From Candidatus Latescibacterota bacterium (lineage in GTDB: Bacteria > Latescibacterota > UBA2968): a stretch of DNA of 64,000 nt. Within the stretch, counting starts at the first letter, position 1. Each line of letters opens with the position of its first letter. The DNA lies in assembly GCA_965198115.1 (NCBI GenBank), contig OZ240241.1, positions 1,440,001-1,504,000 on the forward strand. The letters run 5' to 3'. Positions 1 to 64,000 of the stretch are shown here, piece after piece. The translations under genes and the position numbers were made by a program. Below the pieces are notes generated by a model. The model was not told the DNA's origin. It worked only from the letters and a program-made list of their open reading frames with translations, and ran no database searches.

Positions 1-339
1 CCCTGGTACTACCCCAGCGAATTCAACGTGCAACTCCTCAAAGACTGGGTCGAATGGAACCGTGAACACCCCGGCCTCAAGGACAAACTCAAACGCCGGG
101 ACGATCCCGCAAACTGCCCCATTCCATCCGGAAAATACTGCAAAATCCCCCTGCTCGTCATCGCCTCCGGATGGGGCAAAATCCGTCCCGACGATCCCGA
201 AGCGGCCGAACTCCGGGAAAGACTTCCCGCAGAAAACGCCGAACTCGTCGTCGCCACCGAATGCGGGCACTACGTCCAGCTCGAGCAGTCCGGGATTGTA
301 AACAAAAAGCTGCTTGAGTTCCTCGGCTCACTTCAATAG
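1..339 (+). CDS. alpha/beta hydrolase, C-terminal part (5' end outside window)
   Basis: Open frame from base 1; IPLLVIAS...CGHYVQLE...VNKKLLEFL resembles the catalytic-His end of a/b hydrolases. Confidence 0.7.
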   Translation, partial: PWYYPSEFNVQLLKDWVEWNREHPGLKDKLKRRDDPANCPIPSGKYCKIPLLVIASGWGKIRPDDPEAAELRERLPAENAELVVATECGHYVQLEQSGIVNKKLLEFLGSLQ

Positions 340-395
340 AAAAACGGCAAATGGCTCGGCCTGGATTGCCAGTTTCTAAAAAGGGGACGCCCTCG

Positions 396-700
396 ATGGT
401 CACAATCGACAACACCACAAACCTCAAAGCAGCCCATCTGCCCTCCGACGAAAACGACCTGAGCCGACGCTACCTCCGCATGCTCGAAGCCTGGATCCCC
501 GTCGGCGTGGAATACTTCACCGACTGGCCGGACCGCCCCAACTGCGACCACTTCTTCGGCGGCTGTCACTGGTACGGCAATGAAACCAACGCCCCTGCCG
601 AAGCCTTTGCCCTGGCCAGCGTCTCCCCCGAATACGACGGTAAAACCGTCGGCGTCTCCAGGTCGGACCTCCGCGAAATGGCCATCAAGGGCCTCGCCAG
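396..700 (+). pseudogene. N-terminal fragment of a hypothetical protein
   Basis: MVTIDNTT...FFGGCHWYG... runs into the IS91-like remnant. Confidence 0.5.
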
Positions 701-876
701 GGCCACAAGAAGTGCTTGAGGAGGGCTGCACTCACGCCGAACAGTCCCCGGCACCCCGATCGCAGCCCGTCTACCGCCACTCCTGGGCCCGGCTCCTTGC
801 ACGCGTCTTTCGGATCGATGTGACGGAATGCCCGTCGTGTGGCGGCAAGATGAAGATTCGGAAGTGGACCGGATAG
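700..876 (+). mobile_element. IS91-family transposase C-terminal remnant
   Basis: SWARLLARVFRIDVTECPSCGGKMKI matches the C-terminal motif of IS91-type transposases. Confidence 0.7.
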
Positions 877-1024
877 AGACGGGAGATCAGCATCCGTGTC
901 TGTCACACATTTCAACCCATAGCAGCGACCCGCACCGGAAGATCCGTGTAACTTCTGCCGTTACGGACCAAGGGGACAATTGTGCATTGAGATGGACTCC
1001 CCTCGGGGTCACCATTTGACAATG

Positions 1025-1063
1025 AAAAGCGCCCTTTCGGGGATAAACCGAAGGGGCGCTTTT
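1025..1063. terminator. bidirectional intrinsic terminator-like hairpin
   Basis: aaaagcgccctttcgg-ggataaa-ccgaaggggcgctttt. Confidence 0.65.
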
Positions 1064-1104
1064 GTGTCTCAGAAGACAGAGGTCAGAGGTCAGGATTGGC
1101 TCTG

Positions 1105-1256
1105 TTACTCTACTGGCACCCTTACGGTAAACGTGCTACCGCTCCTCACCTCGCTCTCTCTCGTAATCAGCCCCAACCTCGTCCCTTCTGCACGCTGCTC
1201 TCCGAACCTTCGGCCTGACGGAATTCATGGCAGATGGTCTGCAGCTCATCGTCGCC
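1105..1256 (-). pseudogene. histidine kinase HATPase 3'-end remnant 1
   Basis: Minus strand reads ...EFRQAEGSESSVQKG...ESEVRSGSTFTVRVPVE* with internal deletions. Confidence 0.7.
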
Positions 1257-1548
1257 TACGCCCGCACACGCGATAGCCGTATCCGTTGGGAGCGTGACCG
1301 GCTGCAGGAGGCAACAGAGGTTCAATTGACGTGGAATCTGAACGAGACGGCGAGATAGCCATCCACTTCACCGTCCGCCCTGTTCCCATACATCTCAGTG
1401 TGTTGATTATTTTCACTCATTTTATTGAATGATGGCCTATGTCTGGGGCCTTCTCCAGTATGGCATCCCTTTTGCGAGATCTATGGATCAGAAGACGGGA
1501 ACGACGGTGCTGCGACGTTGATAGAAGGCAAACCTATTGGAGGAGAGT

Positions 1549-1973
1549 ATGATAAGGGTTCAGATAATGATCGTTTTTTCTTTTCTCATCTTAACGACGG
1601 TCGGCTGTGATGGGCAGTCATCTCCAACCGGCAATGAGAACGGGAGTTTCGACTTCGACAACGACCTCGAACTCGTAGGGACGTGGGTCGGGGTGTCGTC
1701 CACCAATCCAGAGATAACCGACGAGGCCGCTCGTATTACCACGCTTGTGCTCCGCGCCGACGAGACGCAAAACACGAATATTGCGACTGGATTTGGCGAG
1801 TTGCCCATCTCCCTCTCAGGCACGTGGGAAATCGTAGGGGGGAAATTGATCATCTCTATTCTATCTACGCCGCAGGCGAGACCACAACCACTTCAGATTC
1901 CTACACGATCCGAGGAGATCGCCTGACGCTGGTCGATGACGATAATGGCTTTGTGGAAATCTGGGAGCGATAG
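1549..1973 (+). pseudogene. lipoprotein with lipocalin-like domain, frameshifted near 1860
   Basis: Lipobox TVGC, LVGTW and GTWEI motifs; C-terminus (...TLVDDDNGFVEIWER*) is in another frame. Confidence 0.6.
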
Positions 1974-2069
1974 GGGGGTTGATTCCGGCGACAGACCGCA
2001 CACACCACGGCCCCCGTCGGCATCACGATGGCGGGGGCTTCTCCTTTGCCCGGTTGTTGGAAAGGGGAC

Positions 2070-2361
2070 TCAGGCCGTCTGGATGTATTCCACCGGCACC
2101 CGCACCGTAAACGTACTCCCCCGACCTACCTCGCTCTCCACGCCGATGGTCCCGCCCAGCAGCTCCGCGAACTTCTTCGTAATCGACAGCCCCAGCCCGG
2201 TGCCCTTCTGAACGCTGCTCTCGCTGCCTTCGGCCTGACGGTATTCGTCGAAGATGGTCGGTAGCTCGTCGGCTGGGATTCCCTTGCCGGTGTCGGTGAC
2301 GGCGATGACCAACGCGCCATCCTCGCTGGCCGCGCTCCCGGTCACGCTGCCACTTTCGGTT
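2070..2361 (-). pseudogene. histidine kinase HATPase 3'-end remnant 2
   Basis: VTDTGKGIP (G1), IFDEY (F), GTGLGLSI (G2), ESEVGRGSTFTVRVP; N-box and HisKA are missing. Confidence 0.85.
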
Positions 2362-2649
2362 TGTGGACGTTTGTTTGATCAATTAAGAAAACGCTCCAAA
2401 TCCGTACTGCTTCGGTCAGACTGCTTCGCGCAAGACTGCCGACACGTACTCAAGTCGCTTCTTCTTTCCGTAGTTCCTGATGTTGCCGTCGTAGTTCGTC
2501 ATCATCTCATCGGTCCAGTCTCCGCTGAGGCGACAACCCCATAGCAAGCGAGTTCACGACGTCGTCGGGAATCGCGACGTGGTTCTGGATGAATGCCTTC
2601 GAATCGATATCGGCGAAATAGAAGCGAACTGGTGAAATTCCTCCCAATT

Positions 2650-2736
2650 TACTCTGTCACTGTCTTCAGCCACGCCCGCCCACCGGGCATGTTGCGCGAC
2701 GCTCTACCGACGAAGGATTCAGGCAGATCAATCATG
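2650..2736 (-). pseudogene. N-terminal fragment resembling APH(6)/StrB-type kinase
   Basis: MIDLPESFVGRASRNMPGGRAWLKTVTE*; only the GRAWL-type N-terminus is present. Confidence 0.3.
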
Positions 2737-2900
2737 GAAGGCTGCTCGACCCTGGGATGAATCGCCCGATCACCGCTCCCGCGTGAGGTGCCAGGCGTCG
2801 CTGTGTTCGCACGCGTAGACCTTCAGCGACACGCCCTGCTCCTTTCGCAGGATGTCCGCTCTTCGCTCCGCGTCCCGGCGACTTCGATAGGCCTCTTTTT

Positions 2901-4320
2901 GGCTCTATCCGGGTTTCTCAACGGTGAAACTATAGAATGACAAGGTCATAGATCGTTCCCTACGCTTGGTTGTGTGTGTAGGACAATCAAAGCGAAGGGG
3001 GTGCGACCTATGACCGGGAGCAGATTACTATCGAAACTGCTGAGATTCAAGGGGTTCCGTGTTGTCAGCTGGTGGTTTGAGGGGAGAAGCTGTTTCGTCA
3101 TCGCCGTAAAGCCACATAAGAATGGTTGTTGTTGTCCGGAGTGCGGCCGTCGAGGTAAAATCGTCCGCACAATGCCCCATCCGCGTCGGTGGCGTGACAT
3201 TCCGGTGTGCGGGTGGAGGGTCTGGCTTCTCTACCATCCTCGGGAGATTCGGTGTCCTACCCACGGTCGTGTGGTCGAGGAGATTCCGTGGGCGGAGCGG
3301 TTCTCTCGGGTGACGTATCGCTTCGAGTATGCCATGCTGCGCTACTGCCAGACCATGACGCAGAAGGCGGCGTCCGAGTTACTGCGCATCTCTGCCTCGA
3401 CGCTGTCGGATCTCCTTCACCGATCCATCACGCGGCTTCGTGAAGGTCATCGTATCCGAGGGCTCAAAACCATCGGGATCGACGAGATCTCCTACGCCAA
3501 GCGTCACAGGTACGCCACGCTCGTTTACGATCTGGACCGCTCCTGCGTGGTGTGGGTTGGCCGCGGCAGGGCGCGTAAAACGATCGATCGGTTCTTCACA
3601 GAGGCTCTCAGTCCCTACCAGAGATCCAAGATCGAGTGGGCCTGCTGCGACATGAGCGAAGCTTACATCGGAGCCATCCAGGAACACTGTCCGAATGCCA
3701 AGCTGGTCCTCGATCGCTTTCACATCGTCAAGGCTCTCAATGCCGCCGTTGACGAGGTCCGTAAGGACCAGTGGCGTAAAGCTGCCCCGGATGAGCGCAA
3801 AGCCATGAAGGGCCTCCGATGGCTCCTCTACCGGCACTCAGCGACACGCTCCAGAGGGGATACTCGGACACTCAAAGCACTGGAGAAGGCGAACTACCGA
3901 ATCTATAGAGCCTGGAGACTCAAGGACGAGTTCGAGCAGTTCTGGGAATACAAAGCGCCCTGGGCTGCCGAACGCTTCCTGAAATGCTGGACGACGTCCG
4001 CACTCAGAAGTCGACTTGAACCCCTGCGAAAGTTCGTCAGGACCCTGCGACAGCACTTCTTCGGCGTCCTCGCATTCGTGAACACGCGTCTTACCAACGC
4101 CATCGCCGAAGGCCTCAACCGAATCGTCCAAATCGTCAAGAACCGAGCCAGCGGATTCCGCACACTCGACGCATTCAACGATATGATCTTCCTTACCGTC
4201 GGAGACATAAACATCCCTGAGCAGATTCCGAAGAGGTTCCGCACACGCTAACCGCGCCCCCATGCCAGGAACCACGGCACCTTCACCCACTTCAGCTCGT
4301 TGAGAGATCCGGATATAGCC
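2901..4320 (+). mobile_element. ISL3-family IS, copy 1
   Basis: Ends GGCTCTATCCGG / CCGGATATAGCC; 8-bp TSD CTCTTTTT on both sides. Confidence 0.95.
2974..4251 (+). CDS. ISL3-family transposase
   Basis: CPECG zinc finger, IGIDE, CCDMS, DRFH, AEGLN motifs; start may be 3010. Confidence 0.95.
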   Translation: MCRTIKAKGVRPMTGSRLLSKLLRFKGFRVVSWWFEGRSCFVIAVKPHKNGCCCPECGRRGKIVRTMPHPRRWRDIPVCGWRVWLLYHPREIRCPTHGRVVEEIPWAERFSRVTYRFEYAMLRYCQTMTQKAASELLRISASTLSDLLHRSITRLREGHRIRGLKTIGIDEISYAKRHRYATLVYDLDRSCVVWVGRGRARKTIDRFFTEALSPYQRSKIEWACCDMSEAYIGAIQEHCPNAKLVLDRFHIVKALNAAVDEVRKDQWRKAAPDERKAMKGLRWLLYRHSATRSRGDTRTLKALEKANYRIYRAWRLKDEFEQFWEYKAPWAAERFLKCWTTSALRSRLEPLRKFVRTLRQHFFGVLAFVNTRLTNAIAEGLNRIVQIVKNRASGFRTLDAFNDMIFLTVGDINIPEQIPKRFRTR

Positions 4321-4550
4321 CTCTTTTTGCTCACCGTTCGCGCCCTTGCAGAAGGGACATTTCTCGCTCGGCGTTACCCTGTCCTTGGGCGAGAGATGCC
4401 ACTTGCCGCATACACTGCAGGCATAGGGCACGAGATTGCTGCGATAGGTGTCATTCGCGTATCCAGCGCCGTCCTCGGCTTCTTCCAGCGAGTCAAACTC
4501 TGTCAGAGGCTTTCCGGAGACCTTGCCGATGCAGGTTGTGCTCTTTCCGC

Positions 4551-4807
4551 TCATGGGGTGGCTGCCAGCGGCCCCGATGAAAATCGAAGGAATCGCGTCT
4601 GGCCTTCCGCACGTGTTTCCGCGACGACGCGATAGGTCCGGTCCAGCTTCTCAAGCCAGCCGTCAAAGCTCAGTTCGTTCTGCACATAGCGCTGCATGAG
4701 GATGTGGTCCTATACCGATCGCGAGTCCGAGGACATTGATGAGAGTATGGACTTTGTGACGCAGCACGTTGCGCTTGAGTTGCTCGCTCCACGCAAGTGC
4801 CTTTCAC
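4551..4807 (-). pseudogene. MacB/FtsX-like ABC permease N-terminal fragment
   Basis: RNVLRHKVHTLINVLGLAIGI...YVQNELSFD...DRTYRVV, frameshifted and truncated. Confidence 0.6.
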
Positions 4808-4818
4808 AGAATCCTTGG

Positions 4819-4912
4819 TCACGCCAATTCTGGGTAGGTCATCGGCACCCGCACCGTAAACGTGCTGCCCTTACCCACTTCGCTCCCTTCGGTTGCTCGG
4901 CTTGACGGCACG
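4819..4912 (-). pseudogene. histidine kinase HATPase 3'-end remnant 3
   Basis: RQAEQ...SEVGKGSTFTVRVPMTYPELA*. Confidence 0.7.
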
Positions 4913-5004
4913 CCTACCTACAGCAGGCGTAGGCAATCCTGATATCGATATCTGAAATGGGAAAAGAAGAATCAGCACTTACGCCGCCGCTCCATTAATA
5001 ACAG

Positions 5005-5580
5005 TTTGGCGGACTCACGCACGAGCCGGGCGCCGAGCACCGATATTCGAACTATGGGTACGTCCTGCTTGGGGCACTCATCGAAAAAGTGAGCGGCATG
5101 TCGTACTACGAGTACGTGCGAAGCAAGGTCTTCCAGCCGGCCGGCATGGAGTCCACCGACTCGCTGCCCGAAGCCGACGAAGTGCCGAACCGCGCCATTG
5201 GGTACATGAGGCGAGACGGCGCGTGGTTATCGAATGCCGACACACTCCCGTGGAGGGGTACTGCGGCTGGTGGGGGCTACTCGACCGTCGGTGACCTCCT
5301 CCGGTTCGCCCAGGCGCTAGAGTCGGGTATGCTGATATCGAAGACGATGCTGGCTGAAGCGACGAGGCCGCAGGCACAGCAGTACGGGTATGGCTTCGGG
5401 GTCTGGGGAGAAGGGCCGCTGCAGGGCTACGGTCACGGCGGCGGAGCACCCGGGATGAATGGGGATCTTCGCGTGTTCCCACAGCTTGGGTACGTGCTCG
5501 TTGGCCTCAGCAATCTCGACCCGCCAGCGGCCTTCCGCTTCGTTGAGTACTTCGCGCTCCGAATGCCGGCGACGCCGTAG
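5005..5580 (+). pseudogene. serine hydrolase (beta-lactamase/PBP family) C-terminal fragment
   Basis: EPGAEHRYSNYGY (YxN) and GHGGG motifs; SxxK N-terminus is absent. Confidence 0.8.
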
Positions 5581-5983
5581 AGCGCCTTAAACTCAGGGGG
5601 CTCGCCGGCGGGGAGCCTTATCGAACGGTGTCGCCATCCGACCGTGCTCCGAGGCAGGCGTTCCAAGATACATCTCCCCCTCCATTCCGAGAGGGGCGAC
5701 GATCTCCTTGACTACCAAGCTCGTCCAGATTACTCCCGACACCACGCACGATGCCGGCGATCCAACCGATCGCCAGGCCGTGGTAACAGGCTGTGGACCG
5801 GTGGGAAGATCGGCTCAAGCAGGGCGACCTCGTCCACGGACAGATCCAGGTCGGCCCAGGGTCCTCGCAGCAAGCTTGCATGCCCTGCTCCTCCTGTTGT
5901 AGACTATAGGTTAGAAAGGAAGCATCGGTTGTGGTATCGACTGAGTGGGCTGGCACGTAGTTTACACCGAAGGGTGGTAAAAG

Positions 5984-6184
5984 TTGGCAGAAGGCACAGT
6001 CAAATGGTTCAACGACAGTAAAGGATTTGGCTTCATCGAGCAGGAAGGGGGCGAGGATGTTTTCGTCCACTTCTCTGCGATTGAAGGCGACGGTTTCAAG
6101 TCGCTTGCCGAGGGCGATGCTGTGGAGTTCGAGGTCCAGCAGGGACCCAAGGGTCTTCAGGCTTCGAACGTCGTCAAGAAGTAA
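5984..6184 (+). CDS. cspA: cold-shock protein
   Basis: [24 protein letters not shown]; TTG start. Confidence 0.95.
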
Positions 6185-6206
6185 GTTCGCTATAGACGTT
6201 GAGCAA

Positions 6207-6243
6207 GGGCGCTATCTCCGATGGGGTAGCGCCTTATTCTTTA
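6207..6243 (+). terminator. intrinsic terminator after csp
   Basis: ggcgctatctc-cgat-ggggtagcgcc followed by ttattcttt. Confidence 0.65.
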
Positions 6244-6305
6244 CTCCTTTTGTAATTTATGGATGGGTAGAGCTTCCATCAATCACGTTGCATAAGGACA
6301 AGTCA

Positions 6306-6736
6306 ATGCCGAACCTGAATCAGATTCTGAAGGAAGAGATTGTGTTCGTATATCGAAGCGTGAAATTAACCAGCAGGTCAGACCTCTGAGGGGCCAGCTT
6401 GTGGAAATGAGGAAGACTGCCCGGGAACAGCGTCGCAGGATAGACCAACTCGAGAAGGAGCTGGCAGGAAAGGCTGACAAAGAGCGCGTGATCGCACCTC
6501 GAACCGTGAGCGAGGACGATGATGTTCGCGTTCCCCGAGGATCGGTTCGGAAACATCGTGAGCGTCTGGGAATTTCTCAGCGAGAGATGGCCCTGCTGCT
6601 TGACGTCTCGACGTTGACGGTGAGCAACTGGGAGACGGAAAAGACTTCACCCAGCGGGAAGAACAAACTCGGGTTTGCGGAGTTGAGGAAGATGGGTGTT
6701 CGGGAGGTGTGGGACCGCTTGGAACGGCTGGGGTAG
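6306..6736 (+). pseudogene. XRE-family HTH regulator with coiled-coil N-terminus, frameshift near 6343
   Basis: MPNLNQILKEEIV|RISKREINQQ... joins after removing 2 nt; HTH RERLGISQREMALLLDVSTLTVSNWE. Confidence 0.7.
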
Positions 6737-6863
6737 GGATGAGGGATACGAATGGGTGGGTACCGCAGTGTAGTGCTTCTTGAGAACCGGAAGTGCACGG
6801 ATGTCGCCCTGATTGGCCAGCATCTGAGCATAGCCGACATGCTCGATTCAGGAAAGGCACACC

Positions 6864-7127
6864 ATGAAAGTCATCGGAGTTGAGACCCTTCGAGCCGACC
6901 GGTTTAACTATGTCAGGATCGAGACGGATGAGGGGATCAGCGGCGTCGGTGAACTGCATCCGGCCAGCGGTACTGGAGGCACCCCGTTTTTGCCGATTGC
7001 GGGGGTCGAATATTGTGCCGAATACCTGATTGGCAAGAATCCTTTGCATATCGAACGCCACTGGCAGCACATGTTCAGGCGTTGTTTATTCCGTGGCGGG
7101 GCGGATGTCATGGCGGCGATCGGAGCG
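6864..7127 (+). pseudogene. mandelate racemase/galactonate dehydratase-like N-terminal fragment, truncated by IS256
   Basis: YVRIETDEGISGVGE...LIGKNPLHIERHWQ. Confidence 0.8.
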
Positions 7128-8501
7128 GAGCTATAATCAAAAGGTGTGGAAAAAGAGAAAGGGCGACCCTACCCTTCCCGTGAGATAGTTGATTCACACA
7201 AAACCGGGTGAGAGGCCCGGTTGGGAAGGAGGATCGCCGTGAAGGAACATACGCATAGAGCCCCATTGAAGTCCATGCCGACGTGGGAGACGGTTGACGA
7301 TTGGATCCGTGAAGAGATCCAGGGCCGGTTCCAGTCCATTCTGGAGGAGGAGGCGACCGCGTTCTTGGGCCGGTCGTGGTATGAGCGCCGAGCCGAGGTC
7401 GATAGCTCCACGGGCTACAGGAACGGCTACGGCAAGCCCCGGCGTCTCTCGACGAGCTGCGGAACGATCAAGGTCCGGCGTCCCCGGGTTCGTGGTCTGG
7501 AAGAGCGGTTTGAAAGCCGCATCCTCCCCCTGTTCGCCCGGAGAACCAGGGCCATTGGAGATCTGCTTCCCGACCTTTATCTCCACGGTCTCTCCCAGGG
7601 CGACTTCGAGTTGTCTTTGCGTGCGCTGCTCGGTGATGGCGCGCCGCTTTCGCCGACCTCGATCGCTCGTCTTCGAGGGAAGTGGGAGGTCGACTTCCAG
7701 GACTGGAAAGAAAGGCGTCTGGATAATCGCGAACTGGTCTACGCCTGGGCTGATGGCATCTACGTCAAAGCCGGGCTCGAGCGCGAGAAGGCGTGTCTGC
7801 TGGTCGTGATCGGCGCGATGAGCGACGGCAGCAAGGAGATCCTGGCGATAGAACCCGGTTATCGAGAGTCTACAGAATCCTGGCTCACGGTGCTCCGGGA
7901 TCTCCGGGATCGCGGGCTCGAACATCCTGTCCTGATCGCCGCGGACGGGAATATGGGCATCTGGGCGGCCGTTGATCAGGTCTGGCCAGAGAGCCGGCAA
8001 CAACGGTGCTGGAACCACAAGATCCTCAACGTGCTCGACAAGGTCGCCAAGCGTGCACAGGCTGAAGCCCGCGCACTGCTCGTCCAGATCCCCTATGCCG
8101 GCACGAAAAAGGAGGCCGAGAAGCTCCGGAAACGCTTTGCCGCACGGTATCGCTCACAGTTCCCTGCCGCCGTGGAGACGCTCGAAAGAAACTGGGATCG
8201 GATGGTCACGTTCTACGACTTCCCGAAGGAACACTGGAAACACCTGAGAACCACGAACGTCGTCGAGAGCCCCTTTGCTTCCGTTCGGCTTCGCACAAAC
8301 GCCGCCAGGCGATTCAAGAAAGTCAGGAACGCCACGACTCTCATCTGGCGTACGCTCAAGGTCGCAGAGAGCCGATTCAGGAAACTCACCGCGCCACACT
8401 TGCTACAACAAGTCTACGATCAGAAACACTCAACCGGACCGCAGGTCGAAACCGGGAAGATGGCCGCCTGATTTCTTTTACACACCTATTGACCTGAACT
8501 C
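7128..8501 (+). mobile_element. IS256-family IS (no matching TSD)
   Basis: Imperfect IRs GAGCTATAATCAAAAGGTGTGGAAAA / TTTTACACACCTATTGACCTGAACTC. Confidence 0.9.
7221..8471 (+). CDS. IS256-family transposase
   Basis: YRNGY, WADGIY, ADG, QRCWNH, RTTNVVES; start could be 7239. Confidence 0.95.
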   Translation: MGRRIAVKEHTHRAPLKSMPTWETVDDWIREEIQGRFQSILEEEATAFLGRSWYERRAEVDSSTGYRNGYGKPRRLSTSCGTIKVRRPRVRGLEERFESRILPLFARRTRAIGDLLPDLYLHGLSQGDFELSLRALLGDGAPLSPTSIARLRGKWEVDFQDWKERRLDNRELVYAWADGIYVKAGLEREKACLLVVIGAMSDGSKEILAIEPGYRESTESWLTVLRDLRDRGLEHPVLIAADGNMGIWAAVDQVWPESRQQRCWNHKILNVLDKVAKRAQAEARALLVQIPYAGTKKEAEKLRKRFAARYRSQFPAAVETLERNWDRMVTFYDFPKEHWKHLRTTNVVESPFASVRLRTNAARRFKKVRNATTLIWRTLKVAESRFRKLTAPHLLQQVYDQKHSTGPQVETGKMAA

Positions 8502-8646
8502 GGGAAGACCCAGGAAGTATGATCGCGTGGTTTCCTTACCAAAAGTGCCCGAAGATGTAAAGGAAGTTTTGAGGGCCCGCGCCGAGGCCGAGGGGATGAC
8601 GCAGACAGATTTGCTGATTAACCTAATACTGACACTTCAGGTGTAG
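8502..8646 (+). pseudogene. small DNA-binding (RHH-like) protein C-terminal fragment
   Basis: GRPRKY...VPEDVKEVLRARAEAEGMTQTDLL; start lost at the IS end. Confidence 0.5.
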
Positions 8647-8685
8647 GTTGTAGGAATCCACCCAAGACGGTAGGAAAGGAACTCA

Positions 8686-8720
8686 GCCCCCGGTCGAACG
8701 ATCGGGGGCCTTTCCTTTTT
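8686..8720 (+). terminator. intrinsic terminator
   Basis: gcccccggtc-gaac-gatcgggggc followed by T-rich tail. Confidence 0.6.
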
Positions 8721-8789
8721 CAGACAGCTATCCCTGCTTAGGACCGTTCCCTGTAGCCTGGCGGAAGATCACTTGGCAGGGGGGATCTC

Positions 8790-9288
8790 ATTGCCACCGG
8801 GCAAGCGGGGGTCGGTGAAGCGCGCCCTGCAAGACGCGTTCAAAGCCGAAGATCCTGAACTAGCCGAGCGTATGCTGAAGAATCTGGCGCGGAGCCTGGA
8901 CGAGCAGCACCCCGGCGCGGCCGCCTCGCTCCGCGAAGGGCTCGAGGATCTGCTGACGGTCAAACGCCTGGGCCTCGGTGGATCTTCCCTGGAGCGCACC
9001 CTTTCGAGCACGAACGTCATCGAAAACCTGATCGGACAGATCCGCCAACTCTCAGGCCGCGTCAAGCGATGGAAGAGCGGCCGCATGATCCTGCGCTGGA
9101 GCGCCGCCGGTGCCTTGGAAGCCGAACGGGGCTTCCGGCGACTCAAGGGCTACCGCCAGATGACCAAGCTTGTGGTCGCCCTTCAGACGCACGATACCGC
9201 TCTCGACGGGAATGTTGAAGGACGCGCTGCAGCCGCCTGAAACCATCACATGCCGCTGTCCAATTTCAACAGCGAAAAAGACATTGCC
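8790..9288 (+). mobile_element. IS256-family remnant (transposase C-terminus and right end)
   Basis: AASLREGLE...LSSTNVIEN...AERGFRRLKGY; end TTTCAACAGCGAAAAAGACATTGCC. Confidence 0.85.
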
Positions 9289-9381
9289 CGATCCTCCTTC
9301 CCAGCCGGGCTGCAAACCGGTTTCTCTGTGAAATAACTAACTCACGGGAAGTGTAGGGTCGCCTTTTCTCTATTTCCACAC

Positions 9382-11781
9382 TTAATGACTATAGCTCGCC
9401 GTCAGTTTGATATTGCGACCGGGTGAGTATGTAGTGACATCATTCCCATCGCTATCTACGATAATGCTGCGCTTGCTGTAGAGCGTATCGAACGCGTTTT
9501 CAGCTCGCACCTGTAGTGAAAGGTTCTGATTGAATCGGTACGAACCAAAGATGTCGTAAATTGTATAACCGGCCCGTCGTCTCTCTACACCCCGCTGGAT
9601 GAATTTTCTCTCTGCACGACTTGTCATATCAAGACCTACCCGAGCTTTACCGCCGAAAAGATACGTTCCCACAGTGGCATTAAGACTGGGAGGGTTAATA
9701 TTCGCTAGCTTAATACCCTCACCGTCTTTACCGTCCGTAGTTTGTGCAGTAACAGCAGCAAATCCCATAAAGCCTGCATAGTTTAACGAGAGTTCAAAGC
9801 CGCCAATCTGTGCCTCATCGATGTTGGTGTATTGCCTGACTTCGACGAGGTCATCAGACCCATCGCCATCAATATCAGCCTTATACTCATCTATGGTTGT
9901 CAAGGCAATGAGATTGTCAACGGTATTGTTGTTATAGCCGAACTGGAAACTCAACTCATCGCCCGCGCGGAGCAGGCTTGTTTGGCCAAAGCGGAAACCA
10001 GTCTCCCAACTGGCGCTGGCCTCTCCTTTGAGATTGGGGTTGGGTGTGATTTCACTGCAACTACTGCGTCCGCACGAGGGTTCGCCATTGTTCCTGTAAG
10101 CTTCGTGTACAGAGGGCGAACGAAAACCCCTGCCGGCCACCCCATAAAAGCTCAGACCACCTGCACTCCCATGTTCAAAAGGTCTCCAGGTTACGTGTAA
10201 TTTGGGAGATATTGCAGCTTCTGTGCTAGAGCCTTGCGTGGGATGGCTATTTTCAAAGCGGTCGTAGCGCACACTCCCCACCAGCGCTAGGCCGTCGCCA
10301 ACGGCTATACCGTCGCTCGCATAAATACCGTACTGCGTCCGCTGGCGGCGTATATCGTCATAGGCCGTTAGTATATCATCATCAGTGTAGTCCAGGCCGT
10401 AGCGGACTTCGTGGACGACGTCGGCCCCTTGTTGCAAGGTACTGACGTTCTCCAGTTCGAAATAGCCAGTATCCACCCCCCAGATATCGTGCTCCGTTTC
10501 GCCTACTACCAAGCGGTCCCGTTCAACTTTGTTGTAACTGAAACGAGCGTTGAGGTTCAGCAATGGCCTGTTTTCAGGGTTCAGCTTGTATTCCGCCGAC
10601 CAAGTTCTGTCCTCAACCGAGGTGTCGGCTGGATCGAGATACGCACCGCTGCCGGTGGTCGTGCGAGCCGTGTAATTCTTATCCAAACCAACATAACTTA
10701 ACTCGAGGCGCTGGCCGTCGTCAACATTGTAGACGCTTTTTAACAACAAATTAGCGCCTGTCGCCCCGGTCGAGCCCAAAAGTGCCTGCAAGCCGTCGCC
10801 GTCTTTATATGCGTCCGTGTTCCTCTTTACAAATGCCCCTGAGACAGCCAGTTTATCAGTAGCCTGATAGGCACCGTCAACGCTATTATAATAGCTCGCG
10901 CCATTGCTCTCATATCCGCTTCGGACATTCAAGCCCCAGCGTTTACTCCCTTTGATCACGTCTTCAGGGTCTTTGGTCTCCAGCAGAACTACGCCACCCA
11001 ACGACCCGTTCCCGTAGATATTTGAGGCAACGCCGGGAACGACGGTAATACCTTTGTACATATCCGGCTCCAGCCAGATGGTATTGGCACCACCATGCCG
11101 TACTTGGTTGAAGTTTTTGGGAGCACCTTCGACCCGTAGGCTGACTTGGTCGCCGGTAAAACCGCGCACGTATACGAGGCTGCCTTGTTGGCCGCCTTCT
11201 TCGTCCACCTGTACGCTCGTCGTTTTTCTCAGGGCATCGGCCAAGGTACTGGCTTGTTGGGCGCTTATGTAGCCGGCGGCGATTAGTTGCGCACCTTCAG
11301 AAACACCCACTCTCCGGCTTTGAACCTCTTGCACTTTATCCACCCCAAATACCTCTACGGCCTCCAGATAAATCGGCCGCTGTTCCATGGTTATAGCGAG
11401 CTGGGTCACTTGGCCGGCCTCAACTCTTACCTTCCGTTCGACGCGATCATAACCTATAAAGGTGGCTACTAGAGTGTACGAGCCGGCCGGCACCTGACGG
11501 AGGACGAAGGTCCCCTCGGTAGAGGCCACGGCGCCTAATTTAGCCCCCTTTAAGACAATATTCGTTCCAGGCATCGGCAGGTTCTGGGCGTCGACCACGC
11601 GGCCTTCTAGGTACCCGGTTTGTACTTGGGCCAATGCCAACGAGCCGTTGAATAGCATTGCGCAGACTAAAGAGAAAACGACAAGAACCGCGCTCTTCTC
11701 CCTGTGCATTCGCGTAAAACCATCCATAATCTTTCCCCTCCTTCTTGGGTGAAGTTCTTGGGTGAAGGGTGACGAGTTCAC
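9382..11781 (-). CDS. TonB-dependent receptor (heme/hemoglobin-type) with N-terminal carboxypeptidase-regulatory-like domain
   Basis: Plug (VYVRGF, YGNGSLGGVV), FRSP/NPNL variants of the FRAP/NPNL motifs, ENAFDTLY, PGRN; probable start 11727. Confidence 0.9.
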   Translation of the reverse strand: MNSSPFTQELHPRRRGKIMDGFTRMHREKSAVLVVFSLVCAMLFNGSLALAQVQTGYLEGRVVDAQNLPMPGTNIVLKGAKLGAVASTEGTFVLRQVPAGSYTLVATFIGYDRVERKVRVEAGQVTQLAITMEQRPIYLEAVEVFGVDKVQEVQSRRVGVSEGAQLIAAGYISAQQASTLADALRKTTSVQVDEEGGQQGSLVYVRGFTGDQVSLRVEGAPKNFNQVRHGGANTIWLEPDMYKGITVVPGVASNIYGNGSLGGVVLLETKDPEDVIKGSKRWGLNVRSGYESNGASYYNSVDGAYQATDKLAVSGAFVKRNTDAYKDGDGLQALLGSTGATGANLLLKSVYNVDDGQRLELSYVGLDKNYTARTTTGSGAYLDPADTSVEDRTWSAEYKLNPENRPLLNLNARFSYNKVERDRLVVGETEHDIWGVDTGYFELENVSTLQQGADVVHEVRYGLDYTDDDILTAYDDIRRQRTQYGIYASDGIAVGDGLALVGSVRYDRFENSHPTQGSSTEAAISPKLHVTWRPFEHGSAGGLSFYGVAGRGFRSPSVHEAYRNNGEPSCGRSSCSEITPNPNLKGEASASWETGFRFGQTSLLRAGDELSFQFGYNNNTVDNLIALTTIDEYKADIDGDGSDDLVEVRQYTNIDEAQIGGFELSLNYAGFMGFAAVTAQTTDGKDGEGIKLANINPPSLNATVGTYLFGGKARVGLDMTSRAERKFIQRGVERRRAGYTIYDIFGSYRFNQNLSLQVRAENAFDTLYSKRSIIVDSDGNDVTTYSPGRNIKLTASYSH

Positions 11782-11884
11782 TTTCGGGTGTCGTCATTTT
11801 TGGGCGAGGAAGCGGCAACCATCTGTGCGCGGGCCGCCCCCACCTCGTCGGGTAGGTGTTTCGAGTGCTTGGATACCGCGCCGA

Positions 11885-12892
11885 TCACCGAGCCGAGAAC
11901 CGCCGGTCGATTTGCGCCGCGGTGCTTGGGCCGCCGTGATGGTGCGTGGGCCGACCAAATCCTATCTCGCCGAGGGTGCCGGCAATCACCAGCCAGGCTA
12001 CCCCGGCGGCGATACTGAGCCCTGCCACACCCAACAGGCGCGTCGGCCGGATTTGCAACCACATGATCAGGCCCGACACGGCCCAGAAAATCAGGGTGAA
12101 GGCCGTGGCGTCGGCGAGCAGGGTCCACAGCCAACGCGGCCCGATTTGGTCCGGGTACATTTTTAACTGATGCAGGCGGGTAACAGCCTCGCGGAGACTA
12201 AAACCTGTTCCGGCGCCCGCTTGGCGGCCGTCGAGCGTCCCATTTATCAGATTATACGTCGCGTGCCAGTCACGCCCGTCTTCGTCCCGCAGCGCGAATT
12301 GTAGCACGGGTGCCGGACGTGTCCGTATGCGAGCAGGTCCCGTCGCTTCTAATCCGGCGTCGGCGAGTAGCTCGACCGATTTATCACCGACGGCAGTAAA
12401 GTTCGGCGCGTCGATATGCACGGGCTGACCAGCGAAGGGCGGTGGTTCGGGTACCGGGGCCTCGGCAGTCGTCTCAATCCGAGCGCTGCCGTCGGTGAGG
12501 TTTATGCGCACAGTGTGTTGAGCACCGGCACCGGAAAATTGTACGCTGAACCGCCCCGTGAGCCGGGCGGTGGCCTCCTCAACTATAGCGAAACTGCCGC
12601 CACTGCCGTCGTTGAGTTGGGCGACGATTTGGCGAGCGAGTTCCTCGGTGTCAAGCGCCACGAATCCCGTCGTGGCCTGCACAGCTTCGACGTTAGCGTA
12701 GTGGACAATATCGCGCGATGATGCCCAGTTCGGGTGGTTGAAAAACAGCCCACTGACACCGAATAACAGCACCCACGGTAGCAGCAGCAGACCAGCATAG
12801 AGGTGCAGTCGGCGTACGAATTTGAGTGCCTTGGGCTTCCAGCACCGTCGCCTGGTAGCACTGGCCCCTTCCTTTTTTTCAACGTGCATCAC
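11885..12892 (-). CDS. PepSY-associated TM helix domain protein
   Basis: RRLHLYAGL...SGLFFNH, RLHQ, SGLIMW; upstream of the TBDR. Confidence 0.8.
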   Translation of the reverse strand: MMHVEKKEGASATRRRCWKPKALKFVRRLHLYAGLLLLPWVLLFGVSGLFFNHPNWASSRDIVHYANVEAVQATTGFVALDTEELARQIVAQLNDGSGGSFAIVEEATARLTGRFSVQFSGAGAQHTVRINLTDGSARIETTAEAPVPEPPPFAGQPVHIDAPNFTAVGDKSVELLADAGLEATGPARIRTRPAPVLQFALRDEDGRDWHATYNLINGTLDGRQAGAGTGFSLREAVTRLHQLKMYPDQIGPRWLWTLLADATAFTLIFWAVSGLIMWLQIRPTRLLGVAGLSIAAGVAWLVIAGTLGEIGFGRPTHHHGGPSTAAQIDRRFSAR

Positions 12893-13120
12893 TGCTCCAT
12901 CTTCGATTTCAGGTTTTTACAGGAGAGGAGGTCCATCCAATTTTTACTGAACAAAAGGGCCTATACACATCCCCCGGTACATACTGGTTTGGTTCATATC
13001 GGCTCTGCGTTCTCGACGGGGCTATTGGCGAAGTGCTGGCAGGCGCACCGAGGACAATCGCCATCGAACACCCGTCACTTGAGCCGCACGTGCAGGTCGG
13101 CGTGGCGCTCGTGCCCCAAC

Positions 13121-13330
13121 TCAACCGGGGCTCTTGCCCGCGGCCCCCTCCAGCTCCATCAGACATTCCATGCGCGCCGCGACCTCCTGGACGCTCCGGT
13201 TCAAGGCGAGAAACTCGGAGCAGGTCATGCCGATGTTGACGTTCTGGTACACCAGGTGGACCCCGCCCGCGTCACAGCGATAAATCGCTATCCATCGACG
13301 GGAGTTTCCGAAATTGCATCCATCATCGTG
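13121..13330 (-). CDS. small hypothetical protein (start uncertain)
   Basis: YRCDAGGVHLVYQNVNIGMTCSEFLAL, co-oriented with the iron-uptake genes. Confidence 0.35.
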   Translation of the reverse strand, partial: HDDGCNFGNSRRWIAIYRCDAGGVHLVYQNVNIGMTCSEFLALNRSVQEVAARMECLMELEGAAGKSPG

Positions 13331-13394
13331 GTCCCTTTCCGTAATCCGCGCGCTGGGGGGCTCGCTCCAGGCATGGCGATTGATTCCACAATCA

Positions 13395-13500
13395 ACTGAT
13401 CTGTATGCCAAACATAAGATTTGACAGACAATCATATAAATTAAATTAAAACGATAGTTTGGCAAGACAATTAAATGAATGTCTCATCAAACACTGCCGG
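13395..13500 (-). promoter_or_regulatory. AT-rich probable promoter/operator region of the iron-uptake genes
   Basis: Strongly AT-rich; only a weak Fur-box resemblance. Confidence 0.35.
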
Positions 13501-13541
13501 TCAAGATTGTCAAACATTTTCTCGGCCGATGTCTGGCCCCC

Positions 13542-14335
13542 TGGATTGTTCCCATTCCTAAAGTTAGGATATGGGACCTAGAAAGGGGGCCATATGGCCA
13601 GGAAGCGTTACACCGCAGAGCAGATTATCGGTCATCTTCGGCAAGCTGAAATACGTATCTCCGAGGGTAAGACGATTCGCCGAAGTCGTGCGTGAGCTTG
13701 GCATCAGCGAACAGACCTACTACCGGTGGCGTAAGGAATACGGCGGTATGGAGGTCAATCAGGCGCGTCGGCTCAAGGAGCTCGAGCAAGAGAACGGGCG
13801 TCTGAAACGTCTTGTGGCCGACCAGGCTCTGGATATCTCGATTCTCAAGGAGGTGTCCCGGGGAAACTTCTGAGCCCGACGCGGCGACGGGAGGCGGTTG
13901 TTCACGTGCGTGAGACACTGGCCGTCTCGGAGCGTCGGGCGTGCCGTGTGCTGGGTCAGGTGCGCCGTACCCAGCGATACACGCCCACGGTAGCCGATGA
14001 TGAAGGAGTTCTGACTGCGAACGTCGTATCTCTGGCCACTGAGTATGGGCGGTATGGCTACCGCCGTATCACGGCCCTCCTCAGAACCGATGGCTGGCGG
14101 ATGAACCACAAGCGTGTGGAGCGTATCTGGCGGCAGGAAGGGCTGAAAGTGCCGGCTCGCCAGCCCAAACGCGGCCGACTGTGGTTCAACGACGGCTCCT
14201 GCATCAGGCTACGGCCTGAGCATCGCAACCACGTCTGGGCCTACGACTTCGTGTTCGACAGGACGCGTGAAGGCAGGCCGTTGAAGTGCCTGACGGTTGT
14301 GGATGAATACAGCCGCGAGTGTCTGGCGATTCGAG
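13542..14335 (+). mobile_element. IS3-family element, 3'-truncated, extra frameshift in orfA
   Basis: TG left end; orfA from 13594 (MARKRYTAEQII...ISEQTYYRWRKEYGG); GGGAAAC slippery site near 13861; orfB RYGYRRI, WAYDF, VDEYSREC. Confidence 0.9.
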
Positions 14336-14775
14336 CCAGATTTGCCTGACGTAGTTGCCGAGATGGAAGAGATTGGCGAACTACTCAGCCAGGCAAGGAG
14401 AGCGGGCCCCATTGGGCATATGGAGTCGTGAACAGGGCAGCGGGCTCGGGGTCACAGGTAGTAGGGTCCTCCTTGAGCGCCCCTGAGGTCCTCCCTCCCT
14501 CCTGACCGCATTCGCCATCTACTCGTATCGTGGCTCGATGAGGCTGAGCCGAAGCGCCCCCGCCGGCAGTTTTCCACAGTCTCCGGTGGCCGAAACGGAA
14601 TTTGCCTCACTGAGCAATGTGAATCACTTCCTACGAGCTATGTAGCCGCGACGGGGAGGTGCCCGTTTTTGGTCAGCGATCTGCGAGAGGCGGCCCTGAT
14701 CAGTAGACTGCGTCATCGCCACCGGGTGTGGGTGGCTCGGGAAACCGTCAGATACAACGCGAGCGAGGATGAGGA

Positions 14776-16233
14776 ATGTTTGAACAAGCCTTCAAGAATA
14801 TTGACGACGCCCTTAGGAAAGAAGCGGGCTGCACAACGGAACTCGACTATACCGAGCAGACTTCGTGGCTACTGTTCCTGAAATACCTCGATGGGCTGGA
14901 GCAGGATTTGGCAGATGAGGCCGCGCTGGATGGTAAGGACTACAGCTACATCCCCGATGAATCGTACAGATGGGAAACGTGGGCCGCCCCCAAAGGCAAG
15001 GACGGCAAGCTCGATCACAACACAGCCATGACCGGTGACGACCTGTGCGACTTCGTTGACCAGAAGCTCTTCCCGTACCTCCAGAGCTTCACGCAGAGGG
15101 CCACCGGGCCGAACACCATCGAGTATAAAATCGGTCAAATCTTCGGCGAGATTAAGAACAAGATTCAAAGCGGCTACAACATGCGCGAGATCATCGATCA
15201 CATCGACGGTCTGCGCTTTCGTTCGCAGGCCGAGAAGCACGAGCTTTCGCACCTCTACGAAGCCAAGATCAAGAACATGGGTAACGCTGGTCGTAACGGC
15301 GGCGAGTATTACACGCCGCGTCCACTTATCCGTGCCATTGTTCAGGTTGTACAGCCGAAGCTCGGCGAGACCATCTACGATGGCGCGGTCGGCTCGGCAG
15401 GCTTCCTGTGCGAGTCGTACGATTACCTCAAGAATACTCATCCGAAGCGCACCACTACGCAGGACCGACTCCTACAGGACGGCACCTTCTACGGCAAGGA
15501 AAAGAAGTCACTCGCCTACGTCATCGCAATCATGAATATGATCCTGCATGGCATCGAAGCACCCAATATCCTGCATACAAACACACTCACCGAGAACCTT
15601 GCAGACATTCAGGAAAAGGACCGTTACGACGTAGTGCTGGCCAACCCACCCTTTGGTGGCAAGGAGCGGAAAGAGGTTCAGCAGAACTTCCCCATCCGCA
15701 CAGGGGAAACTGCCTTCCTCTTCCTTCAGCACTTCATCAGGATGCTCAAGGCTGGCGGGCGCGCGGGCGTGGTCATCAAGAACACTTTTCTATCCAACAC
15801 CGACAACGCTTCGACGAGTCTGCGCAAGCTGTTGCTGGAAAGCTGTAACTTACACACGATACTCGACTGCCCGGGCGGCACGTTTATCGGCGCGGGCGTG
15901 AAGACCGTCGTGCTCTTCTTCGAGAAAGGTGCACCCACGCGCAAGGTCTGGTTCTACCAACTCAATCCCGGTCGCAACATGGGCAAGACCAACCCGCTAA
16001 ACGACGACGACCTTACCGAGCTCGTGAAGCTGCAAAAAATCCACGCCGACTCCCCCAAGAGTTGGAGCGTAGACGCCGTGGATATTGACCCGACGACCTT
16101 TGACCTATCCGTAAAGAACCCCAACGGGGGTGAGGAAGTCGCGCACCGTAGTCCGGGTGTCATCATAGACGAGATTGCCGCGCTGGACGCCGAGAGTGCG
16201 GGGGTGTTGGAGACAGTTCGAGGATTGCTTTGA
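14776..16233 (+). CDS. hsdM: type I restriction-modification methyltransferase subunit
   Basis: GEYYTPR, YDGAVGSAGFL, NPPF (motif IV, N6-adenine MTase). Confidence 0.92.
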   Translation: MFEQAFKNIDDALRKEAGCTTELDYTEQTSWLLFLKYLDGLEQDLADEAALDGKDYSYIPDESYRWETWAAPKGKDGKLDHNTAMTGDDLCDFVDQKLFPYLQSFTQRATGPNTIEYKIGQIFGEIKNKIQSGYNMREIIDHIDGLRFRSQAEKHELSHLYEAKIKNMGNAGRNGGEYYTPRPLIRAIVQVVQPKLGETIYDGAVGSAGFLCESYDYLKNTHPKRTTTQDRLLQDGTFYGKEKKSLAYVIAIMNMILHGIEAPNILHTNTLTENLADIQEKDRYDVVLANPPFGGKERKEVQQNFPIRTGETAFLFLQHFIRMLKAGGRAGVVIKNTFLSNTDNASTSLRKLLLESCNLHTILDCPGGTFIGAGVKTVVLFFEKGAPTRKVWFYQLNPGRNMGKTNPLNDDDLTELVKLQKIHADSPKSWSVDAVDIDPTTFDLSVKNPNGGEEVAHRSPGVIIDEIAALDAESAGVLETVRGLL

Positions 16234-16430
16234 AGGAGGCGTGGCAAATCGAGACTTTGGCTAAGGTGTGCGATATTAAGCCCCCAAAGTCAGAGGCGCG
16301 TGAGCGAGTCGCTCCGTCCTCATTGGTGACATTCGCACCAATGGGGGATTTGGGAATCGACCAAAAGTTCTTGAAGCCGTCGCAGGTGAAACCGCTCGCG
16401 TCGGTGATTGGCAGCTACACTTATTTTTTC
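16230..16430 (+). pseudogene. hsdS: type I R-M specificity subunit N-terminal fragment
   Basis: Overlaps the hsdM stop; W..ETLAKVCDI...VTFAPM.DL...GSYTYF then breaks off. Confidence 0.75.
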
Positions 16431-16622
16431 CACCCGAAGAACACAAGCCGGAGAATCGTTCCGAGTGTGCCTGTTGAGCAGCCGGCAAGAAATAAACGCT
16501 GTGAGCTCGAGCCCTACCGATTGTCATCAATGTGGCGTAGCCATAGCCTCCAGGAAGCTACCGATCTCGTTCCCGAGCAGGGCCACAGTCCTCGGGTTTC
16601 TACACATCTGTGTCCATCTGTG

Positions 16623-16667
16623 CCTGTCCTGAGTGCGAGCCGCACAGGCGGCTCGTGTATCGAAGGG
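16623..16667 (+). repeat. REP-like CCTGAG..TCGAAGGG element with internal hairpin
   Basis: cctgtcctgagt-gcgagccgc-acag-gcggctcgt-gtatcgaaggg; relatives at 17688, 22488, 22594, 24071, 29945. Confidence 0.7.
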
Positions 16668-16740
16668 TTCATTTGTGGTTCCAAGGGTTTTGACGTATTT
16701 ATCCGCACGCAAAAACGTCAAACCATCAGGAGATCCACCA

Positions 16741-17667
16741 ATGCTGCATCGAACCTTCGGGAAAACCGGATTCGACATCTCGGCCGTCGGCCTCGGCACC
16801 TGGAACATCGGCAACCAATGGGGCGAAACAGACGACGGGAACGCCTTCAGCACGATTCGAGCCGCTTTCGACCACGGCGTCACCCTCTTCGACACAGCGG
16901 AAAACTATGGCATCCCGGGTGGGATGTCGGAGGAGCGCCTCGGAATGGCGCTCGCCGGCATTCGCCATCGCGTCACCGTCATCAGCAAAACCGGCAACTG
17001 GGGTCGCAGAATCGGCCGTCTGATCCCACGCGAGTACCCTGACACGATTCGCGTCTGCGTCCACGCCTCCCTCCACCGCCTCCGCACGGATTGGCTCGAC
17101 GTCGTCCTCTGTCACGAGGGGGAGATCGAAGATCCAGGGGTCTACATCGAAGGTTTCGAAATCCTGCTTCAGGAAGGAAGGATTCGCGCCTACGGCATCT
17201 CGACCAACAACCTGGACGTTTTGAAGCGCTTCAACGCCAACGGCCGCTGCAGCGTCGTTCAGGTCGACTACTCGCTATTGAACCGGAAACCCGAAGCGGA
17301 GTTTCTCCCCTATTGTCAGGAGAACAACATCGGCGTGATGATCCGGGGCCCGCTCGCGAAGGGATTGCTGTCTGGCCGTTACGAGAAATCGACAGTGTTC
17401 ACAGACAACATTCGAAATGCGTGGCACGATAACGGGGAGGCACAGGCCAAATTCGAAGCCGAGATCGACCGGGTCAACAAGCTGAAGTCGATGGCCAACC
17501 CCGGTCCCGAGATGGTCCAGATGGCGCTGCGCTATGTCATCTCCCATCCCGCAGTCTCGGTCGTCATCCCCGGCGCCAAATCCCCGGAACAGGCTGCAAC
17601 GAACGCAGCCGCCGGCTCCGAAGCCCTCGACGAAGCCACCATCGAAAAACTGAAAGCCTTGACGTAA
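16741..17667 (+). CDS. aldo/keto reductase
   Basis: GLGTW, FDTAENYG, SLHRLRTDWLD, VIPGAKS. Confidence 0.92.
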   Translation: MLHRTFGKTGFDISAVGLGTWNIGNQWGETDDGNAFSTIRAAFDHGVTLFDTAENYGIPGGMSEERLGMALAGIRHRVTVISKTGNWGRRIGRLIPREYPDTIRVCVHASLHRLRTDWLDVVLCHEGEIEDPGVYIEGFEILLQEGRIRAYGISTNNLDVLKRFNANGRCSVVQVDYSLLNRKPEAEFLPYCQENNIGVMIRGPLAKGLLSGRYEKSTVFTDNIRNAWHDNGEAQAKFEAEIDRVNKLKSMANPGPEMVQMALRYVISHPAVSVVIPGAKSPEQAATNAAAGSEALDEATIEKLKALT

Positions 17668-17687
17668 AGAAGCCTCTGGCCGAATAC

Positions 17688-17771
17688 GCTCACCCTGAGT
17701 GACCTCACTGCCCTCCGCATCCGCGCTAAGCAAACGAAAGTTTCTGTCACAGGTTGTATCGAAGGGCGAGC
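17688..17771 (+). repeat. REP-like element with long insert
   Basis: gctcaccctgagt-gacct...aggtt-gtatcgaagggcgagc. Confidence 0.6.
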
Positions 17772-17838
17772 TGGATAGGGCGAGACCCGGAAGTCACCGA
17801 ACAAGCGTTAGCCAGAGTACAGCCAATACGAGGATTGA

Positions 17839-18576
17839 ATGCCTAGACTGAAAGACAAAATCATCATTGTAACGGGAGGCGCGTCCGGCATCGGGCGAGC
17901 CACCGCCCTGTGTTGCGCGAGTGACGGGGCGAGCGTCATCGTCGTCGACCTGGACAAGGACGGTGTCGACGGTTGCGTGAAAGAGATCGAGGAAGCCGGC
18001 GGAAAGGCCAGCGGCTTTGGCGTGGACGTAAGGGAGGACGATCAGGTCAGCGGGTTGTTCAGGGAGATCGGCGACAAGGTTGGTCACATCGACGGACTGA
18101 TCCACGCCGCCGGCATTCTGGAGGGCGTCTTCGTACCGATCGACGACTTCGAAGAGCTCACCTGGGACAAGGTCATCGACGTCAATCTGAAGGGCAGCTT
18201 CCTGATGTCCAAACACGCCGTCCCCCTGATCGAAAAATCGGACAAGGGCGTGATGCTACTCGTCGCATCGGGAGCCGGCGTCCGAGGCGGCAGCTCATCC
18301 ATCGCCTATGGATCCAGCAAAGGTGGCGTCCACGGTTTATCACTCGTCCTCGCAGCACAGCTGGCCGACCGCAACATCCGCGTACACGGCATCTGCCCTG
18401 GGAGCCTCGCCACACCGCTCAAGCTTCGCCAGGTCGAGAAATCGGCCAAAGCCACTGGAGCCGACTTCGAAAAAATGGCTGCTGCGCTCGGCGACCCCGA
18501 AGGCGTCGGCAAGGTCCTCGCCTTCCTCGTCTCCGACGATGCCGACTACGTCCGCGGCACCGTCTTCACCAGATAA
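17839..18576 (+). CDS. short-chain dehydrogenase/reductase
   Basis: TGGASGIG, YGSSK. Confidence 0.93.
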   Translation: MPRLKDKIIIVTGGASGIGRATALCCASDGASVIVVDLDKDGVDGCVKEIEEAGGKASGFGVDVREDDQVSGLFREIGDKVGHIDGLIHAAGILEGVFVPIDDFEELTWDKVIDVNLKGSFLMSKHAVPLIEKSDKGVMLLVASGAGVRGGSSSIAYGSSKGGVHGLSLVLAAQLADRNIRVHGICPGSLATPLKLRQVEKSAKATGADFEKMAAALGDPEGVGKVLAFLVSDDADYVRGTVFTR

Positions 18577-18579
18577 AGC

Positions 18580-18810
18580 AACCACGGAGGACACGGATAG
18601 CACGGAGATTGTGGATGCACCCGGTACGCTCGGGGGAGTTCGACACACCGAGCCGTTGAGAAGCGGGTAGGAAGGCAAATCGCCCATTCCGCCTGCCACA
18701 AGGCAAGCTTGCTGCCCCTGGACCCAGCCCCCGGCGATAAGCAAAGTATCAACTGAAGGCTTCCAGTCCTATCCTCACGCCCCTCCGTGTCCTCCGTGTT
18801 CTCTGTGGTT
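18580..18810. mobile_element. non-coding element bounded by 9-bp-periodic inverted repeats
   Basis: aaccacggaggacacggatagcacggag ... ctccgtgtcctccgtgttctctgtggtt. Confidence 0.6.
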
Positions 18811-18833
18811 AGTCTTGGTTTCTGAGGTTTCCA

Positions 18834-19697
18834 ATGCGTTTAGGCATCGTAGGAATGTTACCCAGCGATTTCCGTACGTTCGAGGCCAGCCACTTCGAGG
18901 CCATTCGCAGACTCGGTTTCACCGGCGCGGGATTCCATCTACCTGGCGACCTGGCATCCGAAATCACGCCGGATGATATCGATCGTGGGCGTTCCCTATT
19001 CGTGGACAACGAGATCGACCTCGTGCAGATGGGGATCGGCTATGCGGAATGTCTGTTCGACCCGAATCCTGATGTGCGCAATCGGGTGACGGAAAAGATC
19101 AACCGGACGATTTCGATCGGTGCCGCCCTTGCCGCCGATTACGTCCTCATCCGGCCCGGCAGTCGGAATCCCCAAGGTAGCTGGACGCCCCATCGCGACA
19201 ATTTCACCGCCGAATCGTGGGATCGGTTCATCGAAACGCTGAAGCGCATCACACCGGTTCTGGAAGAGCACGACGTCACGGTCGTGATGGAGACACACCT
19301 TGTTTCGATCCTCAAGAACCCCGAAGCCTGCCGTCAGATGGTCGAGATGGTGGGCTCGCCGAAACTGCGTCTCGTCCTAGATTACGTGAACCACTTCGAA
19401 ACGCTGAAGCAGGTCTACAAAAACACGGCTCGGCAGGATCACATCTTCGCTGAGATGGGGTCTTACGGACCCGTGATGCACGTTAAGGACATCTCGCTCG
19501 GGAAAGGACTCGTCCTCCACATCGAGGAAGCCATCCCTGGCAACGGCGAACTGGATCTCGAGTACTGCTTCAGATCCTTCGAAAAACTCCACCCCGATAA
19601 GTATGGCCTCATCGAGCATCTGCCTCAGGATCTCATCCCCGAAGCCGCCAAAAACACAAGAGCCATCGCAAAGTCCGCGGGTGTCCCCATCCACTGA
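18834..19697 (+). CDS. sugar phosphate isomerase/epimerase (xylose isomerase-like TIM barrel)
   Basis: VMETH, LDYVN, MHVKD, PGNGELD, LIEH metal ligands. Confidence 0.88.
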   Translation: MRLGIVGMLPSDFRTFEASHFEAIRRLGFTGAGFHLPGDLASEITPDDIDRGRSLFVDNEIDLVQMGIGYAECLFDPNPDVRNRVTEKINRTISIGAALAADYVLIRPGSRNPQGSWTPHRDNFTAESWDRFIETLKRITPVLEEHDVTVVMETHLVSILKNPEACRQMVEMVGSPKLRLVLDYVNHFETLKQVYKNTARQDHIFAEMGSYGPVMHVKDISLGKGLVLHIEEAIPGNGELDLEYCFRSFEKLHPDKYGLIEHLPQDLIPEAAKNTRAIAKSAGVPIH

Positions 19698-20116
19698 ACC
19701 GCTCGACATTCGGAGTTGGACATTCGATGTTGGACATTTGCTCGGCCCATCAACACTCTGAACTCGGCACTCGGAATTTGTCTTCCGGTTCGAAAAAGTG
19801 GCCCCGGGGCCACAATCTTCACGAACCACGCAATATGTTCTTAACCATCTTATTATAAATAGTTTATAACGAATCTTATCGCGACACCCAGTAGACCCCA
19901 GCACTCAGCACGAAGGCTACCGGCAGCGTCAGCACCCACGACAGCAGGATGCGCATCACCGTCCCCACATCTCCCTCTCCCGTCACTTTCCCAATCGCGA
20001 AAATCGAACCGACCGAGACGTGTGTCGTCGAAACGGGGCATTCCGTGGACGCTCGCCGTCGTCACGAGCAGCCCCGTCACGAGGTTTGCCGTAAAGCCCT
20101 GACCGTGGTTCATCGG

Positions 20117-21504
20117 GGTGAGGTCCCTATCCTAGTTGAAACTTAAAGGGCTCCAAACTTACGTTGTGGGTACGCGTGTGAGAGCGTGTACCCGTAAGAA
20201 AGGAGCCCACGATGGAGAAGCTATTTGCAGGGGATGGCGAAGTCAAGGTTGGGTCAGACGTTATGGATTTGGAGACGCGTTTATCGGTGATCCGGGCGCT
20301 GATTCCGCTGGGTCTGGAGGCCGTTGCCGACGTGCTCCAGCAGGAGGTGGAGCAGCTCGCAGGCGTTCGGTATGCGCGTAAGGGTTCAGAGCAGTCGCAT
20401 CGTCGATGGGGAAGCCAGAAAGGGTCCGTGTATCTGATGGACCAGAAGCTGCCGATGGCCGTTCCCCGTGTGCGCGACGTCGAGTCCGATACGGAGGTTT
20501 CTCTGGCCGCATACCGGGGGATGCAGAGGCCCAGAGCGATGGATGAGAAGCTGCTGCTTCGTGTGCTCAAGGGAATCTCCTGTCGCAACTACAGAGCCTG
20601 TGCAGAGTCGGTACCCGAAGCGTTCGGAATCTCGGCATCCTCCGTCTCGCGACGGTTCATCAAAGCCACCGCAAAGAAGCTGAAGCAGTTCCAGGAACGA
20701 CCGCTCGACGACTACGACTTGGTCGCCCTGTTCATCGACGGAAAGAGCTTTGCCGACGAAGAGATCGTGATCGCTCCGGGCGTCACGACGGACGGCCAGA
20801 AGATCCCCCTGGGCTTCGTCGAATCGGCGACGGAGAACGAACGGATCTGCCGTCAGCTGATCCAGGATCTCATCCGGAGAGGCCTGTGCTACGACCAGGG
20901 CCTTCTCGTTGTGCTGGACGGCTCAAAGGGACTCCGCAGTGCCGTCACCAAAGCCCTCAAAGGGGATGTGTGCGTGCATCGCTGTCAGTGGCACAAGCGC
21001 GAGAACGTCGTCAGCTACCTCCCGGAGGCAGAACGTCCAAGAGTTCGACGGAAACTTCAGAAAGCCTATGACTGCGACACCTACGAGGAGGCAAAGGCCG
21101 CACTCGAATCACTCAAACCCGAACTCAAGCTGATGAATCAGTCTGCCGTGGCAAGCCTCGAGGAAGGACTGGAGGAAACCCTGACCCTCCACCGGCTGGG
21201 GATGCTCCCGTTCTTGAAGCGAAGCTTCCGAACCACCAATTGCATCGAGGCGCTCAACAGCATGACCGGCAACCTGATACGGAAGGTCAACCGCTGGAAC
21301 AACTCTCCTCAGCGACACAGATGGGTCGCGGCCGCACTCCTCGACATCGAACCACGCCTGCGACGCGTGAGCGGATACAAACACCTCCCGCTGCTCAGGC
21401 AAGCACTGAAAAACAACCTGAATCTCGGCGACAATCAAGATGCTCGGCAGAGAGCATGAATACCACGGAGCCCGATGAGTTTCAACTGACTATGGGACTT
21501 GACC
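20117..21504 (+). mobile_element. IS256-family IS
   Basis: IRs GGTGAGGTCCCTATCCTAGTTGAAAC / GTTTCAACTGACTATGGGACTTGACC; 9-bp TSD GTTCATCGG. Confidence 0.93.
20212..21459 (+). CDS. IS256-family transposase
   Basis: FIDGK, LDGSKGL, HRCQWHK, RTTNCIE. Confidence 0.93.
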   Translation: MEKLFAGDGEVKVGSDVMDLETRLSVIRALIPLGLEAVADVLQQEVEQLAGVRYARKGSEQSHRRWGSQKGSVYLMDQKLPMAVPRVRDVESDTEVSLAAYRGMQRPRAMDEKLLLRVLKGISCRNYRACAESVPEAFGISASSVSRRFIKATAKKLKQFQERPLDDYDLVALFIDGKSFADEEIVIAPGVTTDGQKIPLGFVESATENERICRQLIQDLIRRGLCYDQGLLVVLDGSKGLRSAVTKALKGDVCVHRCQWHKRENVVSYLPEAERPRVRRKLQKAYDCDTYEEAKAALESLKPELKLMNQSAVASLEEGLEETLTLHRLGMLPFLKRSFRTTNCIEALNSMTGNLIRKVNRWNNSPQRHRWVAAALLDIEPRLRRVSGYKHLPLLRQALKNNLNLGDNQDARQRA

Positions 21505-22480
21505 GTTCATCGGTGTAATCCGATTACTCACCGTCTCTCCGACATCTCGGCTGTGAACCAACCCCCCGACGGCCATTGCCACCCCGATCGCAACGAGTCC
21601 GATCTCGATGTCCAGAGTGCTCACCACTAGCAGAAGCCCTGCAATTTTCGGTGTATCGTTCAGACCTCGTGCGAAACTGACCAGACCCGCACTTGCGTAA
21701 TGGGCCGTATCCAGAATCTTCTGTGCCTTCAACCCCAGAAGTCCGCCCTGGTAGAACTCCTGACATTCCTCCACGGTCGCCACTTTCATCCTGCTCTGCC
21801 CCTCAGCGCGAAACATCACCGTCCCGTCCGCATTGACTTGTGCAACAGGATAGACCGCCTCGCCCACGCACACGCACGACTCCCGTGTCACGCCGAGCCG
21901 TTGACGTAATGTTCTGAACACAAGGTAAAGAGCGTAGCTGCAGACGGCTGCCATCAAAGGGCTGATGAGGAGCGGAAAGAGGAAGATAGATCCCAACCCA
22001 GTGAAATTGAAGGCACTCCCCATCGCCACCGCCCCGCACCCGGAGAGAGCGCCCACGAGAGCGTGGGTCGTCGAGATCGGCATTCCAATGCGTGTAGCGA
22101 GGAAGACGGTAAGAGCCGCACCCAACCCAACCGACGCCGCAAAAGCCGGCGTCTGGGCCAGTTCCTCCGGAACCAGCCCCTGGCCCGAGAAATTTCGGAG
22201 CAACGCATCGGCCAGGAAAGCGGCCGCTACTGATCCGAGAAGGGTCATTACCGTGGCCCACTGGATTGCCTTTCTAAAATCCGTCGTGCGACTGCCGTAA
22301 AGCGTAGCAATGCCCTTGGCGTTGTCGTTCGCCCCGTTGCTGTAGGCGAGTAAACAGGCTACGGCAATCAGGAGTACCAGAATCACCTATCATCCTCCTC
22401 CCGACGGGTACAAGCCCCATCCTCTGTTCGGCTCTATTGTGGTTACGTCTCTTCGATAACGTCCCGCCAGCGATTTCGCT

Positions 22481-22638
22481 CGTCCCGGAGCTTGTCCTGA
22501 GCGCAGTCGAAGGGCTGTGCACAGGGACGCGTTGGGCTGGTCGGGCAACGAATTCTTCAGCACCCTCAGTGCTTCGAGTTCTTCGCGACCTCGCCTGTCC
22601 TGAGTGATTCGGCCACCAGGTCGAATTGTATCGAAGGG
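22481..22638 (+). repeat. two REP-like CCTGAG..TCGAAGGG elements
   Basis: 22488-22514 minimal form; 22594-22638 with gattcggcc-acca-ggtcgaatt hairpin. Confidence 0.65.
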
Positions 22639-22651
22639 CGTCTTCGTGTTT

Positions 22652-23884
22652 TTAGGTCAGTTCCGGAGGCGGCATAATCAGCCCCTCAGGATTCCGAACG
22701 CCCGTACTCGGATCCTGCTCGCGATAATCGACGCCGGATCGGCTGTTCCAATCCCAGACCACCTCGCCGTTCAACATCGTCAACTCGCACGTCAGACGCT
22801 GGTCGCCGTCGAGGCGACCCTCATACGCGTCACGATAGCCGAACGATCCGCACATCAGGTTCAGGACGGCGACGTCGGCGACGGCACCCACGCTGAGGTG
22901 ACCCAACTCCAGATGGCTGATCTCCTGCGCGGGATTCCACGTGGACGTCAGAATGACATCGTTCAATGACATCCCCATCACCAAAAACTTCGACATCGTC
23001 GTCACCATATCCATCATCCCGTCGTTCATCGAACCCGTATGAAGGTCAGTCGAGATCGAATCCGGGAGAAAACCCTGCGCAACGGCTGGCGCGGCGTTCC
23101 GAAAACTGAAGCTGCCACCCCCGTGTCCCACGTCGAAGATGACGCCACGCTCTCTGGCGACGTAGAAATACTTCATCACTTTCCCGTCTGGCCCGAACCA
23201 GGGGACATCCGGCCGATACATGTGCGTCGAGATGTCACCCTTCTGTAGCCGCTCGGTCACAAGCTCATAGTAGGGACGCTCCCGCGGAAAGAATCCGAAG
23301 TCGATCATCACAGGTAGCGAGAGTTGCCGGGCAGCGGCGATCGCACGATCCACTGACACCCACTCCGTCCCTCGAAAATGTGCCGTCTTCGTTCCGACGA
23401 CGATGTCCTCGTGCTCGCGCCCGACCGACACCATCCGTTCGACATCCATATCCTCCACATTCTGCTCGAGATCGTTCGACACCATCCCCATCCCGGCCAC
23501 GTTGATCAGGGCATACATTCTCGTCTTGAACCGATCGAGCACGCGATACCTGAAATTGTCGAAGTTCCGCCATCCTGCGCTGCCAGTATCGACCATCGCC
23601 GTCACACCCGTACGGAAGCTGAAACCATCCGGCAGAATGCTATTGTCCCCGGCCCACGCGCTTCTGTGACCGGGCGTCGCATACATATGCGCGTGAATGT
23701 CCACGAGTCCCGGTACGACATACATCCCGGTCACGTCGATCACCTGCCTGGCTTGCGCGGCCGGAATGTCGCGATCGACCGACGCCACCTTGCCCTCCCG
23801 GATCGCCACATCCATCAGTTCGTCGACCCCGTTCTTCGGATCGATTACGTGACCGCCCTTCAACAACACATCAATGTTCATCAT
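22652..23884 (-). CDS. amidohydrolase/deacetylase family metallohydrolase (dihydroorotase-like)
   Basis: PGLVDIHAH, DVGHGGGSF, ISTDLH. Confidence 0.9.
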   Translation of the reverse strand: MMNIDVLLKGGHVIDPKNGVDELMDVAIREGKVASVDRDIPAAQARQVIDVTGMYVVPGLVDIHAHMYATPGHRSAWAGDNSILPDGFSFRTGVTAMVDTGSAGWRNFDNFRYRVLDRFKTRMYALINVAGMGMVSNDLEQNVEDMDVERMVSVGREHEDIVVGTKTAHFRGTEWVSVDRAIAAARQLSLPVMIDFGFFPRERPYYELVTERLQKGDISTHMYRPDVPWFGPDGKVMKYFYVARERGVIFDVGHGGGSFSFRNAAPAVAQGFLPDSISTDLHTGSMNDGMMDMVTTMSKFLVMGMSLNDVILTSTWNPAQEISHLELGHLSVGAVADVAVLNLMCGSFGYRDAYEGRLDGDQRLTCELTMLNGEVVWDWNSRSGVDYREQDPSTGVRNPEGLIMPPPELT

Positions 23885-23982
23885 CCCTCTCCTGATCTTT
23901 CGCGCCAGTCAATCCACGCAGACATCGTCTCTCTTGAATATCAGATCTCCTCAGATATCGCTCCAGATTTCATCTTCCAGCC

Positions 23983-24026
23983 CTCAGTGCTCTCAGTGTT
24001 CTCAGTGCTCTCAGTGTTCTCAGTGG
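23983..24026 (+). repeat. 9-bp tandem repeat (CTCAGTGYT)x5
   Basis: ctcagtgct ctcagtgtt ctcagtgct ctcagtgtt ctcagtgg. Confidence 0.9.
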
Positions 24027-24186
24027 CGCTTTCCGGTCGCAAGATACGTCACGGTCGCGATCGTTTCCATCCTGCCCGTCCTGGCGAGAGCCGAAGGGTC
24101 AAGAGCACTTTCCTCCGCCCATTCTTATGTCGATATTCCAGTGTCACTGGAAATTCTCACTGACCGCATTCAGGAGCACATTGTCG

Positions 24187-25059
24187 ATGGCACGGGCGCG
24201 AGAAAGAATAAAAAAGCTGGAGGTGATGGTCTCCGAGGTCAAATGGGAAGCCCCGGACACGGTCACTCTCGTTCTCTTTACCGGGAACGACAAACTCACT
24301 TACGAGCCTGGCAACTTCCTCACGATCTCACCGCATCAGTTTCCTGCGCTCGAACGATGGGTAGAATACCTTCAGGACATCAAAGGTAAAAGGGAACCCC
24401 CTCGGGCTTACTCGTTGGCCAGCTCTCCCGAAGAAAAATACATCGCCATCACAATTAAGGAGGAACGTTACACCTCCGGGACAACTCCATATCCGCCCTT
24501 GCTCTCGCCGATTCTTGCCTTACGCACACCACCGGGCACGAAAATGGTCGTCACGGGATTCACCGGTCCTTACAACCTGACCGACGAAATCCGAAAACAG
24601 AATGAGCAGATCGTCCACATCTGCGCCGGAAGCGGTATCGTTCCCAGCTTCAGCATCATCAAGCACGATTTACGCGTCAACGAGGGTACGAATCACACGC
24701 TTGTCTACTCGAACAAAAAACGGGAAGATATCATCTTCCACGATGACTTCGCAGAGCTCGAGCGCGAATTTCCGAACCGGTTCAACGTCGTTCACACCCT
24801 CACACGTGAAGGTGACGCATTCGACTACAGCGATCAGATCCGCCAGGGTCGGATTTCACAAGCCCTTCTGACCGAGGCGATTCCCAACCCCGACGGCACA
24901 GCCATCTTTGTCTGCGGTCCCGATCATCTTCCCTGGCAGAAGAGAGCGGCGCGGGAAAAGGGCGAGGAACTCCCACCATCTTTCCTTCAGAGTACCCTCG
25001 GCTTCGTGGACAAACTCGGCATCCCGAAAGAGAGGATCACGAAGGAGAGTTACGGTTAA
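24187..25059 (+). CDS. FAD/NAD(P)-binding oxidoreductase (ferredoxin reductase-like)
   Basis: RAYSLAS, CAGSGIVP, FVCGP, ESYG C-terminus. Confidence 0.88.
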   Translation: MARARERIKKLEVMVSEVKWEAPDTVTLVLFTGNDKLTYEPGNFLTISPHQFPALERWVEYLQDIKGKREPPRAYSLASSPEEKYIAITIKEERYTSGTTPYPPLLSPILALRTPPGTKMVVTGFTGPYNLTDEIRKQNEQIVHICAGSGIVPSFSIIKHDLRVNEGTNHTLVYSNKKREDIIFHDDFAELEREFPNRFNVVHTLTREGDAFDYSDQIRQGRISQALLTEAIPNPDGTAIFVCGPDHLPWQKRAAREKGEELPPSFLQSTLGFVDKLGIPKERITKESYG

Positions 25060-25086
25060 CGAGATAAATCAACAGACTCGAGCACG

Positions 25087-25124
25087 AAAAGGGCTACGTC
25101 ACCACGACGTAGCCCTTTGTCTTT
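25087..25124. terminator. intrinsic terminator between convergent genes
   Basis: aaagggctacgtc-accac-gacgtagcccttt. Confidence 0.7.
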
Positions 25125-25233
25125 CGCATCTATATTGTGGTCCATCCTGGCCGAAGCCCGTCTGCCCGCAGCCGCATCAGCGGCGAGAGTGGGTCTGTAA
25201 TCCGTTTGCTGTCTCCTGTCTACCGTTCACACG

Positions 25234-25258
25234 TTCGCGGCCGGGAGGCCGCTCCCAC
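25234..25258 (-). repeat. GTGG-type REP-like palindrome
   Basis: Minus strand GTGGGAGCGGCCTCCCGGCCGCGAA. Confidence 0.55.
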
Positions 25259-25312
25259 CGCAAACGTCTTTGTGTCACCCGCTCTCCTGTTCGGCCCATC
25301 GCTCCACGCGCT

Positions 25313-26953
25313 TCACCACCCCAATGCCACGCCCTTCGATCTCGGATCGCACCCCCCAAAGAGCGTCCCGCTCTCATCCCGCGCAATGACCTGAAGCGCG
25401 CCTCCGCCTCCCCACTCTTCCATCGAATCCACGCGATGTCCTCGACGCTCGAGTTCCGCGATGACATCTGGGTCGAACCGATCTTCGTAACGGAACTGCA
25501 CAGGCGCATCGATCCCCGAGGGGTCCGTCCCCGGCCAGCTCACCCATCGTGGCGCTTCCACCGCCTGCTGAACATCCATCCCGTGATCGAGCAAATTGGA
25601 AATGACCTGGGCGTCCCACTGAGCCTGCCGATCTCCACCAGGCGTACCGACCGCCGCGTAGGGATGCCCGTCACGGCACAGCAGATAACAGTTCAGTGTG
25701 TGCATTGTCTTTTTCCCGCCCTCGATCACGTTGGGATGACCCTCGTCCAGCGTGAAGCCACGCCCCGCCCGATTGTTCAACATCACACCCGTCTCACCCG
25801 CGACCACGCAGCAACCGAAGGCGGCGGACAGACTGTGGATGAACGAGATCACATTACCCTCACCGTCGGCTACGGCGAAGTAGCTCGTGTTCCCGCCCCG
25901 TTCGGGTAGTCCGCCGGCCAACGGCTCGTTGTTGGCTCTCTCCGGATCGACGGACTCGCGACGCTTTTCAGCGTATTCCTTCGACAGCAACTCATCCAGC
26001 GGGTTGTCGATAAATCGCGGATCGCCGCAATAGGCCAGCCGATCGGCAAACGCCAGCTTCTTCGTCTCCACCATCGCGTGAAGCGCATCTGCAGACCCGA
26101 ATCCCATCGACGCCAGATCGTAGCCCTCCATCAGGTTCAGCCACTCCAGCACGATGATGCCTTGCGAAGGTGGCGCCGTCGTGTAGACATCCACATCGCG
26201 ATACGTCGTATGCAACGAGTCGTAAACGTCAGTCTTGTGTTCAGCAAACTCCTCCGCCCCGAACAGACCGTCGCCTTTGGACGCACGCACCATCTCGGCC
26301 GCGATTTCCCCACGGTAGAAAACATCTGGACCCTGCTCCGCGTAGATTCGAATCGTCCGCGCCAGATCGGGCAATACCCATCGGTCACCCGGGCTGGGGG
26401 CGCCGCCTCCCGGCAAATAGGTCTTCGCAGAATCCGCGTATTTGGCCAATGTCGACGAGGCGCCGGAGATGAACCGGTTCGTGCCGTGCGAGACGATGAT
26501 CCCGTCTTCGGCATAAGATGCAGCCGGCGCGAGCAGCTCACTCAGGGGCATCGTCCCGAAGGACTCGTTGAGCGCGGCATATGCTCCGGGTGCGCCGGGT
26601 ACAGCCGCCGCGTGCCACCCATCACCCGGCATTTCAGTCAGCCCCTGATCGACGTAGTACGCTCGACTCGCCGCGTGTGCCGCGACCCCACTGCCGTTGA
26701 TCGCCACCACTCGATCGCTCTTCGCATCGTAAAACACCGTAAAGACGTCCCCACCCAGGCCACACTGCGCTGGCAGATCGATCCATTCCACCCCCGCCAC
26801 CGCGATCGCCGCATCGAACGCATTGCCACCGCGCTGAAGCACGCCCACACCCGCCGCAGCCGCCAGCGTCGAAGACGACGCCACCATCCCCTTGCTCGCG
26901 AAGCGTACACCCGGACTCGAAGTCACACCCATCGTCATTTTCAACTCGGCCAT
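25313..26953 (-). CDS. ggt: gamma-glutamyltransferase family protein
   Basis: GGNAFDAAIA, autoprocessing N|TSYF, LNNRA, GTPGG, DPRS. Confidence 0.92.
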   Translation of the reverse strand: MAELKMTMGVTSSPGVRFASKGMVASSSTLAAAAGVGVLQRGGNAFDAAIAVAGVEWIDLPAQCGLGGDVFTVFYDAKSDRVVAINGSGVAAHAASRAYYVDQGLTEMPGDGWHAAAVPGAPGAYAALNESFGTMPLSELLAPAASYAEDGIIVSHGTNRFISGASSTLAKYADSAKTYLPGGGAPSPGDRWVLPDLARTIRIYAEQGPDVFYRGEIAAEMVRASKGDGLFGAEEFAEHKTDVYDSLHTTYRDVDVYTTAPPSQGIIVLEWLNLMEGYDLASMGFGSADALHAMVETKKLAFADRLAYCGDPRFIDNPLDELLSKEYAEKRRESVDPERANNEPLAGGLPERGGNTSYFAVADGEGNVISFIHSLSAAFGCCVVAGETGVMLNNRAGRGFTLDEGHPNVIEGGKKTMHTLNCYLLCRDGHPYAAVGTPGGDRQAQWDAQVISNLLDHGMDVQQAVEAPRWVSWPGTDPSGIDAPVQFRYEDRFDPDVIAELERRGHRVDSMEEWGGGGALQVIARDESGTLFGGCDPRSKGVALGW

Positions 26954-27158
26954 CGTATCCCCGCCAGTTCAGTATTCTTATAGCTACAATCGGATCCCGG
27001 ACATCATTCGGCCGTAGATGAGAGACCGCACTGAAGCCTGCGGCTACCCTATGGGCGACCCCACTGTCTCTCCCCCTCCCCCCGTCTCCCCTCCCCCGCT
27101 CGCCACAGGTGTACTCCCCAAACTCTTTGGTTTCTCGATGCAGCGGTCCACCCAGCAG

Positions 27159-28526
27159 CTAGAACAGGGAATCCGCGGTTGTCAGCGGACACCACCGCGA
27201 CACGTGCAGCCAATCGATCACGATCTCAAGTGCCTCGGGCGTCCGGATCCGCTCCAGCGCCTTCGCGGCCAATCCTCGGACATACCGATTGTCATTCGAC
27301 AGAGCTCTTTTTAGATCCTGAATCAGATCGCTGGAGGGTGCATCCAGTTTCCCCGCCAGTCGCGCTACCGAAGCCGCGCCCGCCCTTCGTACGCGATCTT
27401 CGGGATCATCGAACAACGCCGCCAAAGCCGGAACCGTTTCATCCACATCCGGCCCCTGGCAGTTGCCCAACGCCTCCGCTGCTCGTCGACGGATTGCCGG
27501 ATCATCGTTTCCGAGTGCGTGACGTAGCGCGTCTTCAGCCTTCGCCGCCTCTGTCCCCATCTCACTCAACGCGTGAGCAGTAAAGCTAAGGATGTCTTCG
27601 TTCGGGTCAGCCAGCAGTGGGATCAATCGATCGACTGCCGGCGCGCCGATCGCTGCCAGGCCATACACGGCGCTTTGCGCAGCCTCGGGCGACGCCCCCG
27701 TCATCGCCGCCATCAGATCATCCACGATGGTGTCTCCGTCCTGTGACTCAGCCAGCGCGGCAAGGCCATAAGCCGCCTCGTAACGCACCGCCTCGGACAA
27801 GTCGTTGAGCCTCGCCAGGAGATCTGCGCGATCGAATCCCGATTCGTTGGATGCTGCGCCCCCCTGATGCCAACGCCAAATCGCCTTATGTATCTGACTG
27901 TCTGTATCCCATTCTCGATCGGCGAAATCCCAGGAGGGTGACTCGGGCTCCTCCGTCCGCGTAAACTGGAATTTCATCATATACCGGGCTCGATCTTCCT
28001 TGTTGGCCGTCGCCAGATGCCAGATCTCATAGTGCGCAATGATGACGAAGCCAGTGTCAGACGCCAGTGGAAGAACCGGAATATGTTCCGGCCTCTCGCT
28101 GAAGTAGTGACTTCCAGGTAGAACGCCCGTCGGTCCGTGGGTCTCCGGCGTATCCTGAGGATAATAGAAGCCGAAGGCGCGACGCACTCGATGGTCGCCC
28201 CGCCGCGCCCCGTCTTTGTGAACCTTCTGTGGCTCACTCTGGGGCTTGTTGACGTGAGGGTGACGATGATCTTCCATCTGATAGTCCGGCCCCAGGATGC
28301 TATGGAAAGCACCTGCGACGGTACCGTGCTCATAAACCTGTGCGAGATCCGGGATACGGGGGAGCAGATTGTTGCCCGGATTCGGCTCGCGGTCGAGCAG
28401 ATCATCCATTTGCGTCCGGATCGACTGATGAAACGCCTGAGGCACATCGATCGGAATGATGAGGTACCCATCCCGTATGAATTGTTGCATCTGCTCGTCC
28501 GTCAGTAACTGCCCTCGATCGATCAT
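27159..28526 (-). CDS. phytanoyl-CoA dioxygenase (PhyH)-like domain fused to HEAT repeats
   Basis: FIRDGYL, HKD, GPTGVLPGSH, IWH; C-terminal IRRRAAEALG-type repeats. Confidence 0.85.
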   Translation of the reverse strand: MIDRGQLLTDEQMQQFIRDGYLIIPIDVPQAFHQSIRTQMDDLLDREPNPGNNLLPRIPDLAQVYEHGTVAGAFHSILGPDYQMEDHRHPHVNKPQSEPQKVHKDGARRGDHRVRRAFGFYYPQDTPETHGPTGVLPGSHYFSERPEHIPVLPLASDTGFVIIAHYEIWHLATANKEDRARYMMKFQFTRTEEPESPSWDFADREWDTDSQIHKAIWRWHQGGAASNESGFDRADLLARLNDLSEAVRYEAAYGLAALAESQDGDTIVDDLMAAMTGASPEAAQSAVYGLAAIGAPAVDRLIPLLADPNEDILSFTAHALSEMGTEAAKAEDALRHALGNDDPAIRRRAAEALGNCQGPDVDETVPALAALFDDPEDRVRRAGAASVARLAGKLDAPSSDLIQDLKRALSNDNRYVRGLAAKALERIRTPEALEIVIDWLHVSRWCPLTTADSLF

Positions 28527-28624
28527 CGTCTCTCTCCAGTTTTCCCGAGCTGCTTTGCTTCCCGAGTTTTCAAGATCGCAGCCGCTTTCTCCCGACAAGG
28601 GCAGAGTGGCGAACGCCGTCCTAA

Positions 28625-29886
28625 GTGCATGGTTTCATAAACATTATTACGTATGTCTTGAACATTATTTGTAGCTTATGTTCTCCTTCAAAAGGAGGAG
28701 AACAATGCCAAGACGTTCGCCTTATGTGGTGCTACTGTCTGAGAAGGAACGGGTCGACCTCGAGCGAATGGCTGGACAATATACGTTACCGTATTATCAA
28801 GTGATCCGATCGAAAATCGTGCTTCTCGCCGCCGAGGGATTATCCAACAAGATTATCGCCCAACGGTTGGATGTCCCGCGTCCGATCGTAAGCAAATGGC
28901 GTAAGCGCTTTTTCGAAGAGCGTCTTTCGGGACTCGAAGATAGATCTCGTCCCGGGCGCCCGCCCGGTTTTCCCCCCTCAGGTGGTCGTTCAGATCAAGG
29001 CGCTGGCGTGTGAACTACCGAGCGAGAGCGGGATACCGCTCTCGCGGTTCAGCTGTTCCGAGATTGCCGCCGAGGCAGTGCAAAGGGGCTTCGTTGCCAA
29101 GATCAGCGGCGCCACTGTCTGGCGCTGGTTGAACGAGGACGCGATTCGTCCTTGGTATCATCGCTCCTGGATTTTCCCACGGGACCCGGACTTCCAAACC
29201 AAAGCAGGTAGAGTCCTTGATCTGTATCACCGCCAATGGCAAGGAAAGCCTTTAGGGCCGAGGGAATATGTATTTTCTGCCGACGAAAAGACCAGTATTC
29301 AAGCACGAGCTCGCAAGCACGTTACCCTACCGCCAGCCTCGAACAGAGCGGCACGCGTTGAAACACGAATACGAGCGGAAAGGAGCCCTGGCCTATCTGG
29401 CTGCTCTCGACGTGCACAATGGTCGAATCTTCGGTCTCTGTGAGTCTTCTTCGGGTATCGAGCCCTTCAACCGGCTCCTGAGCCTGATCATGAGCCGGAA
29501 ACCCTATTGCTCGGCAAAGAAAGTCTACCTCATCGTGGATAATGGCTCCTCGCACCGAGGGCAAACATGCATCGACCGTATCCAGGGGAAGTGGCCAAAC
29601 ATCCACCCCGTTCACCTTCCGATCCACGCAAGCTGGCTCAATCAGATCGAGATCTACTTCTCGATCCTCAAACGCAAGGCTCTGACACCTATCGAATTTG
29701 CATCGCTCGAAGAGCTTGAGGCAAGAATCCTCGGTTTTCAGGAACGCTACGGACGTATCGCCACACCCTTCAAATGGAAGTTCACACGAACAGATCTCGC
29801 GGAGATGATCGACAAACTCAGGTTCTACGATACGCCCTTGGCAAAGTCTGCTTAGAATACGTCACCGTATTTGCGAACAGGAGTAA
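28625..29886 (+). mobile_element. IS630-family IS, copy 1 (transposase split over three frames)
   Basis: 1262 bp; HTH orf, DEKT, HEYER, VDNGSSH, ASWLNQIE; near-identical to 57646-58907. Confidence 0.92.
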
Positions 29887-30002
29887 TAAGTGTCTTCTGT
29901 CCTCTGTCATCCGTCCTCTACCAAAGGGGCGAAGCCGTCTTTTGGAGCCTGCCCCGAGCAAGCGAGGGGTCCACAGCCCACCACCGACCGCCCACGTCTT
30001 TC

Positions 30003-31172
30003 TCATCGCTCCACCCGCTCCCCCCACGGGCCCTCAATGTACGGAAATCGCTCCTCCAGCCCTTCCACCAGCTCCACACCCCATCCCGGCGCTTGAGGCA
30101 TCACAAGGTGGCCATCGCTCCTGTCCGGCTGCACCTTGAGAATCTCCCACTGCAGAGGCCCCTGTCCGACGAAAAGTTCCAGCACCGCATCGTGGGGCAA
30201 CGCGGCGATCAGATGGGCGTTCGACACCGTCAGCAACCCGTTGTGCCAGTTTTGGGGGATCAGGCGAATCCCGCATTCGGCCGCCCGACGGGCAATGCGA
30301 AGCGCCTCGGCCATCCCACAGACCCCGACGTCGAGCTGCGCGATCGAGTAAGCACTCAATTCGAAGAAGGGTTCGAAATCGGCCAATCTTGAATTGGACT
30401 CCCCACCTGTAATAGGAAGCTCGAGGGCCTCATTCAGGCGAGCATACCCCTCCACGTTGTCCTTGGTCAGGGGCTCCTCGAACCAGTCCCAGCCCAGGTC
30501 GTCCAAAACGTGCCCGACCTTGAGCGCATCTTCCTCGGTGAAACGGCAGTTGCCTTCCAACTTCAGCTCCATCCGGTCTCCGACGGCATCGGTCATCTGA
30601 CGCAACAGCTCTACGAAACGGTCGATCGTGACGTCCGACCAGGCCCATTGTGTGCCGATCCGCATCTTGTAGGCCGTGAAGCCCTCGTCTGCCAATGAAA
30701 CCGCCTCGTCGATCACCGATTCGGGATGGTCGTCCCAATCGTACTGAACGCCCGCGGATGCGTAGAGGCGAAGGCGACTTCGGGGTTTTCTATCTGGATC
30801 ATCGGGGGTCAATTCGGGGACGAGCAATTCGGCGACCTGTTTTCCCTCGATCTTTGCGCGGATATCCCACAGAGCGAGTTCAATGCCTGCGCACGTGATG
30901 TCAGCCTGACGGTCGCCCGTGGCGAGAGTGACGAGATCCGGCTCCAGCGGATCGCGCCCAATCAGATCCGGCTTCATCCCGTCGATGCGATCTCGGATCC
31001 TGGGTGGATCGCCATACGTAGATGGTTCCGCGATGCCCGTGACCCCCTCATCGGTCTCGACGACGACGATCGGACAGTCCGCCTTGTAAACTCGAAACTG
31101 GGAGCTGAACCACTCGAGCTCAGGCTCGTGGGAACGCGAGAGACAAAGGGTGCGAAGATCGGTGATTCTCAT
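30003..31172 (-). CDS. mandelate racemase/muconate lactonizing enzyme family protein
   Basis: VETDEGVTG, LALWDI, YKMR, WFEEP, ITGGE. Confidence 0.9.
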   Translation of the reverse strand: MRITDLRTLCLSRSHEPELEWFSSQFRVYKADCPIVVVETDEGVTGIAEPSTYGDPPRIRDRIDGMKPDLIGRDPLEPDLVTLATGDRQADITCAGIELALWDIRAKIEGKQVAELLVPELTPDDPDRKPRSRLRLYASAGVQYDWDDHPESVIDEAVSLADEGFTAYKMRIGTQWAWSDVTIDRFVELLRQMTDAVGDRMELKLEGNCRFTEEDALKVGHVLDDLGWDWFEEPLTKDNVEGYARLNEALELPITGGESNSRLADFEPFFELSAYSIAQLDVGVCGMAEALRIARRAAECGIRLIPQNWHNGLLTVSNAHLIAALPHDAVLELFVGQGPLQWEILKVQPDRSDGHLVMPQAPGWGVELVEGLEERFPYIEGPWGERVER

Positions 31173-31307
31173 GGACCATCCAGCAAATGGCTATGATGGA
31201 GAATCGTTCGAGGCATAGTGGATGCTGCCAAGATAGTGTCGGCATCGAATGCCCTGCAAGCGTCGCTGATCCATACTCAACTAACCTGAATTATGCATAA
31301 AAAAAAA

Positions 31308-32727
31308 GGCTCTATCCGGGTTTCTCAACGGTGAAACTATAGAATGACAAGGTCATAGATCGTTCCCTACGCTTGGTTGTGTGTGTAGGACAATCAAAGC
31401 GAAGGGGGTGCGACCTATGACCGGGAGCAGATTACTATCGAAACTGCTGAGATTCAAGGGGTTCCGTGTTGTCAGCTGGTGGTTTGAGGGGAGAAGCTGT
31501 TTCGTCATCGCCGTAAAGCCACATAAGAATGGTTGTTGTTGTCCGGAGTGCGGCCGTCGAGGTAAAATCGTCCGCACAATGCCCCATCCGCGTCGGTGGC
31601 GTGACATTCCGGTGTGCGGGTGGAGGGTCTGGCTTCTCTACCATCCTCGGGAGATTCGGTGTCCTACCCACGGTCGTGTGGTCGAGGAGATTCCGTGGGC
31701 GGAGCGGTTCTCTCGGGTGACGTATCGCTTCGAGTATGCCATGCTGCGCTACTGCCAGACCATGACGCAGAAGGCGGCGTCCGAGTTACTGCGCATCTCT
31801 GCCTCGACGCTGTCGGATCTCCTTCACCGATCCATCACGCGGCTTCGTGAAGGTCATCGTATCCGAGGGCTCAAAACCATCGGGATCGACGAGATCTCCT
31901 ACGCCAAGCGTCACAGGTACGCCACGCTCGTTTACGATCTGGACCGCTCCTGCGTGGTGTGGGTTGGCCGCGGCAGGGCGCGTAAAACGATCGATCGGTT
32001 CTTCACAGAGGCTCTCAGTCCCTACCAGAGATCCAAGATCGAGTGGGCCTGCTGCGACATGAGCGAAGCTTACATCGGAGCCATCCAGGAACACTGTCCG
32101 AATGCCAAGCTGGTCCTCGATCGCTTTCACATCGTCAAGGCTCTCAATGCCGCCGTTGACGAGGTCCGTAAGGACCAGTGGCGTAAAGCTGCCCCGGATG
32201 AGCGCAAAGCCATGAAGGGCCTCCGATGGCTCCTCTACCGGCACTCAGCGACACGCTCCAGAGGGGATACTCGGACACTCAAAGCACTGGAGAAGGCGAA
32301 CTACCGAATCTATAGAGCCTGGAGACTCAAGGACGAGTTCGAGCAGTTCTGGGAATACAAAGCGCCCTGGGCTGCCGAACGCTTCCTGAAATGCTGGACG
32401 ACGTCCGCACTCAGAAGTCGACTTGAACCCCTGCGAAAGTTCGTCAGGACCCTGCGACAGCACTTCTTCGGCGTCCTCGCATTCGTGAACACGCGTCTTA
32501 CCAACGCCATCGCCGAAGGCCTCAACCGAATCGTCCAAATCGTCAAGAACCGAGCCAGCGGATTCCGCACACTCGACGCATTCAACGATATGATCTTCCT
32601 TACCGTCGGAGACATAAACATCCCTGAGCAGATTCCGAAGAGGTTCCGCACACTCTAACCGCGCCCCCATGCCAGGAACCACGGCACCTTCACCCACTTC
32701 ATCTCGTTGAGAGATCCGGATATAGCC
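31308..32727 (+). mobile_element. ISL3-family IS, copy 2
   Basis: Near-identical to 2901-4320; TSD ATAAAAAA (left A-run is 3 nt longer). Confidence 0.95.
31381..32658 (+). CDS. ISL3-family transposase
   Basis: Same protein as 2974-4251 except the last residue. Confidence 0.95.
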   Translation: MCRTIKAKGVRPMTGSRLLSKLLRFKGFRVVSWWFEGRSCFVIAVKPHKNGCCCPECGRRGKIVRTMPHPRRWRDIPVCGWRVWLLYHPREIRCPTHGRVVEEIPWAERFSRVTYRFEYAMLRYCQTMTQKAASELLRISASTLSDLLHRSITRLREGHRIRGLKTIGIDEISYAKRHRYATLVYDLDRSCVVWVGRGRARKTIDRFFTEALSPYQRSKIEWACCDMSEAYIGAIQEHCPNAKLVLDRFHIVKALNAAVDEVRKDQWRKAAPDERKAMKGLRWLLYRHSATRSRGDTRTLKALEKANYRIYRAWRLKDEFEQFWEYKAPWAAERFLKCWTTSALRSRLEPLRKFVRTLRQHFFGVLAFVNTRLTNAIAEGLNRIVQIVKNRASGFRTLDAFNDMIFLTVGDINIPEQIPKRFRTL

Positions 32728-32813
32728 ATAAAAAAGGTAGTCTCCTTGTACAAGTGTTTGTTTTTCCCTACATTAGGGCTGACACATCAAAACAACACTT
32801 GGAAGGAACTACC

Positions 32814-34151
32814 GTGATAGAACCTAGTCAGATCCGGTTACCATTCGCAAGCATTTCGGGCAAGGTAGTTGAGGCTGATTTTGCCGGTGGCGCCGTCAGG
32901 AGTGACGGTGGAGTTCTGTTGCTTCGCGCCCTTGAGTCTCAGATGGGATTGATCGCCAGAATGGTAGATGCTTTGCGAGATCGTCGTCACCCAAGCTATA
33001 TCGATCACACGCTTTTGGATCTTGTGAAGCAGCGTGTTTTTCAGATCGCTTGCGGCTATGAAGATGCCGTCGATTGTGATGATTTGCGCCACGATCCGGG
33101 CGTCAAGGCTGCCTGCGATCGGCTTCCTCTTTCCGGTCCTGATCTCGGGAGCCAATCAACGATGACACGACTTGAGAATGATGTGCGACGCTCGGATTTG
33201 TATCGGCTCGCACGGGCTTTTGTAGACGGGTTCATCGCATCGTATGACCAGGCACCCCCAAGCATCATTCTCGATATCGACGACACGGATGACCCAACGC
33301 ACGGTGCGCAACAATTTTCACTCTTCAACGCGTATTACAATGAACACTGCTATATGCCGCTACATATCTATGAAGGCCAAAGCGGCAAGCTCATTACGAC
33401 GATCTTGAGACCCGGGCATCCGACGAACGGTAAACAGGTCGTTTCTATTCTCAAGCGCTTGGTGGAACACCTACGCGGATCTTGGCCAAACGTGGAGATC
33501 ATCGTTCGCGCAGACTCAAAGTTCAGCTCACCAGAGATGCACGATTTCTGCGAAGACAACGGTATCTACTACGTTCTGGGCCAGGGCGCCAACTCCAGGC
33601 TCAAAGCGGCTGGACAAAACCTGATGGACCAAGCGCTACGTCTGAGCGAGCATAAGGAGACGATTCGCTTGTTCTCATCCTTCTCATATCAGGCTGGCAC
33701 CTACCGGCAGCCTCGCCGGATCATTCACAAGGCTGAAGTCACAAACGGCGAAGCAAATCCAAGATACCGCGTGACCAATTTACAGAGTAATCGAGACGGC
33801 TTTATCTATGATCGTATCTACTGCGCAAGGGGACGCACGGAAGGCTTCATCAAGGACCACAAAACATTCCTTCACTCCGATCGAACATCGTGCCACAAGT
33901 TTGAAGCCAACCAGTTCCGACTCTTTCTACACAGTGCTGCATACGCCTTGCTTCACGCACTCCGATCACAGGGACTCAAGGGCACCGCGTGGACCAAACC
34001 TCAGGTCAACACGATACAGAACCGTTTCCTCAAAATCGGCGCGAGAGTCATTGAAAGCGCACGAAGAATCCGATTCCATTTTCCAACATCGTATCCACTC
34101 AAAAACGTCTTGGTGTCAATCATCACCAGGCTCGAAACGAACACGCAGTAA
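32814..34151 (+). CDS. IS1380-family transposase
   Basis: SDGGVLLL, LDIDDTDDPTHG, VRADS, YCARG.E..IK, ANQFRL. Confidence 0.93.
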   Translation: MIEPSQIRLPFASISGKVVEADFAGGAVRSDGGVLLLRALESQMGLIARMVDALRDRRHPSYIDHTLLDLVKQRVFQIACGYEDAVDCDDLRHDPGVKAACDRLPLSGPDLGSQSTMTRLENDVRRSDLYRLARAFVDGFIASYDQAPPSIILDIDDTDDPTHGAQQFSLFNAYYNEHCYMPLHIYEGQSGKLITTILRPGHPTNGKQVVSILKRLVEHLRGSWPNVEIIVRADSKFSSPEMHDFCEDNGIYYVLGQGANSRLKAAGQNLMDQALRLSEHKETIRLFSSFSYQAGTYRQPRRIIHKAEVTNGEANPRYRVTNLQSNRDGFIYDRIYCARGRTEGFIKDHKTFLHSDRTSCHKFEANQFRLFLHSAAYALLHALRSQGLKGTAWTKPQVNTIQNRFLKIGARVIESARRIRFHFPTSYPLKNVLVSIITRLETNTQ

Positions 34152-34344
34152 CAACGCCGATCTATACCGGGGACAGCTATGTACACGTCGCAAAACAACA
34201 CCTGTTCCGGACGAAAATCGTGACTCTTGCGACTCGTAGAGACCGCTTACGGGACCTTGGACATCCGAAGAAGCCGAGAACAAATCCTGTGCGTGATCAC
34301 ATCACTCCAAAACAACCTAAACTCAAATTCATGCATGATTCAGG

Positions 34345-35691
34345 CTAATGCTACCACCACACCTAGAATGCGGCCTTCCTCGTTCTTCAGTGAGGAGATA
34401 CGGGCATCCAGAACGATGCCTCGATCAAAGACGCGCTCGCCCTCGACCTGTCGGCTTTCTCCATCCTTCAGCGAAGCCAGAACAGCTCTCGCCGTATCGA
34501 CGCAACCCTGATCTTTCAAAAACGCCGAGCACGAACGGGCATTCAAGTTCAGACCATCACCGAAAATGCGTTCGACCGCGGGGTTATACTGAATGACTCT
34601 GCCTCGGAGGTCGGTCGACAGCACACCGCTGCCCACGCTGCTCAGGATGTTCTCGTTCTGTACCTTCACGGCAAGCATGTCCTGGTAGAGCTGCGCGTTG
34701 ACAAGGGCCGAACCCGCTTGCTGACCCATCAGCTCCAGCAGCTGCGCTTCCGAATCCGAGAACGACTCCACTCCCGATCGCGTTTCCTTGTCGACAACGC
34801 CAATACATCCCACGGTCCCGAGCGGTGCGATCAGGGCCCCCGCTTCGGCCATGCCCTTCGGCAGCTGAGCTGGAGTCAGACGAACGGGTGCTTCTTCGCG
34901 CGTGACCTTGTTCATTCTCCGCTTGAGCGAGAGATCGTCGAACAGGGGCTCGCGACCTGCATAGCCGATTTCATTCACGAGACGCAGGCGTCCTCCGGCT
35001 CTCTCCTTCAGAAACAGAAATCCCGCCCGAGCGTCGACCACGCCGACCGCCAGGGCCAACACCTCCTCGATCACGTTCGAGGCTTCCAGCGAGGACCCCA
35101 GACTCAGACCGGCCTGATAGAGCGTCTCGAGTTCCACAACCTTCCGATTCAGCTGAAAGTTGGATGCACCTACCTCGTCCACGAGACGCTGGCTGTAGAT
35201 CGTCACTGCGAGATGCCGACCGAGGGCGTCGATCAGGGCCAGGTCGTCGTCCGTGTAGGCTTCGACGAGGAACCGCGCGCCAAGTAGAAGAACACCCACC
35301 AGACATCCCCCCGTGGCCAGCGGCATGGCGACCCGTGCCCCCCTCTTCGCCACGAGCTGCCGAATCGGCCCACGTCGCTCACCGCCCGAGTCGAGAGCTG
35401 CAATGGTCCTGAGTGCCCAATCAGCGCCGTGCTGACGACGTCCGGCACGACGCGACTCGCTGGGACGGACAGCCCGACGCACGACGCACGCAGCACCCGG
35501 CTCGTCTCGGTCTCGTACAGCAAAAGGGCTCCCCCCGATACGGCGAGAGCCCCCATCGCGCCACGCAACGCGGCCGACAACGCCTGTTCCCGTCCCACAT
35601 CGCTCGCGAGAAGATCGCCCATCTCCCCGAGCGCACTCAGACCGAACATCAGACGTTCGGCGTAGTCGCTCGATGCGGAGGGTTCGTTCAC
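34345..35691 (-). pseudogene. GAF-GAF-PAS sensor protein, frameshift near 35385, output domain missing at IS1380
   Basis: YTDDDLALI, FSDSEAQLLE..ALVNAQLY, ILSSVGSGVLSTD...YNPA; ends GVVVAL at the IS end. Confidence 0.8.
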
Positions 35692-36534
35692 GCGGCGGCG
35701 TCCTTTTCGATGAACTTCGTCAGCATCACGACGTTTCCCGTGTCATTGTAGAGCACCTCGTCCATAAGGCTGCGGATCAGATGGACACCCAGCCCCCGGG
35801 GCGCTTTCCGGCGGACTCCCGTTCGGCCATGTGCTTGCCCAGATCATCCGTCGGATCCTTCAGCGTTTCTGCGCTGAAGCCACCCCCCTCGTCCTCGACC
35901 TTCAGCACAACGCGGTCCGGCGCACAGTAATAGCTGACGAGGACTCGACGACGCTCGTCATACCGATTCCCCCACTCCATCGCGTTGTGGACAAGCTCAT
36001 CGATCGCCAGCATCAACTCATCCCGCGTGTCCTGATCGAGTTTGCTCTTTTCCAGCATCTCGACCAGTTCTTGCACCCGCGACACATATTCTTCTCTGCT
36101 GGGTACTGTGATCTCCACCCAATTCTCTCGCTCGACGCGGAAGGACCAATCGCCCGCGCTCCGCGATCGACGTCGCGAGGTTTTAAGACCGTGCAGGACT
36201 CGGAGCCCATCGTCGGTCGGATCGATGAAAGCCATCACACCCAGAAGCTCCAGGCGCTTTCGCTCCGACTCTTCCACTTCACCGACCACACCCAACGTCA
36301 GGTCCGGATGAGCTCGATGCAGGAACGCCGCGAGTCCTTCCTGCTCGTCAATATCGATTCGCGCGTCCATCGCCAGAGCATTCACTTCGCTCGCACGATC
36401 GCGCACGAGTTTGGCCGCACCTTCGGCCGAGGCGCTGCAGACGACCGTGTTGAACCCGGCTTTCGCTGCCGCTGCACGGACGACGTCCGCATCCGGTCCG
36501 ACATAGATCAATCCGATGTTCGTGTCCCCCTCAC
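35688..36534 (-). pseudogene. receiver-like domain + RsbW-type anti-sigma kinase (HATPase_c_2); indels in G-runs
   Basis: AIDELVHNAMEWGN, VEDEGGGF, RPGG|LGVHLIRSLMDEV; GTGA overlaps with both neighbours. Confidence 0.8.
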
Positions 36535-36869
36535 GTTAGGTCCGCCAGTTCTCGCACGGACGGCACGAGGACAGCCTTGCCCAAGAGCCCCATGATCTTG
36601 AACGTCTTGACCAGGATGGGACGCGTCGTACAGAATGCGACCCGCCCTCCCCGCTCGTCATAGGCTTCGATCACTTCGATCAGCCTGGCTATCCCCACGC
36701 TGTTCACGACCTGCGTCGACGTCATGTCAAAAGCAGCATAAAACGCGCCCGCTTTGCCCAGCCGTTCGGCCACGTCGAGCAACGTCTGTCCGCCCTTGCC
36801 GTCCACGTAGTCTGGCGACGCAATCACGATCCACTGATTTCCCGCCCGATCTTTGATTTGTGTTGCCAT
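36531..36869 (-). CDS. STAS-domain anti-sigma factor antagonist
   Basis: FDMTSTQVVNSVGI (phosphorylatable Ser), KTFKIMGL. Confidence 0.88.
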   Translation of the reverse strand: MATQIKDRAGNQWIVIASPDYVDGKGGQTLLDVAERLGKAGAFYAAFDMTSTQVVNSVGIARLIEVIEAYDERGGRVAFCTTRPILVKTFKIMGLLGKAVLVPSVRELADLT

Positions 36870-36878
36870 CCTGACCTC

Positions 36879-37919
36879 TTAAGCGGCAACGGCTCTTCCT
36901 CGACGCACCGATTCAACTTCCTTAAAACATAGCCGAAGCGCCGACGCAGCCTTTTCTCCACAGAGCTCGGGGGAAGCCCGTCCCGTTCGAACGACGTCGA
37001 CTGCGGCCTGGATCTCCTTCTTGAAAGCGTCGCCCGATCCCAGGCGGGGTCTTCTCACCCTGCCGTCCTCCGTAATCACACAGAGCGGCGTGGTTTCGTG
37101 TGCCTTTCCCTCGAGGGTAGAGGCTTCATACGTGATCGTTGCTCGTTCGGTGTAGACTTCGAACCCGTGCGTGAAGGGACGTCCCTTCTTCGAAATCGCA
37201 CCGGATGCGCAGGTCACGGTCAAATCCGGACGACGATCGTAGCGGTAGGTGGTCGATGCGTACTCGACGTACGTGTCACGAATCAGTCGACCCGAGGACA
37301 CGACCCTGTCGGGCTGACCGCAAAGCAGCTGGATGAAGTGGACATCGTGGACGTGAAGGTCGACACCGGGCCCCCCGCTTCGTTTCAGATTAGAGACGCC
37401 TCGGGACCAATCGGGGCGCGAAATGATCCTTTTGAAGTGGGCGCCCAGAAGCTTCCCATACGTTCCCTCTGCGATAGCGGCCGACAACCACGCATACTGC
37501 GGAAAGAAGGGCAAGACGTGAGCGACCATCAGGTGGCGGTCGACCTTCTTCGCTTCGCGGACCATGCGTACGGCATCCTTGCTCGTCAACGCAATCGGCT
37601 TCTCCACCAGCACGTGCTTCCCCGCTCGCAGTGCCTCGATCGCTCGATCGGCGTGTTGATCGGAGGGGTAGCAAATGTCGATGAGGTCGATCTTCGGATC
37701 GTGAATCAACCGCTCGAACTCGGAATGGACGTCGACACCCGTCAGGTCGACCCGTCCTCCCGCTGCCCCGAAGTTTCCACCGATGCCACGCCAATCGCCC
37801 GTACGCTTTTGGGGGGATCGCGAACAGATCGCAGCCACCTTGCCCCCTCGAAGTCGGCCGCACGACCTGAAATGCGTCATTCCCATGAAGCCGATACCGG
37901 CGATGCCGATGCGAACCAT
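36879..37919 (-). CDS. Gfo/Idh/MocA oxidoreductase
   Basis: GIAGIGFMG, HVLVEKP, DLHVHD. Confidence 0.92.
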   Translation of the reverse strand: MVRIGIAGIGFMGMTHFRSCGRLRGGKVAAICSRSPQKRTGDWRGIGGNFGAAGGRVDLTGVDVHSEFERLIHDPKIDLIDICYPSDQHADRAIEALRAGKHVLVEKPIALTSKDAVRMVREAKKVDRHLMVAHVLPFFPQYAWLSAAIAEGTYGKLLGAHFKRIISRPDWSRGVSNLKRSGGPGVDLHVHDVHFIQLLCGQPDRVVSSGRLIRDTYVEYASTTYRYDRRPDLTVTCASGAISKKGRPFTHGFEVYTERATITYEASTLEGKAHETTPLCVITEDGRVRRPRLGSGDAFKKEIQAAVDVVRTGRASPELCGEKAASALRLCFKEVESVRRGRAVAA

Positions 37920-38028
37920 TTTCCCGCCCTGCTGAAGGTGAACAATCGACCGGCAGAATATAGTACCTGAACTTGGCGCATTCAAGCAACGGCGTGTCGG
38001 CCGCCCGCGTTCTGCTTACATTAGACCC

Positions 38029-39462
38029 ATGCTCGAAGACTCACTTTGTCTCCGTGTCGAGGGCTACGCACGGACCCACAAGCTGTTGCCGCCCGGGGGC
38101 TCGGTCGTCGTCGCCGTCTCGGGGGGGGCAGATTCCGTCGTGCTCCTCGACGTGCTCGATGGTCTGGCCGATCGCCGGGGTCTCGTGCTGCACGTGGCGC
38201 ACCTCGACCACGGGCTTCGTGCCGACGCCCAACAAGACGTCGAATTCGTAGAAACACTCTCGCGCGCCAGACGTCTAACATGCCACACGGCAAGGGCCGA
38301 AGTCTCCAAACGAGCGCGGTGCCGTGGTGAGTCTGTCGAAGAAGCCGGAAGGGAAGAGCGACGCGCGTTCCTGGATCGGGTGGCGCAGGCTGTCGGAGCA
38401 AACAGGATCGCCTTGGGCCACAACCTGGACGATCAGGCCGAAACGGTCCTGATGAGACTCACGCGGGGTGCGGGTTTGTCCGGACTCGCCGGAATCAGAC
38501 CCATCCGCCAAAACCGCTGGATCCGCCCACTCCTCTGTGTCTCCCGGGCCGAGATCGAAGCCTATGCCGCGCGTCACGACCTGCGCTACGTGACCGACTC
38601 GACCAACAGCGACAGACGTTATCTCAGGAACCGGGTCCGGCACGGACTCATTCCGCGTCTGAAAGACGACGTTTCAGCCGCCGTGCCTGCGGTGATTGCT
38701 CGATCGGCCGACTTGCTCCGAGCCGACGATGAATTCCTGGAGCAAACGGCGGTAGACGCCTTAAAAAACGTGACTTGCGTCCATACAGCTCGGAAGATTG
38801 CGCTTGATGGTCCGAAGTGTTTCGGTTATCATATATCGGTTCAGCGTCGTCTCTTCCGAATGGCCGCAATCAGGCTGGGAATCGACCTAAAAAGGCTGAC
38901 GGCGACGCGACTGATCGACGCTTTGGAGCGGCTGGCCCAAGGTTCCGCTCGCGTCGACCTCACGCAGGATCTCACCGCCTGTTTCGACGGGCGGCTCGTT
39001 GTTTTAGGGCGGGTTGTCGAGCCCTTCGAATGGGACCTTCACGATTCGGGTGTGACAGTGGCACCCGAAATCGGGGCCAGAGTAGTCGCTTCGTCCGATT
39101 GCGCGCTTCCCAGAAACCTGAAGAAGATCGATCCGTTCACCGCCTGGTTCGACCGATCCCGACTCGGAGCACTCAGCCTCCGATCGATCAGGAACGGAGA
39201 TCGCCTCGAGCCGTATGGCCTCTCGGGAACGGTCAAGGTCCACAAGCTCCTGATCGACCAAAAGATCCCCCGGATTCTGAGGGACGAGATTCCGGTCGTC
39301 GTCAGTGGCAATGAGCCAATCTGGGTCGTGGGGTTGCGCACTTCTGCACGCGCACCCGTCGGGCCACGAGCAGACGCGATACGGTTGGAGTTCACGGGGG
39401 ACTGGCGCCAGTTAGCGAACGCATTCAAACTTCCGTCTTCGAAAGTTCTCGCCCATGGCTGA
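38029..39462 (+). CDS. tilS: tRNA(Ile)-lysidine synthetase
   Basis: [35 protein letters not shown]. Confidence 0.95.
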
Positions 39463-41587
39463 ACCCGATCCAAAAAAGACTGATCGCAACGAGGAACCCG
39501 TGCGACAGCCAAAGCAGCAACGCCCCGACGATTCTCGCCAACCCGACGGGAAGCGTCCGTGGCGACGGATTTCCAAAACCCTCGCGTTTTGGGTAATCTT
39601 CCTCCTCGTCGCGATTTTCGCCTCCAAGTTCCTGGGTAGCAACACGTCCAACGACGAAGTCGTCTTGAGCTACAAGGAATACAAGCAGCTGCTGGAGGCG
39701 GGCAAGATCGAGAGCGCCGTCATCATCGAAACGGAATTCCATGGTTCGCTGCTAGAACCCGAATTCACGAGCGGGCAACGGGGGCCACAAAGGAGCTACG
39801 ACGCGTTCGTCGTCAATCTCGGCGTCATCGACGCGGAAACGCGCTCCGAATGGGAAGAGCACGGCGTCAACTTCCGGTTCCAGAACAAGCCATTCAATTG
39901 GCTCAGCGTCTTTTTCAATTTCCTGCCCTGGCTTTTGTTCGTCGGTCTGTGGCTCTTCATCCTGCGGCAGATGCAGGGGGGGCCAAAGGGCGCGTTCAGC
40001 TTTGGAAAGAGCCGCGCCAAGCTCGTCTCCGAAGACCGGCCGAAGATTACGTTCAAAGACGTGGCCGGTGCCGACGAGGCCAAAGAGGAATTGCAGGAAA
40101 TCATCGAGTTCCTCAAAGATCCGCGTAAATTCCAGCGTCTGGGTGGCCGCATCCCGAAGGGCGTTCTGCTCGTCGGTCCCCCGGGAACCGGTAAGACCTA
40201 CATGGCCAAAGCCGTCGCCGGCGAAGCGGCAGTTCCGTTCTTCAGCATGAGCGGATCCGACTTTGTGGAAATGTTCGTGGGTGTGGGAGCTTCCCGGGTG
40301 CGCGACCTGTTCGAGCAGGGCAAGAACCACGCGCCGTGTATCATCTTTATCGACGAAATGGACGCGGTCGGACGTCACCGGGGTGCGGGTATCGGTGGCG
40401 GTCACGACGAGCGGGAGCAGACCCTTAACCAGCTCCTCGTCGAGATGGACGGTTTTGAATCAAAAGAAGGCGTCATCCTCATCGCCGCCACGAACCGACC
40501 CGATGTCCTCGACCCCGCTTTGATGCGCCCAGGCCGATTCGATCGTCAGGTCGTCGTCGATCTCCCCGATGTCAAGGGGCGTGAAGGTATCATCCGTGTC
40601 CACACACGGAACGTTCCCCTCGCGAAGGATGTGGAAATCAAAGTCATCGCGCGTGGCACCCCGGGGCTCTCTGGCGCAGACCTCGAGAACCTCGTCAACG
40701 AGGCGGCGCTATTGGCCTCCCGCCAGGATCGTTCCCGAGTGATGATGCAGGATTTCGAAGACGCCAAAGACAAGGTGATGATGGGCGTCGAGCGTCGAAG
40801 TATGGTCATTTCCGACGACGAGAAGCGACTCACGTCCTATCACGAAATCGGCCACGCCCTCATCGCCAAGCTGATACCCGAGAGCGACCCGGTCCACAAG
40901 GTCACGATCATACCGAGGGGGCGTGGACTCGGACTCACGACCTACCTCCCCGTCGACGAGCGTCACACCCTACGCGAGAGCTATTGCCGGGCCAGAATGG
41001 CTTACACCCTGGGCGGCCGCGTCGCCGAAGAGATCGTCTTTGGCGAGGTCACCACGGGCGCCTCCAACGACTACGCCCAGGCCACCGAACTGGCGCGACG
41101 CATGGTCTGCGATTGGGGCATGAGCGAACGTCTCGGCCCCATGTCCTACGGCCAGAAGCAAGACGAAATCTTCCTCGGCCGCGACATGGTACACCGCAGG
41201 GACTACAGCGACAACACGGCCGAAATCATCGATGAGGAAATCAAGGTCCTCATCACCGAAGCAGCCGACAGGGCACGCCGGCTGCTCCAGGACAACACAC
41301 CGCTCCTGCACGCCATGGCCGAAGCGCTGCTCGAGCACGAGGTCCTCGACGACGCCCAGCTCGACAGACTGATGCGGGGTGAAAAGCTCGAGCCACCCTC
41401 ACGCAACGGCCGGAACCAGGAGCTCACCGAAGCGCCGGAGTCGGCGACCGATGGCAAGTCGGCGACTGAAGACAAGTCGGCGACCGAGGGCGAAGAAGAC
41501 ACCGAGAAGATAGACCTAATCGACGAAAGCGAAGACCCGATCAGCGACGAACCCGAACCAGAAGAGACGAAACCGTCCGAAGACTGA
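39455..41587 (+). CDS. ftsH: ATP-dependent zinc metalloprotease FtsH
   Basis: Two TM segments, [20 protein letters not shown]. Confidence 0.97.
41438..41491 (+). repeat. 18-bp in-frame tandem repeat x3 in the FtsH acidic tail
   Basis: [18 protein letters not shown]. Confidence 0.7.
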
Positions 41588-41648
41588 CGAGCCTCCCGAT
41601 GGGATCTCGTGCGTGGCAGGGCCCAAGGGCCACTGCCACGTTTCTGTT

Positions 41649-42530
41649 ATGACCCAGCCCGCTCCCACACCTACCCTCCACGAACACACGTGGCGAGTCG
41701 GCCCACTCCAGGTCGATCTCTCGCGGCCTCGCGTCATGGGGATCCTGAACGTGACACCCGATTCGTTCTACGACGGCGGCCGGTTCAACACCATCGATGG
41801 TGCGATTGCTCGTGCGGAAGCGATGATCTCTCAAGGTGCCGACATCATCGACGTCGGCGGCGAGTCGTCCAGACCGGCTGGCCCCTACGGGAACGGCGCA
41901 GTGACCGTTCCCATCGAGGAAGAAATCGCACGTACCGCCCCCGTCATCGAAGGAATCGCAAAAAGATTCGACCGACCGATCTCCATCGACACGACCAAGT
42001 CGTCGGTGGCGCGTGCCGCCCTCGAATCGGGCGCAACCATCGTGAACGACATCACGGCAACGAACGCCGACCCGGATGTTCTGGACATCGTGGCAGGCAC
42101 CGGTGCGGGCATCGTTCTGATGCACATGAAAGGGACGCCCCGAACGATGCAGCGGGCGCCATCCTACACCGATCTGATCGGCGAAATCACGACCTATCTG
42201 GACCGCGCGGCAACGAAGTGTCTTGCGGCGGGGGTCACAACTGACCGCATCGTCATCGACCCGGGGTTCGGCTTCGGCAAGACACGGGCCCACAATCTCC
42301 AGCTCCTCCGCCGTTTACGTGATCTGCTGGATCTCGGATTTCCTGTGCTCGTGGGGCCCTCCAGGAAGACTTTTGTCGATCCTGAGGTTCCCCCGGAGAA
42401 TAGACTTGCCGGGAGCCTGGCCGCCGCCACGTTGGCCGTCGCGCACGGAGCGCGCATCGTCCGCACACACGACGTGGCGCCCACCGTCAAAGCCGTTGCG
42501 ATCGTGACTGCCTGCTTGCTCGACAATTGA
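41649..42530 (+). CDS. folP: dihydropteroate synthase
   Basis: MGILNVTPDSF, DVGGESSRP, MHMKGTP, DPGFGFGK, SRK, VRTHDV. Confidence 0.95.
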   Translation: MTQPAPTPTLHEHTWRVGPLQVDLSRPRVMGILNVTPDSFYDGGRFNTIDGAIARAEAMISQGADIIDVGGESSRPAGPYGNGAVTVPIEEEIARTAPVIEGIAKRFDRPISIDTTKSSVARAALESGATIVNDITATNADPDVLDIVAGTGAGIVLMHMKGTPRTMQRAPSYTDLIGEITTYLDRAATKCLAAGVTTDRIVIDPGFGFGKTRAHNLQLLRRLRDLLDLGFPVLVGPSRKTFVDPEVPPENRLAGSLAAATLAVAHGARIVRTHDVAPTVKAVAIVTACLLDN

Positions 42531-42612
42531 CACATCCTTCATATTTACAGTATGTTATATTTACTTCTCAGTCTAATTACGGCTTGACAAAGTGTGCGCC
42601 ACCGAATAGATT
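42527..42612 (+). promoter_or_regulatory. tandem sigma70-type promoters
   Basis: TTGACA-18-TATGTT (42527-42556) and TTGACA-17-TAGATT (42584-42612); ATATTTAC direct repeat. Confidence 0.6.
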
Positions 42613-42654
42613 CTTCTGCCTCACGTTACAAACCGATTTGGAGTACGAAGTCGA

Positions 42655-42867
42655 ATGAATTCGTCGCTCGCCCGCTTTAAAGACGCGCAGATCATCCTAG
42701 ACGGGGATGACCAGTTCCTGCTCGTCGAGTTTAACGATGGCAAGATCCGCCAGTTTACGGCCAAAGAGATCTACGAGGCCACCGGCTACCTTGGCCATCC
42801 ACCGCCCGCCGACAAAATGACCGGCGCCGAACGCCGAGCATCAGAAATCATGAGACGCAAACGCTGA
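42655..42867 (+). CDS. small hypothetical protein (70 aa)
   Basis: GGAG RBS; 4 bp upstream of the next gene. Confidence 0.7.
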   Translation: MNSSLARFKDAQIILDGDDQFLLVEFNDGKIRQFTAKEIYEATGYLGHPPPADKMTGAERRASEIMRRKR

Positions 42868-42871
42868 TCCC

Positions 42872-44539
42872 ATGCTCGAACCTTATTCACAACAGCTTTG
42901 CCGCGTCTATACCATCGCCTGCCCAGCTTGCGGATCCGAGAACGCTTTCCCCCGCTATAAACGCGACGTCGTCCGCATGAAGTCCTCCGGCCCCGACGGA
43001 CATCCCATCGAATACGGGTGGCGTGAAGAGGGCGAGTATCCGGTCTGGATCACGCCAATCACCTTCTTCTGGGGTAGCTGTTCAAACTGTCATTTTTCAG
43101 GCCAGGTCGACGACGGTGATTTCCGACAGTGGAAGACGAAGAACACCAACAAGTATCTGGGTGCTTTCCACGAGGGCAGTCTCGACAAGCTCAAAGCAGA
43201 ATCCCCTACCGGAATCGGCCCGCTCGCAACGATCTCCAAGGGCATCGTCGACAACGATCCGTTTTCGACGATTCTGTGCCAATTCTTTGCCGGCATCTAC
43301 ACCGAAACACTCAAAGCCCTGCCGTCGGCCTCCGTCCTCGCGCGGTCCTACCTGCGTGTCGCCTGGATCTACAGGGACGAGGAGCGAATCTACGGGGAGT
43401 TCAGTGGTACATCCAACGTCAACGCACTGATCGACGGTCTGCGAGACAGCTGGAACGAGGCCATCATCCCCAACAGTGGGTATCCCGTCCTGCCAGGACT
43501 GGCCACGAGCGAGGTGGAAGCCCTGCGATACACGCTCTCCTTCTTCGAATGGAACTTCTCGACCCTCTCGTCTGCTGCCGGAATCGAAGACGAGATGCGC
43601 CTCATGACCCTGATCGCGCAGATTGGGTATCGACTCTTCGAGTTGACGGCCGAAGAAGAAGACTTTACGAAGGCCCAGGGCTACTTCAGCGGGTCGATGC
43701 AAAAGTGTCTGAGCGTGATCAACGACAAGTCGATCGTCGGCGGCATCGTCAACCGTGCCAAAGACACCCTAGAAAAGGCGGGCGATCGAGGACGCGAACT
43801 CCGTGCGCTTAAAGAGGAATACGATAAGAACGGCGGACCCGAGAGCGCACCCGTCCCACCACCGCCAACGCCTCAGCAAGCCCCACAGGCCGAAGCGGCC
43901 GAGGATACCCCGGAAGCGGAGCAGCCCGTCGCCATCGCCGCCGCTCCCGCGCCTGCCGCACCCGCGAACGGTGCCGCGCAAAAGAAACTGGAGCAGCTCG
44001 ATCAGGAAGCCAAGCGCTGGATGCGTCTCGCTGGCATTTCTGAACTCACCGGTCTACCCAATCGTGTCATGCTCTCTCGCGTGTTGCTCCCGGGGATTTT
44101 TCGACAGACGGCTGCCAAGCGTCAGCCCCTCGGGTGCATCTTTCTCTCTCCCGAAGGCTTGGGGCAGATCAACGGCAAACTGGGCCGCACACTGGGCGAC
44201 GAACTGCTCAAAGAGTTTACCAAGTGTCTTCAAGAGCAGGTCCGAAACGGCGAGCGTCTCGCCCACCTCGAAGGTGTGAACTTCGCCATCCTGATTCCGG
44301 GTGTCGCGGTGCACCAGCTCAAGAAGAGAGCTGAAGTCATCCACAAAGAGCTCACCTCACGCCGTTTCGACGTAAACGGCAACGCCCTTTCCCTCACCGT
44401 CAGCGTCGGCATCTCCGGCATCCAAACCTACGCCGGCACACCAAAGACGCTGCAGGAAGAGTTCTACCAGCGATCCATCCAGGCACTCGACAACGCCAAG
44501 CTCAAGGGCAACCAGGTCGAGGTCATCCAGGAAAGCTGA
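42872..44539 (+). CDS. DUF2225-like zinc-binding/helical domain fused to a degenerate GGDEF domain
   Basis: CPAC...CSNC, YLRVAWIYRD; Pro/Ala linker; LTGLPNR, GDELL, HLEGVNF in place of GGDEF. Confidence 0.75.
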   Translation: MLEPYSQQLCRVYTIACPACGSENAFPRYKRDVVRMKSSGPDGHPIEYGWREEGEYPVWITPITFFWGSCSNCHFSGQVDDGDFRQWKTKNTNKYLGAFHEGSLDKLKAESPTGIGPLATISKGIVDNDPFSTILCQFFAGIYTETLKALPSASVLARSYLRVAWIYRDEERIYGEFSGTSNVNALIDGLRDSWNEAIIPNSGYPVLPGLATSEVEALRYTLSFFEWNFSTLSSAAGIEDEMRLMTLIAQIGYRLFELTAEEEDFTKAQGYFSGSMQKCLSVINDKSIVGGIVNRAKDTLEKAGDRGRELRALKEEYDKNGGPESAPVPPPPTPQQAPQAEAAEDTPEAEQPVAIAAAPAPAAPANGAAQKKLEQLDQEAKRWMRLAGISELTGLPNRVMLSRVLLPGIFRQTAAKRQPLGCIFLSPEGLGQINGKLGRTLGDELLKEFTKCLQEQVRNGERLAHLEGVNFAILIPGVAVHQLKKRAEVIHKELTSRRFDVNGNALSLTVSVGISGIQTYAGTPKTLQEEFYQRSIQALDNAKLKGNQVEVIQES

Positions 44540-44575
44540 TAATCCCCGCACACGCATCGCATTCCCGGAGTCACT

Positions 44576-45619
44576 GTGGCTGAGCAGAGTGCCTACGCTT
44601 GGGCAGGGGTCGACATCCAGGGCGCGAACAGGACCAAGCGCCGCATCGGAGACCTCGTCAAGGAGACATTCGGCTCCGAGGTACTCACAGACATCGGCGG
44701 TTTCGGCGGTCTCTTTGCCGCCCCCTGGCGCGACTACGACGATCCCATTCTCGTTGCCAGCACCGATGGCGTCGGAACGAAACTAAAAATTGCGTTCCTG
44801 ACGGGAGTCCACGACACCGTAGGGGCCGACCTCGTCTGCCACTGCGCCAACGACATTCTGGTCCAGGGTGCCCGCCCGCTCTTCTTCATGGACTACCTGG
44901 CCATGAGCAAGCACGAGGGCGATGTGGCCGAAGCCGTGATCGGTGGCGTAGCCAGTGGCTGCAAGACCTGCGGGTGTGCGCTTCTGGGCGGCGAGATGGC
45001 CGAAATGCCCGACTTCTACGCACCGGGCGAATACGATCTGGCAGGGACGATCGTCGGCATCGTCGATCGCGATCGGATCGTTACCGGGGAGCGTGTGCGT
45101 CCCGGCCACGTCCTCGTCGCACTGGGCGCCGATGGCCTCCACACCAACGGGTATGCACTCGCCCGTAAACTCCTGTTCGAAACAGCCGGATACACGATCG
45201 ACAGTCACATCGACGATATCGGCGACACGGTGGGGAACGCCCTACTCTTGCCACATCGGCCCTACGTTAAACCGATCCTCGACCTGCTCCCTTCGATCGA
45301 GGTCTCAGGCATGGCCCACATCACGGGCGGGGGGTTGATCGACAACATTCCCAGATCGCTTCCCGACGATGTCGCGGTGAACGTTCGGCGCGGGAGCTGG
45401 AACGTCCCTCCTCTGTTTCATCTGCTTCAACGTATCGGAGAAATACGCGAGGCCGAAATGTTCCACGACTTCAACATGGGCATCGGCTTCGTCCTGATCG
45501 TTCCGCAGACCGATGTCGATGCCGCTGTTCGGTCCCTCACTCAGGCCGGAGAGCGTGCGTTTATCCTCGGCGAAGCCGTGTCTCGCTCCGACGACCCGCA
45601 AGTTCGGATCGAAGACTGA
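44576..45619 (+). CDS. purM: phosphoribosylformylglycinamidine cyclo-ligase
   Basis: STDGVGTK, LLGGEMAEMP, GLHTNGY, AHITGGG, FNMGIG. Confidence 0.96.
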   Translation: MAEQSAYAWAGVDIQGANRTKRRIGDLVKETFGSEVLTDIGGFGGLFAAPWRDYDDPILVASTDGVGTKLKIAFLTGVHDTVGADLVCHCANDILVQGARPLFFMDYLAMSKHEGDVAEAVIGGVASGCKTCGCALLGGEMAEMPDFYAPGEYDLAGTIVGIVDRDRIVTGERVRPGHVLVALGADGLHTNGYALARKLLFETAGYTIDSHIDDIGDTVGNALLLPHRPYVKPILDLLPSIEVSGMAHITGGGLIDNIPRSLPDDVAVNVRRGSWNVPPLFHLLQRIGEIREAEMFHDFNMGIGFVLIVPQTDVDAAVRSLTQAGERAFILGEAVSRSDDPQVRIED

Positions 45620-45803
45620 TGCTTTTTAGAGCCTTCCTGATCGGTCTGGGGAGCGTCTTGCTCATCAATTCGATCCGGCGGTTCCTCACGACGTCCACGC
45701 GCAAACCAGGTCACCCGAACGAGCCGGATCAACCACCCGATATCGACCCCGATCGGGTGCGAGACGCTGACTTCCGCGATCTTCACTCCTGAGGGGTGGG
45801 AGC

Positions 45804-46523
45804 GTGATGGAACTCCAGTTCTTGGGTGTCGGCAGTTTCTTCTCCAAAACCGATTACCACAACAATCTGTGCATCAACGAGAGTATCCTGATCGACTGTG
45901 GTTTCACCGCCGCTCGAAGCCTGCACGACCAGGGTCGCACCTTCGGCGCCATCGATCACCTGTTCATCACGCACACGCACGCGGATCACATCGGCGGACT
46001 CGAGGAGTGCGCGTTCTTCAACCGTTATGTGAACGGTGGGCGCAAGCCACGACTCTACCTTCCCGCCGCCCTGGAAACCGACCTTTGGTCCCAATCTCTC
46101 AGAGGTGGGCTTCAAGACGCCGTATCGGGCGCAAGTGACCTCTCCGACTATTTCGACATCACCATCGTCGAGGACGCATTTGAAATCGAGGGAGTTCATT
46201 TCCAGATTGTGCCCACACACCACGTGACCGACAAATTCTGTTGCGGGCTGGTCATCGATGGCCGCATCTACTTCTCCGGGGACACGCGGTTCGACAAGGA
46301 CATGGTGATCGAACGCGGCTCGAAGGCCGAAGCGATCTTCCACGAGGTACAATTCTTCGAGGGCGGGATTCACACCGCACTGACCGAACTCGAAACGCTT
46401 CCCGATGACATCAGACACAAGACAGCCTTGATGCACTACGGCGATGAATGGACCCTCCACCAGGATGCCGCCAAAAGGGCAGGCTTTTCGTGGGCTGAAC
46501 GCCACAAGAACTACAGCTACTGA
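45804..46523 (+). CDS. MBL-fold metallo-hydrolase (phosphodiesterase/RNase Z-like)
   Basis: FLGVG, LIDCG, THTHADH, FSGDT, MHY. Confidence 0.88.
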   Translation: MMELQFLGVGSFFSKTDYHNNLCINESILIDCGFTAARSLHDQGRTFGAIDHLFITHTHADHIGGLEECAFFNRYVNGGRKPRLYLPAALETDLWSQSLRGGLQDAVSGASDLSDYFDITIVEDAFEIEGVHFQIVPTHHVTDKFCCGLVIDGRIYFSGDTRFDKDMVIERGSKAEAIFHEVQFFEGGIHTALTELETLPDDIRHKTALMHYGDEWTLHQDAAKRAGFSWAERHKNYSY

Positions 46524-46586
46524 CCCCTCCCCCGGCGCAAAGCCAGGCACATCTTCCCGCATCATTACGCGAACACAGAGACCAGC

Positions 46587-47627
46587 ATGGCCAAACGAGG
46601 GTCCACTCGGCGCTCCGCGCAGCGTTCAAAGAAGGATGCGAATTGGTTGCGGACGCAGATCGACGCGGACGAAATCGCGCCAATTTATCTGCTGCACGGT
46701 CCCGACGACTACGAGAGGGACCAAATCGTCGACCAGATCGTCGGAGCCATCCTGAACGATGCGACGCGAGCCTTCAACCTCGACGTCCTCGTCGGCGCCG
46801 ACCTCGATGTGGGAGACGCCGTAAACCGCGTCACCGCCTTTCCGATGATGGCCGAACGACGCGTCGTCATCGTCAGACGAATCGAAGAGGTGGTAGAGTC
46901 TGCGGCACGGGGTTTCCTTCAGGTGATCACGAAGCCGGTCGAGTCGACGGTCCTCGTGTTCACGGCCGACAAGATCGATGGCCGACGAAAATTCTTCCAG
47001 GAACTCAAAAAGGCGGCGATCGACGTCGAGTTCCGGCTCCCATACGACAATGAGCTACCGGGCTGGATCGAGCGAAGGGCCCAGAAGATCTGCAAGCATC
47101 TCACGCCGGAGGCCGTCCACCTCCTGGCCGTGTCGATAGGCCCAAAGCCCAGAGAACTCGCGAACGAACTCGAAAAGCTCAGTCTTCACACCGTAGATCG
47201 CCAGTCGATCACGGCCGACGACGTGGCCTGGATCGTCGGAGCGACCAGGGACGCCTCGATTTTCGATTTCGTCGACGCGGTAGGCCTGCGCGAGCGTGGT
47301 CGCGCTTTGAGGATTCTACAACAGCTTTTCGAGCAGGGCGATCACCCCGCTGCGGCTCTGGCCGTGCTCGTTCGGCACGTGGGGCTGCTGCGAAAAACCA
47401 AGTGGCTGATGGACAGCGGGCTTCCTCGCGGCCAGTATGCGTCCAAGCTCAAGGTTCCACCGTTCGCGGTCGAAAAGTATCTCCGACAGGCCGAGCGGTT
47501 TCCAGACGCCCTCTTGTGGAAGGCCTACGACACGCTCCTGCGTACCGATGACCGAGTAAAGTCCCGTTCCCGGGCCTCGCACGTGACGCTATCCAGGGCC
47601 ATTCTCGAGTTGTGCGAATCTTCCTGA
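46587..47627 (+). CDS. holA: DNA polymerase III subunit delta
   Basis: YLLHGPDDY, FPMMAERRVV, NELEKL, SIFDFVDA. Confidence 0.9.
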   Translation: MAKRGSTRRSAQRSKKDANWLRTQIDADEIAPIYLLHGPDDYERDQIVDQIVGAILNDATRAFNLDVLVGADLDVGDAVNRVTAFPMMAERRVVIVRRIEEVVESAARGFLQVITKPVESTVLVFTADKIDGRRKFFQELKKAAIDVEFRLPYDNELPGWIERRAQKICKHLTPEAVHLLAVSIGPKPRELANELEKLSLHTVDRQSITADDVAWIVGATRDASIFDFVDAVGLRERGRALRILQQLFEQGDHPAAALAVLVRHVGLLRKTKWLMDSGLPRGQYASKLKVPPFAVEKYLRQAERFPDALLWKAYDTLLRTDDRVKSRSRASHVTLSRAILELCESS

Positions 47628-47642
47628 TTTCAGGGGGTCACC

Positions 47643-47671
47643 TTGACACGACGCGGAGCGACGGGTAGATT
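47643..47671 (+). promoter_or_regulatory. sigma70-type promoter of trxA
   Basis: TTGACA-17-TAGATT. Confidence 0.6.
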
Positions 47672-47739
47672 GAAACCTTCTCCCATCCAGGCGTCATAAA
47701 CGAGCAAACGAAACATTCGAATCGAAAGGTGGTGACCCC

Positions 47740-48078
47740 ATGTCAGCCACATTGGAGCTAACCAAGGAAAATTTCCAGAGCGAAGTCATCGACGCGAGCG
47801 TTCCCGCGCTGGTCGATTTTTGGGCGACGTGGTGTGGCCCGTGCCGGGCGATCGCACCGCTCGTGGAGGAGCTCGCAGAGCAGTACGACGGCAAACTCAA
47901 GGTCGGCAAGGTGGACGTCGACGCTCAGCAGCAGCTCGCTGCCGAGTTCGGAATCCGCAGCATTCCGACCCTCTTGCTGTTCAAGGACGGCAAAATGGCT
48001 GAGCAAATCGTCGGAGCCGTTCCCAAAAGGCAACTCGAGGACAAAGTTCAGGAAATCCTGGAACCCGCCGCGGCGTAG
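47740..48078 (+). CDS. trxA: thioredoxin
   Basis: WCGPC, SIPT. Confidence 0.96.
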   Translation: MSATLELTKENFQSEVIDASVPALVDFWATWCGPCRAIAPLVEELAEQYDGKLKVGKVDVDAQQQLAAEFGIRSIPTLLLFKDGKMAEQIVGAVPKRQLEDKVQEILEPAAA

Positions 48079-48102
48079 GTTTAGTCGATGGTGGCTCAAA
48101 CG

Positions 48103-48148
48103 AAACGGGCAGGCCCTTTCAACAAGGACCTGCCCGTTTCATTTTTTG
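48103..48148. terminator. terminator between convergent trxA and fliL-like genes
   Basis: aaacgggcagg...cctgcccgttt plus T-run. Confidence 0.7.
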
Positions 48149-48160
48149 ATGGATCGGCAG

Positions 48161-48706
48161 CTATTGCAGAATGAATCGCTCGAAGTAAATCTGGATCACT
48201 TCACCCGTCTCGATCAGCGACGACGCGTTGACCTCGTCCCTGAGCCGCTCCTTCAGCGCCGCTCGTTCTTCGGCCTCATCCATATCCGAAAACTCCGTTT
48301 GAGACAGCTTTGAAAGGATCAGATCTTGGACTTGTGTGGCCAAAAGGCCTTCCTCCAGTTCGGCAATCGCTTCCTCCGTGTCCAGTTCAAGCGTGACCGC
48401 GGCGCTGAGGAACCGGATGCCTTCGTCGTCGGGAGGGTTGAGAATCATCTCCTGCAACGGGAACAGAAGGGGCTGGTCGATCTCGAAGATCGGTCGCTCC
48501 TTCGGATTTTCAGTCATCTCCTCTTCTTCGACGTCGCCCGACAGCCCCGGATAGTAGACTTTGGTAATCAGGACGTAGCCTGCCGCGGCCTGCCCAAGTA
48601 GAATGACGACGATCAACACGATAAACTGGGGTAGACGAGACGGCCCGCTATCCTCTGGAGGGAGGTCTCCTTCCTGGTCTTCGGCTGCTTCTGCTTCTTC
48701 GGCCAA
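48161..48706 (-). CDS. FliL-like single-pass membrane protein
   Basis: One TM; ILNP..RFL...VTLE, QVQDLILSKLS, LKERL, QIYFERFILQ C-terminus. Confidence 0.75.
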   Translation of the reverse strand: MAEEAEAAEDQEGDLPPEDSGPSRLPQFIVLIVVILLGQAAAGYVLITKVYYPGLSGDVEEEEMTENPKERPIFEIDQPLLFPLQEMILNPPDDEGIRFLSAAVTLELDTEEAIAELEEGLLATQVQDLILSKLSQTEFSDMDEAEERAALKERLRDEVNASSLIETGEVIQIYFERFILQ

Positions 48707-48773
48707 AACCGGACTCCGCGTTGGAATTTGACCTTGCCTTGGCAGAGGGCCGACCCTATCATTTTACGGCCCC

Positions 48774-48814
48774 TAAGTCCTTTACAGGATAAGACTTACG
48801 CCGTCCGCTGTCAA
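48774..48814 (-). promoter_or_regulatory. promoter of the fliL-like gene overlapped by a TAAGTC-N13-GACTTA palindrome
   Basis: Minus strand TTGACA-17-TATCCT (48814-48786); palindrome at 48774-48798. Confidence 0.5.
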
Positions 48815-48873
48815 GCCGTCGCCTCCACCTTCTCCTGGCAGCGAGGATTTACGTCACTCTCGAGGAACGTCCA

Positions 48874-49776
48874 ATGAACATACAGAAGGTCGTTATACCC
48901 GTCGCCGGGCTGGGCACACGGCTCCTCCCGGCAACCAAGTCACAGCCCAAAGAGATGCTGCCCGTCGGCCGAAAACCCGTCGTCCAGTATGTCGTCGAAG
49001 AGATGATCGACCAGGGGCTGGAAAAAATCATGTTCATCACGGGGCGCGACAAGCGTTCGATCGAAGATCACTTCGATCGCGATCCCGAGCTGCTTTCTCA
49101 ACTCGCGCAAATCGGTGACGATCGCTTGTTCGACGGCTCGGGCTACGATGAACACGCGCGGTTCTTCTACACCCGTCAGATTATACCGAAAGGGCGCCAG
49201 ACGCCAGGTGGGTTGGGCGATGCCATTGCCATGGCACACGACTTCGTCTCCGAGGAACCCTTCGTCGTGGCACTGGGCGATACGATCATTCGATCCGGCA
49301 ACCACGCCGGACTCGTTCGGCGAATGATCAGATCGCACGAAAGCAAGGGTGCAGCGTGTACGATTGCAGTCGTCGAGGTCGAGCCCGACGAAGTGAATCA
49401 GTACGGCATCGTCCACCCGGTCGGCCGCGGTCGAACCGATTTCGAAATCGACGACATCGTCGAAAAACCGTCACCCGAAGACGCACCGAGCCGACTCGCC
49501 GTGGCGGGAAGATACATCTTCGGTCCCGAGATCTTTTCGGCCATCGAACGTACCTCGCCGGGCTTTCAGGGCGAACTCGAGCTCACCGATGCCATCAAAA
49601 TCCTGATCAGAATGGGCCGGACGGTCCGATGCATTCGTCTCAAAAAGGACGAACACCGCTACGACATCGGAAATCCCGAAAGTTATTACCGCGCATTCAT
49701 CGACTTCGCCATCTCCGACCAGCAATACGGCTACCGCATCAGACAGTACTTCCAAAAACGACTCCGCACCTTCTGA
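48874..49776 (+). CDS. galU: UTP--glucose-1-phosphate uridylyltransferase family nucleotidyltransferase
   Basis: PVAGLGTRLLPATK, PKEMLP, GLGDA, VEKP, LTDA. Confidence 0.85.
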   Translation: MNIQKVVIPVAGLGTRLLPATKSQPKEMLPVGRKPVVQYVVEEMIDQGLEKIMFITGRDKRSIEDHFDRDPELLSQLAQIGDDRLFDGSGYDEHARFFYTRQIIPKGRQTPGGLGDAIAMAHDFVSEEPFVVALGDTIIRSGNHAGLVRRMIRSHESKGAACTIAVVEVEPDEVNQYGIVHPVGRGRTDFEIDDIVEKPSPEDAPSRLAVAGRYIFGPEIFSAIERTSPGFQGELELTDAIKILIRMGRTVRCIRLKKDEHRYDIGNPESYYRAFIDFAISDQQYGYRIRQYFQKRLRTF

Positions 49777-49781
49777 TCTTC

Positions 49782-50837
49782 ATGTCTGGAGCCTTTTTCT
49801 CCACCGCGCCCGGACGCGCCGGCATCATCGGCAACCCAACCGACATGTATGGGGGGAGTGTCATCTCCTGCTCGACGCAGGAACGGGCCGCTGTCCTGAT
49901 CGAGCCTTCGGAGCGGTTGAGCTTTCACGTCGCCGGCGAAACCTTCATCGTCCGGGATGAAAGCGATCTCGAACTCGACGGTGGATTTCTCGACGTCGCC
50001 AAAGCCGTCTGTGATTTTCTCCAACTCGCCGAGGCGCGATTCAGCCTCAGGTGGGCGTGCGATGTGCCCTTCGGTGCCGGGCTGTCCAGCTCGTCGGCTA
50101 TGATCGTCTCCATCCTGAGCGCTGTGCTCGCCTTCCTCGGGCGCGATCACCACCTCTACTACCGGGCGGAAATGGCCCGGCACATCGAACTGCACTACCT
50201 CGTACTTTGTGGGTATCAGGATCCGTATATGTGTACGTTCGGTGGCATCAACTACATGGATTTTAGGGATAAGCAGTTCTACCGGTCCTTCGGTGACGAA
50301 CCCTATTCCACGATGGAATCGCTGACCCCTTTCCTGTCATCGTTTCCATTCGTGCTGGCCAATACGGGTGTGCAACGCAGCTCGGCCAGCGTGCACAAAC
50401 CGATTCGAGAACGGTGGCTCGAGGGCGACCGCGAAGTGGTCCGCAATTACAACCGAATCGGTCATCTGGCTCGGATGGGCAAGCGTGCAATGCTGGCGGG
50501 TGATTGGGTCGAACTCGGGGGGCTGATGGTGGAGAACCATCAGATCCAGCGAGACATGGGGGGCTCGGGGCCCCAAAACGACCGCCTGATCGATGCCGCT
50601 CTCGCCGGCGGCGCGCTCGGCGCCAAGCTCTCGGGGGCGGGCGGAGGAGGAACCATCATCGCACTCACAGAGAATCCGGGCCCCGTCGTCGCCGCGACGA
50701 GGGAGGCCGGAGCCACGCGAATCCTCTATCCCGTTCCGTGTCAGGGTGTCAGTGTGACTCCTGTAAAGAACAAGAAAGACCATGAAACCGCCGAAGAAGA
50801 GCTTCTGAAACGGGCATCACGAGAAGACTTTCACTGA
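49782..50837 (+). CDS. GHMP-family sugar kinase (glucuronokinase-like)
   Basis: PGRAGIIGNPTD, GAGLSSSSA, GYQD, GAKLSGAGGGG. Confidence 0.85.
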   Translation: MSGAFFSTAPGRAGIIGNPTDMYGGSVISCSTQERAAVLIEPSERLSFHVAGETFIVRDESDLELDGGFLDVAKAVCDFLQLAEARFSLRWACDVPFGAGLSSSSAMIVSILSAVLAFLGRDHHLYYRAEMARHIELHYLVLCGYQDPYMCTFGGINYMDFRDKQFYRSFGDEPYSTMESLTPFLSSFPFVLANTGVQRSSASVHKPIRERWLEGDREVVRNYNRIGHLARMGKRAMLAGDWVELGGLMVENHQIQRDMGGSGPQNDRLIDAALAGGALGAKLSGAGGGGTIIALTENPGPVVAATREAGATRILYPVPCQGVSVTPVKNKKDHETAEEELLKRASREDFH

Positions 50838-50838
50838 G

Positions 50839-52050
50839 TCATTCGGGTCCGTCGACAATCGATGGAAGACCCGTCTCGACGTCGAGTTTGAGGGAGCGCT
50901 CACCCCGCAACACACAAAGAAGCTCGTCGCCCACGAACAGACGACGCCATCCCACCAGGACCCCCGCCCCGGATCCGTTCTCCTGCACGACCTCCCGAAC
51001 CTCGTTTCGCGAACCCACGAGCGCTGGATCGATGCCTTTGCGTAGCGCCTTGCCCCTCACGTAGGCGAGGGCGAATTCGGTTCTGACCTCCTCCTCTGGC
51101 GTTGCGGGACGAATGCGTGGCTTCTTCGAAACGGGCGTCCGATCCCCTTCCTTCAAGACATCGATCACAGATGCTCCGTAACGATCGACAAAGCCGTGCG
51201 GGAGCCCGCGGATCGACGATATAGCCTTGCGATGTCTGGGCCTCAGACGCGCCAACCTCACGAGAGTCTCGTCCTGCACGACGTGGCGACGAGGAACATC
51301 CGTTCGGCGAGCCTCTTCCTCGCGCCACGCTGTTACCGCCTGCAGCGCACCCAGATCCCTCGAAGACACGCGCCCCATCCCCTTGACCCGCAGATACTGA
51401 TCATCCGGGTGACGCTCTTCGTAGAGATGCGCCTGATCGAGGAGGGACATTTCCTCGGCAAGCCAACCGTCACGACCGAGGTGAGCGGTCTTTTCGAGAA
51501 GCCGTTCTCGCAACTCCGGCAGGTGCCGCACATCGTCGATCGCGTACTCGATCTGACGCTTCGACAGCGGCCGTTTCACCCAGTCCGTGCGTGTTTCAGA
51601 CTTCTCCAGCTTCACATCCATCAGCTCCTTCACCAGCTCCTGCAGCGACAGCGATGCGCGGAATCCACAAAATCCCGCCGCGACACGCGTGTCGAAGACG
51701 TTAACCGGTGTGGCACCCGTCGATCGCTTTAAAATCGTCAGATCCTGCGGCGCATCGTGCAGCACCTTCACGACCTGCCGATCGGAGAGCAATCTTCCGA
51801 GCGGCTCAAGCGACCGGATTGCTACTGTATCGATCAGGTAGGAGCGCCCGGCCGATGTCGAGAGCTGGATCAACCCCAGCCGGGGGTAGTAGGTGCGTTC
51901 CCAAACAAACTCGGTATCGAGACCGATGACACCGCCGCGTCTACCTTCTTCCACAGCGTCGTTCATGCGCTCCGGCGATGTGATCAGCAGATCCTGCAAG
52001 TTTTCCTCCTGGTGAATGACAAGGGGATCGAATATAACACGAGGCCGCAC
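50839..52050 (-). CDS. rnd: ribonuclease D (start uncertain)
   Basis: LDTEF, YYPRLGLIQ, FDTRVA, TDWVKRPL, YAIDDV, HRDC domain. Confidence 0.92.
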   Translation of the reverse strand: MRPRVIFDPLVIHQEENLQDLLITSPERMNDAVEEGRRGGVIGLDTEFVWERTYYPRLGLIQLSTSAGRSYLIDTVAIRSLEPLGRLLSDRQVVKVLHDAPQDLTILKRSTGATPVNVFDTRVAAGFCGFRASLSLQELVKELMDVKLEKSETRTDWVKRPLSKRQIEYAIDDVRHLPELRERLLEKTAHLGRDGWLAEEMSLLDQAHLYEERHPDDQYLRVKGMGRVSSRDLGALQAVTAWREEEARRTDVPRRHVVQDETLVRLARLRPRHRKAISSIRGLPHGFVDRYGASVIDVLKEGDRTPVSKKPRIRPATPEEEVRTEFALAYVRGKALRKGIDPALVGSRNEVREVVQENGSGAGVLVGWRRLFVGDELLCVLRGERSLKLDVETGLPSIVDGPE

Positions 52051-52077
52051 ACCGGGCTACCGTCTCTCCCCACTCGC

Positions 52078-52106
52078 TTGACACCCCACGGTGACCGCTG
52101 CATCAT
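52078..52106 (+). promoter_or_regulatory. candidate promoter of the catabolic operon
   Basis: TTGACA-17-CATCAT. Confidence 0.35.
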
Positions 52107-52152
52107 AGCCGTCCGACACAGTTCTCTATTCACCTATCCAAGTGGATCATCC

Positions 52153-53761
52153 GATGACCGGCGGCGAAATTCTTGTCGAATGCCTTAAGGCTCAGGGTGT
52201 CCGTGACATCGCGGGGATGCCCGGAAACCAGAATATCTGGATTTACGATGCTATTCTGCAACGGGGTGGGATCGCCCATCGGTTGATCCGCAACGAGCAG
52301 GGGGCGACCCTCATCGCAAACGGATACGCAAGAGCGTCCGGCGAGGTCGGCGTCGCACTGACCGTGCCCGGACCCGGGTCGACCAACGCGTCCACCGGAG
52401 TGGTCGATGCATACACCGACTCGGTCCCGGTCCTGCTCGTCACGGGAGGGACCGAGGTGGCGTTCGACGGTCGCGACCGGAGCAAGTGCTTTCACGGACT
52501 CGACCAGGAGGCCTTCTTCGCACCGATCACACGGGCCTTCGAGCGTCCCGCATCGATCGATGAGATCCCCGGCGCGGTCGAGCGCGTTTTCAAGGCCCTT
52601 CGCGCCTGCCGGCCAGGGCCTGCCGTTCTCGAACTGCCCGTAGACGTCGCCTCGGCCACGGGCAACGCTGACATCCCTTCATTCATCGAACCCGAGCACC
52701 CGACGGTCGACGAAACTGCCCTCCGAAGAGCCGCGGAAGCGATCGCCGGGTTCGAACGGCCGGTCATTCTCGCGGGCAAGAACGTCAGCGATGCCGAAGC
52801 GACGGACACCTTGCGGACCGTGGCCGAAACACTCGGGGCCCCCGTCGCATTGACCCGGCTCGGAAAGGGCGCTCTTTCCGATCGGCACGACCTGAACGTC
52901 GGTCACTGCAGCGCCAAAGCGGCTCGAGCTGTCTACGCCGAAGCCGACGGTCTGATCGCCATCGGCTGTCGCTTTACCCAGATCGATACGCGCGGATGGT
53001 CCCTGCCTCTTCCCGAGCGCTGCGTGCAGTTCGACCCGGACCCCAAAGAACTCGGGCGTGAACATCCGATCGAATGCGGTGTCGAAGGTCATCTGCGAGA
53101 CTCCCTTGCGGCGCTGGCGCCGCTCCTCGAAGTCCATAACGGCACGTGGTCGGATCGCTGCCGCAGCATCCGCAAAGAGATTGTCGAATCACGTCCTCCC
53201 CTCGAGCTCGTCGACCACGTCAGAAATCACGTCGACGACGACGCCATCTTCTCCGTCGATGTCACGTCCGTCGGCTACCGCACTTTCGACGAGCTCCCGA
53301 TCTACGGTCCGCGTGACTTCCTGTATCCCAGCCACTCCGTGACCCTCGGGTTCGCCCTCCCTGCCGCCATCGGCGCAAAGATTGCCTGCCCGGACCGCCA
53401 GGTTATAGCCGTCTGCGGCGACGGCGGCTACATGATGACCGCATTCGAGCTCGCCACAGCTGTCGAACACAGTCTGGACCTCACCGTCATCGTGTCGAAC
53501 GACGGGAGTCTCAGCGCAATTCGCGGCGCTCAGGCCAATGCGTTCGACGGTCGCGTCATCGACACGGACATGCACGTGCCACGGATCGCCGACGGCGCCA
53601 CCGCTACAGGAGCACGCGGTATTCGTGTCGACGACCCGGCGCGTTTCGGAGCGGTCTTCGACGACACGTTCGGTCTCGAAGGACCGACCGTCATTGAAGT
53701 CATGCTCCAGGAACAGCGGGACGCCATCATCAAACGCGTCCCGTGGCTGTTTCCGGATTGA
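52153..53761 (+). CDS. thiamine-diphosphate-dependent enzyme (acetolactate synthase-like)
   Basis: RNEQGA, PGPGSTN, GDGG...N ThDP motif. Confidence 0.9.
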
Positions 53762-53777
53762 CCTGGAAGGAAATCGC

Positions 53778-54803
53778 GTGGCCAAAAAGACGATGCTGAT
53801 GTTGGGCGGAAGCGGAATGGCTGGGGGGTGGCTCAAACGTTGGACGACCAACTTCTCCGACCGCGTCGACGTCATCGGACTCGTCGATGTCCTCCCCGAA
53901 GTGCTCGAGGAACAGGGAGAGGCGCTCGGAATCCCGACCAATCGGAGATTCACGTCGACCAAAGACGCGATCGCAACGTGCAAGGCCGACTTCGTAGGAG
54001 TGGCCACACCACCCCAATTCCACGAAGAGGGCGTCGTTGCCGCCCTCGACGGTGGCATGCCCGTCATCACAGAGAAACCCATCTCGAACACGCTGGAATC
54101 CGCCAAACGGATGGTCGCTGCCTCCGATCGAACGGGTTTACCGTGCGCCGTCATCCAGAACTATCGCTACGAACCGAACAAGCAGGAACTCGTCCGCATC
54201 AGGAACGAAGGACGTCTTGGGCGCCTTCAACACATCCTGGGTCGTTATGCGTGCGATTATCGAAGACGCGGATCGTGGGGAAAGGAATGGCGTCACACCA
54301 TGGACTTCGGCCTCCTCTTCGAAGGCTCCGTCCACCACTTTGATATGTTGCGTTTTCTGTCAGGGGGAGATTGTGAGACCCTGGTCGGTTTCGGATGGAA
54401 TCCGGATTGGTCGAGTTTCGAGCACTTCTCGAGCGGCATGTATCTCATGAAAATGACCAACGGCGTCCACAGCTTCTACGAGGGCAACAGCTCGGCTGCG
54501 GGGATCGTCAACTGTTGGCACAACGAGTACTATCGCGCCGAATTCGAAGAAGGAAGCGTCGAGGTCGTCGATACCGACAAGGTTACGGTCACGCGCGTCG
54601 GCCAAGCACCCGAGGCCTACAACGCGCCGCCTCTCAAATGGGAGAATCACGACCATCTCTTCGAGGAATTCCTGGAATGGCTCGACGGCGGGCCACCCTC
54701 GGAGACACGTATCCAGGACAATATTCAAAGCTTCGCCATGGTCATCGCCGCCATGGAAACCACACTCGACGGCAAGCCCAAGCTCATCGCTGACTTTGTG
54801 TAA
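53778..54803 (+). CDS. Gfo/Idh/MocA oxidoreductase
   Basis: GGSGMA, ITEKP, QNYRY, SVHHFD. Confidence 0.9.
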   Translation: MAKKTMLMLGGSGMAGGWLKRWTTNFSDRVDVIGLVDVLPEVLEEQGEALGIPTNRRFTSTKDAIATCKADFVGVATPPQFHEEGVVAALDGGMPVITEKPISNTLESAKRMVAASDRTGLPCAVIQNYRYEPNKQELVRIRNEGRLGRLQHILGRYACDYRRRGSWGKEWRHTMDFGLLFEGSVHHFDMLRFLSGGDCETLVGFGWNPDWSSFEHFSSGMYLMKMTNGVHSFYEGNSSAAGIVNCWHNEYYRAEFEEGSVEVVDTDKVTVTRVGQAPEAYNAPPLKWENHDHLFEEFLEWLDGGPPSETRIQDNIQSFAMVIAAMETTLDGKPKLIADFV

Positions 54804-56114
54804 ATGAACATCGTCTTCGTCTTCTCCGACCAGCACAGGGCTTGCACGTCCAGTCTCGAAGGCGCCGCCGTTCGCACTCCCAACCTTGAGCGCACAGCGG
54901 CCGAAGGGATCGTCTTCCGCAACTGCATCTCGAACATCCCCGTCTGCACGCCCTGGCGCGCGGCATTCCTCACAGGTCAGTACCCCTTGACGAATGGCGT
55001 ATTCCTGAATGACGTGCGACTCTCCACCGACTACCCCACACTCGGAACCTGCCTGCGCGATGCTGGCTACCGCACCGGCTACATCGGCAAGTGGCATCTC
55101 GACGGCAATGAGCGATCGGCTTTCACGCCTCCGGGGCCCAGACGGCAGGGCTGGGACTATTGGGCATCGCTCAACTGCACCCACCGTTACACCGACTCAC
55201 GCTACTTCCTCAACGATGATCCCACTCCTCGGGCGTGGGGCGACTACGACGCGATCGGGCAGACCGACCTCGCGATCGAATTCATCGAGGAGAGCGCTCG
55301 GGGCTCCGCGCCGTTCGCCCTCGTCCTTTCCTGGGGACCTCCGCACAATCCCTACCGCGACCTGCCACAGCGCTACCTCGACGCCTACCCACCCAACGAA
55401 GTGGAAGTCCGCCCCAACTGTCCCGATCCGAATCGGGAGGATCTGGCGGGTTACTACGCGCACGTAACCGCACTCGACGAACAACTGGGGCGTATCCAGG
55501 ACGTCCTCGAGGAGACGGGCCTCATGGACGACACCGTGTTCGTCTATACCTCCGACCACGGGGACATGGTCGGCTCCCAGGGCGAGCAGCGGAAACAGAA
55601 GCCGTGGGATGAGTCGATTCGCGTTCCGTTCGTGATACGCTGTCCCGTACAAACCGGCAAAGGAATCACGTTACACAAGCCGATCAACGTAGTCGACCTC
55701 ATGCCCACCCTGCTCGGGCTGGCCGGGATCGAGATCCCCGACGCGGTAGAAGGCCGCGATCTCGGACCCCTCATGCGTGGAGACGAGCCGGACGGTGACG
55801 CTGCAGCCCTGACGATGTGCATCACTCCCTTTGCCGAGTACACCGGGCCGCCGTGGCGAGGGGTGCAGACCAGCCGATACACCTACACGCGTCGCCTCGA
55901 CGGCCCCTGGTTGCTCTACGACAACGTGTCGGATCCTTACCAACTCACGAACCTGATCGACGACCAAGATCACGCGGCGATCCGCGAAGACTTCGATGGT
56001 CGGTTGCAGCGGATGCTCGACGAGCGGGGTGACCCGTTTGAACCGGCCGCCTACTACATCGAGAAGTGGGGGTTCGACGTCGACGATCGGGGGGCGGTCC
56101 CCTACCACAGCTGA
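54804..56114 (+). CDS. sulfatase (Cys-type, formylglycine-dependent)
   Basis: SDQHR, CTPWR, GKWHL, PPHNP, SDHG. Confidence 0.95.
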   Translation: MNIVFVFSDQHRACTSSLEGAAVRTPNLERTAAEGIVFRNCISNIPVCTPWRAAFLTGQYPLTNGVFLNDVRLSTDYPTLGTCLRDAGYRTGYIGKWHLDGNERSAFTPPGPRRQGWDYWASLNCTHRYTDSRYFLNDDPTPRAWGDYDAIGQTDLAIEFIEESARGSAPFALVLSWGPPHNPYRDLPQRYLDAYPPNEVEVRPNCPDPNREDLAGYYAHVTALDEQLGRIQDVLEETGLMDDTVFVYTSDHGDMVGSQGEQRKQKPWDESIRVPFVIRCPVQTGKGITLHKPINVVDLMPTLLGLAGIEIPDAVEGRDLGPLMRGDEPDGDAAALTMCITPFAEYTGPPWRGVQTSRYTYTRRLDGPWLLYDNVSDPYQLTNLIDDQDHAAIREDFDGRLQRMLDERGDPFEPAAYYIEKWGFDVDDRGAVPYHS

Positions 56115-56126
56115 ACGAGGAAAACC

Positions 56127-57230
56127 ATGAAAATCACGGACGTGAAATGTTTCCCGTGCTTTCACGGAAGTCGGAACTATTTGTTCGTGAAGGTCGAAAC
56201 GGACGAGGGCATCTACGGAGTCGGCGAATTCGGAATCACGTGGAAGGAACAGGCGGGAATCGGTGCGGTCGAGCACATGAAAACCGACCTCATCGGACAA
56301 GATCCGTTGAACACCGAGTATTTGTGGCAACTCCTGCTGAGGGGCGACTTTTTCCCCGGCGGGCGGATCAACATGGCTGCCCAGAGTGCAATCGATCTCG
56401 CCCTTTGGGACACCAAAGGCAAGGCGCTCGGGCAACCCGTCTACATGCTCCTGGGCGGCAGAATGCGGGATCGAGTCGTCTGCTACAAGGGCATCGGAGG
56501 AAAAACACCGGAAGCAACTGCTGCGGCTGCGAAGGAACGGGTGGCCGAAGGATGGAAATATCTGCGGCTGGGTGTGATGGATCGCGACGGCATCCTCGAA
56601 CCGCCCGTGGCCGTCCGCGAAGCCGTCGGTCCCGACATCGAAATCTGCATCGACGTCCACACGCGTCTCGACACACCCGACACGATTCGGTTGGGGCGGA
56701 AGTTGGAAGCCTACGACCCCTTCTTCATCGAAGATCCACTGAGATGCGAGAATCCGCAAAGCTACCGGCTCGTTAGACAGCAGGTCCCCGTCCCCCTGGC
56801 CATCGGCGAGCACTTTGCCACCAAATGGGAATTCCGTCAGTTGATCGAAGAAGAGCTGCTCGACTACGCCCGGATCGACCTCTGCATAGTGGGAGGGTTG
56901 ACGGAAGGACGTAAGATCGCCAACTGGTGCGAGACGCATTACATCAAAATAGTCCCGCATAACCCCCTCGGACCCGTATCCGCCGCCGCGTGTCTTCACC
57001 TCGACATCGCCACAGACAACTTCGCCGTGCAGGAAGCAGGCCTCGTCGGCAACACCGTGATGACCGATCTCTTTCCCGTGCAGGTCCCCTACGAGTCGGG
57101 TTACCTCCTCGCCCCGACCGGACCCGGTCTTGGCGTAGAGTTCAACGAGGAGGCCACCGCCAAGTATCCCTTCAAACCCCTCCACGGCCCACGGCTACAA
57201 CGAGAGGATGGATCATTCACTAACTGGTAG
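56127..57230 (+). CDS. enolase-superfamily acid-sugar dehydratase (galactonate/mannonate dehydratase-like)
   Basis: IDVHTR, FIEDP, AIGE, PHNPLGP, DGSFTNW. Confidence 0.9.
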   Translation: MKITDVKCFPCFHGSRNYLFVKVETDEGIYGVGEFGITWKEQAGIGAVEHMKTDLIGQDPLNTEYLWQLLLRGDFFPGGRINMAAQSAIDLALWDTKGKALGQPVYMLLGGRMRDRVVCYKGIGGKTPEATAAAAKERVAEGWKYLRLGVMDRDGILEPPVAVREAVGPDIEICIDVHTRLDTPDTIRLGRKLEAYDPFFIEDPLRCENPQSYRLVRQQVPVPLAIGEHFATKWEFRQLIEEELLDYARIDLCIVGGLTEGRKIANWCETHYIKIVPHNPLGPVSAAACLHLDIATDNFAVQEAGLVGNTVMTDLFPVQVPYESGYLLAPTGPGLGVEFNEEATAKYPFKPLHGPRLQREDGSFTNW

Positions 57231-57255
57231 ACTGCGCCACTGAGGACACTGAGAT

Positions 57256-57640
57256 TCACTACCCGCTCCTCAACGATCAGGTCGGCTGAGTAGTCCCCCA
57301 CCACGTGCCCCTTATACCAAACCTTGAGAAGGGCTTGAGAATGGATATCCAAGCCGGCCTCCTGTAGTTCGATACAGAGTGCTCTTTCGTACACAAAACC
57401 ATGCGCTTAATTCCCAAGCGTGGACGGCCGAAGTTGAGGAGCAGGCCTGTGTTGAGTCGCGTAGCCCTCAAATAGTTGAGAAGCTGAGCCTGGTGCACTC
57501 TCCCGATGTGGTCGATCGACTTCAACTCGAGCAGAGACCCTTTCCAAGAAACCGGACCCCAATGTCCGGTTGACGGTGATAGCGCACCCGATGATCTTCT
57601 CAGTCAGCTCGTCGTTCTTGATTTCAGCCAAACGCGCCAT
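57256..57640 (-). pseudogene. GxxExxY-family PD-(D/E)xK-like protein with segments in A-C-B order
   Basis: A: LTEKIIG...GFLERV; C: LLELKS...AQLLNYL...GLLLNFG; B: YERAL...YKG...ADLIVEERV. Confidence 0.85.
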
Positions 57641-57645
57641 CCTTA

Positions 57646-58907
57646 GTACTCCTGTTCTCAAATACGGTGACGTATTCTAAGCAGACTTTGCCAAGGGCGT
57701 ATCGTAGAACCTGAGTTTGTCGATCATCTCCGCGAGATCTGTTCGTGTGAACTTCCATTTGAAGGGTGTGGCGATACGTCCGTAGCGTTCCTGAAAACCG
57801 AGGATTCTTGCCTCAAGCTCTTCGAGCGATGCAAATTCGATAGGTGTCAGAGCCTTGCGTTTGAGGATCGAGAAGTAGATCTCGATCTGATTGAGCCAGC
57901 TTGCGTGGATCGGAAGGTGAACGGGGTGGATGTTTGGCCACTTCCCCTGGATACGGTCGATGCATGTTTGCCCTCGGTGCGAGGAGCCATTATCCACGAT
58001 GAGGTAGACTTTCTTTGCCGAGCAATAGGGTTTCCGGCTCATGATCAGGCTCAGGAGCCGGTTGAAGGGCTCGATACCCGAAGAAGACTCACAGAGACCG
58101 AAGATTCGACCATTGTGCACGTCGAGAGCAGCCAGATAGGCCAGGGCTCCTTTCCGCTCGTATTCGTGTTTCAACGCGTGCCGCTCTGTTCGAGGCTGGC
58201 GGTAGGGTAACGTGCTTGCGAGCTCGTGCTTGAATACTGGTCTTTTCGTCGGCAGAAAGTACATATTCCCTCGGCCCTAAAGGCTTTCCTTGCCATTGGC
58301 GGTGATACAGATCAAGGACTCTACCTGCTTTGGTTTGGAAGTCCGGGTCCCGTGGGAAAATCCAGGAGCGATGATACCAAGGACGAATCGCGTCCTCGTT
58401 CAACCAGCGCCAGACAGTGGCGCCGCTGATCTTGGCAACGAAGCCCCTTTGCACTGCCTCGGCGGCAATCTCGGAACAGCTGGACCGCGAGAGCGGTATC
58501 CCGCTCTCGCTCGGTAGTTCACACGCCAGCGCCTTGATCTGAACGACCACCTGAGGGGGGAAAACCGGGCGGGCGCCCGGGACGAGATCTATCTTCGAGT
58601 CCCGAAAGACGCTCTTCGAAAAAGCGCTTACGCCATTTGCTTACGATCGGACGCGGGACATCCAACCGTTGGGCGATAATCTTGTTGGATAATCCCTCGG
58701 CGGCGAGAAGCACGATTTTCGATCGGATCACTTGATAATACGGTAACGTATATTGTCCAGCCATTCGCTCGAGGTCGACCCGTTCCTTCTCAGACAGTAG
58801 CACCACATAAGGCGAACGTCTTGGCATTGTTCTCCTCCTTTTGAAGGAGAACATAAGCTACAAATAATGTTCAAGACATACGTAATAATGTTTATGAAAC
58901 CATGCAC
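57646..58907 (-). mobile_element. IS630-family IS, copy 2
   Basis: 1262 bp inverted copy of 28625-29886; TA on both flanks. Confidence 0.93.
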
Positions 58908-58968
58908 TAAGTCTCAGTGATCTCAGTGGCTGTCTTTGTCTTTCTATCATAGTCAGAGAGGTGTCCTG

Positions 58969-60138
58969 ATGCAAAGTGTGAGCGTTCCTTGGGCGTGTTG
59001 GTATGGTGAAGAGAAGTTCGAGATGACGTTCCCCGATGAATGGTCCCTCGAAGTGTGCGAAATGAAGGGCGGTCCAGACATCGGGGACGAGGGAATCCGT
59101 GAGGCATTCGCCAACCCGATCGGATCGCCGACCCTCTCCGAGGTCGCGAAGGGCAAGACTTCGGCGGCCATTCTTGTAGACGACCTGACGCGACCCACAC
59201 CGGCGGGGCGACTGATTCCCTACGTCCTCGAGGAGCTCGAAAAGGGCGGGATTCACGAAGACCAGGTGCGCATCATCGGGGCTGTCGCCGCCCACCGTGC
59301 GATGATTCGGGAAGACTTCGTCAAAAAGCTCGGGCAAGACATTGTCGATCGAATGCAGGTCCTCTGTCACAACGCAGACGACAACCTCGACTTTCTCGGC
59401 CACACGAGTCGGGGCATTCCGCTCTGGGTCAATCGCGACCTGATGGCCTGCGAAGTGCGCATCGCCCTCGGCATGATCACACCGCGGGGCGGTATCTTCG
59501 GCGGCGGGTCGAAACTTCTGCTACCGGGCGCGTGCGGCCGTGTGACGATCGCAGCAAACCATCGCTACATTCACGACGGATTCCGTGAGCACCTCGACGA
59601 AGTCGGTCGCATGGCCGGTTTGAGCTTCCTCGTAAATCCCTGTCTTAACCCTGAACGGGAGATCAATGCCGTCGTCACAGGCGACCCGGTCGACGCCTTC
59701 TGGCACGGGGTCGAGATCGGGAAAGAGGTCTACGCCTCACCTTTCCCCGACCGGCCCGACGTGGCAATCTTCAACGCCTGGCCTAAGGACGCCGAATTCA
59801 CCCAGGCGGGCATGGCCATGGTCCCCATACGAGGAGACAACCCACAAAAATTGAAGGACGACACGACCGTCGTCATCGCGACCGCTTCCCCCGAAGGCAT
59901 GGGATTCCATTCCGTTTTCGGACCCGGAGCCGAGCTGCGAGGAAAGCCCACACCCCAACGTTGGCGCACGATCATCTTCTCACCCAACCTCAACAAGTGG
60001 GACGTCCTCCTGTTGTATGGAGAACACGCCGCGTTTTGCAGGACCTGGGACGAGGTCATCGAGGAATTGGAAAAACACCACGGAAAAGACCTAAAAGCCG
60101 CTGTGTTCCCGTATGGGGCAATGCAGTATTGTGAGTGA
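58969..60138 (+). CDS. lactate racemase (LarA) superfamily protein
   Basis: ANPIGS, VDDLTRPTP, AAHR, GGSKLLLPG, ANH, ASPEGMG. Confidence 0.85.
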   Translation: MQSVSVPWACWYGEEKFEMTFPDEWSLEVCEMKGGPDIGDEGIREAFANPIGSPTLSEVAKGKTSAAILVDDLTRPTPAGRLIPYVLEELEKGGIHEDQVRIIGAVAAHRAMIREDFVKKLGQDIVDRMQVLCHNADDNLDFLGHTSRGIPLWVNRDLMACEVRIALGMITPRGGIFGGGSKLLLPGACGRVTIAANHRYIHDGFREHLDEVGRMAGLSFLVNPCLNPEREINAVVTGDPVDAFWHGVEIGKEVYASPFPDRPDVAIFNAWPKDAEFTQAGMAMVPIRGDNPQKLKDDTTVVIATASPEGMGFHSVFGPGAELRGKPTPQRWRTIIFSPNLNKWDVLLLYGEHAAFCRTWDEVIEELEKHHGKDLKAAVFPYGAMQYCE

Positions 60139-60245
60139 CACGCAGGAGAAGAGGGTCGACCCGGGCATACGGTCTGCGGAACCTGACCCCACCTCGAACG
60201 AGAGGAGTGCTTTTCACGTCGTCACCGAGGACTTAAACTGAGGCT

Positions 60246-60992
60246 ATGTCGACAGGTCTTCTGCTTTGGGTTGCCTTCTTCGCTCTGTGGCTCTTCGCAC
60301 TCTACAGAGCGACCCATCGGGCGTTTCCCGTCGTGGAAATCGGGGGGATTCGCAGCTCGGGCATCTCGTTCTCTCCCGGCCCGGTCTTCGCCCCCGCCAT
60401 CGTCTTCCACCTGGGTCTTGCGACCGTCCTGTGCGTGACGCTTCTGAGTATCGCCTTTCAGAATTTCCAAATGATGTGGTTCTGCCTACCGGGCGCGTGT
60501 GCTCCCACATTTCAGGGCGCCTACCTCGAGTATGAACGCCTGTCCGACGATGGTGCGAGGCAGATTCGGCGTGTCCCTTCATACTGGTTGAAGGAGCAGT
60601 GGCCGTTCGTCCTGCTCGGTGTCAGCATCGGGTTGGCGGGTGCCATCTGGGCGTGGCTCACGGGAAACCTGTTCCCACTCCTACTTCTCGGATTCAGCGC
60701 CTTCTTTCTGTTCGAATTCTGGTTTTTCTTTTCTCACTACAACGGAGTGGTCATCACACCCACCCGCCTCCGTTACGAGAGGAGCTTTCCGCGATGGCGC
60801 ACCTACACCTATGACAGAAGGCGCACCAAAGATCTGAACATCATCATGGAACGTCGGGGTCGGCGCGTTTACGACGTTCGCATCGAGGAACCCCACGAGA
60901 CCCCGATTGAACTGACGGCGAAGCTCTCTCCCTCGCAACGACTGCAGCTCGAACTCGAAGAGTACGAGCTTCGAAACGACCCTTCGGAATAG
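60246..60992 (+). CDS. hypothetical membrane protein
   Basis: About four hydrophobic segments and a soluble C-terminal domain. Confidence 0.7.
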   Translation: MSTGLLLWVAFFALWLFALYRATHRAFPVVEIGGIRSSGISFSPGPVFAPAIVFHLGLATVLCVTLLSIAFQNFQMMWFCLPGACAPTFQGAYLEYERLSDDGARQIRRVPSYWLKEQWPFVLLGVSIGLAGAIWAWLTGNLFPLLLLGFSAFFLFEFWFFFSHYNGVVITPTRLRYERSFPRWRTYTYDRRRTKDLNIIMERRGRRVYDVRIEEPHETPIELTAKLSPSQRLQLELEEYELRNDPSE

Positions 60993-61009
60993 CCCGTGAG
61001 TAATCGATC

Positions 61010-61354
61010 GTGAGCAAGAACCTTAGAACGGTCTACACCACCGAGCACGGCCGAATTCAGCCAGAGTCTGAAACCTCGTCCAAGGGAAAACCCAACGTTC
61101 CAGCGATACCCAAGGATGGCATCGTTCGCGTGGGGCGAGAGACGAAAGGCAGAAAAGGTGCGGGCGTATCGGTCATTACGGGACTACCCCTTCCTCCCGA
61201 TGAACTCAAGAATCTGGCGCGTGAGCTGAAGAGCCGGTGTGGAAGCGGCGGTACGGTTCGAGGACGGACGATCGAGATCCAGGGAGATCATCGGGACAGG
61301 CTCGTCGAGCTGCTGACAGCAAAGGGATGGACCATCAAGCGGGCCGGCGGGTAA
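61010..61354 (+). CDS. yciH: translation initiation factor SUI1 family protein
   Basis: RETKGRKGAGVS, LKSRCGSGGT, IEIQGDHR. Confidence 0.93.
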   Translation: MSKNLRTVYTTEHGRIQPESETSSKGKPNVPAIPKDGIVRVGRETKGRKGAGVSVITGLPLPPDELKNLARELKSRCGSGGTVRGRTIEIQGDHRDRLVELLTAKGWTIKRAGG

Positions 61355-61378
61355 CACGCTCGATGATCACTAAAAGAA

Positions 61379-62799
61379 GGCTATATTCGGATCTCTCAAC
61401 GAGATGAAGTGGGTGAAGGTGCCGTGGTTCCTGGCATGGGGGCGCGGTTAGAGTGTGCGGAACCTCTTCGGAATCTGCTCAGGGATGTTTATGTCTCCGA
61501 CGGTAAGGAAGATCATATCGTTGAATGCGTCGAGTGTGCGGAATCCGCTGGCTCGGTTCTTGACGATTTGGACGATTCGGTTGAGGCCTTCGGCGATGGC
61601 GTTGGTAAGACGCGTGTTCACGAATGCGAGGACGCCGAAGAAGTGCTGTCGCAGGGTCCTGACGAACTTTCGCAGGGGTTCAAGTCGACTTCTGAGTGCG
61701 GACGTCGTCCAGCATTTCAGGAAGCGTTCGGCAGCCCAGGGCGCTTTGTATTCCCAGAACTGCTCGAACTCGTCCTTGAGTCTCCAGGCTCTATAGATTC
61801 GGTAGTTCGCCTTCTCCAGTGCTTTGAGTGTCCGAGTATCCCCTCTGGAGCGTGTCGCTGAGTGCCGGTAGAGGAGCCATCGGAGGCCCTTCATGGCTTT
61901 GCGCTCATCCGGGGCAGCTTTACGCCACTGGTCCTTACGGACCTCGTCAACGGCGGCATTGAGAGCCTTGACGATGTGAAAGCGATCGAGGACCAGCTTG
62001 GCATTCGGACAGTGTTCCTGGATGGCTCCGATGTAAGCTTCGCTCATGTCGCAGCAGGCCCCACTCGATCTTGGATCTCCGGTAGGGACTGAGAGCCTCT
62101 GTGAAGAACCGATCGATCGTTTTACGCGCCCTGCCGCGGCCAACCCACACCACGCAGGAGCGGTCCAGATCGTAAACGAGCGTGGCGTACCTGTGACGCT
62201 TGGCGTAGGAGATCTCGTCGATCCCGATGGTTTTGAGCCCTCGGATACGATGACCTTCACGAAGCCGCGTGATGGATCGGTGAAGGAGATCCGACAGCGT
62301 CGAGGCAGAGATGCGCAGCAACTCGGACGCCGCCTTCTGCGTCATGGTCTGGCAGTAGCGCAGCATGGCATACTCGAAGCGATACGTCACCCGAGAGAAC
62401 CGCTCCGCCCACGGAATCTCCTCGACCACACGACCGTGGGTAGGACACCGAATCTCCCGAGGATGGTAGAGAAGCCAGACCCTCCACCCGCACACCGGAA
62501 TGTCACGCCACCGACGCGGATGGGGCATTGTGCGGACGATTTTACCTCGACGGCCGCATTCCGGACAACAACAACCATTCTTATGGGGCTTTACGGCGAT
62601 GACGAAACAGCTTCTCCCCTCAAACCACCAGCTGACAACACGGAACCCCTTGAATCTCAGCAGTTTCGATAGTAATCTGCTCCCGGTCATAGGTCGCACC
62701 CCCTTCGCTTTGATTGTCCTACACACACAACCAAGCGTAGGGAACGATCTATGACCTTGTCATTCTATAGTTTCACCGTTGAGAAACCCGGATAGAGCC
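61379..62799 (-). mobile_element. ISL3-family IS, copy 3 (transposase frameshifted near 62060)
   Basis: Same IRs; TSD TAAAAGAA; one extra base in a homopolymer run. Confidence 0.95.
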
Positions 62800-62803
62800 T
62801 AAA

Positions 62804-62838
62804 AGAAGCCCCGCGGCACAAGCCACGGGGCTTTTCCT
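62804..62838. terminator. bidirectional terminator hairpin
   Basis: aagccccgcggc-acaa-gccacggggctttt. Confidence 0.7.
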
Positions 62839-62858
62839 GTTCACGATCGCTCAGGTTG

Positions 62859-63003
62859 TTATGCGTAGTCGATTGCGGGAAACCAGTCTTCTCCACGTCC
62901 ATCCGGCGTCATGTCGAACAGGGCCCACAGGGGCCACACTAGGTCAACGTGGCGTGGATGCTCCTTTTCAAACGGCACGAAGAACAGCTCCGACGCATAG
63001 TAG
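62859..63003 (-). pseudogene. DUF899-like protein C-terminal fragment cut by IS1380
   Basis: YYASELFF...HPRHVDLVWPLWALFDMTPDGRG.DWFP. Confidence 0.65.
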
Positions 63004-64000
63004 CCTGAATCATGCATGAATTTGAGTTTAGGTTGTTTTGGAGTGATGTGATCACGCACAGGATTTGTTCTCGGCTTCTTCGGATGTCCAAGGTCCCGTA
63101 AGCGGTCTCTACGAGTCGCAAGAGTCACGATTTTCGTCCGGAACAGGTGTTGTTTTGCGACGTGTACATAGCTGTCCCCGGTATAGATCGGCGTTGTTAC
63201 TGCGTGTTCGTTTCGAGCCTGGTGATGATTGACACCAAGACGTTTTTGAGTGGATACGATGTTGGAAAATGGAATCGGATTCTTCGTGCGCTTTCAATGA
63301 CTCTCGCGCCGATTTTGAGGAAACGGTTCTGTATCGTGTTGACCTGAGGTTTGGTCCACGCGGTGCCCTTGAGTCCCTGTGATCGGAGTGCGTGAAGCAA
63401 GGCGTATGCAGCACTGTGTAGAAAGAGTCGGAACTGGTTGGCTTCAAACTTGTGGCACGATGTTCGATCGGAGTGAAGGAATGTTTTGTGGTCCTTGATG
63501 AAGCCTTCCGTGCGTCCCCTTGCGCAGTAGATACGATCATAGATAAAGCCGTCTCGATTACTCTGTAAATTGGTCACGCGGTATCTTGGATTTGCTTCGC
63601 CGTTTGTGACTTCAGCCTTGTGAATGATCCGGCGAGGCTGCCGGTAGGTGCCAGCCTGATATGAGAAGGATGAGAACAAGCGAATCGTCTCCTTATGCTC
63701 GCTCAGACGTAGCGCTTGGTCCATCAGGTTTTGTCCAGCCGCTTTGAGCCTGGAGTTGGCGCCCTGGCCCAGAACGTAGTAGATACCGTTGTCTTCGCAG
63801 AAATCGTGCATCTCTGGTGAGCTGAACTTTGAGTCTGCGCGAACGATGATCTCCACGTTTGGCATCGACGGCATCTTCATAGCCGCAAGCGATCTGAAAA
63901 ACACGCTGCTTCACAAGATCCAAAAGCGTGTGATCGATATAGCTTGGGTGACGACGATCTCGCAAAGCATCTACCATTCTGGCGATCAATCCCATCTGAG
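63004..64000 (-). mobile_element. IS1380-family IS, copy 2 (internally deleted, runs off window)
   Basis: Matches copy 1 but lacks the equivalent of 33075-33484 (junction near 63862). Confidence 0.92.

Follow-up and report, generated by a model that had tools for sequence, protein, structure and literature searches.

How does a small nuclease-family gene come to keep all its conserved parts in the wrong order? The question is raised by a locus in a 64,000-nt stretch of contig OZ240241.1 from a Candidatus Latescibacterota bacterium (assembly GCA_965198115.1); the whole of this stretch is called the window below. A first-pass annotation, made from the letters of the window, had described a GxxExxY gene lying there in the block order A-C-B between inverted repeats, and had proposed that the swap might record the cut-and-rejoin or circular-intermediate chemistry of a mobile element, or else a reversible off-state. 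A different reading is preferred here, with a probability of roughly 0.6: an isolated repair accident, guided by microhomology, in a dead cassette, with no programme behind it.

Three blocks of the GxxExxY gene lie in A-C-B order

On the minus strand, the real order of the DNA is A-C-B followed by GTGAATC (Table 1). When coordinates and translations were read again, the block boundaries, the lengths of 35, 47 and 44 aa and the trailing GTGAATC all agreed with the first description. Each block matches the family models singly, and together they tile PF13366 without a gap (A at model positions 2-26, B at 27-71, C at 73-117); the block-by-block profile match to TIGR04256 runs likewise in A-B-C order (A 1-25, B 26-70, C 72-116). 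Blocks B and C pass the cut-off on their own, while A passes Pfam's only. In the intact-order orthologue of a sister-genus genome (G010), the blocks correspond to residues 5-30 (A), 31-74 (B) and 75-121 (C). All six possible orders were scored against a profile built from 31 relatives. Only A-B-C gave one domain, at 158 bits, and the order found in the DNA gave three, so that the claim that reordering restores one protein is upheld. The A-C-B block swap is real. It had also been held that essentially nothing was lost or duplicated. This stands as far as the model is concerned, which is tiled fully and with no doubling, but not to the letter: counted from its ATG to its old TGA, the gene is 385 nt long here versus 381 nt when intact, a net gain of 4 nt. 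The old TGA does lie beside the terminal repeat, as noted at first, within the B-end junction and 2 nt from the right arm.

Table 1. Positions in the window of the swapped gene, its junctions, the repeat arms and neighbouring features
Feature	Position	Strand	Remarks
Block A	57536..57640	-	first 35 codons, through GFLERV; carries the Gly and Glu conserved in GxxExxY
Block C	57394..57534	-	last 47 codons; E-L-K and HxAQ...NY...NFG; frame differs from that of A
Block B	57260..57391	-	44 codons from the middle, YERAL to DLIVEERV; carries the invariant Tyr and Asp
Junction A-C	57532..57538	-	GT-CTCT-G, which may be read as a GTG word plus 4 extra letters; frame broken
Junction C-B	57392..57394	-	GTG, both the end of C (TTG TG, Leu-stop) and the Val codon that precedes Tyr in B
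Junction B-end	57256..57259	-	GTG + A, containing the old TGA; 2 nt off the right arm
Left (upstream) arm	58912..58930	-	two CACTGAG units with a 9-nt period; 6 nt outside the larA-like start
Right (downstream) arm	57236..57254	+	begins 6 nt past the dehydratase stop
Further repeat-arm position	about 24000-24030		
IS630-family element	57646..58907	-	1262 bp between left arm and ATG; flanks CTTA / TAAG
Enolase-superfamily (galactonate dehydratase-like) gene	56127..57230	+	flanking gene
LarA-like nickel racemase family gene	58936..60138	+	flanking gene

The swapped gene encodes no intact nuclease

The invariant residues of the family are G23, E28, Y31, D67, E77, K79, Q91, Y95 and F109. Blocks A, B and C are each free of stops and have kept them; the residues of the GxxExxY and D...ELK motifs, which had been expected to be restored by reordering, are all present, though spread across the three blocks (E28 in A, D67 in B, E77 and K79 in C). 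According to PMC3424549, an E/D/E/K set is the usual active site of the PD-(D/E)XK fold, and the function of the GxxExxY family is entered in a table as unknown. The structure of the orthologue from G010, rather than of the window's own gene, was computed. It is predicted to adopt a PD-(D/E)XK fold (pLDDT 88.6) and best matches Cas4 SSO0001 (E 5e-4), lambda exonuclease and Hjc. A single-sequence fold prediction reached a pLDDT of 38, and a search of solved structures by sequence returned weak matches to T7 endonuclease I alone (E 0.17).

Both new internal junctions are out of frame, and one open frame of about 125 aa is not present. Nor does the locus read as a permuted protein, with a single frame and cuts at loops: the frames are broken, and the cuts fall within a helix (28-41) and a strand (74-79) of the model predicted for the orthologue. 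As the predicted active site is divided over three blocks, no single frame can encode the nuclease. The swapped gene is a pseudogene of the GxxExxY family.

The junctions are present in read-derived contigs

An assembly or polishing artefact had to be considered as the source of the A-C-B order. The blocks, at 105-141 nt, approach the length of short reads, and the genome has many small frame breaks, with about 1000 split but in-order junctions. Against this, the raw data assembled independently from k-mers gave identical letters over all three junctions: one 2601-nt Logan contig, at a depth of 6-7, spans 56800-57667 with zero differences. It derives from two runs (X1 and X2) of one sample, which is possibly the source of the assembly itself. 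A second sample from the same study (X3) repeats two of the three junctions, C-B and B-end, which are bridged by two 151-nt contigs with zero differences; the A-C junction lies outside its coverage. The junctions are therefore spanned by read-derived contigs, all three in one sample and two in a second, and the artefact reading is largely refuted, with next to no probability left to it. The contigs of the two samples contain the A-C-B form only, and no joint implying A-B-C was found in those from X1-X3; at a depth of about 6-7, such contigs drop rare variants. None of the RNA runs contained the locus.

The gene lies between repeat arms, with an IS630-family passenger

The two arms form a 19-nt inverted pair, 89% complementary, and their unit ends in GTG on the minus strand. 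The larA-like gene reads away from the left arm. The inverted repeats of the first-pass annotation are thus confirmed, but they are not special to the locus. In the genome of the window (G000), 116 arms of CCACTGAG type were found, versus 1-3 in shuffled controls. Of these, 18 have an inverted partner no more than 600 nt away, above the control maximum; for the other 98 none was found. Many of these arms begin at 8-30 nt from where a long ORF ends. Within CCACTGAG arms, the swapped gene is the sole GxxExxY locus found in this genome. The remaining four (two full-length, two partial) carry periodic arms of other types, in agreement with the predicted association of GxxExxY genes with inverted repeats.

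The site is occupied in some relatives and vacant in another. In three sister-genus genomes (G002, G007 and G010) the same two host genes, dehydratase and larA-like, flank a copy in A-B-C order. The copy in G002 is frameshifted near its end and that in G007 has several stops, so two of the three are broken. In G003 the site is empty, the dehydratase and larA-like genes being about 55 nt apart; this relative is too distant for the ends, or a target duplication, to be mapped. Such presence and absence of a repeat-armed cassette is as the first-pass annotation had supposed. On the evidence of these sequence comparisons, the gene sits in a real repeat-armed cassette, whose movement by its own protein is putative.

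Along the replichores of this one genome, unpaired arms share an orientation, most of them lying on the G-rich strand (83 of 97 for the CCACTGAG type and, for three other types, 40 of 45, 56 of 73 and 23 of 28). Long ORFs of G000, used as a control, are split 2093 versus 2170 between the strands, and paired arms 10 versus 8. The bias suggests, for one genome, a replication-linked step in the gain or loss of arms. No signal was obtained for single-strand folding of the gene region (z -1.1), and a promoter and terminator scan of the locus gave nothing decisive.

The insertion of an IS630-family element just ahead of the ATG, also noted at first, was found again at 57646-58907. A gap of 5 nt separates its end from the start codon, and the element parts the gene from the upstream arm. 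At least 63 full copies of the family, 99.2-100% identical, are present in the genome. The element is a passenger in the cassette. Its transposase might nevertheless have made the breaks, either while inserting 5 nt ahead of the start codon or afterwards: it adjoins the gene, its family is numerous, and the letters TAGTGC at the reconstructed site 2 are also those of the left junction of the element. This match is 6 nt long, however, and the CT(T/A)AG-type target that is near-universal among the copies is absent at all three cut sites. Moreover, the paralogue control, as far as it reaches, showed no swap next to other copies, and the window's copy carries an extra A that breaks its frame. A role of this transposase is very improbable. 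The same extra A in the catalytic frame is carried by 63 of 75 IS630-family copies, the window's included, and is lacking in 12. Flanks of the family read CT(T/A)A and T(A/T)AG, frequently with no plain duplicate. Between 61448 and 63995 the window holds split ISL3-family and DDE_Tnp_1_4 transposase genes, and the region is rich in IS elements.

Junction letters point to joins probably guided by GTG words

Reading along the minus strand, the letters of the junctions are AGG GT CTCT G CTC (A-C), TTT GTG TAC (C-B) and GTA GTG AAT (B-end). The shared GTG reported at first for two junctions is thus found, by sequence, at C-B and B-end. We infer an A-B-C ancestor that would have carried GTG at all three sites (sites 1 to 3). 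If so, an exact exchange of blocks reproduces every letter of the second and third junctions; in the first, CTCT is added, and these four letters account for the net gain of 4 nt. A reading without microhomology, in which 1 nt and 3 nt were duplicated at staggered cuts, also gives +4 nt, and the C-B junction must then supply the conserved Val codon by chance. In 118,962 trials with random triples of cuts in intact family genes, at least three shared letters were found at two junctions in 0.8% and at three junctions in 0.13%. Since random cuts so rarely match, the joins were probably guided by microhomology, provided that the reconstructed ancestor is right. GTG at sites 1 and 2 is a reconstruction because a close intact copy was not found: a DNA search of 41 genomes matched the dehydratase only, and a protein search with block B returned, from 6 candidates, 3 matches, namely the window's own frame and two at 61-62%. 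Among 50 intact genes, GTG occurs at sites 1, 2 and 3 in 7, 0 and 2 respectively, and in none at all three together. The GTG words thus vary across these 50 genes, and conserved recombination sites among the relatives were not found.

On the models and the orthologue alike the block ends meet exactly, as those of independent events would not, and a single episode of cutting and rejoining is therefore indicated. In the preferred account, an ancestral A-B-C gene with GTG at its three sites would have had the B+C stretch looped out through GTG, creating the C-B junction. The looped-out stretch would then have been opened at its middle GTG and resealed, permuted, into the same gap. Equivalently, three breaks may have been misordered on rejoining by Ku-independent end joining, and the 4 nt at the A-C junction may have been gained then or later. 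The genome has no match to Ku. It does have a LigD-like frame of 789 aa (G000:C1:5919645-5921954) with a polymerase part before the ligase part, each half below its family cut-off. Of the earlier suggestion of a cut-and-rejoin reaction or circular intermediate, one part holds, in that loop-out and re-entry fits the letters of the junctions. The other, a regular product of the element, is not supported, as the swap was not found again.

A stepwise route through slippage needs no nuclease. Duplication and loss is a model taken from mitochondrial gene orders. Applied here, tandem duplication of B+C via GTG would give A-B-C-B-C, from which the first B and the second C would be lost, again via GTG. 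Microhomology-mediated tandem duplication has been reported across life, according to PMC13167724, and one locus of the family (L151) has a duplicated C block with an arm. The route demands, on the other hand, two separate deletions that end at the same GTG and at the ends of the duplication with no leftover, and a B+C tandem duplicate, which would contain the same C-B junction, was absent from the pattern matches in GTDB, metagenomes and viruses. Such a sequence of steps is quite unlikely.

No second swap was found in the family

The family was searched for in 168 genomes from the phylum and in three outside groups (36, 31 and 36 genomes). They gave 309 family rows, of which 305, in 269 genomes, were kept after two unpublished genomes had been omitted. 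Among the 305 family matches, listed but for 2 rows of one search, no locus other than the window's was out of order. Apart from the window's locus, 58 partial or split loci were read again in six frames, a few partial rows (duplicates and contig ends) being omitted; 18 were multi-piece, and all of these were in order. A degenerate pattern for the end of C followed by the start of B was also used. It matches the window, its halves match 16 of 31 intact genes, and it sees swaps only within 15 nt of the window's C-B junction. The pattern matched 14 times in GTDB, 46 times in metagenomes and in no viral contig. These 60 matches comprised 47 genes or fragments in normal order (a chance word near the stop), 13 unrelated sequences and no swap. 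From the chance rate, about one to ten thousand family genes were scanned in GTDB, a rough figure that is inflated by words including the stop. Further permuted copies, for which a survey had been suggested, were thus found in neither the family searches (269 genomes) nor the pattern scan, and with the GTG words unconserved the idea of a regular product of the element is not supported.

Swaps were also sought among the other genes of the genome. The 6139 long ORFs yielded 13 candidate loci, and the 2052 short ORFs a single one. Seven candidate regions were opened and proved to be repeat proteins, a CBS-domain pair or tandem paralogues; the remainder were intact frames or neighbouring genes, as judged from coordinates. 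No second swap was found in the genome among genes with close paralogues. In the sensitivity control, 10 of 31 closer queries flagged the locus, and the two in-genome paralogues were too distant to do so.

Because there is neither recurrence nor a conserved site, the accident is favoured over the directed readings. Cassettes of the family decay often, and two of the three relatives' copies at this site are broken in ordinary ways. Some points weigh on the other side. One cut lies at the inner edge of an arm, and the only swap found in the genome lies in a nuclease cassette. An undirected accident predicts neither of these. The GTG of site 2 is present in 0 of 50 intact genes, and the ancestor is a reconstruction.

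The same searches bear on a reversible off-state, unscrambled through GTG words in the manner of ciliate pointers. Three stop-free blocks that retain the invariant residues would suit it, and short repeats at the junctions would in principle permit a precise return. Yet the contigs hold no A-B-C joint (with rare variants dropped at a depth of about 6-7), the GTG words are unconserved, one junction has 4 surplus letters, the IS element also parts the gene from its upstream arm, no recombinase was found in the 13 neighbouring ORFs scanned, and the occurrence is single. This part of the original proposal is not sustained, and an off-state is hardly credible.

Broken family cassettes are common, most of them with internal deletions. 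A locus in another genome (L151, G171:C28) has a full gene and arm followed by a second, diverged C block and arm. Another (L152, G223:C1) has three copies of the N-terminal half within 3.6 kb, one of them inside a frame of 514 aa. An apparent hot spot at the B-C boundary, seen as remnants starting at model positions 78-89, was discarded, the same pile-up being given by short remnants at the detection limit.

The cassette's own nuclease may have made the cuts

The main rival to the accident is that the cassette's own nuclease, predicted to cut beside the arms, cut once at the right arm's inner edge and twice at weak sites in the gene, and that host repair then misordered the pieces. Site 3 is just 2-5 nt from the arm, the arm unit on the minus strand terminates in GTG, and the G010 orthologue has the predicted PD-(D/E)XK fold. 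The unrelated nuclease SsnA cuts single-stranded DNA a few bases from a repeat, according to PMC11893778. In addition, in a remnant from an unrelated genome (L146, G222:C15) the same ESV codon is joined to the right arm: the first 32 codons meet it through a 6-nt match between the ESV codon region and the arm unit. The ESV codon spot can therefore loop out towards the arm. On the other hand, sites 1 and 2 share GTG alone with the arm, and the family has no known activity in the table of PMC3424549. A scar of the L146 type was not seen again in 401 genomes, where its pattern, which requires a GTG codon that roughly one gene in 7 to 10 possesses, gave 7 matches, none of the family. A pile-up of remnants near gene ends is explained by short remnants at the detection limit. 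Cutting by the cassette's nuclease is accordingly possible but unlikely. A stronger form of the idea, that the swap is a frozen record in which the nuclease cut at the arm edge and at arm-like GTG words and a small circle of the gene body re-entered its own gap permuted, is considered improbable.

Comparison with known systems

In layout the cassette resembles the Ssn/SRM system or the TIRtrons, and it is a member of neither. Like Ssn/SRM, as described in PMC11893778, it has a small stand-alone nuclease gene and a repeat with many gene-less copies, and the repeat-proximal cutting by SsnA is a model for site 3. SsnA is, however, a GIY-YIG enzyme, and the present family is PD-(D/E)XK by Pfam and predicted fold, with no GIY-YIG assignment obtained. 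The arms here are arrays of 9-nt period instead of palindromes, and an activity of the cassette's nuclease is putative. With REP/RAYT and TIRtrons it shares a gene bracketed by inverted repeats that form a dispersed family; theirs, according to PMC3733652, are HUH tyrosine transposases, to which the blocks show no such match. From the GxxExxY family itself, whose models TIGR04256 and PF13366 the blocks tile while keeping the invariant G, E, Y, D, E, K, Q, Y and F, the locus differs in its A-C-B order, its broken frames and the absence of a readable intact protein.

Scrambling in ciliates is programmed, genome-wide and reversed each generation through a pointer mechanism. Misordered blocks with short direct matches at the joints are common to scrambled ciliate genes (PMC4684698) and to this gene; here, in contrast, one locus is concerned and no restored form was seen in contigs.

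Microhomology-mediated end joining and multi-break reshuffling leave matched ends, matches of a few nt and some added letters. The matched block ends, 3-nt matches and few added letters of this locus are alike, and what differs is the setting, a same-strand swap of adjacent blocks within a 385-nt bacterial gene. A literature search, covering text outside subscription papers and supplements, found no description of GxxExxY cassettes or of such a swap.

On present evidence, no switch, no regular step of an element and no new rearrangement system is revealed. What the locus provides is a clean, read-supported swap of two blocks in a small bacterial gene, a type of lesion overlooked by annotation, and three concrete sites for testing the protein of an intact relative. 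If the frozen-record reading were true, an undescribed class of mobile element would gain its first cut positions and a circular intermediate from the swap, and the reaction would be linked to the replication fork by the strand bias that the unpaired arms show.
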